A stretch of 32,000 nucleotides of DNA. It comes from Chlamydiota bacterium. GTDB taxonomy: Bacteria; Auribacterota; JACPWU01. Under the pieces are notes generated by a model. That model was not told the DNA's origin and did not search any database. It saw only the letters and a program-made list of their open reading frames with translations. This document shows, piece after piece, positions 1 through 32,000 of the stretch. The stretch covers positions 1 to 32,000 of the forward strand of contig JACPWU010000054.1 of NCBI GenBank assembly GCA_016196885.1. Direction: 5' to 3'. The translations under genes were made by a program, and so were the position numbers. Numbering within the stretch: position 1 is the first letter of the stretch; the number at the start of each line of letters is the position of its first letter.

Positions 1-1
1 A

Positions 2-628
2 GGAAGCCTTTTTGCGGATTTGACGATTGTTCAGAAAGTGGAGTCGAGCGGTGTGATGGGTCAGCCGCCTAGAAATGGGACGATGACGATTTACATCAAG
101 GGTTCGATGGCAAAAATCGAAAACATGGGTCCTTCCATGTCGGAGGTTGTAGATTTAGATTCAGGACGATTTTCCATGATAAATGCTGCTCAGAAAACGG
201 TGATGGTGATGACCGCCGATCAAATGAAGCAGTTTGCTGGGATGATGGGTCAATCTGGGGCGATGACTCCTGTCGCTCAAGAGCTCGGTCATTCCAAGAC
301 CGTCAATGGGTACTCCTGTGAGGAATATAAGGTGACCACCAGCGGAATGGTTTCGTCCGAGACCCTGGCCTGCATCTCAGATCAAATTGACACAAAGGAC
401 ATGGAGAGGTTTCGTAAATTTTCCGAAGATCTTTCAAAGCAATTCGGTGGGCTGCCCCCTGAAATCAAAGGGTATCCTGTGGTTTCGGATGCGAAGATTA
501 CGGTGATGGGGCAGAATATCACCACTCACTGTGAGTTGGTCAGCGTTTCCCATGACGCCATTGCCGATTCCATTTTTGTCGTTCCATCCGATTATCAAGT
601 GATGGAAATGCCGAAGATGCAACAGTAA
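2..628 (+). CDS. Hypothetical exported protein, DUF4412-like; 5' end lies outside the window
   Basis: The frame is open from nt 2 with no upstream stop, so the track start at TTG 20 is probably internal. Stop is TAA 626-628. The pattern LFADL...GTMTIYIKGSMAKIEN resembles the N-terminal region of DUF4412 proteins (recalled pattern, not searched). Confidence 0.55.
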   Translation, partial: GSLFADLTIVQKVESSGVMGQPPRNGTMTIYIKGSMAKIENMGPSMSEVVDLDSGRFSMINAAQKTVMVMTADQMKQFAGMMGQSGAMTPVAQELGHSKTVNGYSCEEYKVTTSGMVSSETLACISDQIDTKDMERFRKFSEDLSKQFGGLPPEIKGYPVVSDAKITVMGQNITTHCELVSVSHDAIADSIFVVPSDYQVMEMPKMQQ

Positions 629-690
629 CAGATTTGGAGTCAAGTCTTGACCCCCCATGCATTTTCAAGATGGCTCTATGGCTATCGCCA

Positions 691-882
691 GATGATGTAT
701 TTAAAAGTGTGTCCTTTATCCATGCGGGTGACGCCCAACGGGGTCCCCATCAAGCGCCAGCAGGTCGAGTCACCTGCATCAGCTATACATCTGGATCCAT
801 CATCGAGACCGATGCCGTTGATGGGGTGGTTGGGCGGCAGGCCCCGCCACCTTTCCAAAGGACACACTTTTAAATACTGGAT
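691..882. mobile_element. MITE-like element E1, copy 1 (192 bp, no ORF of its own)
   Basis: Perfect 21-bp terminal inverted repeats: GTATTTAAAAGTGTGTCCTTT (697-717) and AAAGGACACACTTTTAAATAC (857-877). It is flanked flush by the 9-bp direct repeat CTATCGCCA (682-690 and 883-891), consistent with a target-site duplication. A second copy lies at 3294-3487. Confidence 0.75.
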
Positions 883-920
883 CTATCGCCATCCGTAAAA
901 TTTTTTTCTACACTTGTAGC

Positions 921-950
921 TTGAATAGGGTAGAATAGTAGGCGTATAAT
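921..950 (+). promoter_or_regulatory. Sigma70-like promoter for the CxxC small-protein gene
   Basis: TTGAAT (921-926), an 18-nt spacer, then TATAAT (945-950). An AAGGA ribosome-binding site lies about 7 nt before ATG 999. Confidence 0.5.
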
Positions 951-998
951 GCTAGGCGTGTTTTAAATATTTCTATCCTACAACAAAAAGGAATCAAT

Positions 999-1163
999 AT
1001 GGCGTTTCAACAAGGTGGTGGTTTTGGCGGTCAGTCACGGGAAAGATTCAAGGCGGTTTGTGCAGATTGTAAAAAGGAATGCGAAGTTCCTTTCAAACCC
1101 AGCGGAGATCGTCCCGTCTACTGCAAGGATTGTTTTTCAAAGCGTAAGAACAGTGGTCGCTGA
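999..1163 (+). CDS. CxxC-x17-CxxC domain small protein (54 aa)
   Basis: Hand translation: MAFQQGGGFGGQSRERFKAVCADCKKECEVPFKPSGDRPVYCKDCFSKRKNSGR. It has CADC and CKDC 17 residues apart and a Gly-rich N-terminus. It is below the ORF-track length cutoff. A promoter, an RBS and a terminator flank it. Confidence 0.8.
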   Translation: MAFQQGGGFGGQSRERFKAVCADCKKECEVPFKPSGDRPVYCKDCFSKRKNSGR

Positions 1164-1206
1164 ACAATAAGTAGAGCTTTTGGTTGTTATGAACCCCTGT
1201 TTTGTC

Positions 1207-1259
1207 GCAGAATGACTCACTGGCTCCTTGGAGTGAAGTGGGTCATTCTGCTTTTTTTT
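1207..1259 (+). terminator. Rho-independent terminator after the CxxC gene
   Basis: A 14-bp stem, GCAGAATGACTCAC (1207-1220) / GTGGGTCATTCTGC (1238-1251), with one G-U pair, followed by T8 (1252-1259). Confidence 0.75.
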
Positions 1260-1282
1260 GCTATGAAAGTGAAGCTCATTCT

Positions 1283-1327
1283 GTAGTCGCCCCATTTATG
1301 GGGCTGCCCGATGAATCGGGCGACTAC
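1283..1327. repeat. 45-nt double-hairpin REP-like repeat (copy 1)
   Basis: GTAGTCGC[CCCCATTTATGGGG]CTG[CCCGATGAATCGGG]CGACTAC: an outer stem enclosing two small hairpins. A near-identical copy in inverted orientation lies at 27127-27170. Confidence 0.6.
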
Positions 1328-1392
1328 AAAAAAAGCATGATGGGAAGGACTTTCATCACACACGATGATCTCGAAGGATCATTGAAATTATT

Positions 1393-3252
1393 ATGCCTGC
1401 TCAACTTCAAATCAAAAATCTCTACAAGAGTTACGGCCCTCATATTATTTTTGAGGGGGCGACGGCCTCTTTTTCGACCGATCAGAAAATTGGTGTGATC
1501 GGACGCAATGGAGCGGGGAAATCCACGCTCTGTAAAATTCTCACGGGCCAGGAAGACATGGAAGAGGGAGAGATTTGCAAGAGCGCCGATTTGCGTTTGA
1601 GCTATTTAGAACAGCACGATGCCTTCGGGCCGGATGAAACGGTCTTGGAATTTTTAAAGCGCTACACCCAGAAAGAAGGGTGGAAATGCGGGAAGGTGGC
1701 CTCCCGATTTCAGATCAAGAATGATCTTCTCACGACCCCGGTCAAAAATCTCTCCGGGGGTTATCAAACCCGTCTGAAATTGACGGCCATGCTGCTTCCC
1801 GAGCCCAACTTCCTTATTCTGGATGAACCTACAAATTATCTCGATTTAAATACACTGATTCTCTTAGAGAATTTTCTTCTCGATTTTGATGGGGGCTATC
1901 TCATTGTGTCTCATGACCGTGAATTTCTGAAGCGTACCTGTACCTCTACCTTAGAGGCCCAGCGAGGGAATCTTTTTTCCTATCCGGGCAATGTGGAGGA
2001 TTATCTGGATTTTAAAGAGGCTCAGAAAGAGCAAAGGGAGAGTATCCATAAATCTATTACCTCTAAGAAGAAGCAGCTTCAGACCTTTGTGGATCGTTTT
2101 GGGGCCAATGCGGCGACAGCGGCTCTGGCACAATCCAAACGCAAACTCATCGAGAAATTGGATTCCCAGACGATTGAAGTGGGGCATCCCATGGGGAGTG
2201 TCAGGATTAAGATTCCGTCCGTGGATCGTAAGTATGGGGTTGCCCTGCGCTGTGAAGATTTGGCCATTGGATACCCCTCGAGGCTTGTCGCAAGTGAGAT
2301 TCATCTAGAACTCGAACGCGGGGATCGAGTCGCGGTTTTGGGAGAGAATGGCCAAGGCAAAACGACATTCATGAGAACCATCGCGGATCATTTGTCTCCC
2401 AAGAGCGGGACCTATCGCTGGGGGGCCGGAACTAAAATAGGATATTATGCCCAGCATGTGCTTTCCATGCTGCATCCCTTGGAGGATGTTTACACCCATT
2501 TGAAGAAAAATGCGGCCCAAGGGATTTTACATCAGGACATTTTGAACATGGCGGGGAGTTTCTTATTTAAAGGAGACGATGTTGAAAAGAAGGTGTCTGT
2601 CTTGAGCGGAGGAGAAAAGGCCCGGCTCTGTCTTGCCGGGCTTTTGCTTTCCAAATGCAATGTGCTTTTGTTGGATGAGCCAACGAATCATTTGGATTTT
2701 GAAACGGTAGAGGCCTTGGGCCTGGCCCTAAAAAATTATGAGGGAACCGTTTTTTTTATCAGCCATGACCGTACTTTTGTGAATCTCATTGCGACAAAAA
2801 TATTGGATGTAAAAGGAGGTCGAATTATCCGATATCCTGGGACTTATGAGGAATATGTATATGTTTTAGAACGGGAGGCAAGAAGCGGAGGACCTCGAGA
2901 AGAAGTGCAAGATCCAAAGGTCTCTCGAAAAGATTCTCTTGTGCAGGAACAAGAAAAGAAATTAGCGCCTTCTTCTTCCGAGGCCCCGAAAAAATTGACT
3001 TACGTGGAACGTAAGTCCCTTCAGTCAGAGTTGAAAAAGTTAGAGAAAAGGCTTCAGCGTGTGGAAGGCGAGATGAATTTATTCCGAGCAGAAAAAGATG
3101 CTATTTTAAAACAATTTGCTGAAAATCCTACTTCCTGGAAACGTAAACTGAGCGACCGTGCGGAAATGCTTACCAAACTTGTGAATGATCAGGAAGAAAT
3201 TTGGCTGGCGTTGCAGCAAAAGACAGATGACATGAGGGAGCGGTTGGGTTAA
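1393..3252 (+). CDS. ABC-F family ATPase (two ABC domains, no membrane domain, coiled-coil C-terminal tail; Uup-like)
   Basis: Walker A motifs GRNGAGKST and GENGQGKTT. Signature motifs LSGGYQTRL and LSGGEKARL. Walker B motifs LILDEPTNYLD and LLLDEPTNHLD. The C-terminus is charged and helical. Confidence 0.93.
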   Translation: MPAQLQIKNLYKSYGPHIIFEGATASFSTDQKIGVIGRNGAGKSTLCKILTGQEDMEEGEICKSADLRLSYLEQHDAFGPDETVLEFLKRYTQKEGWKCGKVASRFQIKNDLLTTPVKNLSGGYQTRLKLTAMLLPEPNFLILDEPTNYLDLNTLILLENFLLDFDGGYLIVSHDREFLKRTCTSTLEAQRGNLFSYPGNVEDYLDFKEAQKEQRESIHKSITSKKKQLQTFVDRFGANAATAALAQSKRKLIEKLDSQTIEVGHPMGSVRIKIPSVDRKYGVALRCEDLAIGYPSRLVASEIHLELERGDRVAVLGENGQGKTTFMRTIADHLSPKSGTYRWGAGTKIGYYAQHVLSMLHPLEDVYTHLKKNAAQGILHQDILNMAGSFLFKGDDVEKKVSVLSGGEKARLCLAGLLLSKCNVLLLDEPTNHLDFETVEALGLALKNYEGTVFFISHDRTFVNLIATKILDVKGGRIIRYPGTYEEYVYVLEREARSGGPREEVQDPKVSRKDSLVQEQEKKLAPSSSEAPKKLTYVERKSLQSELKKLEKRLQRVEGEMNLFRAEKDAILKQFAENPTSWKRKLSDRAEMLTKLVNDQEEIWLALQQKTDDMRERLG

Positions 3253-3293
3253 ACCCAAGTCATGCGTCTTTTTCCATGCCCATTTTCTTTTAC

Positions 3294-3487
3294 ACTGATC
3301 CAGTATTTAAAGGTGTGTCCTTTTATGGATGCGGGTGACGCCAACGGGGTCCCCATCAAGTGCCAGAAGAAAGAGTCATTCGCATCAGCTATACATCTCG
3401 ATCCCTCATCGAGACCGATGCCGTTGATGGGGTGGTTGGGCGGCAGGACCCGCCACCTTTCCAAAGGGCACACCTTTAAATACATTA
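3294..3487. mobile_element. MITE-like element E1, copy 2 (194 bp)
   Basis: TIRs at 3303-3323 and 3463-3483. It is flanked by the 8-bp direct repeat TCTTTTAC (3286-3293 and 3488-3495). Orientation matches copy 1, and most positions are identical by eye outside a divergent core at 3361-3383. Confidence 0.75.
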
Positions 3488-3709
3488 TCTTTTACGCTGC
3501 AGAGGATCGAAAAAGATTGACATTTAGAGCAAAATCCTTTAGCCTAACGGTGTTCGGTGTATGCACAGGTGAGATAAAGCCTTTCTGCATGAGGTTGGAA
3601 CGGTGGGGCTTCGGGGATCTGGGTTGAGGGCAAGATCAAGTGGTGAGGAACATAAGAAGAGAGGGGTCATCGTGAGATAAAAATTTGGGAAGCCGGTTGA
3701 TAGGTTAAG

Positions 3710-3750
3710 AAAGCCCAACCTTGGGATGAGAGGTTGGGCTTTTTGTTTGT
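3710..3750 (+). terminator. Rho-independent terminator with no annotated gene directly upstream
   Basis: A perfect 11-bp stem, AAGCCCAACCT (3711-3721) / AGGTTGGGCTT (3731-3741), with a 9-nt loop, followed by TTTTTGTTTGTT. Confidence 0.6.
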
Positions 3751-3807
3751 TCACGGGATTTACTTGGAGAGGGAAGAAGAGGGATCCGTGGGAAAGAGGT
3801 GGCTTTC

Positions 3808-4626
3808 ATGAAACATAGCCTCCAAATTCAAAGGGGAGAAAAGGGGACAACGGTGTTGGAGGTTCTTTCCAGTGTGACCATTGTTTTAACATTGGCCTCC
3901 CTTTTGTTAAGTTCTATCACCGGCGCCCGTGAGAAAAGCCACAAGGCTCTTTGCATTAACAATCTCAAGCATTTAACAGCGGCCTTTATCATGTTTGCCA
4001 ATGACAGTCAGGAATTTCCATCAGAAATTGCTTTTCGGGAAAGGCCTTTTGAGGAACCCAATTTTGGTTTGGCCTTTGCAAGCGTCAGCGATTATTACGA
4101 CAATGAATATGTCATTACCCGATGTCCCAATGTCCAAGGTTCCATTACGGATTCAACACCCGTTTACTCGTATGGGCTTAATCAATTGATTCGCGGGGTG
4201 AACTTAAGTCGGGTTCAAAAGGCTTCTGAAATTGTCCTGGTTGCAGAGAGTGATGATAAAGAAGCCATTAGTACGGTAGAGGATGTTGCTTATCGGCATG
4301 CGGGGATTGCCTTTGCGGGTTTTGCAGATGGGCATGTGGCAAAGGTTGAACCGATGTCATTGGAGAATTCGCCTGAAAACTATTATGGAAGTGTGGAGAT
4401 ACCTCCTAGTTCCCAGGAGCCTGTTGATCCAGATTCAAACTCAAACAGCACATGGAACAACGGTGTGGGAAATGGAGAGGAGGATCCTTCAGGAGATCCC
4501 AATAACTCGGGAAATCCACCCACTGAAAACGATGGGGCAGGGACAAGCCCTGGGAGCCCTGGAAATCAAGGGGGGACACCCTCTGAAGTGGTGGGGAAAG
4601 GGGTTCTCTACAAAGGGGGACAATGA
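3808..4626 (+). CDS. Type IV pilin-like protein with prepilin N-terminal motif and H-X9-DG motif (DUF1559-like)
   Basis: KG/TTVLEV has Glu at +5 after the Gly, followed by a hydrophobic helix. AREKSHKALCINNLKHL is typical of the DUF1559 class. HAGIAFAGFADG matches H-X9-DG exactly. ATG 3808 is preferred over the track's GTG 3799 because of AGAGG 8 nt upstream. The C-terminal tail is G/N/P/S-rich. Confidence 0.8.
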   Translation: MKHSLQIQRGEKGTTVLEVLSSVTIVLTLASLLLSSITGAREKSHKALCINNLKHLTAAFIMFANDSQEFPSEIAFRERPFEEPNFGLAFASVSDYYDNEYVITRCPNVQGSITDSTPVYSYGLNQLIRGVNLSRVQKASEIVLVAESDDKEAISTVEDVAYRHAGIAFAGFADGHVAKVEPMSLENSPENYYGSVEIPPSSQEPVDPDSNSNSTWNNGVGNGEEDPSGDPNNSGNPPTENDGAGTSPGSPGNQGGTPSEVVGKGVLYKGGQ

Positions 4627-4750
4627 GGGTTCTCCCGGTAACAGTGGCAACAGTCCAAGCAAGGGTTCGAAGAAATAAACATTCCAAGCCTCGTAAAATT
4701 CGATTGATTTTTCCAGTTTTGCTTTTTGAAGGAAGACAAATTATGCTATA

Positions 4751-5962
4751 ATGGTGGAAATGACACATATGACGAATTCACCCCATGAGCATTTCTATGG
4801 TTTAGGCATTGCCCCTCAATTTCTTCAGGTTTTGGAAAAGGCAAAATTTCATACCCCAACCCCGATTCAGCAAAAAGCGATTCCTCTGGCCATTGAAGGG
4901 AAAGACGTGGTTGGGATTGCTCAGACGGGAACTGGAAAAACCTTTGCTTTTGGAATTCCCATGATGCAGCGCCTGGCTCAGAAATCGGGTCTGGGTCTTG
5001 TGTTGGTTCCCACCCGTGAACTCGCGGTTCAAGTCGAGAAGAGCTTGCATTTTTTAAATCCCAAAATGAAAATGGCGGTTTTGATTGGCGGGGCTTCGAT
5101 GGAGCATCAGATTCAATCGCTTCGTCAGCATCCACGAATTTTGGTTGCGACGCCGGGCCGCTTGATTGACCACATGAGGCAAGGGTATGTTTCTTTGAGG
5201 GAGGTGATGATTCTTGTTCTGGATGAGGCGGATCGCATGCTGGACATGGGTTTTGCCCCTCAAATTCAGGTGATTCTGAAATCGATTCCGAAGGATCGCC
5301 AGACGCTTTTTTTCTCCGCGACCATGTCTCCAGAGGTGATGAGACTCACGGCTACGCACATGAAGCTTCCCACTCAAGTCGAGATTGCGAAGTCTGGAAC
5401 GGTGGCAGAGAAAGTGACTCAGGAAGTTTTTGTAGTTCATAAAGATTCAAAGAGAAAATTACTCGAGAAGGTGTTGATTCAATATGGAGGGACTATTCTT
5501 CTCTTTGTTCGGACTAAAATCGGGGCTCAGAAGCTGACGAGGTATGTTCGGGGGTTGGGTCAAAATGCGGCGGAGATTCACTCCGATCGCTCTTTTGGAC
5601 AGCGTCGAGAAGCCTTGGAAGGTTTTAAATCAGGGAAATATCGGATTCTGGTTGCAACCGATGTGGCGGCCCGGGGTTTGGATGTCTCGGGCATTGAATT
5701 GGTCATCAATTATGATCTTCCAGATGATTCCGAAAATTATGTCCATCGAATCGGCCGAACCGGACGGGCCGGTAATCCGGGGCATGCGATTTCTTTTGCA
5801 ACACCAGATCAGGGAAAAGATGTTCGCGATATCGAGAGCATCATGAGAACGGCACTCCCCGTTTCACAACATCCGGAAATCCCTTCGGAGAGTTTTGTGG
5901 CTCAAGCGCCTCAACGGGTTTTTTCAAGCAACAAGGGGCGTCGAAGAAGGATGTTGAGATAG
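4751..5962 (+). CDS. DEAD-box ATP-dependent RNA helicase (RhlE-like)
   Basis: Motifs PTPIQ, AQTGTGKT, PTRELA, TPGR, DEAD, SAT, ARGLD and HRIGRTGRAG, with a basic C-terminal tail. The start is ambiguous between ATG 4751, 4760 and 4769. Confidence 0.93.
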   Translation: MVEMTHMTNSPHEHFYGLGIAPQFLQVLEKAKFHTPTPIQQKAIPLAIEGKDVVGIAQTGTGKTFAFGIPMMQRLAQKSGLGLVLVPTRELAVQVEKSLHFLNPKMKMAVLIGGASMEHQIQSLRQHPRILVATPGRLIDHMRQGYVSLREVMILVLDEADRMLDMGFAPQIQVILKSIPKDRQTLFFSATMSPEVMRLTATHMKLPTQVEIAKSGTVAEKVTQEVFVVHKDSKRKLLEKVLIQYGGTILLFVRTKIGAQKLTRYVRGLGQNAAEIHSDRSFGQRREALEGFKSGKYRILVATDVAARGLDVSGIELVINYDLPDDSENYVHRIGRTGRAGNPGHAISFATPDQGKDVRDIESIMRTALPVSQHPEIPSESFVAQAPQRVFSSNKGRRRRMLR

Positions 5963-5964
5963 GA

Positions 5965-7389
5965 TCACTGGCAAGAATCCATCAGTTCACCTGCAAGAAT
6001 TGTTTTATAAAAGTAACCGGAATGGAGAAGGTCCTCGGTAGGCCTTGTTTTCGTGATCAAAATTTTTTGAAGGGTTTTCTTTGTTCTTTTTTGAATCAAC
6101 TCTACCTTTTTCTGTGTTTCGGCCATCACACTTTTCCCAGGACGCGACGCGGTGTATTTCATTTCGCATAAACACAGGACTTTATCTGCACGGTCAAATA
6201 AAAGATCAATCTGAATGCCGGATTGCGATCTTTTACCGTGCAACTCAAAATAAGGTCCACAGGTAAAATCAATTCCGGAAAACCCTAAAATCTCAGCAAT
6301 TTTTTTGGCATGATCCACGCATACATACTCAAAAGATCGTCCCAGCCAAGAAGAGAATGATGAGGTTTGAGTGATACGGCTAAAGAGGTCATCCAAGTTA
6401 TTTTCAATTTTACGAAGCGTGGGTTCAATGAATGAGAAATAAAATCTTAAATAGGCATCCGAAAGACAATACACAATATGGCGGCTCTTGGGACCTTTGT
6501 TAAAAGGTCGGTAGGAGCGAATAAATCCAGCCGTCTCCAAATCGTAAAGCAGGGCCGACAGTCCTCCGCCTGCCTGGATCCGCGTTTTCTTGGAAAGGGT
6601 GCTTCTCGCAAGACCATAGGGGGATTGAGCCAGGCACTCGACGATTTTACGATAATCAGGATTTTTCCCAAAGTGTGATACAAAGATGCGATCGTACTCT
6701 CCAACAAAATAGCCATTGGATTTAAATCCGAGATTTTGCATGCCCAAAAGAATAGAGGGTTCTCGCTTCAGAAGTTCGAGGTATTTTGGAACGCCTCCCA
6801 CCATCATTTGGGCCAAGAAAATTTCATCCTCTGATTTTCCAGTTAAAAAGAGTTTTGTTTCATTTAAAGAAAAGGGTTTAAGGTGGATGATTAAATCCGA
6901 GCGACCAAAAAGGGCCTTCGACTTAACGACTTTCTTGATCATAAAGGAAGCAATAGAACCGCAGAGAATCAAGTGTACCGCAGACGCCCGACTCAAGTAT
7001 TGTTCCCAAACCATTTTCAAATCAGAGATAATCTCCGTGCGATCATTGGCCATCCACTGGAACTCATCAAACACCAAGGTCACAGGCTCTTGACACACAG
7101 GGATCAGCTCTTTAAAAACCTCTCGCCAGGGGCTAGATCCAGAAAAGGGCCGAGGTTGACTTTTCGTTTGAAAGAACAATTGTGAGAGAAAATTTTGGAT
7201 CTGATGGGATTTCCCTTGATTCTCTAAGCCTTCAAAAAAGTAGGCCCGCTGACCCGTCAGTGCTTCTTGAATCAGCGCGGTTTTTCCAATGCGCCTTCTT
7301 CCATAAATGATGGACAGTGTCGGCTTTTTTTGATGAATTTGGGATCGAAGGGCCTGAATCTCGGCCTCCCGAGCAATGAACGGACGCAC
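5965..7389 (-). CDS. AAA+ ATPase of the archaeal-ATPase / DUF234 type
   Basis: It has the P-loop GRRRIGKT and a Walker B-like LVFDEF. The C-terminal region has the DAYLRFYFSFIEP pattern typical of DUF234 proteins. It uses a GTG start preceded by AAGGA. Confidence 0.85.
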   Translation of the reverse strand: MRPFIAREAEIQALRSQIHQKKPTLSIIYGRRRIGKTALIQEALTGQRAYFFEGLENQGKSHQIQNFLSQLFFQTKSQPRPFSGSSPWREVFKELIPVCQEPVTLVFDEFQWMANDRTEIISDLKMVWEQYLSRASAVHLILCGSIASFMIKKVVKSKALFGRSDLIIHLKPFSLNETKLFLTGKSEDEIFLAQMMVGGVPKYLELLKREPSILLGMQNLGFKSNGYFVGEYDRIFVSHFGKNPDYRKIVECLAQSPYGLARSTLSKKTRIQAGGGLSALLYDLETAGFIRSYRPFNKGPKSRHIVYCLSDAYLRFYFSFIEPTLRKIENNLDDLFSRITQTSSFSSWLGRSFEYVCVDHAKKIAEILGFSGIDFTCGPYFELHGKRSQSGIQIDLLFDRADKVLCLCEMKYTASRPGKSVMAETQKKVELIQKRTKKTLQKILITKTRPTEDLLHSGYFYKTILAGELMDSCQ

Positions 7390-7488
7390 GATTTTATTCC
7401 TTTACTTGAAAAAATAGCATATATAAGCGAAAAATCAATTAAAAAATACGCCTATAATGTATTTTTTGACTTATAAAGGCGTTTTTTT

Positions 7489-8241
7489 CTAAAAACTCGC
7501 CAATCGAATCACGAGATAAAGCACCAAAATCCCCAAAAGGGTTGTGAACGTCGTCCATTGGGTGGGGTGGGCGTGATGGCTTTCGGGGAGTAAGTCGCTG
7601 GCGCCTATATATAGGAAGAAGCCTGTAAAGAGGGCTAGAACGAGACCGAGCGCTTGTTCGGATAAGGTAAAGAAAAGCGTAGAAAGTACCCCCAGGGCGG
7701 GTGCCAGAGAATCCGCCAGAAGCCATCGAAACGCCAATTTCTTTTCTCCTCCATTTTTTAAGATTACACTCACAGTGTTGATTCCATCTGAAAAATCATG
7801 AACAAGTACAGCCGTGGCAACAATCACTCCCACAGAGGCAGACACTTGAAAAGCAAGACCGATGGCGATCCCATCCAAGAAACTGTGCAGAGATAAAGAG
7901 CTTGCGCTGAGTCTTCCTCGCGTTTTACTGTGAGTTGGATTTTTACAGGCTTCATCTGGATGAGAATGCAAAAGAGCTGTCCGGTCCAGAATCATGTAAA
8001 TCACAAAGCCCAGTGCTGTCATCGATGTGAGAAAGGAAATAGGGTAAACTTTACTCCCCAATTCAATGGCCTCTGGCAATAAATCAAAGAAAGCAACACC
8101 GATCACAGCCCCAGCGCTAAAACCAATGAAAAGATGAAGTTTGTCTTTGAATTTGAGGGCAAAGAGTCCCCCTAATAAGGTGGTCAGGAAAGCGGCGATA
8201 CTGATGAAGATGATGGTCATGGTTGAGTGAAGTCTCCCCAT
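7489..8241 (-). CDS. ZIP family metal (zinc/iron) transporter, ZupT-like
   Basis: It is polytopic and carries HDFSDGI and LPESHHAHP motifs, plus a His-containing cytoplasmic loop (HSHPDEACKNPTHS). Confidence 0.85.
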   Translation of the reverse strand: MGRLHSTMTIIFISIAAFLTTLLGGLFALKFKDKLHLFIGFSAGAVIGVAFFDLLPEAIELGSKVYPISFLTSMTALGFVIYMILDRTALLHSHPDEACKNPTHSKTRGRLSASSLSLHSFLDGIAIGLAFQVSASVGVIVATAVLVHDFSDGINTVSVILKNGGEKKLAFRWLLADSLAPALGVLSTLFFTLSEQALGLVLALFTGFFLYIGASDLLPESHHAHPTQWTTFTTLLGILVLYLVIRLASF

Positions 8242-8287
8242 ATAAATAACTTTACAAATTACGCCATTACGACAAGTATTTCCGCAC

Positions 8288-8420
8288 TGTCATTTCGAAC
8301 GAGCCGAGGCGAGTGAGAAATCTTTCTCTTAAAGTATAGCAAGGGATGTTACGTTTGGGGGAAGGATTTCTCAGTCGGGTAGTCCAATCTGACATTGGAC
8401 TACCCTTCTTCGAAATGACA
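8288..8420. repeat. 133-bp nested-palindrome element, the ORF-less relative of the GIY-YIG-framing repeats
   Basis: Outer inverted repeat TGTCATTTCGAA (8288-8299) / TTCGAAATGACA (8409-8420). Inner inverted repeat GAGAAATC (8315-8322) / GATTTCTC (8365-8372). It also holds a perfect 12-bp hairpin at 8377-8405. The left half recurs at 16572-16606. The right half recurs at 16908-16922, 17656-17696 and 18641-18696. Confidence 0.65.
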
Positions 8421-8463
8421 AGACTGCACACTGTTAATTTGGCTTTCATTCGAAAAGGGCTTT

Positions 8464-10662
8464 CTATTTTGACTTTTTCAGTCTCGTCAAAGGCATGCCC
8501 GCAAGCCAAGGGAGAATCAAGAGTGCGGCGCCGACGTCGATGAGGGTTCCAACAACGACGGATAATCCAAATCTTTGCGTCGGCGGAAAATTTGAAAGGG
8601 CAAAGATGCCAAAGCCAGAGCTCACGATCAGGGCAGAACTCAAGATGGCCTTGCATTGGCTGAGCCGGGCCTTGACCCAGGCCTCCCAGAGATTCATGCC
8701 CGGGTTTTGCTGGAGCAGTCGCCGAGCGGCAATGCTGGTGTAGAGCATGGCGTCAATGCCCGTGCCCAGGGCCACGTTGGAGGCGGGTGCGCAGATAATG
8801 TCGAGTGGAACGCCCCAGTATCCATTCAGACCCAGAATCACGACTGGAATGGTGAGCAAGCCCAGAATAATGGAGACCGTGGTTCGTATTGAAAATGAAA
8901 TGATAAAGGCGATGATTGCGAAAATGACGTAAAGGCCTCCGAGGCCATAAACCAGGCTTGAGACTACCAGTTTAGCCAACTTCCCTTGCAAAAGGTAAAT
9001 TCCTCCAACAAGTTCGGGTTTGAATCCATAGTCTTGAACAACGGATTCAATGCCCTTCACGATTTCTAGACGCGAGATGTTATTCATACTGGACTCTTTC
9101 ATTCTCAAAAGAAAGTAACCATATTGGCGATCGTCCGTGACAAAATTTCGGGCCAATTGCGCATATTCTTGTATTTTTTGCAAAAGCCCTTCCCAAGAGA
9201 GAAGAAAGGAAAGTGGGGCCCGTTTTCCTTCGGCCATGATGATGGGAAGAGAAATCACAACGCCGACAAAAGAATAATTCTCAAGGGCCTTTTGAAGGTC
9301 CCACATTTTTTGATAGGCCTCTTGGGTGTTGAGTTTTTTCCCATCGGCATCCTGAATCACAAGTTTAAGAGGGCTGCTTCCTCCATTTCGATCAATGTAT
9401 TCGAGGCCTTCTCTCAAGGGACTGTGAGGGGCAAAATAAGAAAGCAGGCTGGGGTCCGTGTTTAATTTTTGAAAGCCTGTTGAAAGGAGGAGGGAAAGGG
9501 TCATGAGCCCGATGACGATTGTGCTGTGACGAGGTGTTAAGAGTCTGCGAAAAATTTTGGGGACGCTTTCCTTCTCATGTTGAACAGGTTTTAAAAGCCC
9601 TAAAAAAACAGGATAAATCAAATAGGCCGATAGAAAGGCAATCACGGTTCCAATGGATCCTGCGAGTCCCAATTCTCTCAAGGGCTTGGCCTGGACGCGC
9701 AAAAGGCTTAAAAAGCCGAGCAAGGTCGTGAACATGCTCCAAAAAGATCCGACCCATGTCAGTCGAATGGTTTTTAAAAGCGGGTGATGAGAGGAATCCT
9801 GATTTTGAGAGAAACTTTTCCAATTAAACGTGAGAAAGAGAATGGGAGAAAGGGTTAAAATGAAAACAAGGGTGGTTAGATTCGCTGTTAAAATTCCGAT
9901 TTTGACATGAAAGGCTTGTGTGAGGACAAGAGAGAGGGTGCAGGAAAGAACGCAAGAAATGACCGTGCCCATTAGGATGATAAAAGATCGAAAGATGATG
10001 AAGAGGACAGTTCCAAATAAAAGGGCTGCGCATAGGCTGAAGGTTCTTAAATCATGGAGTAGATTTCTTCGAATCTGTTCCACAATGTAAGGGACCCCTG
10101 AAATTTTGAGTTCAAAATCGGCCCGATTAAATTGATTTAGAATTTCTTCAATTTTGGGAATGCTTTCCTGAAATGAGACCTCTTTCATTAAAACCAAGAG
10201 GTGGGTGGATTTTCCATCTTCTGAAAGGAGAAGACGCCGCCACAGAGGGCTTGAAAGGGCGTCTTTGATGTCATCGGGGCCATGGGTGATGCTTTTAACG
10301 GCTGTAATTTCAGGAAGAGAGGAGAGTGTTTCACTGAGGGAGAGAATAGAATTGAAATAGGCGGGAGATTCAATTTGTCCAATGGCGCTGATGATGATGA
10401 GATTGGGCGCCCCTTCCGGGAAAATTTTAGCAATTTCAAAATCAGCCTGAAGTTCCGGATCGTCGCTTGAGAAAAAGAAATCGCTGTCTACATGTGGGGT
10501 CAAATCTACGGATTTAAAGAGAGTGAGGACAATTCCGAGAAGACAAAGAACGAGAAAAAGAAGTTTGTAACGATTCAGCAAGCTTGTGACCCAGGGAATG
10601 ATCGGATGTCGTTTTTTCTTCCAATCCATAAAAGATTTCAAGATCTGCCAGGACTTTGACAT
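8464..10662 (-). CDS. MMPL / RND-superfamily exporter (two 6-TM bundles with periplasmic loops)
   Basis: 732 aa. Two clusters of transmembrane helices are each preceded by a large soluble loop. The overall pattern resembles COG1033/HpnN-like exporters. Confidence 0.8.
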   Translation of the reverse strand: MSKSWQILKSFMDWKKKRHPIIPWVTSLLNRYKLLFLVLCLLGIVLTLFKSVDLTPHVDSDFFFSSDDPELQADFEIAKIFPEGAPNLIIISAIGQIESPAYFNSILSLSETLSSLPEITAVKSITHGPDDIKDALSSPLWRRLLLSEDGKSTHLLVLMKEVSFQESIPKIEEILNQFNRADFELKISGVPYIVEQIRRNLLHDLRTFSLCAALLFGTVLFIIFRSFIILMGTVISCVLSCTLSLVLTQAFHVKIGILTANLTTLVFILTLSPILFLTFNWKSFSQNQDSSHHPLLKTIRLTWVGSFWSMFTTLLGFLSLLRVQAKPLRELGLAGSIGTVIAFLSAYLIYPVFLGLLKPVQHEKESVPKIFRRLLTPRHSTIVIGLMTLSLLLSTGFQKLNTDPSLLSYFAPHSPLREGLEYIDRNGGSSPLKLVIQDADGKKLNTQEAYQKMWDLQKALENYSFVGVVISLPIIMAEGKRAPLSFLLSWEGLLQKIQEYAQLARNFVTDDRQYGYFLLRMKESSMNNISRLEIVKGIESVVQDYGFKPELVGGIYLLQGKLAKLVVSSLVYGLGGLYVIFAIIAFIISFSIRTTVSIILGLLTIPVVILGLNGYWGVPLDIICAPASNVALGTGIDAMLYTSIAARRLLQQNPGMNLWEAWVKARLSQCKAILSSALIVSSGFGIFALSNFPPTQRFGLSVVVGTLIDVGAALLILPWLAGMPLTRLKKSK

Positions 10663-10783
10663 ACCACCGTCCTTTGCCTAAAGGAATATGGGAAGAAATG
10701 GATTCTTCAAATAACAGATTCCATTTTACCAAAGTTGGCGTTGGGAATAGAATAGAATTTCAATCAAAATATGAAGAGACGCG

Positions 10784-11563
10784 ATGATGCATTCAAGGCT
10801 TCTTCAAACGATTTTCCTGTGTGTTTTTATAGCCTCTCAAATTTGTCAGGCACAAGAAAAGGTTCAGCCTCCTTCTAAACGGGCGAGCTCTCTGATGGGT
10901 TATGCCTTGCCTTGGGATTGGGATCGGGTGGATTCGCAGCATTTTGCAGACGTTTTGTATTCAGCGGGATGTACAGCAACCCTTATTGAAATTGATAACA
11001 AGAGAGATCCTTCCTTTGTTGCAAGTTGGGTGAAGCCCTTTCGCGGAAGGGGAATCACGGTCGAGGTGGTGGTGATGAATTCCAATACGTTGTCTCTGCA
11101 TCAATTACCTGTCTCCTGGTTTGAGAATTATCTGATAGAATTGGAGAAAGTTTTAAATCCAAAAGGGGTCATCCTCCAGCCTGTTTCAGAACCGGGTAAT
11201 CGCGGGGGCGATCGAGAAAAAATAGAACATTGGATCGAATTTGGCCTGATTCATTGGCCGGGTCCGACCGCTTTAAGTATAGGATGGCCTTGGGGGGACC
11301 GGTATAAAAACAAGGCAACTTATTGGGAAGAGCATTGGTGTCGCGACTTTAGTGAAAAAACGATTCGATCAGACAGCAAATACATTAATACGACGGATTG
11401 CTCTACGATGATTGACATCTCTGCCGATCGGGTCTATCAATTGGCTAAGATTGCTGTGAAGAAAAAAGCCAATTTTATTTATTATCATGGAAATCCAAAA
11501 GGACCTCTCCAAATGGATAAAGAAAAGATCAAGGCCCTTGCTCGGGCGATACAGGAATCTTGA
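10784..11563 (+). CDS. Secreted hypothetical protein
   Basis: The N-terminal signal peptide is MMHSRLLQTIFLCVFIASQICQA/QE. I recognise no family with confidence. The SEPG and EEHW motifs are faintly reminiscent of clan GH-A TIM-barrel hydrolases. Confidence 0.55.
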   Translation: MMHSRLLQTIFLCVFIASQICQAQEKVQPPSKRASSLMGYALPWDWDRVDSQHFADVLYSAGCTATLIEIDNKRDPSFVASWVKPFRGRGITVEVVVMNSNTLSLHQLPVSWFENYLIELEKVLNPKGVILQPVSEPGNRGGDREKIEHWIEFGLIHWPGPTALSIGWPWGDRYKNKATYWEEHWCRDFSEKTIRSDSKYINTTDCSTMIDISADRVYQLAKIAVKKKANFIYYHGNPKGPLQMDKEKIKALARAIQES

Positions 11564-11595
11564 AAAAATTTCATTTTGAATGAAAAAGTTTAACC

Positions 11596-12951
11596 ATGAA
11601 CTTCTCTAAAAATAGGCATGTTTTTTTGATTCTAGGTTTAACACTTATTTATTTTGCATCTGTTTCTCTCGAAGCAGTAGAAATTCTCTCAGATGTTCCA
11701 GAAGCTGTAACAAGTGAGACCCTCCAAAAGAGGAAGCTAACCCTTCTCGAAGCCTATCAACTTGCTTTGAAGCAAAGTGAGGCAGTCGCTTTGAGCGTGG
11801 AGGAAATCCATCAGGCCCGCGCCCGGTTTTACCGAGCGTTTGATTATGTTCTGCCAAGGGTAGATTATATTATGTCACACACAGAGCGGGATGCCCCTCA
11901 TAATGCCGCTCCCGCGGGGGGCATTGGAGGTGATTTTACGAGGTCGGTGACGCCTGAAAATAGATTCACGTTCATACAACCTCTTTTCAGCGGCTTCAAA
12001 GAAATAGCGGCCTTGCAAGGCAGTGGGGCAGATAAAAAGCAGCAACTCTTAAATTGGAGACGTGCAAAGGAACTTTTATTTATAGATGTGATGGATGCTT
12101 ATTATGCAGTGCTTCAAGCGAAGAGAAATGTGAAGACGCTGAAGAATTCCCGTCAATTGGGAAGGGATCGGCTGAAGGAATTAGATGAGAGAATTAAAGT
12201 CGGGCGTTCGCGAGAAACTGAAAAGCAGACAGCCCTTGCAGATTTAAGATTGGTGGAGTCGGATCTGGTCCAGGCGGAGTCTCTCCTGAAAACCTCTCAA
12301 CAGTTGCTCGAGTTTTACATAGGTGAATCTCTGGAAGCGCGGGTCTTGGTAGATGAAAAGATTCCTTTTGAAACCTTTGTCCCTTCAGAATTCGAGAAAA
12401 AGGCCGAGGCACGTGCCGATGTTCAAGCGGCAGAGCAAAGATATATTCTTGCAAAAAAAGAATTATTCATCGCCAGAGCCGATCTTTTTCCAACGATTAC
12501 GGCCAGAGGAAATTATTTTACCAAACGTGTTGGGTTTCAATCTGGAGACGATTGGGACGTGGCTGTTGAGCTGAATATCCCTGTGTTTGAATGGGGGAGT
12601 ATTTGGGGCAATATCAGAGCAGCCCTTGCGACGCGCGAGAGTAAAAGACTTTTATGGCAACAGGCGAGGCGTTCGGCTCTCTTAGATATTCAAAATGCGT
12701 TTGAAGATTTGGACATGGCCCATTTAAATGCAAAAGCCCTTTGGAGGGCGAAAAAAGCTTCCGAAAAAAATTATCAACTGGTAGCGAGTGATTACCGCGT
12801 GAACCTGGTGAATAATTTAGAAGTCTTAGATGCGCTTCGCCGATTGCAAGACATTGAATTGCGTTCCAATGAAGCCCATTATCAGTTGAAGAAAAGTTTT
12901 TGGAAGTTTAAGGTTGCGTTGGGAGAGGTTTTGGAGGGAGTAGAAACATGA
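11596..12951 (+). CDS. TolC-family outer membrane efflux protein
   Basis: It has a signal peptide and two tandem coiled-coil/beta repeats typical of OEP/TolC. Its stop overlaps the RND start in an ATGA 4-nt overlap. Confidence 0.85.
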   Translation: MNFSKNRHVFLILGLTLIYFASVSLEAVEILSDVPEAVTSETLQKRKLTLLEAYQLALKQSEAVALSVEEIHQARARFYRAFDYVLPRVDYIMSHTERDAPHNAAPAGGIGGDFTRSVTPENRFTFIQPLFSGFKEIAALQGSGADKKQQLLNWRRAKELLFIDVMDAYYAVLQAKRNVKTLKNSRQLGRDRLKELDERIKVGRSRETEKQTALADLRLVESDLVQAESLLKTSQQLLEFYIGESLEARVLVDEKIPFETFVPSEFEKKAEARADVQAAEQRYILAKKELFIARADLFPTITARGNYFTKRVGFQSGDDWDVAVELNIPVFEWGSIWGNIRAALATRESKRLLWQQARRSALLDIQNAFEDLDMAHLNAKALWRAKKASEKNYQLVASDYRVNLVNNLEVLDALRRLQDIELRSNEAHYQLKKSFWKFKVALGEVLEGVET

Positions 12952-15900
12952 CCCTTTCAGATATTTCTATTAAAAATCCTGTTTTTGCCTGGATGCTCAT
13001 GGTGGGGATCATGGTGTTCGGGGTGATTGGTTTTTCGCATTTGGGGGTGAGTCAGCTCCCCGATGTGGATTTTCCGGTGGTGTCTGTAGGCATTGCCTGG
13101 GAGGGAGCTGCTCCTGAAGTCATGGAAACAGAAATCACGGATGTGATCGAAGATGCCGTGATGAACATTCAGGGAATTAAGGAAGTATCTTCCACTTCAG
13201 CCCAAGGGCAATCTCAAATTTCGATTGAGTTTGAATTAAATCGCAATATAGATGTCGCTCTTCAAGAAGTACAAACCAAAATCGCTCAGGCTCAAAGAAA
13301 TTTGCCACGCGATATTGATCCTGCCATTGTGACCAAGACAAATCCTGAAGACCAGCCGATTATGTGGTTTGCGCTTTCAGGGGACCGACCTCTCAAGGAC
13401 TTGACGCGTTATATCAGTGAGACTTTAAAAGACCAGGTCACGACAGTCAAAGGCGTGGGAGAGGTTCGACTGGGGGGATTTGTGGATCCCAATTTGAGGG
13501 TGTGGCTGGACGAAAAAAAGATGAAGGAGAAACAGCTCACGGTGGAGGATGTTCTCAATGCCATCAGCGAGCAACACACAGATCTTCCTGCGGGTTACAT
13601 TGATACAGGCCCTCAAGAGATTAACGTCAGGGTTTACGGAGAGGCTTCTACCCCTGAAGAATTTTCAAAAATGATTATTCCTCAGCGTGTGCGTGGCGGT
13701 CCTGTTTGGAATCAGCTTAAAATTGAGGATGTAGGGTGGGTGGAAGATGGTCTAGCAGACATTCGCCGCATTTCTCGCAGTGGCGGACGCCTTGCAGTGG
13801 GACTGGGCATTGTCAAGCAGCGTGGGTCCAATGCGGTGGCGGTGGCGAATGCCGTTCGGCAAAAGGTGAGTGAGCTTCAAAAGGCATTGCCTGAAAAAAT
13901 GTATTTGAAGCAGGTCTTTGACACAACCCAATTTATTCGGTCTTCTGTGAACGAGCTGGAATTTAATTTAATGCTCTCCGTGATTTTAACCTCGATCGTC
14001 TGTTTCTTTTTTCTGGGTTCCTGGAGTGCAACTTTTAATGTGTTGCTCTCAATACCCACTTCTCTCTTGGGCGCATTCCTCGTGATTTATTTTCTGGGGT
14101 TTACCATCAACACCTTTACCATGCTCGGACTTTCATTGGTCATTGGGATTGTCGTGGACGATGCCATTATGGTTTTGGAAAATATTTCTCGTTATCAGGA
14201 GCAGGGCCTGTCACGTATAGAGGCGGCAAAGACAGGCGCCCGTGAAATCACCTTTGCGGCCATGGCGGCGTCTCTGGCCATTCTGGCGATTTTCATTCCC
14301 GTGATTTTCATGCAAGGGACGATCGGCCGATTCTTTTATCAATTTGGGGTCACCATTTCTGTGGCGGTGATGTTTTCACTCCTAGAGGCTCTGACCCTTG
14401 CGCCCATGCGCTGTTCTCAATTTTTAGAAGTGGGTCACACGACTCGGCTTGGGAAATTTGTGGATCGAGGGATGAATGGACTCACGCGTTTTTATCGTTT
14501 TATTCTTTCCTTTTTGTTAAACCACCGAAAGAAAGTTCTCTTCCTTGCGACGCTCATTTTTATTTCCTCTCTTTATCTGACCACGCTTTTGAAAAAAGAG
14601 TTTGTTCCCTCCCAGGACCAAAGTCGTTTTCTGGTTCGCATCATGCTTCCTCTTGGATCCTCGATTGGAAAGACAGACGAGCTTTTTAAAAAGGCGGAGG
14701 CCTTTTTAATGAAAAGACCGGAGGTGGCCAGTTATTACAGTGCGGTCGGTGGTTTCGGTGGAAGTCAGGTGAATCAAGGAATGCTTTTTGTCACGATGAA
14801 ACCGATGAAGGAGAGACCTGTCATAAACGCTCGTCCCGAAACCCAAGCAGAATTAATGCAAGTGGTCCGTAAAGAATTCAATGCCATTCCAGGCGTTGAG
14901 CGAGCCGTCATCCAGGATTTGTCTCTCTCCGGATTTTCTGCGCAACGAGGTTTCCCTGTGGAATTCACGATTCGAGGGCCTGATTTTGACAAACTTGGCG
15001 AGTTGAGTGAAAAAATGATGAAACAAATGAAAGACTCAGGAGCCATGATAGACATTGATACCGACTATCAATTGGGCATGCCCGAGATGAAAATTTATCC
15101 GGATCGTCAAAAGGCAGCGGATCATGGCGTGAGTGTTCATTCCATTGCCAATACCATCAACGCAACAGTGGGTGGCATTCGGAGTGGAAAGTTTACGAGC
15201 CATGGGAAGCGCTATGACATTCGTGTTCGACTGGCAAAAGAAGATCGCTCGAGTTCAGAAGATATCGGAAAAATATGGGTGAGCAATCGGCAGGGAGAAG
15301 TGTTGCCCTTGTCAGAGGTGATTACCTCTGAAACCAAGCCCACTTTATTTTCCATTACACGTAAAAACAGAGAACGGGCGGTGAGCATTTTTGCAAATCC
15401 TGCTCCCGGCCATTCTCAGCAAGAGGCTTTGCTCATGGTTCGGAAAATAGCCAAGCAAGTTTTGCCGGGCGATTATCACGCCATTTTTTCGGGAGGATCT
15501 CAGGCCTTTAGGGAATCCTTCAACAGTTTGATTTTTGCACTCGTCTTGGGCCTTTTTGTGGCCTATATGGTCTTGGCGACCCAGTTCAATAGCTTCCTTC
15601 ATCCTGTCACAGTTCTTTTGGCCTTGCCCTTCAGCGTGACGGGTGCCTTTGTGGCTCTTTATCTTAAAGGAAGCTCTCTGAATCTTTACAGCATGATTGG
15701 GCTTATTCTTCTGATGGGCATCGTGAAGAAAAATTCCATCTTGCTCGTGGACTTTACCAATGAACGGCGCAAACAGGGCCTGAGTGTTCGGGAAGCCCTC
15801 TTAAATGCATGTCCTGTGCGACTGCGGCCCATTCTGATGACCTCGGTTGCTACGGTTGCAGCCGCCATTCCAGAAGCATTTTCAAAAGGTGCAGGATCAG

Positions 15901-16040
15901 AAACCATGGTGCCCATGGCTGTGGCAATTGTCGGAGGTGTCACCTTTTCGACGCTGCTCACCCTTTTTGTGGTTCCTTGTGCTTATGAGACATTTTCAAA
16001 ATTGGAAAAGAGGGCGTATCAAGTGGGTGAGCAAATGTGA
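12948..16040 (+). CDS. RND efflux pump inner-membrane permease (AcrB/HAE1-like)
   Basis: 1030 aa. The N-terminus is LSDISIKNPVFAWMLM. It has the 12-TM plus two large periplasmic loop architecture and a VVDDAIMVLENI motif. Confidence 0.95.
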   Translation: MTLSDISIKNPVFAWMLMVGIMVFGVIGFSHLGVSQLPDVDFPVVSVGIAWEGAAPEVMETEITDVIEDAVMNIQGIKEVSSTSAQGQSQISIEFELNRNIDVALQEVQTKIAQAQRNLPRDIDPAIVTKTNPEDQPIMWFALSGDRPLKDLTRYISETLKDQVTTVKGVGEVRLGGFVDPNLRVWLDEKKMKEKQLTVEDVLNAISEQHTDLPAGYIDTGPQEINVRVYGEASTPEEFSKMIIPQRVRGGPVWNQLKIEDVGWVEDGLADIRRISRSGGRLAVGLGIVKQRGSNAVAVANAVRQKVSELQKALPEKMYLKQVFDTTQFIRSSVNELEFNLMLSVILTSIVCFFFLGSWSATFNVLLSIPTSLLGAFLVIYFLGFTINTFTMLGLSLVIGIVVDDAIMVLENISRYQEQGLSRIEAAKTGAREITFAAMAASLAILAIFIPVIFMQGTIGRFFYQFGVTISVAVMFSLLEALTLAPMRCSQFLEVGHTTRLGKFVDRGMNGLTRFYRFILSFLLNHRKKVLFLATLIFISSLYLTTLLKKEFVPSQDQSRFLVRIMLPLGSSIGKTDELFKKAEAFLMKRPEVASYYSAVGGFGGSQVNQGMLFVTMKPMKERPVINARPETQAELMQVVRKEFNAIPGVERAVIQDLSLSGFSAQRGFPVEFTIRGPDFDKLGELSEKMMKQMKDSGAMIDIDTDYQLGMPEMKIYPDRQKAADHGVSVHSIANTINATVGGIRSGKFTSHGKRYDIRVRLAKEDRSSSEDIGKIWVSNRQGEVLPLSEVITSETKPTLFSITRKNRERAVSIFANPAPGHSQQEALLMVRKIAKQVLPGDYHAIFSGGSQAFRESFNSLIFALVLGLFVAYMVLATQFNSFLHPVTVLLALPFSVTGAFVALYLKGSSLNLYSMIGLILLMGIVKKNSILLVDFTNERRKQGLSVREALLNACPVRLRPILMTSVATVAAAIPEAFSKGAGSETMVPMAVAIVGGVTFSTLLTLFVVPCAYETFSKLEKRAYQVGEQM

Positions 16041-16063
16041 TGTCATAAATGGAGGTGTTGCTC

Positions 16064-16549
16064 ATGTTAAGAAAAATACTTTTTCTTTTAGGATGGTCCC
16101 TTGTGTTTTGCGAGGGAAGTTTTTCACAAGAGGGGGATGCCATGAAAGAATCCAATTACAATAAAACAGAAGAAGAGTGGTCAAAAGTTTTGACACCCGA
16201 ACAATATCAGGTGTTACGCATGAAGGGAACGGAACAGCCATTCACAGGGAAATATAATATTTTCTTTAGAAAAGGGAAATACGTCTGTGGGGCTTGTGGA
16301 TATGAATTATTTGACTCAGGAAGTAAATTTGAATCCCATTGCGGCTGGCCCAGTTTTGACCGATCTATAGAAGAGGGAAGAATCAAAGAGGTCAAGGACA
16401 CTTCTCACGGCATGGTCCGAACCGAGATTTTATGCGCCCGATGCGGCAGTCACCTCGGGCATGTCTTCAACGATGGCCCCACTGAAACAGGGCTACGCTA
16501 TTGTGTGAATTCACTCTCACTTGATTTCAAGGGAGAGAAGGAGGAGTAA
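16064..16549 (+). CDS. msrB: Peptide-methionine (R)-S-oxide reductase MsrB with an N-terminal signal peptide
   Basis: SelR motifs are present: CGACG and CARCG zinc cysteines, GWPSF, HLGHVF and RYCVNS. ATG 16064 is preferred because GGAGG lies 8 nt upstream. The N-terminus [16 protein letters not shown] looks like a signal peptide. Confidence 0.9.
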
Positions 16550-16571
16550 GTACGAGCTCTCCGACACGCTT

Positions 16572-16606
16572 TGTCATTTCGAACGAGCCGAGGCGAGTGA
16601 GAAATC
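16572..16606. repeat. Left half-repeat of the GIY-YIG-framing element
   Basis: TGTCATTTCGAACGAGCCGAGGCGAGTGAGAAATC is identical to 8288-8322. Confidence 0.7.
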
Positions 16607-16683
16607 CGACCTACAAGGTCGTCCCGAGCGAGAGCGAGGGATATTGTGTTTGCGTACAACGATGAATCTTGTTTTTAAGAGTA

Positions 16684-16881
16684 ATGAGGGATTTTGCGTT
16701 GACCAAAACATACTATGTTTATCTCATGACCCATTGGAACCATAGAGTGATATATGTTGGTGTCACCAACGACTTACAGAGAAGAGTGTATGAACATAAA
16801 AATAAGTTGGTTGAGGGTTTCACAACAAAATACAATAAAACAACGAATCCACAATGGATGGATTTGAGTCAGAGTTTTTAA
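16684..16881 (+). pseudogene. GIY-YIG nuclease (UPF0213/COG2827-type) with an in-frame internal deletion
   Basis: YYVYLMT...VIYVGVTNDLQRRVYEHKNKLVEGFTTKYN matches the N-terminal half of small GIY-YIG proteins. It then jumps directly to the C-terminal NPQWMDL. The central segment, which normally carries the conserved Glu, is missing. Confidence 0.7.
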
Positions 16882-16998
16882 GATGTTTGCTTTAGGCTAT
16901 AGACAAAGATTTCTCAGTCGGGCGTTCGTAATGCACGCAGGTTAAACGAGAGGCTTGACTTTCATTGCTGAGAATCTTGGGCTGTACACGACATACTC

Positions 16999-17199
16999 TC
17001 AAGTAAAATGCTGGAGTAATTCCATGTCTTTACGGATCAGCTGATTCACTATCTCACCCATATTCGTGTGCTTCTTTTGAGCGATTCTTTCCAATCGGTT
17101 TTGCAACTCCGAGTTCAAATAGATGGGCAAACGGAGTTTTGCTCCCTTATGGTAAAATTTTCCTCTTTGTGCTTTTGAAAAATCATATTCTTTTCGCAT
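16999..17199 (-). CDS. brnA: BrnA-like ribbon-helix-helix antitoxin
   Basis: 66 aa. The MRKEYDFSKAQRGKFY N-terminus and the LPIYLNSELQNRLERIAQ RHH-like region are typical of antitoxins paired with BrnT. It lies directly downstream of the brnT remnant. Confidence 0.65.
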   Translation of the reverse strand: MRKEYDFSKAQRGKFYHKGAKLRLPIYLNSELQNRLERIAQKKHTNMGEIVNQLIRKDMELLQHFT

Positions 17200-17208
17200 A
17201 AGAGCTCC

Positions 17209-17406
17209 TTATAGATACTGCTTTATTTCAGTTTTTGTCGCTTTCCGAGCCGATATGATTCGAATATAAGCATTGTGACTTCCTGTCTCATGAAAAGCAT
17301 GGCACACCACGAGCAAAATACCGTTCTGGTCGATGCCCAAAGTAATCCATCTGTCTTCTTCCTGACTGTGATCTGGATCAAAACGTGACAATGCTCTAGC
17401 CCGCAT
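17209..17406 (-). pseudogene. brnT: BrnT (DUF497) toxin, 5'-truncated
   Basis: FDPDHSQEEDRWITLG...IRIISARKATKTEIKQY matches the C-terminal two thirds of BrnT. The roughly 30-35 aa N-terminal part is absent. The apparent ATG (17404-17406) lies inside the terminal repeat of palindromic element E2. Confidence 0.7.
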
Positions 17407-17578
17407 TTCTCATCACATTTCTGCTGCGAACGCCGATTCCGCCTCGTCTGCTTCGTCAGACTCGGTCGGCCACGCTCAACATACTGTAAAGTATGCCTCG
17501 CATGGCCTCGGTCGTCTTCCTCGCATCCAAAGCGGACTCGGCGCTCTCGCGACGAAATCTGATGAGAAATGCGGGCTA
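17397..17578. repeat. 182-bp imperfect palindrome E2 (MITE-like)
   Basis: 25-nt terminal inverted repeats, TAGCCCGCATTTCTCATCACATTTC (17397-17421) / GAAATCTGATGAGAAATGCGGGCTA (17554-17578), with 1 mismatch. The centre of symmetry is CATACTGTAAAGTATG (17479-17494). No clear target-site duplication was seen. Confidence 0.6.
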
Positions 17579-17655
17579 CGAGTATAACAAAAATCAGAAC
17601 TCAGAAAAATTTAATTCCTTTTCGGGAGAGCGAGGAATCTTACGCTTGAGGGCAA

Positions 17656-17696
17656 GATTTATCAGTCGGGGTGTCCGATCTGACATCGGACACCCC
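17656..17696. repeat. Hairpin repeat copy (GATTTATCAGTCGGGG...hairpin)
   Basis: GATTTATCAGTC followed by the perfect hairpin GGGGTGTCCGAT-CTGAC-ATCGGACACCCC. The hairpin is the same as at 18653-18681. Confidence 0.65.
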
Positions 17697-17702
17697 TTTC
17701 AA

Positions 17703-17901
17703 GCAACAGTTTAGCTACCCCTCTCCCTCGAGGGAACTGAGGCGGTTTCTGGCGGGCGTTGGAGACGTCCGCGACCCGGTGGGCCGACGAATAGTCGGCC
17801 CGAGCGGACGGCTCCGTCGAGCGACAGGCCGCCGGTGGGCGGCCCGAGCGCCCCGTCAGAAACTGCCTCAGTTCCCGGGACTAAACTATTACCCTTTCAA
17901 A
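17703..17901. mobile_element. 199-bp GC-rich MITE-like element E3
   Basis: It is flanked flush by the 9-bp direct repeat CCCTTTCAA (17694-17702 and 17902-17910). Inverted arms are GGAACTGAGGCGGTTTCTG / CAGAAACTGCCTCAGTTCC plus AGTTTAG / CTAAACT. Internal hairpins are GGGCCGAC-GAATA-GTCGGCCC and GGCCGCC-GGTG-GGCGGCC. It is visibly much more GC-rich than its flanks. Confidence 0.65.
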
Positions 17902-17953
17902 TATCATAATATCAGCATTGCTACTGTTGATTTTTCATAATTTTAGCGATAGA

Positions 17954-18618
17954 ATGACTGATATGAACTTTCATCGAATTCTCGATCTTCAACAATTATT
18001 GAAAAAAAAGTCTTTTTTCCTTTTTCTCGATTTCTAAAAGCAGCGGCTCTTTCTGTAGGGCAACCCCTCAACCTGACACAGATTGGCAGTGACTGCCAAG
18101 TTCCTCCCTCTACAGTGAGAGAACATTATTCGATTCTTGAAGACACCTTGGTGGGTTTTTTTTTAGAGCCCTGGACACGATCTCAAAAAAGAAAAGCTGC
18201 TCAGACGGCTAAATTCTACTTCTTCGATTTGGGCGTTACACACACATTAACTGGAACAAAGACCCTGGATCGTAACTCGAACCTTTATGGGATGAGCTTT
18301 GAGCAGTTTATTGGGATGGAGCTACGCGCCTATTTAAGTTATCATAGACTCAAGGAACCCTTATCTTTTTGGCGTTCCCTTCATGGTTACGAAGTTGATT
18401 TCGTGATAGGAGACCATACAGCCATTGAGGTCAAGGCCACACAACGTGTTTCACAACACGACATGAAGGGCCTCAAAATGTTGAGAGAAGAGGCTGTTTT
18501 TAAAGAATATTATCTGGTAAGTCAAGATCCTATTGAGATAAAAAAAGAAGGGATGACTCTCATTTATTGGGAGAATTTTTTGAAGAGACTTTGGGAAGAC
18601 CAGGTGTTTTCAATTTGA
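17954..18618 (+). pseudogene. AAA_14/DUF4143-type ATPase with the AAA core deleted
   Basis: The N-terminal peptide MTDMNFHRILDLQQLLKKKSFFLF stops at 18033-18035. A second frame then continues FSRFLKAAALSVGQPLNLTQIGSDCQVPPSTVREHYSILEDTLVGFFLEPW... to the normal C-terminus at 18618. The P-loop domain that normally lies between these two parts is missing. Confidence 0.75.
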
Positions 18619-18640
18619 AGGAAATTTATTTAGGGGGCAA

Positions 18641-18696
18641 GATTTCTCAGTCGGGGTGTCCGATCTGACATCGGACACCCCTTCTTCGAAATGACA
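18641..18696. repeat. Hairpin repeat copy between convergent gene ends (possible terminator)
   Basis: GATTTCTCAGTC + GGGGTGTCCGAT-CTGAC-ATCGGACACCCC (18653-18681) + TTCTTCGAAATGACA. It sits between the stop of the ATPase pseudogene (18618) and the stop of the giant ORF (18704). Confidence 0.65.
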
Positions 18697-18703
18697 TGCT
18701 TTA

Positions 18704-21700
18704 TTACATCGAACGCTGTGCGGCTTCGTTTCTTTGGATCATCTTATCGAGTGTTCTTAATGGAAGTTCCAGGCTGGGATGTGTCTTGAGACTAATCCCA
18801 TTTTCAGGATTGTCAATCTCTGCCAGTAATGCGGCCTTCTTTTCAGGATCTGTTACCAATCTCTCAATCAGAGCCCTATAATCTTCAGGCGATTGAGCGG
18901 CCACCAACATCTGGGCTAAAGTGACCTGGGCATTACCCAAGACCAGGCGTTTACGGCATTCTGCATTTTCACCATACTCTTGGCTCTTCTCAAGAGATCC
19001 CAAAACAATAACATGTTCTAGATCTGACAACTCATCCGCTTGCAAAAAGTTCTCTAACGCATAGGAGGATGTTGGCCTGACCCTGTAACGATCCCTCAAA
19101 TCATCCAGGTTAAATCTCTTTTTTACTGGATCCATCTCGCCCTCGTGAGAGACAACGAAGGTCACATAAACCTCTTTAGGCAGTCTTTGCAAAATTTCGA
19201 GAAGCTCTAGGCCATCTTGTTCCATCACGAGACGCACATCGATTAAAATGTGAAAATTTTCTTTCGAGCTGATACCCTTCATAAATGGATCCTTCTTGAC
19301 AATGCTTGCTTTTACGTTCGCGATGTCTTGGACCCACGCCGCTTGCCTTCCGTCCACAATCAGGCCAGCCAAATCATCGGTGAGCTTAGCTGCTGCGGCA
19401 GAATCCATGCCCTTTGAGCGAATGCGAGCGTTTAAAGCTCCTCCCACAACTTCAAGAATACGACGGACGCTCCCACCTCCTTGTAAATAACGCGAACGAT
19501 ATTCTGGATCGTCCAGGAACTGATTTAGATCAAACGAACGACTCGGGCGATTTCGTTTTCCTGTTGTGCCTCTTCTCTGAGAAGAAGATTTCTTCCCTTC
19601 AGATCTTGGAAGCGCGGGGACAGGTAAATCAAAAACAAACTGAGCACTCGTCCACTCGTTCATCGTGATCCAATACTCAGCAAAGGAACTGCGGGTGGTT
19701 CCCAGATGGATGGGCTTGGATGCTGCCGGTGCGTCTCCCAAAGAGAGAAGCGTCCACAAATCTGCCGGTCTTTTTTCCCAAAATTTCAAGCGTTCTCGTC
19801 TGTTTTCTCTTCTGAACCGTTTCAGGGCTTCGTGAGGTCTCTCATTCAGAGCTAAAGAGGCTTCTCCCGAACTCAAAGGGTCTCGCGCAAGCAAGTTTTG
19901 CGCCATCAAATCGTAATAAACACCCCATGAATCAGGCCTGGAAAATCTGGCTCCCAAGATAGTCTCTACTTCTAGCTCTTGACGCACTTGGGCCTCTGTC
20001 GGATTTTCTGAAGGAGATTTCAAGAGAGAGATGAGATTGGGTCTGTCTTCGGGTGATTGAAGGAGGGCGATTAAAATCGCGAGACGTGTATAAGGCTCCT
20101 CTGGTCTAAGAGAGCCGCTTTTGATTTGTTCTTGGACTGCCTGAGAAAGCTTTTGTGAATAAAATCTTCTTACGAGGTTTTGATAAAGATCATCCTCCCC
20201 ATGAGTGGTCCCATATAAATCCATGGCCACGACAAGCCCCGCAGAAATCAAAACACTGGATTTGGGTGAGAAAGAAGCACTCAGCGTTTCGCTACTGGTC
20301 TCCGTTATTCTATAGCGAGGATGAAATAATCTATGGGTATCTCCATCCATCCTATCGAAGGTTGAAAGAATTTTTTTAATCATTTTTTGAGCTTCTTGAA
20401 ATGAAATCTTCTCCAAACGCTGACGCTGGGCGATCGTCAAGAGACTTAAGCCCAAGTCTTCTGAGGATATCTCAAGACCCACTCGCAGACCCGTCTCATT
20501 GAAGGAGGCATCAAACCAGGCTTTAAACTGCTCCCACCCCTTATCATATTCTTTGTTGCAATAAGCGACCTCTTTTGGAGAGAGTGGAGCGGGTGTTTCA
20601 ACGTGGTCAGTGGGTGCAGGGACAGGGGCTGCTTGTTCACTCTGCGCTGCTGGTGCTGTTGCTTCCTCGCGTGGTACAGCAGGAGGTGAAACCGCTGGGG
20701 CAGCAGGGACAGGGGGGGGTTCTGCAGGAGCTGCAGGTACAGGAACAGAAGGTAATACTGAACCTGTTGTTCCTACCCCTGCTGGACTGGGATCTAATAG
20801 ACGTCTGAGACCTAACCCTCTTGCGTCTTTATGTTCTCCTGTCCAAAATCTATTCCAGAACTGATCAGGTGTTGTGAATGCTTGTTGTGCACTGAAGAGC
20901 GCATCTGAGAGAGCCATGAACGTCCATAAGGGATCAGAAGGGGCGTATCCATTTCTTTTGAGGCGATCAAGCACCTCATCCCCTGCGAAACGTAATGCCA
21001 GGGCACTGTCTTGTGGCTTTGTCGCAAGCCAAGGGGTGGCTATTTGTTGATCGTACTCATCCCACCGAGCTTCGAGTCCGCTGAGTCTGAGAAGAAGATC
21101 TATTTCCAACTCTTGGCGCTGGACATCGTTTGGAGGGTTTGCTAGAGGGGGCCTCAATTGTGTAATCAGACCTAGGTCGAACTCGTCTGCTTGAAGAACA
21201 GCCAACAAAATGCAAAGACGTCCATAAGGCTCTTCGCCGAGATGGGGATTTGTTTTGAGTAACTCTAATGTAGCTGTGTGAAAGTCCATTGAATGAAACA
21301 GTTCTTTAAGAGCTTGATAAGTAGGATCTTTTGCATAACCTGGATCATTTTCCCTGAGAAACTCCATGGCAACGACAAGTCCATAAGCGGCTAAGCCATT
21401 GGACCTGACTGTAGCAAGAGCTCCTTCTTGTTTCACCCCTTCTATTACCATCGCAGTGGTACCTTTTTCTGCTGTCATGGTGTACACATCGTACAAAAGG
21501 CCGTTAGGGGCTTTTTCACTGAAGCTTAAATCGTCAACGATCCCCTGAATCATTTCTTTAGCTTCTTCTAAAGAAATGGCAAGTGTAGAATTGAGACTGG
21601 CTGGTTCCACAGAAAGAGCGTAAGCTTGTGTAATGGCTACAAGGTCTAAGCCAAGCGTCCCGGGCTTTACTGGATTACCTGCGTTGGTGACATGGGTTAC

Positions 21701-24700
21701 AGGATCGCGTGTAGTTTTAATAGATTGGATAACAGTTTCCCATCTTTTAGGAAGCTCAGTTCTAAAGAAGGCCAAATTCCCTTCGTTGAGGGTAACGCCC
21801 TGCGAAGTGGATTTTTTCTCAGGCTTTGGGCCTATTTCGACCCTTGCCCCTGGGGTTGTCCCTCGATCGGCTCTTTTTAGTTCGATAGCATGAGGTACAA
21901 GGGTCAAGTTAGCCGACCCTGTCCAGGCGGGACGAACTGTCAAAGGGTCATACGCGTCCAGGTTGCCGGCACCGATCTCGATGCTTGCCCTTCCGAGCCG
22001 AGGATGAACCCGAGAGTAACGCACGGACGCAGTCCCACGAAAGCGACCTCTTGAGGAGGCATCGCCGCCGACCGAAAGAAGCCATTCTCCTCCTAGTCCT
22101 ACGAGGGTGGCATTGGATTCGAAAAAGACGCGCACGCCTTGGGAAGGAGAAAAGGAATTTGTCAACCGGCCATGTTCTCCTGGAGATGAAATGGTGGCGA
22201 CAGTGTCCCAAGAAAATAGATCAACTACAGTACCTGCTTTCAAAGCCCAGGAAGCAAGAGGGCCTCTACTAGGTGAGTAATCCGCCATATTCAAATAAAG
22301 CCGAATGTCGGTGAGGGGTTCACCTACAGCGTTCAAGATTAAGGTATCTCCACTTTGAGTCCCCTCTAAATAATACCCCCCGCCTCCATAAAGTTCATCT
22401 AGAAAACCTCTTTGAAAGGCTGTGTCGGGATTTCCTGAATGGGCTGCCCACTGCTGAACAGCGGTTTGCAAAAGGGGATCCGGTAAAAAAGCAGTTTTCA
22501 AGTGAAACGTTATAGGTCCCCCTATTAGTTGAGCATGCAATGCGAGTGTGCTGGGGGGAAGAGGCGAACCGTAGACACGAAGAGGATTGACCGGTTGGTA
22601 AAATACGGCTGCGATAGGATCCAGACGGAACCAAGCGCCATTGATAATGGGATTCAGTCTAAACTCCGCCCCTCCTGAAGGGCGAATCATCCATGTTCCA
22701 TCAGGGGTGGCCAATGCTTGGATCCCGAGCCTTATCTTGGCTCGCCCAAAGGATCGAAGGCCATACACATAACCCATGTAAAGGGGATTGTTTTTATATA
22801 ATTCCCAAAGGGTCAAGTCTTGTGCTCTGAGATAGTTAGGATCGGCAAAGGCTTCCACTAAATCGGGGTCTACATAGGTATTGATCCGACCTCCTCCGCC
22901 AAGAAAGACCCAGTTTCCGTAGTTTGCTGATAAGTGGCCTGAATCTACCCCCAAGGTTCCGTATTGGAAGAAGGCAGAGGGGGTTATCTCTCTTGGTATT
23001 TCGGGGGCTGAAGAGACTGCAGGAGTAAGAGGCACTTCTGAAGCGGGTGGTGGTGTCACAGGTTCTGCTCCTTGAGCCAGGGCTAAATGGGACATGAAAA
23101 GCAGGGTCAGAGCAAGGACTGCTCGAGAGAATCTCGGCATGCGTTTTAGAAAACGAGAAGTTAAAGGAAGAATAGAAACGAGGGCAACAGGAATTGCAAA
23201 AATAGAATAGGAAGAATTAAAAGCAAGTAAAGATAAAGTAGCAAAGCCCAAAATACTGAAAAATGAAAATTTCAAAAATCTGAAATTCCAAAACTGAGTT
23301 CCCACTGGGCTTCCGTAACTGCCTCCTCTTGAGGATTCGCTCTTAGGTTTGGCTGATGAATCTTCAGCTTTGAGAGGGGCTTCGTCTGGGATTACATCAG
23401 CGGTGAGATTATCATAGACCACTGAACCACTGTCATAAGAACTCAAGAAACCTATTTGGTAAGGCCTATAGCCCGCAGGTGTTTGTACAATCTGTGTTGA
23501 TTTTAATTCATCATCTACATAAAAACGTACGGTATTGTTACCTTGATCGAGAGGATCCGGAACAATCTCCAACCTTACCTGATACGCAACATTGTATTGT
23601 AAATCCGATGGAACACCTTCATCAGGACCTCCTGAGTCTTCCACAGCGTAGTGTGTCGGATCAGCATAGAGATTGACATATTTCAAATTTGATACATTGG
23701 AAGGATCGGCATATACGACGACAAACGCACTCTGATTCGCGTTGTTGAAGGTAACTTGATATTCAAATTGAAAAGAACTATCTAGATCAATGAATCCTAA
23801 ATCATTTCGATTCATTGCCGCGGAATATCCGACTGTTGAAGAGTCTCCATCTTCTGTGACTGTAAGTGTACCGTCTGATGGAATGGACCAAGTAGTATTT
23901 CCATTATTACCGTTTTCATCATAGATCACTTCCCATCCTCCCCCCAATAAATCATCGAATGATTCATAGCCGTTAAAATCTTCTGAGTAAAAATGGGTGT
24001 CTGGGCCAGGAGTTGGGGTTACTTCAGTAGGCGTCGGAGTAACTTCAGGCGTTCCAGCAGGTGTTGGAGAAGCTTCAGGCGTTCCAGCGGGTGTTGGAGA
24101 AACTTCAGGCGTTCCAGCAGGCGTCGGAGAAGGTTCAGGCGTTGGTGTGACAACCACAGGCGTAGGGCTTGGAGCTTCACTAGGTTCAGGTGTCTGTGTA
24201 GCTGAAGGTGTAGGAGCTTCAGTAGAAGTAGGCGTCGGAGTAACCTCAGGTGTGGGACTTTCTCCAGCAGGTGTAGGAGAAACCCCGGGCGTCGGAGAAA
24301 CCTCAGGAGTCACAGCAGGCGTTGGAGAAACCTCTATCGGTGTGGGGGATCCACTGATGGGCAGGGGTGTAGCTCCTGGAAACTCTGTTTCAAAGCAACC
24401 CATGAAAGAAGCAAGACTCATTGCAATTAAGAGAACGATGCTCGCGGGGAGCACTCTTGAGAGCACACGCAAAAAACTCCCTCCTTGAGAAGGTGTAGAA
24501 GGTACTTCCTTCGGGAAGAGTCGATCGAGCACGTTCTCTAAGGGTTCCGTATATCCATCACGTATTAATACTCGGGTCAGATATCTCTCGGTTAAAGCAC
24601 GTCGGCTTTCATCGTTATCGTTCAACAATGCAAGAATTTCGTCAGCATTCTCAAACTCAGTGATGGTTAGAAATTGATTGAGATCAAGTGTGGGAAGTAC

Positions 24701-26596
24701 GCCTTCGGCGGAAGCGGGCTCTAATTCTCGGCTTTCCAATTCGCGAAGCACAGACTCAAGGTCGCTGACGGCTTCAATGGCTGCTTGAGTATTCCCCAAC
24801 CCCTGCTGCCAATCTGCAAAAAGTTTAGCGTGATTCCAGTTTGAGGCCTCAATCATTTCTCGGCCCATTTGTCCTGTCGTTTGCATCCCCAGCAAATGAA
24901 GGCGTGCGATCTTGAGTAATGTGGGCAAAGGTGCTGTTTTCAAGGCGCCTGGGGCACCTCCTAATAAGCCAAACAGTTCCTCCATTTTTCTAAAATAAAG
25001 ACTTCGATCATCGGGATGACTCACGCGAGGGCTGATGATCCAGTAGCCGATTTTGGCTTCTTTGAGCAATTCTTTGAGGCCGGAAGTATGAAAACCTCCA
25101 GCAACCAAGGCCGCATGGTTGATTTTTTTCTCAGAGATCAGAGCGAGAGATTTATCCAGAAAGATGTGATCGCGTTCAAGCACTTTTTCGTAGAATTTTG
25201 CGGCCGTTTTGAAAACATCCCCAAAATCAGGGGATTCGAAAGCCGTTGTTCGTTGCTCGTCCTTCGTCGCTCGTAGATACAAAGTTTTGAGTTTGGCAAC
25301 AAATTCTGTGACGAAACGGTTTCCGGTACGATCTACGGACGACGAGTGACGATAGACGGCTTCAATATCTTCCCGCTTTCCTTCGAGTCGCGCAACCCGG
25401 TCGAGAATTGCATAATTTTTCTGAATCTCTATCAATTCTCTTTCCTGATCATTTTGGATGAGGGCTTGAGTTAATTCTTCTTCGGCCTCTTTCATTTCAC
25501 CGTCTAATTTTTCCCATGAAAGATTTTTCATGAGATTCATTTGGTCCATGAGAAGTTTGAGATTTTGAAAGGTCGAACTTCCATTTTCCATACGATTCAT
25601 GTATTGGCTCAAATAAAGATAATGTTCTTGATCGCTCACTTGCCCCAGGCGATATTCCAGGACATGCCTTAAAAGGCTTGTGGATTCTTCCTTGGGGAGT
25701 TTGGCTTCAAGAATCTCTAGGAAGTGAAGGTATTCCTTTTCCAGGGCTTCTGGATTCACTTGCGATTCTAATTGAACCAGATCGGCATAATTTTTTAGAG
25801 TTGGATAAGGGGTGGAGACATCCTTGCCGAATGTTTCCTTATACTGCTGGGATAATTCTTTAAAATAGGTCTGAATATCTGTTCTCGTCTCTCGGTACTG
25901 CTTTACTTTGCTCATCCAGTCGTACATTCCTTTAGAGAAAACCTTTTTCTCAAGTGCTTCAATCATCTCTTTCGAGGTTTGCCAGGCCTGTTCCTGAAGG
26001 GTGTTTTCCTCCAAAGATTTTCCCATGGCGTCAATATTGTCTACATAAACGGATAAATCTTCGATTCCGAGACCCTGTGCCTTGTCAGGTCCTTCGGTGA
26101 TGAGAAAGGATTCCACGGCGTCAATATCGCTTCTCTGAAGAAATTTCTCTTGAGCGATTTGAAGCGCCTTTTTGTCTGGAAAGGTATCGAAAAAGGACAT
26201 GTCCATGCGGCCTTCAGCGGCCTCTGAGAAAACATAAAAGAGGGAATTGGGATTGGAAGATGGATGCGCACGTGAAACTGTTTTTAAAATGCCTCGTATA
26301 TGGGCTTGTGCTTCTGGATTGCAGTGAATATCTTCAATAATGAACAATACGGGACGATCCTGAAAAACATTTTTTTCGACCACTTCTCCAAAATCACTCG
26401 GAATTTTTAAATGATCCAAAGCTGCACCGAACTCTTCTGAAGGCCTCTGAAGATTCCAATCGCTCCTTTGAATGGGGGAGGATTTGGACACAGTCTGGGC
26501 TATGTTTGCATCTTGTGCAAAGGTGAAACTACAATCGTGGGTGATAAAGGAAAGACAGACAACAAGGCTGATGATTTGACGCGCAATTTTGAACAT
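18704..26596 (-). CDS. Giant multi-module exported protein (2630 aa), possibly three fused cistrons
   Basis: One uninterrupted ORF. GGAGGG lies 4 nt before ATG 26596, followed by an N-terminal signal peptide. It has internal signal-peptide-like segments at about aa 709-734 and 1153-1175, a Pro/Thr linker, a jelly-roll-like region, a beta-rich region, two paralogous modules and a Pro/Ala linker. See the findings for detail. Confidence 0.8.
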   Translation of the reverse strand: MFKIARQIISLVVCLSFITHDCSFTFAQDANIAQTVSKSSPIQRSDWNLQRPSEEFGAALDHLKIPSDFGEVVEKNVFQDRPVLFIIEDIHCNPEAQAHIRGILKTVSRAHPSSNPNSLFYVFSEAAEGRMDMSFFDTFPDKKALQIAQEKFLQRSDIDAVESFLITEGPDKAQGLGIEDLSVYVDNIDAMGKSLEENTLQEQAWQTSKEMIEALEKKVFSKGMYDWMSKVKQYRETRTDIQTYFKELSQQYKETFGKDVSTPYPTLKNYADLVQLESQVNPEALEKEYLHFLEILEAKLPKEESTSLLRHVLEYRLGQVSDQEHYLYLSQYMNRMENGSSTFQNLKLLMDQMNLMKNLSWEKLDGEMKEAEEELTQALIQNDQERELIEIQKNYAILDRVARLEGKREDIEAVYRHSSSVDRTGNRFVTEFVAKLKTLYLRATKDEQRTTAFESPDFGDVFKTAAKFYEKVLERDHIFLDKSLALISEKKINHAALVAGGFHTSGLKELLKEAKIGYWIISPRVSHPDDRSLYFRKMEELFGLLGGAPGALKTAPLPTLLKIARLHLLGMQTTGQMGREMIEASNWNHAKLFADWQQGLGNTQAAIEAVSDLESVLRELESRELEPASAEGVLPTLDLNQFLTITEFENADEILALLNDNDESRRALTERYLTRVLIRDGYTEPLENVLDRLFPKEVPSTPSQGGSFLRVLSRVLPASIVLLIAMSLASFMGCFETEFPGATPLPISGSPTPIEVSPTPAVTPEVSPTPGVSPTPAGESPTPEVTPTPTSTEAPTPSATQTPEPSEAPSPTPVVVTPTPEPSPTPAGTPEVSPTPAGTPEASPTPAGTPEVTPTPTEVTPTPGPDTHFYSEDFNGYESFDDLLGGGWEVIYDENGNNGNTTWSIPSDGTLTVTEDGDSSTVGYSAAMNRNDLGFIDLDSSFQFEYQVTFNNANQSAFVVVYADPSNVSNLKYVNLYADPTHYAVEDSGGPDEGVPSDLQYNVAYQVRLEIVPDPLDQGNNTVRFYVDDELKSTQIVQTPAGYRPYQIGFLSSYDSGSVVYDNLTADVIPDEAPLKAEDSSAKPKSESSRGGSYGSPVGTQFWNFRFLKFSFFSILGFATLSLLAFNSSYSIFAIPVALVSILPLTSRFLKRMPRFSRAVLALTLLFMSHLALAQGAEPVTPPPASEVPLTPAVSSAPEIPREITPSAFFQYGTLGVDSGHLSANYGNWVFLGGGGRINTYVDPDLVEAFADPNYLRAQDLTLWELYKNNPLYMGYVYGLRSFGRAKIRLGIQALATPDGTWMIRPSGGAEFRLNPIINGAWFRLDPIAAVFYQPVNPLRVYGSPLPPSTLALHAQLIGGPITFHLKTAFLPDPLLQTAVQQWAAHSGNPDTAFQRGFLDELYGGGGYYLEGTQSGDTLILNAVGEPLTDIRLYLNMADYSPSRGPLASWALKAGTVVDLFSWDTVATISSPGEHGRLTNSFSPSQGVRVFFESNATLVGLGGEWLLSVGGDASSRGRFRGTASVRYSRVHPRLGRASIEIGAGNLDAYDPLTVRPAWTGSANLTLVPHAIELKRADRGTTPGARVEIGPKPEKKSTSQGVTLNEGNLAFFRTELPKRWETVIQSIKTTRDPVTHVTNAGNPVKPGTLGLDLVAITQAYALSVEPASLNSTLAISLEEAKEMIQGIVDDLSFSEKAPNGLLYDVYTMTAEKGTTAMVIEGVKQEGALATVRSNGLAAYGLVVAMEFLRENDPGYAKDPTYQALKELFHSMDFHTATLELLKTNPHLGEEPYGRLCILLAVLQADEFDLGLITQLRPPLANPPNDVQRQELEIDLLLRLSGLEARWDEYDQQIATPWLATKPQDSALALRFAGDEVLDRLKRNGYAPSDPLWTFMALSDALFSAQQAFTTPDQFWNRFWTGEHKDARGLGLRRLLDPSPAGVGTTGSVLPSVPVPAAPAEPPPVPAAPAVSPPAVPREEATAPAAQSEQAAPVPAPTDHVETPAPLSPKEVAYCNKEYDKGWEQFKAWFDASFNETGLRVGLEISSEDLGLSLLTIAQRQRLEKISFQEAQKMIKKILSTFDRMDGDTHRLFHPRYRITETSSETLSASFSPKSSVLISAGLVVAMDLYGTTHGEDDLYQNLVRRFYSQKLSQAVQEQIKSGSLRPEEPYTRLAILIALLQSPEDRPNLISLLKSPSENPTEAQVRQELEVETILGARFSRPDSWGVYYDLMAQNLLARDPLSSGEASLALNERPHEALKRFRRENRRERLKFWEKRPADLWTLLSLGDAPAASKPIHLGTTRSSFAEYWITMNEWTSAQFVFDLPVPALPRSEGKKSSSQRRGTTGKRNRPSRSFDLNQFLDDPEYRSRYLQGGGSVRRILEVVGGALNARIRSKGMDSAAAAKLTDDLAGLIVDGRQAAWVQDIANVKASIVKKDPFMKGISSKENFHILIDVRLVMEQDGLELLEILQRLPKEVYVTFVVSHEGEMDPVKKRFNLDDLRDRYRVRPTSSYALENFLQADELSDLEHVIVLGSLEKSQEYGENAECRKRLVLGNAQVTLAQMLVAAQSPEDYRALIERLVTDPEKKAALLAEIDNPENGISLKTHPSLELPLRTLDKMIQRNEAAQRSM
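24048..24137. repeat. 30-bp tandem repeat x3 inside the giant ORF (encodes PTPAGTPE[V/A]S units)
   Basis: The units GGCGTTCCAGCAGGTGTTGGAGAAGCTTCA, GGCGTTCCAGCGGGTGTTGGAGAAACTTCA and GGCGTTCCAGCAGGCGTCGGAGAAGGTTCA lie head to tail. More diverged units surround them across about 23995-24360. Confidence 0.85.
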
Positions 26597-26794
26597 ATTC
26601 CCTCCTCAGGGTAACAATTTATAACGAAAATGGGTGCGGAGAAAAAGACACTCCGGGCTAGAAATAGCCTACAGACGGAAGACACTTCTTGGCCTAAAAA
26701 GGTCAAAATAAATGAGGTTCAAAGAGTGAGGGATAGGGAACCTCTTCCTGCTAAAGGGGTTTTGGAACGAGGATTTTGAGTAAAAAGAGGTTAT

Positions 26795-27017
26795 TTTAAA
26801 CCCAGATTTTGCAATAGACGCGAGAACTCAAGAGCAAGAGCTTGAGCCAGACAGGCCTTTGCAGTCCCTGTGGGATTGGCCTGAAGAAAGCGCAGGCATG
26901 CATAAAAAGATGCCTGTCGAGCATTTCTGAAGGCCAAGATGGCCAAGATCTCAAGCTGTTATAGGAACCTGTGGGATGCGGTCGAATTCCGCGGCCTATT
27001 GCAAATTCTGGGTTAAA
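26795..27017. repeat. 223-bp element E4 with terminal inverted repeats, upstream of the giant ORF
   Basis: TTTAAACCCAGATTTTGCAATAG (26795-26817) versus CTATTGCAAATTCTGGGTTAAA (26996-27017). Internal hairpins include CTCAAG-AGCAAGAG-CTTGAG. GGCCAAGAT occurs twice in tandem. No clean target-site duplication was seen. Confidence 0.5.
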
Positions 27018-27126
27018 GGAGGGTGGTCCGATAGATGTTAGAGAGCCTGTTGGTGTTGTCGCATCCTATCCTACCTGTCGTGTCACGCACCCCAGCCCAC
27101 ATGTCATTTCGAAATCATGTCTTTTT

Positions 27127-27170
27127 GTAGCCGCCCGATTCATCGGGCAGTCCCATAAATGGGGCGACAC
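27127..27170. repeat. Double-hairpin REP-like repeat (copy 2, inverted relative to 1283-1327)
   Basis: GTAGCCGCCCGATTCATCGGGCAGTCCCATAAATGGGGCGACAC is the reverse complement of copy 1 with a few substitutions. It lies just 3' of the minus-strand stop at 27182. Confidence 0.6.
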
Positions 27171-27181
27171 CAAAATGAGCC

Positions 27182-27728
27182 TCACTTCTTTGTTGTTGCA
27201 CTCGCAGTCGTGGCCGTATCTACGTTTGTATTTGTTGAAGAAGTTTTTTGTTTCTGAGCTGAAGCAACTGATAACGTATTTGCACTGACCCACTTAATAT
27301 TTTTTAAATTGGGATTGTATTGTAGAGGAGCAGGTTTCAGCAAAGTCGCTGAAGATGTTTTGGTAGAACTTGTCTTTCCTGTAGAAACGGCTTGTTGAGT
27401 CGTTTTGCTGTTGGTTTGAGTTTTTTTAGTTTGTGGTGTTTTTGAAGAACTGGTTTTTGAAGATTCTTGAGAGGTTATTTTCTGTGCGGATGCATTTTGA
27501 GTAGAGACTGCGTGCCAATCTACATTTTGATAGGCAGGTTTTAAATTGAGAGCGGGTTTTTTTGCCTGTGGAGGTTGAATAACAGGAATCTTTGTTTGTC
27601 CAGAAGCAGGTGTTTCAGTGCTATGGGGTGCAGATGAAGAAGATTGTGAGGACATCTGGTTTAGAGCATTCCAATCCACAGAATTTGAGTGTGTTTGAGA
27701 AGATGAACTTTGAGATGTATTGCTGGGG
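27182..27728 (-). CDS. S/T/Q/K-rich low-complexity segment with repeated [SN][VI][DK]W motif; probably the frameshifted C-terminal continuation of the beta-trefoil ORF
   Basis: The track ORF 27182-27904 looks like real coding sequence only from about HPSNTSQSSSS onward. It carries the motifs SVDWNAL, NVDWHAV and NIKWVSA. A related RSDWENR motif occurs in the other frame upstream. Confidence 0.5.
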
Positions 27729-28397
27729 TGCTGGCGCCGTTTGCGTTCTAGAATTTTCAGGAGGGCGAGAAGAAGAGGGGGCAGCGGGCTCTCGTCTGGG
27801 GGCAGAAGAGGGCTGTTCATCTCGAGCTGGACGATTCTCCCAATCAGAACGGGCGGTTGTTCGAGCCTGAAGAATGGGATGCAATCTAAATGTTTCCCAG
27901 ACATCGGCAGAGGTGTTGATTGCCCCTAAGTAACTGTCATTTCCAATCCCCGCGCGGACATATCTGCCCAAGGCGATCGATCGAAACGCCACTTTGTCAT
28001 CTCCCAGTTGGCGCAGTTCAAAAGTTTGTTCTTCTGCGATGTTTGAACTTAAAGCCATTACATCAAAATTAGGGATGTTGTAGCTGATGGAAGCGTACTT
28101 ATTGCTTTTGACGGATTGAAGAGCGACTTTGCGATTCCCCAAATCAACCAAGCGAAATGCCTCCCAAATTTGAAGGTGGGAACTGGCGGCGCCGAGCCTT
28201 GATTTTTCTCCGAGGCCTGCTCGGACGTATTTCCCAGTTTTAATGGATTGAAAAGCAACTTTCCCGTCTCCCAGCATGTGGATTTTAAAACCCTCCCAAA
28301 GATGAAGATGAGGACTGACGGCACCCAAATAGCACCCGATGAAATCAATGCCCGCTCGCACATAGCGTCCATTGGAGACAGATTGTATGCCGATCAT
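27621..28397 (-). CDS. Beta-trefoil (fascin-like repeat) protein; true 5' boundary unclear
   Basis: It has four tandem ~45-aa units of the form G[KR]YVRAG..LGA.....WE.F.L..LG..KVA.QS. The repeat pattern continues upstream of ATG 28397 (to 28541) in the same frame, where there is no ATG/GTG/TTG. The last ~30 codons before the stop at 27621 look non-coding. Confidence 0.6.
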   Translation of the reverse strand: MIGIQSVSNGRYVRAGIDFIGCYLGAVSPHLHLWEGFKIHMLGDGKVAFQSIKTGKYVRAGLGEKSRLGAASSHLQIWEAFRLVDLGNRKVALQSVKSNKYASISYNIPNFDVMALSSNIAEEQTFELRQLGDDKVAFRSIALGRYVRAGIGNDSYLGAINTSADVWETFRLHPILQARTTARSDWENRPARDEQPSSAPRREPAAPSSSRPPENSRTQTAPAPQQYISKFIFSNTLKFCGLECSKPDVLTIFFICTP

Positions 28398-28541
28398 ATC
28401 ACCCGAGTTGATTTTCCCATTCCAGTCTTCTATTTTTTGAAATTTTTTCTTTCCGTCAGAGAATTTATAACTTTTTCGCGTTCCACTGTGCCGTCCAAAT
28501 GAGATGCTTCCAATGTCTACACTGAGAGAATTAAGACCGAT

Positions 28542-29099
28542 CTAGTCCGTGCTAAAATGTTTTGACAACCAATCTACACCGATACGAACATCTACTTTGA
28601 CGACAGGGGTGAGGGATAAATCAATTTTGTAGCGAGGTTTTTCAAGAATAAATCCATAATTTTTTTCTAAGGATTCTCCATTCCCGGAAATAGCAGGCAA
28701 ATCACTTTTTAGAGGTTTAGGCTGTGTGCTTGAGAAAGAAAGCTCTTCCTTTTTTAAATTTTGAGAGCCTAAAAAAGGTTGATAATCAAGGCCCACCGTG
28801 CCGTCTCCGTCAAATCGGATGCCAAATTGGGCAAAGCCATTCAAGGCGCCAAAACTAAATTGTGTGTTTGTCGCTGAAGGAGGGATCGGAATGATAGGGC
28901 CTTCCCCATGTCCGAGGGGAGGAGGAAAATTCTGATTGCAATCAATTCCATAATAATGGAAGTCAATCACGGGAGGAATGTCGCTCCAAAGGGCTCGTAA
29001 TTTCATTCCAAAGCCAAACTTGGCTTCCAAAACGGCTTCATTGCCGTCAAAAACCATGTCTGAGGGTAAACCCACTTTCCTGAATGCTGGGCTTTTCAA
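28542..29099 (-). CDS. Hypothetical protein (start TTG 29099 or ATG 29057)
   Basis: The ORF is co-directional with its neighbours and I recognise no family. Its TAG stop (28542-28544) is in frame with the beta-trefoil ORF downstream. ATG 29057 overlaps the upstream gene's TGA by 11 nt. Confidence 0.5.
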   Translation of the reverse strand: MKSPAFRKVGLPSDMVFDGNEAVLEAKFGFGMKLRALWSDIPPVIDFHYYGIDCNQNFPPPLGHGEGPIIPIPPSATNTQFSFGALNGFAQFGIRFDGDGTVGLDYQPFLGSQNLKKEELSFSSTQPKPLKSDLPAISGNGESLEKNYGFILEKPRYKIDLSLTPVVKVDVRIGVDWLSKHFSTD

Positions 29100-29697
29100 C
29101 GGGCAATCGTTCTTCCGCTCCTTGATCGGCGTTCTGAGAATTTAAGGCATCCAGATTTTTCGTCGGAAAGGGGAATTGCACTTTTCCGTTTATTTCTGGG
29201 AAAGGGGCTTTGGGAATATCATTTTGAATATAGTCTCGAAAGCCCTGTAAACTTGAGGGTTTTAGAGAGGCGATCGTGATATTGTTTGCGGCACGTGTGG
29301 GTGCAAACTGATTTTTAAAGAAATCAGATCCTTGTGATAATGTTTGAGGATTGGCAACGACAAAACGAGTGCTTTGGGTCAGGACAAAGGCATCCGACAA
29401 TTCTAAAACCTCGCTGGTGAATTCGGGTCTTTCAACAAGGGCCTGTCCAGACGTGTTTCTCTGAAGCTGGGCCTGAAGTTCATTTTGCTCTCTAAAAGTT
29501 TTTTGGGCAATGTTTCCCAATGTGAGCGTTTTATTGGCAAAGGAAGAAAGCGTTCCCTTGCTTAAAATATTTGGACTGGCAAATCGCACCTCTTCATCCA
29601 ACGCAGGAGTTGCGTGGATCCATGGGGTGTTCCAGAAGAGATTAAAAGAGGCCGTGAGAATCACCAGAAAAGTTGATATTCTAAGGCGAGATTTCAT
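29047..29697 (-). CDS. Secreted hypothetical protein (216 aa)
   Basis: ATG 29697 is preceded by AGGAGAA. The signal peptide is MKSRLRISTFLVILTASFNLFWNTPWIHA/TP. The track's start at 29784 lacks these signals. Confidence 0.65.
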   Translation of the reverse strand: MKSRLRISTFLVILTASFNLFWNTPWIHATPALDEEVRFASPNILSKGTLSSFANKTLTLGNIAQKTFREQNELQAQLQRNTSGQALVERPEFTSEVLELSDAFVLTQSTRFVVANPQTLSQGSDFFKNQFAPTRAANNITIASLKPSSLQGFRDYIQNDIPKAPFPEINGKVQFPFPTKNLDALNSQNADQGAEERLPVEKPSIQESGFTLRHGF

Positions 29698-29805
29698 ATT
29701 CTTCTCCTGGGCGTAATCTACATTAGAATATAGCACAATTTTTTGAGAGTGGATGGGATGGCAAATAATAGTGTTGACCCCCAATGAGTTAGAGAAAAGG
29801 TATTC

Positions 29806-31149
29806 ATGAATGTCATTTTTTTATCTCGCCTACAATTTGGACTGACCATTTGTTTTCACTACATTTTTCCACCCCTGAGTGTGGGGCTGGGCCTTCTTCT
29901 GGTCTTAATGGAAGGAATGTATCTTTGGACGAAAAATCCGCTTTATCAGAAGATGACGCAATTCTGGGTGCGCATTTTTGGCCTCACCTTCGCGATCGGA
30001 GTGGCCTCTGGCATTGTGATGGAATTTCAATTTGGGACCAACTGGTCTTCTTATTCGCGTTATGTCGGGGACGTTTTTGGAAGTGCGCTAGCTGCAGAGG
30101 GAATTTTCGCTTTTTTTCTCGAGTCTGGATTTTTAGCCATTCTTTTATTTGGATGGAATAAAGTCGGACCCAAGACTCATTTTTTCTCGACGCTTATGGT
30201 TTCGCTTGGGTCCATGTTCAGTGCGGTTTGGATTGTGGTCGCCAATTCCTGGATGCAAACGCCTGCTGGTTTCCACCTGGTGGAAAGGGGAGGACAGGTT
30301 CGTGCCGAGATTACAAATTTTTGGAAATTGTTCTTCAATCCTTCCTCCATGGGAAGATTGAGCCATGTGATCACCGGATGTTGGCAGGCCGGCGCTTGGT
30401 TCGTTCTAAGCGTCAGCGCCTATTACTTATTGAAAAGAAAGCACGAAGATTTTGCAAAGGCCTCGATTAAAATTACATTGGTGCTAGCCTTCATTTCCTC
30501 CATTTTACAAATACTTTCAGGTCACGCCAACGCGGTGATCGTAAGCCGTTATCAGCCGGCGAAGCTCGCGGCCATGGAGGGGCATTATCCTGTGAATGCG
30601 CCAGCCAATTTTAATTTATGGGGTTGGGTGGATGGAAAAGAAGAGAGGGTTCGAGGAGGGTTGGCCTTGCCAGGTTTTTTAAGCTTTCTGGTTTCCGGAA
30701 AATTTGACACCCCTATCAAAGGGCTCAACGCTTTTCCTCCCCAAGATCGTCCTCCCGTTCAAGCTACTTTTCAGTGTTATCATGGAATGTTGCTCATTGG
30801 GATTGCTCTTTTTCTGTTTAGTCTTTGGGGTGTGATTCTCTGGAGGAAAGGAAAACTTTTTCAAAGTCGCTGGCTTTTAAAACTTTTTGTTTTGTCCGTT
30901 TTAGGCCCTCAACTGGCCAATCAATTAGGCTGGATGACGGCCGAGGTGGGAAGACAGCCTTGGATTGTCTATGGGCTTCTTCGAACCTCTGAAGGGGTCT
31001 CGCCCATTCTTCGTTCAGGACAAGTTCTTTTCTCCATCATTTTATTTTCTCTCGTGTATCTTTTATTATTTGTTTTATTCATTTATTTGTTGGATCAAAA
31101 AATTCGAAAAGGTCCTGAGAGTCATCAAGAAACGTTGCATCGGGCGTAA
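29806..31149 (+). CDS. cydA: Cytochrome bd ubiquinol oxidase subunit I
   Basis: The N-terminus [24 protein letters not shown] is characteristic. It is a polytopic short Q-loop form of 447 aa and is followed by cydB. Confidence 0.93.
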
Positions 31150-31200
31150 TGCGGAAACGTCAACAGAGGTTGCTGCTAGGCTGTTCGAAAATGTTGTTTT

Positions 31201-31233
31201 CCCCTCCCTATTATGGGAGGGGTTAGGGGAGGG
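31201..31233. repeat. Short G/C hairpin repeat in the cydA-cydB spacer
   Basis: CCCCTCCC-TATTAT-GGGAGGGG is a perfect 8-bp stem. It is followed by TTAGGGGAGGG. Confidence 0.5.
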
Positions 31234-31266
31234 AATGTTGCAATGACTAAAGCAAGGTGAGTCGCT

Positions 31267-32000
31267 ATGCATTTAGACCTTCATATCATCTGGTTTATTT
31301 TGGTCGGAATGCTCATGACGGGTTACGCCCTGTTAGATGGCTTTGACCTGGGCGTAGGGGCTTTGCATCTTTGGACCCGCACGGATCAAAATCGGCGTAT
31401 CATGCTCAATGCGATTGGTCCTGTGTGGGATGGAAATGAAGTCTGGTTGGTAACGGGGGGAGGTGCTTTGTTTGCGGCTTTTCCAGAAGTTTACGCAACT
31501 GTTTTTTCAGGTTTTTACGAAGCGTTTATGTTGCTTCTTTTTGCTCTGATTTTTAGAGCGGTCGCCATTGAATTTAGAAGCAAGCGTCCCGGAGAAAAAT
31601 GGCACCTTTTGTGGGATGTCAGTTTTAGCGTGTCGAGTATTCTTTCAAGCTTTCTAATCGGAGTGGCGCTTGGAAATTTAGCGTGGGGAATTCCCCTTTC
31701 GGATCACAAAGAATTTATGGGAAATTTTTTCACGCTCCTTCATCCCTACAGCATTTTAGTCGGAATTCTTACAGTCGCTCTTTTTATGATGCATGGGGCC
31801 ATTTACATTGTTCTTAAGACAGAAGGAGCACTTCATGAACAAGCCCGAGGCTGGGTTAAAAATACCATGATTTTCTTTATTGTTATGTTTGCAATGACGA
31901 CGCTGGCCACGCTTCTTTATGCCCCTCAAATGTCGGATGTCATTCGCACTCACCCTGTTTTATTTCTGGTTCCTCTGCTCAACATTCTTTTCATCGCGAA
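31267..32000 (+). CDS. cydB: Cytochrome bd ubiquinol oxidase subunit II (3' end outside the window)
   Basis: Hand translation: MHLDLHIIWFILVGMLMTGYALLDGFDLGVGALHLW...GPVWDGNEVWLV, which are hallmark CydB motifs. AAGGTGA lies 7 nt upstream of ATG 31267. The frame stays open to nt 32000. Confidence 0.9.
   Translation, partial: MHLDLHIIWFILVGMLMTGYALLDGFDLGVGALHLWTRTDQNRRIMLNAIGPVWDGNEVWLVTGGGALFAAFPEVYATVFSGFYEAFMLLLFALIFRAVAIEFRSKRPGEKWHLLWDVSFSVSSILSSFLIGVALGNLAWGIPLSDHKEFMGNFFTLLHPYSILVGILTVALFMMHGAIYIVLKTEGALHEQARGWVKNTMIFFIVMFAMTTLATLLYAPQMSDVIRTHPVLFLVPLLNILFIA

Follow-up and report, generated by a model that had tools for sequence, protein, structure and literature searches.

Precursors that are cut at internal signal peptides are known from Bradyrhizobium japonicum (the FbcH cytochrome b/c1 precursor) and from the glycoprotein polyproteins of flaviviruses and bunyaviruses. 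Omnitrophota and the PVC group are known to encode giant proteins that combine numerous TM segments with numerous enzyme domains (10.1101/2023.11.21.568195; 10.64898/2026.06.07.730766), and most giants of the 2023 preprint contain a divergent SecA_DEAD/SecA preprotein-binding domain (10.1101/2023.11.21.568195). TIKI enzymes possess a 2His/2Glu site of the form E-x-H...E...R...H, which in RRSP is made up of E3900/H3902, E3930, R4001 and H4030 (PMC6254334).

The window, that is the whole stretch of 32,000 nucleotides analysed here, contains a giant ORF (Table 1) whose product is identical to a protein of a Chlamydiota MAG that was deposited under two NCBI accessions, MBI1883537.1 and MBI3267102.1 (locus tag HYS08_04965), and labelled "hypothetical protein". 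A sequence-only reading had interpreted this ORF as three exported proteins joined in one frame. Both the modular layout and the odd topology that it pointed out are real, but at the genome level separate cistrons and base errors are refuted. We favor, with a probability of about 70%, one real gene that gives rise to one long modular envelope protein, in which the internal signals act as anchor and re-initiation segments, because an intact orthologue of 3,146 aa keeps the internal signal-peptide-like segments in frame. This would extend the giant modular membrane proteins, so far found mainly in Omnitrophota, to Chlamydiota MAGs and to a smaller, more tractable size of 2.6–3.1 kaa.

Table 1. 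Features of the giant ORF and its product in the window.
Feature	Position	Strand	Residues and remarks
Giant ORF	18704..26596	-	2,630 aa plus stop, complete, no internal stops
Shine-Dalgarno GAGGAGGG	26600..26607	-	3 nt 5′ of ATG
Sec-type signal peptide	26516..26596	-	aa 1-27, site ...TFA/QD
N-domain	24962..26419	-	aa 60-545; three-phylum homology, alignment, AF2 model, weak Pfam matches
Motif 1 IIEDIHCNPEAQ	26306..26341	-	aa 86-97; C-terminal end of beta-strand
VFSEAAEG	26210..26233	-	aa 122-129; at end of next strand
R475 helix and motif 2 ALVAGGFHTSGL	25076..25189	-	aa 470-507
Module 1 tail	24473..24961	-	aa 546-708; low-confidence prediction
Junction-1 hydrophobic segment LRVLSRVLPASIVLLIAMSLASFMGC	24395..24472	-	aa 709-734
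Pro/Thr-rich linker	23996..24394	-	aa 735-867
Acidic globular region HFYSEDF...VVYDNLT	23402..23995	-	aa 868-1065; rich in D, S, V, G, N, Y
Hydrophobic cluster	23072..23314	-	aa 1095-1175; segments a, b, c
Pro-rich linker	22952..23071	-	aa 1176-1215, behind segment c
Gly/Leu-rich region	21677..22951	-	aa 1216-1640
Paralogous module A	20822..21619	-	aa ~1660-1925; low-confidence helical prediction
Pro/Ala-rich linker	20573..20791	-	aa 1936-2008
Paralogous module B	19637..20449	-	aa ~2050-2320
C-terminal region	18707..19606	-	aa 2331-2630; no detectable family

The giant ORF is a single gene

The uninterrupted minus-strand frame and its good Shine-Dalgarno (SD) sequence are both as the sequence-only reading had described them (Table 1), and a strong SD is absent from most other genes in the window. 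The GC pattern by codon position is uniform along the frame of the giant ORF, and the remaining two frames of this stretch are packed with stops. An Rfam scan of the window did not find RNA families, and promoter and terminator scans gave background level only.

Sequencing or assembly errors that deleted stop codons could have joined three neighboring genes, a concern that is fed by the MAG origin of the contig and by an error-like frameshift in the same gene family in one related MAG. A Logan contig from an independent assembly, compared with positions 18647-26823 of the window and thus with the entire giant gene, shows 0 mismatches in 8,177 bp, which contradicts the base errors suspected before. 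The identical protein under two NCBI accessions also argues against such an artefact, as do the same junctions read through in the orthologue and in paralogues, and the only break seen elsewhere is located in a tandem repeat off the module boundaries. We therefore regard this explanation as extremely improbable.

The orthologue P0041, a protein of 3,146 aa from another Chlamydiota MAG, contains all of the modules in one frame, together with the segments at both junctions. It is collinear with our protein across junction 1 (aa 1-742 correspond to aa 1-851 of P0041, 47% identity) as well as across junction 2 (aa 994-1900 correspond to aa 1216-2136), and junction 1 is also passed without interruption in the paralogues P0002, P0004, and P0005. 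In a third MAG the gene appears as two, but only because the frame shifts within a 42-bp tandem repeat, which does not coincide with a module boundary; judged by sequence, HYZ66_01320 and HYZ66_01325 together form a single gene that this repeat frameshift has divided, and the public annotation is thereby corrected. Neither here nor in the relatives are there stops at the boundaries or conserved start codons, as an operon of three genes would show. At the genome level, the three-cistron reading is thus refuted by an uninterrupted orthologue with both junction segments in frame, the genomic outcome for which the sequence-only reading itself had foreseen "a true giant fusion". Taken together, the giant ORF is a genuine single gene, neither an assembly artefact nor three cistrons.

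The N-domain and the reach of homology

The signal peptide proposed for aa 1-27 is present (MFKIARQIISLVVCLSFITHDCSFTFA/QD), and 35 of the 40 members of the N-domain family start with a comparable signal-like segment. These 40 retrieved proteins, all headed by the N-domain, belong to Chlamydiota, Omnitrophota, and Elusimicrobiota; 29 are giants of 1.9–4.5 kaa with very different downstream content. Wide homology is confined to the N-terminal ~500 aa of the 2,630-aa protein. All 27 whole-protein homologues are 1.9–4.5 kaa long and have the N-domain alone in common, and internal hydrophobic clusters occur in most of them. The N-domain matches 21 proteins of Omnitrophota, Elusimicrobiota, and unlabelled metagenomes, again of 1.9–4.5 kaa, with E values from 5e-27 to 2e-5. 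Stand-alone module 1 proteins of 480–630 aa also exist, one of them in the same MAG, and the region aa 868-1065 is swapped in the orthologue for acidic repeats and TSP3 Ca-binding repeats. By this homology pattern, the modules are separate evolutionary units, with module 1 occurring on its own and module 2 swapped between orthologues. Pfam and NCBIfam gave no matches on the whole 2,630-aa protein, and locus scans of genome contigs and metagenome contigs did not find relatives. Since it links 40 proteins in three phyla, this conserved and uncurated N-terminal domain provides a handle for their classification.

The AF2 model of the N-domain (pLDDT 83, pTM 0.78) shows an alpha/beta core that is interrupted by an all-helical insertion of ~300 aa (aa ~180-490). 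In an alignment of 23 sequences, the two predicted His motifs, EDIHCNPEAQ (aa 88-97) and GGFH (aa 500-503), are invariant or nearly so: D89, H91, and Q97 of motif 1 as well as R475, G500, G501, and H503 are invariant, and E125 (the "LEGA" motif) is nearly invariant. Altogether, the invariant columns are D, H, Q, G, R, GG-H, and P, and the model puts the conserved residues at the ends of strands. The helical portion of module 1 that was expected behind the His motifs does exist, but most of it is the insertion between them. The module 1 tail (aa 546-708) is conserved among Chlamydiota paralogues alone.

The constellation D89-x-H91 (with E88 before it), E125, R475, and H503 is of the TIKI type. 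After removal of the insertion, the N-domain weakly matches PF04187 (ChaN, Tiki superfamily) in 3 of 19 members with a best E value of 0.007, and weak matches to PF01963 (TraB) and DUF5682 were also obtained; all of them fall on the R...GGFH segment. No match reached the family threshold of PF04187, PF01963, or PF05139; scores were 12–14 bits compared to cut-offs of 26–28 bits (best E = 0.007 at ~13 bits, after removal of the insertion). A Foldseek search with the model against the PDB returned coiled-coil/helical noise (best E 0.33) and no TIKI structure, and PDB sequence searches with the N-domain profile and a core-only profile gave nothing significant. An hhalign comparison with E. coli YbaP (TraB family) gave a probability of at most 1%, a weak test because a single sequence was used. 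PF26157 (SGL_GH162), a precomputed label on the paralogues P0002 and P0005, was not reproduced by hmmscan. The scores below threshold, the lack of a TIKI structure among the Foldseek matches, and the negative YbaP comparison stand against an assignment to this superfamily. Nevertheless, residue pattern and modelled fold suggest that the N-domain is probably a TIKI/TraB/ChaN-like hydrolase with a helical insertion of ~300 aa, on evidence that lies below family thresholds. Such a TIKI-like His/acid hydrolase would be a concrete catalytic hypothesis.

The C-terminal part gave a different picture. For aa 1216-1640, a Gly/Leu-rich stretch previously called beta-rich, the orthologue (~25–28% identity) is the sole homologue found. 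An AF2 model of aa 1216-1960, computed from a 4-sequence alignment, was unusable (pLDDT 38), and PDB sequence searches with the Gly/Leu-rich stretch and with the C-terminal domain gave nothing significant. The two modules separated by the P/A linker (aa 1936-2008) are indeed paralogous (33% identity over 240 aa, E = 3e-21). An exhaustive HMMER search with aa 1431-2630 against 1.84 billion representatives returned the orthologue as the sole match; by these searches, the C-terminal 1,450 aa are an orphan.

Internal hydrophobic segments and the path of the chain

The junction-1 segment is the strongest predicted membrane-insertion segment of the protein. On the Hessa scale, two strong TM candidates stand out, this segment and segment a, and the N-terminal segment and segment c show signal-peptide-level hydrophobicity. 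Aa 709-734 had been taken for a "textbook" lipoprotein signal. The segment is hydrophobic and ends in Cys734, but the label is overstated because F-M-G-C differs from the canonical [LVI][ASTVI][GAS]C. The lipobox is non-canonical in three lineages, namely FMGC here, MTAC in P0002/P0004, and GIGC in P0041. The junction-1 counterparts in P0002, P0004, and P0041 all end in Cys and are in frame. A lipoprotein signal is N-terminal and N-in, whereas this segment lies internally after an exported domain. The charge distribution at the internal hydrophobic segments is as previously described, and the bias at junction 1 (+2 upstream, –2 downstream) is that of an N-in signal.

An SD-like GGAGGG at 24479-24484 is followed 6 nt downstream by an in-frame TTG (24470-24472), exactly where the signal-like segment starts. 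Ribosomes could also initiate here (aa 709), and perhaps at ATG1153, to make a lipoprotein and a secreted protein from nested genes, independently of the full-length product. At the corresponding site, P0004 has GGAGGA and then an ATG in frame, and a motif of this strength stands out in an organism in which strong SDs are rare. However, there is no start codon at this position in P0002 (GTA) or in the true orthologue (GTA/ATT), which rules out a conserved internal translation start. The SD-like motif is explained by GGA-GGN coding of Gly-Gly: GGAGG encodes 13 of the 20 Gly-Gly dipeptides in the giant ORF, and its two occurrences together with an in-frame start codon are, by a rough estimate, at about chance level. 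In addition, the motif is paired within a small hairpin, and ATG1153 is not preceded by an SD in either orthologue. Nested genes are therefore very unlikely.

In module 2, the Pro/Thr linker of ~130 aa is borne out by its composition (P 27% and T 20% over aa 735-880), and aa 868-1065, described before as "jelly-roll/LamG-like", gave no match in Pfam, NCBIfam, or PDB sequence searches. The hydrophobic cluster contains the three stretches that had been noticed: segment a (aa 1108-1126), the short, Pro-containing segment b (aa 1132-1146), and the signal-peptide-like segment c (aa 1156-1174), which ends with an A-L-A/Q site. A loop with a charge of +5, SRFLKRMPRFSR, separates segments b and c. Segment c is laid out as KRMPRFSR–AVLALTLLFM–SHLALA/Q, and its counterpart in the orthologue as RRMPKFAR–ATLLSLALLFM–SHFAQA/Q; P0029/P0041 keep it in frame as KSFRRMPKFARATLLSLALLFMSHFAQA/QS. 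With the pattern RMP[RK]F..LLFMSH..A.A/Q, its conservation is far above that of the surroundings. By sequence criteria, it is a candidate SPase I signal with a basic n-region, an h-region within 7–15 residues, and small residues at –3 and –1.

Based on these features, we propose the following path for a single chain. The N-terminal signal peptide would send the N-domain to the periplasm, where it would work as a TIKI/TraB/ChaN-like hydrolase with a His/acid site (D89-x-H91, E125, R475, H503) around the helical insertion. The strongly hydrophobic junction-1 segment would serve as membrane anchor, and segment a together with the positively charged loop would return the chain to the cytoplasmic face. 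Segment c, with its short h-region and an AxA site in both orthologues, would then serve as an internal export signal at which translocation starts anew for the C-terminal ~1,450 aa, with possible cleavage by signal peptidase I. The internal "signal peptides" would thus serve as anchors and re-initiation points in a polytopic protein and not as separate gene starts, and processing may occur at them.

The difficulty of this model is module 2. An exported N-domain and a single span at junction 1 place it in the cytoplasm, but its parts (PT linker and acidic globular region here, acidic and TSP3 repeats in the orthologue) are of a kind normally found extracytoplasmically. The N-in charge bias of junction 1 and the Cys at its end in three lineages also stand against the model. 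A rival explanation is a secretory polyprotein, i.e. one chain cut into two or three separately localized envelope proteins. Signal peptidase II would cut after ...FMG/C734 and signal peptidase I after ALA1174, and/or the TIKI-like N-domain would do the processing as a peptidase; the precursor would then be comparable to viral glycoprotein polyproteins or to FbcH of Bradyrhizobium. Segment c offers the full features of a cleavable Sec signal (n-region of +5, h-region of 10–11 residues, Ala at –3 and –1), retained in both orthologues against a background of ~25% identity and with a Pro-rich linker behind it. In P0001, P0002/P0004, and P0041, a disordered linker comes after the Cys-ending junction-1 segment; both orthologues have parts of extracytoplasmic type further downstream, and other family members contain many internal signal-peptide-like segments. 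Moreover, there are endopeptidases among the TIKI-family members (PMC6254334), and N-terminal peptidase domains have been suggested to perhaps cut giants into smaller polypeptides (10.1101/2023.11.21.568195). On the other hand, signal peptidase II needs an N-in orientation of junction 1, and an exported N-domain makes this impossible without an extra span; a search between aa 28 and 708 did not find one. None of the three lineages has a canonical lipobox, cleavage is putative and predicted from sequence features, and cutting at segment c alone fits our main explanation and hence is no rival to it. We consider such a polyprotein unlikely. Less likely still is its generalization to a bacterial secretory polyprotein system, in which a conserved TIKI-like peptidase heads long ORFs of Chlamydiota, Omnitrophota, and Elusimicrobiota and the internal look-alikes are genuine processing and targeting sites, so that each translation product would yield several envelope proteins with locations of their own. 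If true, it would be a bacterial counterpart of viral glycoprotein polyproteins and would account for the topologies predicted for PVC giants that look "impossible".

For the modular envelope protein that we favor, the conserved in-frame signal-like segments and the implausibly cytoplasmic middle module make up a small testable model, with a bearing on insertion, export, and possible processing of very long envelope proteins.

Comparison with known systems

The protein resembles the giants of Omnitrophota and the PVC group in being a very long single ORF of a PVC-group bacterium, with an N-terminal signal peptide and internal TM clusters (four internal hydrophobic segments here), and in its mosaic of unrelated domains with mostly unannotated sequence. 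It also shares with them implausible predicted localizations, which the preprint authors noted for giants, and is directly homologous in its N-domain to Omnitrophota and Elusimicrobiota proteins of 1.9–4.5 kaa. At 2,630 aa (orthologue 3,146 aa) it is far smaller than the classes of at least 5,000–10,000 aa treated in the papers, and Pfam and NCBIfam find no SecA_DEAD, C39, S8, or dockerin-type domains. Its source is Chlamydiota, a group absent from the main text of the 2023 preprint (10.1101/2023.11.21.568195), and a term search of both preprints (10.1101/2023.11.21.568195; 10.64898/2026.06.07.730766) found no mention of the N-domain common to the family.

Compared to Lgt/LspA lipoprotein signals, junction 1 has the basic n-region, a 17-residue h-region, a Cys that recurs at this position in three lineages, and a disordered linker behind it. 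It differs in its internal position (aa 709-734) behind an exported domain and in its –3 to –1 residues, which are F-M-G, M-T-A, or G-I-G instead of the canonical L-[AS]-[GA].

Tiki and PrgY combine an extracytoplasmic domain with a TM anchor behind it, a layout comparable to that of the giant protein. The residues [D/E]-x-H...E...R...H follow one another in the N-domain as they do in TIKI and RRSP (PMC6254334), at similar distances, and its modelled alpha/beta core, with putative catalytic residues at strand ends, may correspond to that of the TIKI/TraB/PrgY/GumN/ChaN/erythromycin-esterase superfamily. The weak Pfam matches to ChaN/Tiki and TraB on the second His motif point in the same direction. 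Unlike these proteins, its core is split by the helical insertion of ~300 aa, the first Glu is replaced by Asp in the family consensus, and neither a threshold-level profile match nor a Foldseek match links it to solved TIKI structures.

Finally, junction 1 cannot work like FbcH or the viral precursors because no return span precedes it. Cleavage of the giant protein, unlike that of these precursors, is putative. The likeness lies in aa 1108-1175, where, as in FbcH and the viral polyproteins, a hydrophobic span and a positively charged cytoplasmic loop lead to a short signal-like segment; this carries an AxA site and would restart export of a large domain downstream.

Continuity of the giant reading frame

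The sequence-only reading had described the gene of the 2,630-aa protein P0001 as one uninterrupted frame with a good SD that joins three exported proteins. The frame was borne out (see table), and so was the SD, GAGGAGGG located 3 nt 5' of the ATG, which is unusual because most other genes of the window lack a strong counterpart. The signal-like N-terminus, both His motifs, the Pro/Thr linker, the three hydrophobic stretches, the paralogous modules A and B with their linker and the local charge distribution at the hydrophobic segments were likewise found as described. Two labels held in part: the "textbook lipoprotein signal" at junction 1 is a hydrophobic segment ending in Cys, but its lipobox, F-M-G-C, is non-canonical, and the helical region placed after the His motifs does exist but lies mostly in an insertion between them in the AlphaFold2 model. 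A jelly-roll/LamG label for the globular region of module 2 found no backing in Pfam, NCBIfam or PDB sequence searches.

Features of P0001, of the window around its gene and of L003, the contig of an orthologue
Feature	Location	Remarks
Giant ORF	window 18704-26596 (-)	2,630 aa
N-terminal signal-like segment		MFKIARQIISLVVCLSFITHDCSFTFA, then QD; putative cleavage between
His motif 1	aa 88-97	EDIHCNPEAQ
His motif 2	aa 500-503	GGFH
Junction-1 hydrophobic segment	aa 709-734	Cys at its end
Pro/Thr linker	aa 735-867	P 27%, T 20% (measured over aa 735-880)
Acidic globular region of module 2	aa 868-1065	
Junction 2, three hydrophobic stretches	aa 1108-1174 (a, 1108-1126; b, 1132-1146; c, 1156-1174)	c preceded by +5 loop, ends at A-L-A, then Q
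Pro-rich linker, then ~425-aa region	C-terminal to aa 1108-1174	
Modules A and B		33% identity to each other over 240 aa, E=3e-21
P/A linker	aa 1936-2008	
C-terminal region		~300 aa
Junction-1 hairpin	window 24479-24493 (-)	CCTTC-TCA-AGGAGG
ATPase-related ORF	window 18115-18618 (+)	matches aa 184-378 of the ATPase, 39% identity
Gap 5' of giant gene	window 26597-27181	~585 nt, short ORFs only (<105 aa)
240-aa ORF	window 27182-27904	no family match
258-aa ORF	window 27621-28397 (-)	DUF7910, E=3e-14
HYZ66_01325	L003 7188-10004	938 aa
HYZ66_01320 (P0029)	L003 10001-16603	2,200 aa
Tandem repeat, 21/42 bp	L003 9795-9996	codes (GDDDxTx)n
Palindromic element, three copies	L003 7511-7642, 8249-8380, 8618-8749	~132 nt each, in frame
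AAA_14/DUF4143 ATPase	L003 16786-17931	intact, convergent

An assembly or base-calling error is very unlikely as the origin of the frame, since a Logan contig, an independent re-assembly from read set SRR12113387, agrees with window positions 18647-26823 over 8,177 bp without a mismatch and codes for an identical 2,630-aa protein, GC content by codon position keeps one pattern over the whole frame, and the other two frames contain 4-22 stops per 600 nt. An identical protein stands at NCBI under two accessions (locus tag HYS08_04965), annotated as a "hypothetical protein" from a MAG labelled Chlamydiae/Chlamydiota bacterium.

An exhaustive HMMER search of 1.84 billion representatives with the C-terminal 1,200 aa matched only one other protein, P0029, which is collinear with aa ~994-2419 of P0001 at 25-28% identity. 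P0029 keeps the hydrophobic cluster of junction 2 in frame, and segment c is strikingly conserved (...KSFRRMPKFARATLLSLALLFMSHFAQA followed by QS in P0029, SRFLKRMPRFSRAVLALTLLFMSHLALA followed by QG in P0001). Upstream of P0029, and overlapping it by 4 nt, a 938-aa gene encodes the orthologue of module 1, with a signal peptide, both His motifs and a counterpart of junction 1 (...RRPLRAYFTVVATALLTLMVLCGIGC, then LPPDG). This was the sole case of modules on adjacent genes in a relative, and the split is a frameshift in a tandem repeat: the repeat holds a frameshift or collapse that separates the two genes, and the same repeat can be read in the P0029 frame 5' of its annotated start. The two are one gene, broken within the repeat in the public annotation, with HYS07_06750 as its intact form. 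The latter protein (P0041), from a third MAG and in the same 90%-identity cluster as P0029, has 3,146 aa with everything in one unbroken frame; BLAST aligns P0001 1-742 with P0041 1-851 (47% identity) across junction 1 and P0001 994-1900 with P0041 1216-2136 across junction 2. In the Chlamydiota paralogues P0002, P0004 and P0005 the frame also continues through junction 1, where P0002 and P0004 carry a hydrophobic segment with a terminal Cys and then a Pro-rich linker. At the genomic level, these uninterrupted relatives, one half of the evidence that the sequence-only reading had named as refuting three cistrons, contradict three separate genes; what remains of the "joined proteins" is their modularity.

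Modules A and B are confined to P0001 and its orthologue, with two copies in each. For aa 1216-1640 and the C-terminal domain, no relatives were detectable beyond the orthologue, and an AlphaFold model of aa 1216-1960, based on an alignment of only four sequences, reached a pLDDT of 38.

The ATPase-related ORF of the window matches only the C-terminal half of an AAA_14/DUF4143 ATPase and is probably a truncated remnant; in L003 the gene is intact and lies immediately 3' of the orthologue, and a similar one lies upstream of P0004 in its locus L002, suggestive of partial synteny beside the giant genes. Upstream of the giant gene and on the same strand, the 258-aa ORF also shows weak ricin-type beta-trefoil similarity; it is overlapped by the 240-aa ORF.

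The N-terminal domain and its family

Homologues of the whole protein (27, all 1,871-4,548 aa) come from Chlamydiota, Omnitrophota, Elusimicrobiota and unlabelled metagenomes and have only the N-terminal ~500 aa, here called the N-domain, in common, with identities of ~22% between phyla and ~37-42% for Chlamydiota paralogues; the match to P0002 and P0004 reaches aa ~806. Their precomputed downstream Pfam domains differ widely (isocitrate lyase with malate synthase, Maf, phosphoglucomutase, protein kinase, glutamate dehydrogenase, GT2, asparaginase, RelA/SpoT). Clusters of hydrophobic segments, many of them signal-peptide-like, occur in most of the 27. A profile search also retrieved proteins of 482-625 aa with the N-domain only. 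One of these, P0031 (HYS08_03780, 625 aa, without downstream modules), is encoded in the MAG of the window together with at least two giant paralogues (P0001, P0002); these Chlamydiota MAGs show an expansion of the N-domain family.

A signal-like segment starts 35 of the 40 N-domain proteins retrieved, the other five being N-terminally partial or fragmentary, and about half of the long ones carry a hydrophobic segment 160-260 aa C-terminal to GGxH. Export of the N-domain is therefore very probable, and the order signal peptide, N-domain, anchor recurs as a unit.

In a 23-sequence alignment D89, H91, Q97, G177, R475, G500, G501, H503 and P523 are invariant, E125 and N187 nearly so. The confident AlphaFold2 model (pLDDT 83, pTM 0.78) predicts a beta-alpha core broken by an all-helical insertion of ~300 residues, with the conserved residues at C-terminal strand ends or on an adjacent helix. 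The N-domain gave no match at family-profile threshold, and an hhalign comparison with one TraB-family sequence, that of E. coli YbaP, was negative. After in silico deletion of the insertion, three of the 19 members scanned matched PF04187 ("Haem-binding uptake, Tiki superfamily, ChaN"; best E=0.007, below the profile threshold), one matched PF01963 (TraB/PrgY/GumN) and three DUF5682, all on the R...GGFH segment, where the ChaN and TraB profiles are matched at their C-terminal ends. The defining features of TIKI enzymes are a core of parallel beta-sheet and a 2His/2Glu site, in RRSP E3900-x-H3902, E3930 and H4030, with R4001 nearby (PMC6254334). Residue order and spacing are alike in the N-domain, with D89-x-H91, E125 34 residues further on and R475 28 residues before H503. 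Given these weak matches and this likeness to RRSP, we rate a TIKI-superfamily hydrolase as likely, at somewhat better than even odds, albeit unproven.

The N-domain gene of the orthologue contains palindromic elements with arms (GCTCGAG)n and (CCTCGAG)n, translated as LEARGSKLEAK...SSLEPRASS. Their 20-mers have seven exact matches, all within this gene, and none elsewhere in the 26.6-kb L003 locus or in the window. P0004 and P0005 contain similar peptide inserts, P0006 and P0031 a different repeated one. The palindromic elements of Rickettsia likewise insert in frame into coding genes.

Internal signal-like segments, predicted topology and possible processing

At junction 1 the DNA reads caaGGAGGGagttttTTG, with an SD-like motif 6 nt 5' of an in-frame TTG (aa 709); the equivalent site of P0004 reads GGAGGA-atc-ATG. 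No start codon is present there in P0002 (GTA), a close relative of P0004, or in the true orthologue (GTA/ATT). Gly-Gly is encoded as GGAGG in 13 of 20 dipeptides of the giant ORF, and an in-frame start follows 2 of 16 GGAGG sites, by rough estimate about the chance expectation; ATG1153 has no SD in either orthologue. A conserved internal translation start is therefore unsupported. A terminator-like scan found the junction-1 GGAGG paired with an upstream CCTTC in a small, probably fortuitous hairpin.

Hessa-scale values favour membrane insertion most for the junction-1 segment and segment a, in P0001 and its orthologue alike; the N-terminal segment and segment c are weaker, at the hydrophobicity of cleavable signals, and segment b is short and contains Pro. 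In the simplest single-chain model, the signal peptide would be cleaved and the N-domain periplasmic, junction 1 would cross the membrane outward to inward, leaving module 2 in the cytoplasm, segment a would lead out again, and segment b would return or stay at the interface. The +5 loop would then be cytoplasmic, and segment c would restart export, placing the C-terminal 1,450 aa in the periplasm. Segment c meets the (-3,-1) rule in P0001 and its orthologue, with a Pro-rich linker after it, and is therefore a plausible site of signal peptidase I cleavage; the FbcH cytochrome b/c1 precursor of Bradyrhizobium undergoes cleavage of this sort.

The placement of module 2 had been flagged as atypical for its parts, and this conflict stands: module 2 consists of a PT linker and an acidic globular domain in P0001 versus acidic repeats and Ca-binding TSP3 repeats in its orthologue, all kinds of parts that one would expect to be extracytoplasmic. 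The junction-1 segment, moreover, has an N-in charge bias and, in three lineages, a terminal Cys, and no extra span that would let both flanks lie outside was found between aa 28 and 708. Because of this conflict, processing of a polyprotein at the internal signals retains an appreciable probability.

In P0002, P0004 and P0005 a TM cluster is present twice each (e.g. P0002 aa ~950-1040 and ~2030-2115), with conserved ...YDTR[IV]AP.LEE.LFGLP... and ...H..IN... motifs reminiscent of EExxxR and HxxxN in CPBP/Abi intramembrane proteases.

Omnitrophota and other PVC-group phyla are known for giant proteins that combine numerous TM segments with numerous enzyme domains; the authors of two reports on them remark on implausible predicted localisations and raise the possibility that the giants are cut by peptidase domains at their N-termini, and term searches of both reports did not turn up the N-domain (10.1101/2023.11.21.568195; 10.64898/2026.06.07.730766). 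P0001 is best read as a Chlamydiota member of these long modular envelope proteins of the PVC group, with an uncurated, probably TIKI-like N-domain and internal signal-like segments conserved in frame.

Follow-up and report, generated by a model that had tools for sequence, protein, structure and literature searches.

A gene-start-like site inside a 2630-aa reading frame probably joins two modules of one giant protein in frame

The giant reading frame and its modules

The stretch of DNA analysed here, 32,000 nucleotides in all (the window), includes one very long ORF on the minus strand, and deep inside it lies a group of signals that resemble the start of a second gene. The product of this ORF (18704-26596) is most likely a giant modular envelope protein. 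The parts of the locus are, in order of translation:

18704..26596, minus strand: single ORF of 2630 aa; at NCBI, MAG hypothetical protein HYS08_04965, Chlamydiae bacterium, GCA_016178005.1
26597..26607, minus strand: SD of the giant ORF, GAGGAGGGAAT, ahead of the ATG at 26596-26594
24473..26596, minus strand: aa 1-708, with a Sec-type signal peptide (aa 1-28), the conserved N-domain, whose core reaches to about aa 545, and, at aa 546-708, a tail specific to the clade
24479..24487, minus strand: Gln704-Gly705-Gly706, encoded by CAA GGA GGG, in a Gly-rich linker whose aligned counterpart in paralogs is PPSGGG
24470..24472, minus strand: Leu709, encoded by TTG, the codon suggested as an in-frame internal start
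24395..24469, minus strand: TM1, aa 710-734, an internal signal-peptide-like hydrophobic segment ending in SFMG-C734 (lipobox-type)
23987..24394, minus strand: aa 735-870, an acidic Pro/Thr/Ser-rich linker
23327..23986, minus strand: aa 871-1090, an orphan module with no homolog at E<=0.01
23069..23278, minus strand: TM2-TM4, three hydrophobic segments within aa 1107-1176
18707..19270, minus strand: aa 2443-2630, a weak match to the C-terminal domain of paralogs

A Pfam scan of the whole 2630-aa ORF returned no domains at E<=0.1. The N-domain, at the very N-terminus of the ORF, carries the motifs DxH...E...GGFHT after the Sec-type signal peptide, and its invariant residues are D89, H91, Q97, E125, G500, G501 and H503. 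A profile of this domain found no meaningful match among PDB sequences, and the AF2 model of the aa 1-708 region has a pLDDT of 73.8. The linker that follows TM1 contains a tandem repeat of 30 nt x 4 at 24025-24143, and no homolog of the mid module (aa 860-1100) turned up at E<=0.01. TM4, taken from Met1153, resembles a signal peptide with a site between ALAQG and AEP; no SD is found upstream of Met1153. An internal duplication had been suspected, and self-BLAST found none.

The sequence at codons 704 to 734

The minus strand reads ...CCT TCT CAA GGA GGG AGT TTT TTG CGT GTG CTC... in frame with the giant ORF, codons 704-709 running from CAA (24487-24485) through TTG (24472-24470). The SD-like string AAGGAGGG occupies 24486-24479, giving a spacing of 6 nt to the TTG, or 7 nt from the GGAGG core. 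The peptide beyond, LRVLSRVLPASIVLLIAMSLASFMG-C, fits a lipobox regular expression in the style of PROSITE PS51257, here {DERK}(6)-[LIVMFWSTAG](2)-[LIVMFYSTAGCQ]-[AGS]-C, and the match, IAMSLASFMGC, ends at Cys734 (codon TGC, 24397-24395) and is the sole one in the 2630-aa protein. Re-reading confirmed all of these elements of the original prediction, namely the CAA, the SD-like string, the TTG, the Cys coordinates and the lipobox-like peptide. Its remark that no SD in the window is stronger than this string also holds: GGAGG stands upstream of only 2 of the 18 long ORF starts, one of them this ORF's own.

PROSITE PS51257 is the pattern for bacterial prolipoprotein signal peptides, which enter the Lgt/LspA pathway and whose Cys usually lies some 15-35 residues from the N-terminus, after a K/R-containing n-region. 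The segment shares with them a positively charged n-region, a hydrophobic core and the SFMG-C lipobox. Unlike theirs, its Cys lies at position 734 of the annotated and conserved ORF, not within the first ~35, and would be residue 26 only with a start at TTG709; moreover, its likely orientation is toward the cytoplasmic side.

The N-domain would be exported by the N-terminal signal peptide, so that TM1 would serve as a stop-transfer segment and leave Cys734 on the cytoplasmic face. By a simple charge count, the N-terminal signal peptide and the TM3-TM4 loop, with a charge of +5, fit together into one consistent topology, with TM1 expected to pass from outside to inside. The immediate flanks of TM1 (Arg at about 710/711 and 714/715 upstream, E736 and E738 downstream) instead favour the N-in/C-out, signal-peptide-like orientation.

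Fused and split members of a giant-protein family

The exhaustive search with the N-domain collected 5937 cluster representatives at E<=1e-3, and the match was always at the N-terminus. The same was true against 116 cluster representatives matched at E = 1e-177 to 1e-30, and 27 of 27 homologs from a word search (1871-4548 aa) have the domain at their own N-terminus. This similarity makes the ORF a member of a very large, uncharacterised family of giant proteins of Chlamydiota, Omnitrophota and Elusimicrobiota, defined by a conserved N-domain of ~550 aa. Proteins of the family begin with a Sec signal peptide and the N-domain, continue with variable cargo modules between hydrophobic segments and finish in a family-typical C-terminal end. 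The query appears to show some of these C-terminal features weakly: it ends in ...RSM, comparable to the ...TSM/LSM/LYM/KNM of paralogs, and a profile of the paralogs' C-domain gave a weak colinear match of 3.7 bits (hhalign E=9e-4, probability 23%). A C-tail profile built from distant members gave no signal on Chlamydiota tails, the query's included.

A TM segment directly after the N-domain is found in 26 of the 136 top matches, not in about half of the homologs as first estimated, though in nearly all of those in the Chlamydiota clade. The TM modules of paralogs had also been read by eye as CPBP/CAAX proteases (EExxF...HxxxN), an assignment for which Pfam gave no support.

In several relatives the N-domain and the cargo are encoded separately. 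Such two-gene forms, a gene for signal peptide and N-domain followed by a cargo gene, are found at L005, at L006 (same genome as the query) and at L007/L008; in 2 of 5 split loci the cargo gene begins with its own signal peptide. At L006 the two genes meet in an ATGA overlap, the downstream frame being open for only 27 nt upstream, and in the distant relatives L007/L008 the junction reads TTA GGA GAA AAA TAA aaaag ATG followed by a signal peptide (GGAG-stop-5 nt-ATG). The site in the query probably resembles an operon junction because relatives encode signal peptide plus N-domain and cargo as two genes. In that evolutionary sense the original prediction of a gene junction was apt, the family occurring both fused and split (L006, L007); as a present gene boundary it is not supported.

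A probably ancient in-frame junction

One C/T change at CAA would give TAAGGAGG, and the site had accordingly been read as a possible base-call error for TAA or a recent, strain-specific stop loss between two real genes. Real junctions of such a type do occur in the split relatives, and a search with the junction region found no true ortholog, only Pro/Thr-rich low-complexity matches, which leaves the CAA codon without a direct comparison. That said, an independent assembly, the Logan contig from SRR12113387, shows 100% identity across the entire 7893 nt, CAA included, which makes an assembly error unlikely. Three paralogs (P0002, P0004 and P0005, at 37-49% identity) align across codon 709 and continue in frame through the same junction; the fused state is therefore old, with no recent loss of a stop. 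Gln704 itself aligns with Ser/Gly codons of these in-frame paralogs rather than with stops. The separate-gene arrangement sought in relatives does exist, but they divide the unit at other places: past core residue 515-550 or so, or, in P0033, at aa 646, and the P0033 tail has no similarity to query residues 546-708. We regard an artefact or recent event as highly improbable.

The paralogs conserve the linker. PSQGGS of the query aligns with their PPSGGG (PSxGG throughout), followed by a hydrophobic segment that ends in a lipobox Cys in P0002 and P0004; P0005, P0003 and P0006 have no Cys at the position homologous to Cys734. At the homologous nucleotides P0004 has GGA GGA ATC ATG and its ortholog P0002 has GGA GGC ATT GTA, so the start codon is not kept. 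An AGGA-ATG is also present at the homologous site of both, the main ATG being the one missing in P0002.

How unusual is the SD-like string?

The string does not stand out from its surroundings. AAGGAGG occurs 10 times in the window against an expected 6.8 +/- 2.5, a count reached in 14 of 100 shuffles; its frequency is at the chance level. Within the ORF, 13 of the 16 sense GGAGG strings are frame-0 GGA-GGN pairs of Gly-Gly codons, and a 4-nt SD core precedes 14 of the 137 ATG/GTG/TTG codons in frame. Another GGAGG, followed after 7 nt by an in-frame GTG, is found at aa 886/890, and P0002 has three in-frame GGAGG-plus-start cases of the same kind.

One comparison points the other way. At the N-edge of the post-N-domain segment, an SD-like 4-mer with an in-frame start is present in 3 of 4 Chlamydiota genes, whereas the 28 other hydrophobic segments show it once (Fisher p=0.003). 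Three things confound this test: the Gly-rich linker, the fact that P0002 and P0004 are orthologs, and the choice of windows after the data were seen. This enrichment exceeds what a pure by-product of coding would predict and counts against the explanation that we prefer.

Lipobox matches are rare across the family (15 in 391,699 residues). Four fall on the post-N-domain segment, including one in the distant member P0159, although with the orthologs counted as one this enrichment is weak (p=0.12). Internal lipoprotein signal peptides of the textbook kind are found at Cys965 of P0166 and Cys1221 of P0159. An SD with a start codon is absent before P0159 Cys793 and P0166 Cys965 and only marginal before P0159 Cys1221.

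Interpretation and alternatives

The site is most likely an in-frame junction of two modules in one giant envelope protein, not a gene boundary and probably without a working start. In this clade a Gly-rich linker, PSQGGS in the query and PPSGGG in paralogs, connects the N-domain with the module that follows, and the SD-like AAGGAGGG represents its Gly-Gly codons GGA GGG. The residues after the linker begin a hydrophobic, signal-peptide-like segment of a type rich in Leu, Val and Met, so that a TTG or GTG in the same frame a few bases past GGAGG would be an expected by-product. TM1 most likely acts as an internal membrane anchor running from outside to inside. The query may represent the anciently fused state of a gene pair, or the split forms may be fissions of a fused gene. 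Observations that sit poorly with this account are the SD-plus-start enrichment, the flank charges of TM1, the lipobox matches on the segment, the weak C-terminal match and the lack of an ortholog.

The main alternatives keep the old junction at work, and functional internal initiation and LspA-type processing are unlikely even when taken together. In the broadest form of the idea, the fused 7.9-kb ORF might still yield an exported N-domain protein and a lipid-anchored remainder of ~1900 aa, by initiation at TTG709 or by Lgt/LspA at Cys734, which we consider unlikely. Initiation specifically, with ribosomes also starting at TTG709 (or GTG711) through AAGGAGGG to make a prolipoprotein of ~1920 aa besides the full-length chain, is distinctly doubtful. 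In its favour are the strong SD at 6-7 nt and a peptide that meets the PROSITE-style lipobox rule from that start; the homologous GGAGGA-ATC-ATG of P0004 would give MSALRNSGAGNWMVLFALLPWLWMTA-C, the enrichment at the junction fits, and split relatives indicate that the two parts can exist as separate proteins. In-frame internal starts that give N-terminally truncated isoforms are documented in bacteria (10.1101/520783), and the present site, as read from sequence alone, is like them in having an SD and a start in frame within a longer ORF, before a distinct module. Unlike in those cases, the orthologs P0002 and P0004 do not both keep the start codon. Of three independent internal lipobox peptides in P0159 and P0166, two have no such start signal and one has a marginal one. 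The motif is at chance level and a product of Gly-Gly codons, TTG is a weak start codon, and elongating ribosomes would presumably compete with initiation at the site. Topology weighs against it too: in the full-length chain Cys734 would lie inside, and a product started at 709 with TM1 N-in/C-out would leave the TM3-TM4 loop, with its charge of +5, on the outside and reverse TM4.

Processing of the full-length chain as a polyprotein, with Lgt lipidating Cys734 and LspA cleaving before it to free the N-domain from a lipid-anchored remainder, seems to us improbable. In its favour, the single lipobox match in 2630 aa falls exactly at TM1, with homologous matches in P0002/P0004 and on the corresponding segment of P0159; the TM1 flank charges suit the N-in/C-out orientation, other members have internal lipoprotein signal peptides of textbook form, the split relatives suggest that the parts can work without a covalent link, and cleavage of giant TM-rich proteins is an open question (10.1101/2023.11.21.568195). 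Against it, export of the N-domain would make TM1 a stop-transfer segment with Cys734 inside, in agreement with TM2-TM4; the lipobox enrichment is weak, P0005, P0003 and P0006 have no Cys at the position, and the literature search gave no bacterial precedent.

Relation to known systems

Omnitrophota and related phyla encode multi-kiloresidue modular proteins with an N-terminal signal peptide, many internal TM segments, embedded metabolic-enzyme domains (e.g. phosphoglucomutase) and large unannotated stretches (10.1101/2023.11.21.568195; 10.64898/2026.06.07.730766). The N-domain of the query has its distant homologs in proteins of this kind, from Omnitrophota and Elusimicrobiota; the query differs in being smaller (2630 aa), from the MAG of an uncultured Chlamydiota organism and without a recognisable Pfam domain. 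Its N-domain family is not described in either study, and the 2026 preprint explicitly discarded internal signal-peptide calls as artefacts (10.64898/2026.06.07.730766). Several family members have internal signal peptides of lipoprotein or signal-peptidase-I type. Viral polyproteins carry internal signal peptides in eukaryotic ER systems, with signal-peptidase cleavage demonstrated (PMC3113308, PMC7926653), and the signal-peptide-like segments of the query likewise separate modules of one long product; our literature search found no bacterial equivalent. If any of the internal signal peptides were truly cleaved, this would answer whether bacterial giant proteins are single chains or polyproteins. 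Should the lipoprotein-type one of the query be functional, the recurrent ones of other members (P0002/P0004, P0159, P0166) would mark a general way to cut such proteins with ordinary signal peptidases.

The proposed start signal itself is of little weight, and the family context is the more valuable result. The site illustrates how a pair of Gly-Gly codons ahead of a hydrophobic segment can take on the look of a perfect gene start, and neither gene callers nor human readers should split such ORFs without comparative evidence. SD-like motifs are generally depleted in bacterial coding regions (PMC5100845). As in the SD-like coding sequences of that study, a hexamer complementary to the anti-SD arises here from ordinary codons, GGA GGN, probably with no role in initiation; unlike the depletion described there, GGA-GGN is used freely in this ORF, with 13 in-frame cases, one of them ahead of a hydrophobic segment.

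The site within the giant open reading frame

Read on the minus strand, the site runs ...CCT TCT CAA GGA GGG AGT TTT TTG CGT GTG CTC TCA AGA GTG... and lies in frame within a 2630-aa open reading frame (ORF; 18704-26596, minus strand).

24487-24485, minus strand: CAA, codon 704
Codons 705-706, minus strand: GGA GGG
24472-24470, minus strand: TTG, codon 709
24397-24395, minus strand: Cys codon, codon 734

The motif, codons, cysteine position and lipobox-like peptide of the original prediction all proved correct on re-reading of the minus strand. The peptide from codon 709 consists of two arginines, a hydrophobic core and SFMG-C, the sole match in the 2630-aa protein to a PROSITE-PS51257-style lipobox expression. 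The site probably joins two modules of a single giant envelope protein, in frame, by way of a Gly-Gly linker and a membrane segment inside the chain, and would be an ancient fusion of what in relatives is a junction between two genes. A 30-nt tandem repeat at 24025-24143 (4 copies, 86% matches) codes for a Pro/Thr linker of SPTPAGTPEV type; because its antisense is stop-free, the plus-strand 163-aa ORF (23997-24488) that overlaps the site is spurious.

The SD-like string at the site is no more than chance would provide. The window contains AAGGAGG 10 times where 6.8 +/- 2.5 copies are expected, and 10 or more copies turn up in 14 of 100 shuffles. GGAGG is found 16 times on the sense strand of the ORF, 13 of them as frame-0 GGA-GGN, i.e., Gly-Gly codon pairs; GTG follows another such pair (aa 886) in frame and at the identical 7-nt spacing, and the paralog P0002 has three in-frame cases of GGAGG with a start codon. 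A 4-nt SD core precedes 14 of the 137 in-frame ATG, GTG or TTG codons of the ORF. What is non-random at the site is the signal-peptide-like hydrophobic segment downstream of the string, and protein architecture explains that segment.

A family defined by its N-terminal domain

Searched by word index, the whole ORF gave 27 homologs of 1871-4548 aa, in all of which the match was confined to query residues ~1-550/800 and lay at the homolog's own N-terminus. Exhaustive phmmer with aa 1-708 (window 24473-26596, minus strand) found 5937 cluster representatives (50% identity) at E<=1e-3, 3372 of them at <=1e-10, in proteins between 514 and 6910 aa long; the matches always begin near the protein N-terminus. 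The family proteins examined were P0002-P0171. The N-domain (~550 aa) marks a very large unannotated family, always N-terminal and after a Sec signal peptide, with members in Chlamydiota, Omnitrophota and Elusimicrobiota. Its invariant residues are D89, H91, Q97, E125, G500, G501 and H503, and it is modelled with moderate confidence (pLDDT 73.8) as an alpha/beta core carrying a large helical insertion. No relatives were found in Pfam, PDB sequences or Foldseek-PDB.

Enzyme cargo domains in the homologs, from central metabolism and elsewhere, include isocitrate lyase/malate synthase, Maf, phosphoglucomutase, glutamate dehydrogenase and kinases. Central-metabolism enzymes recur, fused or adjacent to the N-domain (P0003, P0007, P0011, P0018, P0022; loci L005, L006, L007, L010), and AceK, a GAPDH-like protein and a faint PGI match are further fused or neighbouring cargo. 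Signal peptides precede some of these enzymes, an oddity given that such enzymes are normally cytoplasmic.

The junction in fused and split relatives

For the junction region, JGI metagenome contigs and GTDB representative genomes yielded no true ortholog, only matches to Pro/Thr-rich low-complexity sequence, so the comparison rests on paralogs. BLAST alignments to P0002, P0004 and P0005 (37-49% identity) cross codon 709 unbroken, and the multiple alignment places KEVPST-PSQGGS-FLRVLSRVLPASIVLLIAMSLASFMGC of the query opposite EEPPQFPPSGGG-IVSAIRNSGAGNWMVLLALLPWLWMTAC. The pairing of Gly-Gly linker and hydrophobic segment is thus an old in-frame feature of the Chlamydiota clade. In P0005 the hydrophobic segment has a signal-peptidase-I-like end (VKA|QQ), and P0003 and P0006 have TM segments at the junction position. 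The segment is not family-wide, occurring there in only 26 of the 136 top members with enough sequence.

It had been proposed that CAA is either a base-call error or a stop codon lost recently, and both now seem highly improbable. The 2630-aa protein is annotated identically in NCBI (MAG Chlamydiae bacterium, HYS08_04965), and a Logan contig assembled independently from SRR12113387 is identical in DNA over all 7893 nt and flanks. Moreover, the paralogs that stay in frame through codon 709 align Ser or Gly codons, not stops, with Gln704.

The resemblance to a gene junction is borne out by split members of the family. A cluster of 514-550-aa matches stops just past the core domain; P0043 and P0096, both full genes, encode classic cleavable signal peptides, and downstream of each stands a second gene that has a signal peptide of its own. 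The 111-nt spacer between the split genes of L005 includes AAGGAGATAAAGGA, and the L007/L008 junction reads TTA GGA GAA AAA TAA aaaag ATG, then MKSKAVNTLLSIATSSILCLTQAIWA. An SD beside the stop and then a signal peptide is thus the form of real junctions in the family, with the query as the likely fused counterpart. At L006, in the same MAG as the window (JACOUD010000023.1, 2638-10578), P0033 (N-domain alone, 646 aa), an AceK-like gene and a further family member stand in tandem. The first two overlap by ATGA, and the frame of the AceK-like gene is open just 27 nt upstream, so that this is a real junction and no frameshift. The third gene encodes more than 2500 aa and carries His_Phos_1 and ARMT1-like domains. 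Signal peptides are missing from the downstream genes of two further split loci. The split relatives divide elsewhere than at the query site, either beyond core residue ~515-550 or, in P0033, at aa 646, and the P0033 tail is dissimilar to query residues 546-708.

Could the internal signal still work?

Nested internal initiation at TTG709 is unlikely, and LspA-type processing is less likely still. In favor of the former, 3 of 4 Chlamydiota genes have an SD-like 4-mer with an in-frame start at the N-edge of their post-N-domain segment, whereas of the other hydrophobic segments 1 in 28 does (Fisher p=0.003; background, 8-10% of windows). The association is suggestive, but it is confounded by the Gly-rich linker, by the orthology of P0002 and P0004, and by windows picked after seeing the data. 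P0002 reads TCA GGT GGA GGC ATT GTA at the junction, with GGAGG but without a start codon, and its ortholog P0004 reads TCA GGT GGA GGA ATC ATG; the start codon is therefore unconserved even within an ortholog pair. As an independent test, distant members with textbook lipoprotein-type signal peptides inside the chain were checked for an SD plus start ahead of these peptides. The combination is absent at P0159 Cys793 and P0166 Cys965, and P0159 Cys1221 has only AAGGA-9 nt-TTG. The peptides at P0159 aa 1195-1221 (...FRAKGLGNLLRLLVACMFFAVMG-CSSQ; L013) and P0166 aa 940-965 (...RSRASRRFDLWSWILPIWLILGGGLVG-CGG; L014) have no clear internal start signal and lie deep within unbroken 2.3-2.6-kaa ORFs. 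With 15 matches in 391,699 residues the lipobox pattern is rare; four of them lie on the post-N-domain segment, a weak enrichment (p=0.029; 0.12 with orthologs collapsed).

By simple charge count, not a trained prediction method, the inferred single-chain topology is self-consistent: signal peptide in-to-out, N-domain outside, TM1 (aa 710-734) out-to-in, residues 735-1106 inside, then TM2/TM3, a +5 loop inside and TM4 in-to-out (TM2-TM4, aa 1107-1176). Cys734 would therefore be on the cytoplasmic face. The sole counter-signal comes from the flanks of TM1 itself, R711 and R715 upstream and E736 and E738 downstream. A second internal signal-peptide-like segment, aa 1153-1176 (window 23069-23140, minus strand; MPRFSRAVLALTLLFMSHLALAQG|AEP), follows the +5 loop, with no SD upstream of Met1153. 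It is a better candidate for internal cleavage than the segment first proposed, because its N-in/C-out orientation by charge count is the one signal peptidase I needs. A literature search turned up no case of bacterial internal lipobox processing. Whether giant Omnitrophota proteins are cleaved has been left open (10.1101/2023.11.21.568195), and internal signal-peptide calls in giant proteins have been treated as artefacts (10.64898/2026.06.07.730766).

C-terminal ends and genomic surroundings

A small/hydrophobic terminal pair (...SAA, ...QAA, ...RSL) ends 69 of 110 long members against a 5% background, the pattern having been defined after tail inspection. Every complete Chlamydiota paralog closes with xSM, xNM or xYM, the query with RSM (window 18707-18800, minus strand), and the split AceK-like protein of L006 with ...RAKNM, of the same [S/N/Y]M type. 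These endings may serve as a tag for sorting or degradation. A profile built from the last ~250 aa of the paralogs gives a colinear but weak match to the query (3.7 bits; hhalign E=9e-4, probability 23%).

The window is ordinary chromosome of a Chlamydiota MAG, with genes for an ABC-F ATPase, a DEAD-box helicase, a ZIP transporter, an RND efflux operon, MsrB and cytochrome bd oxidase. Giant family genes here and at three paralogous loci of the two Chlamydiota MAGs have AAA_14/DUF4143 ATPase genes, or a DUF4143 fragment, as neighbours.

Window 18115-18618, plus strand: AAA_14/DUF4143 gene or fragment
Window 5965-7389, minus strand: the same
L003 817-1989: the same
L004 2078-3331: the same
L006 248-1468: the same

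At L013, family members adjoin a 17,792-aa gene. On the minus strand, ORFs of 240 aa (window 27182-27904) and 258 aa (27621-28397) overlap by ~280 nt in different frames, which may reflect a frameshift or a start called in the wrong place; the upstream ORF gave a DUF7910/ricin-like match and the other none.
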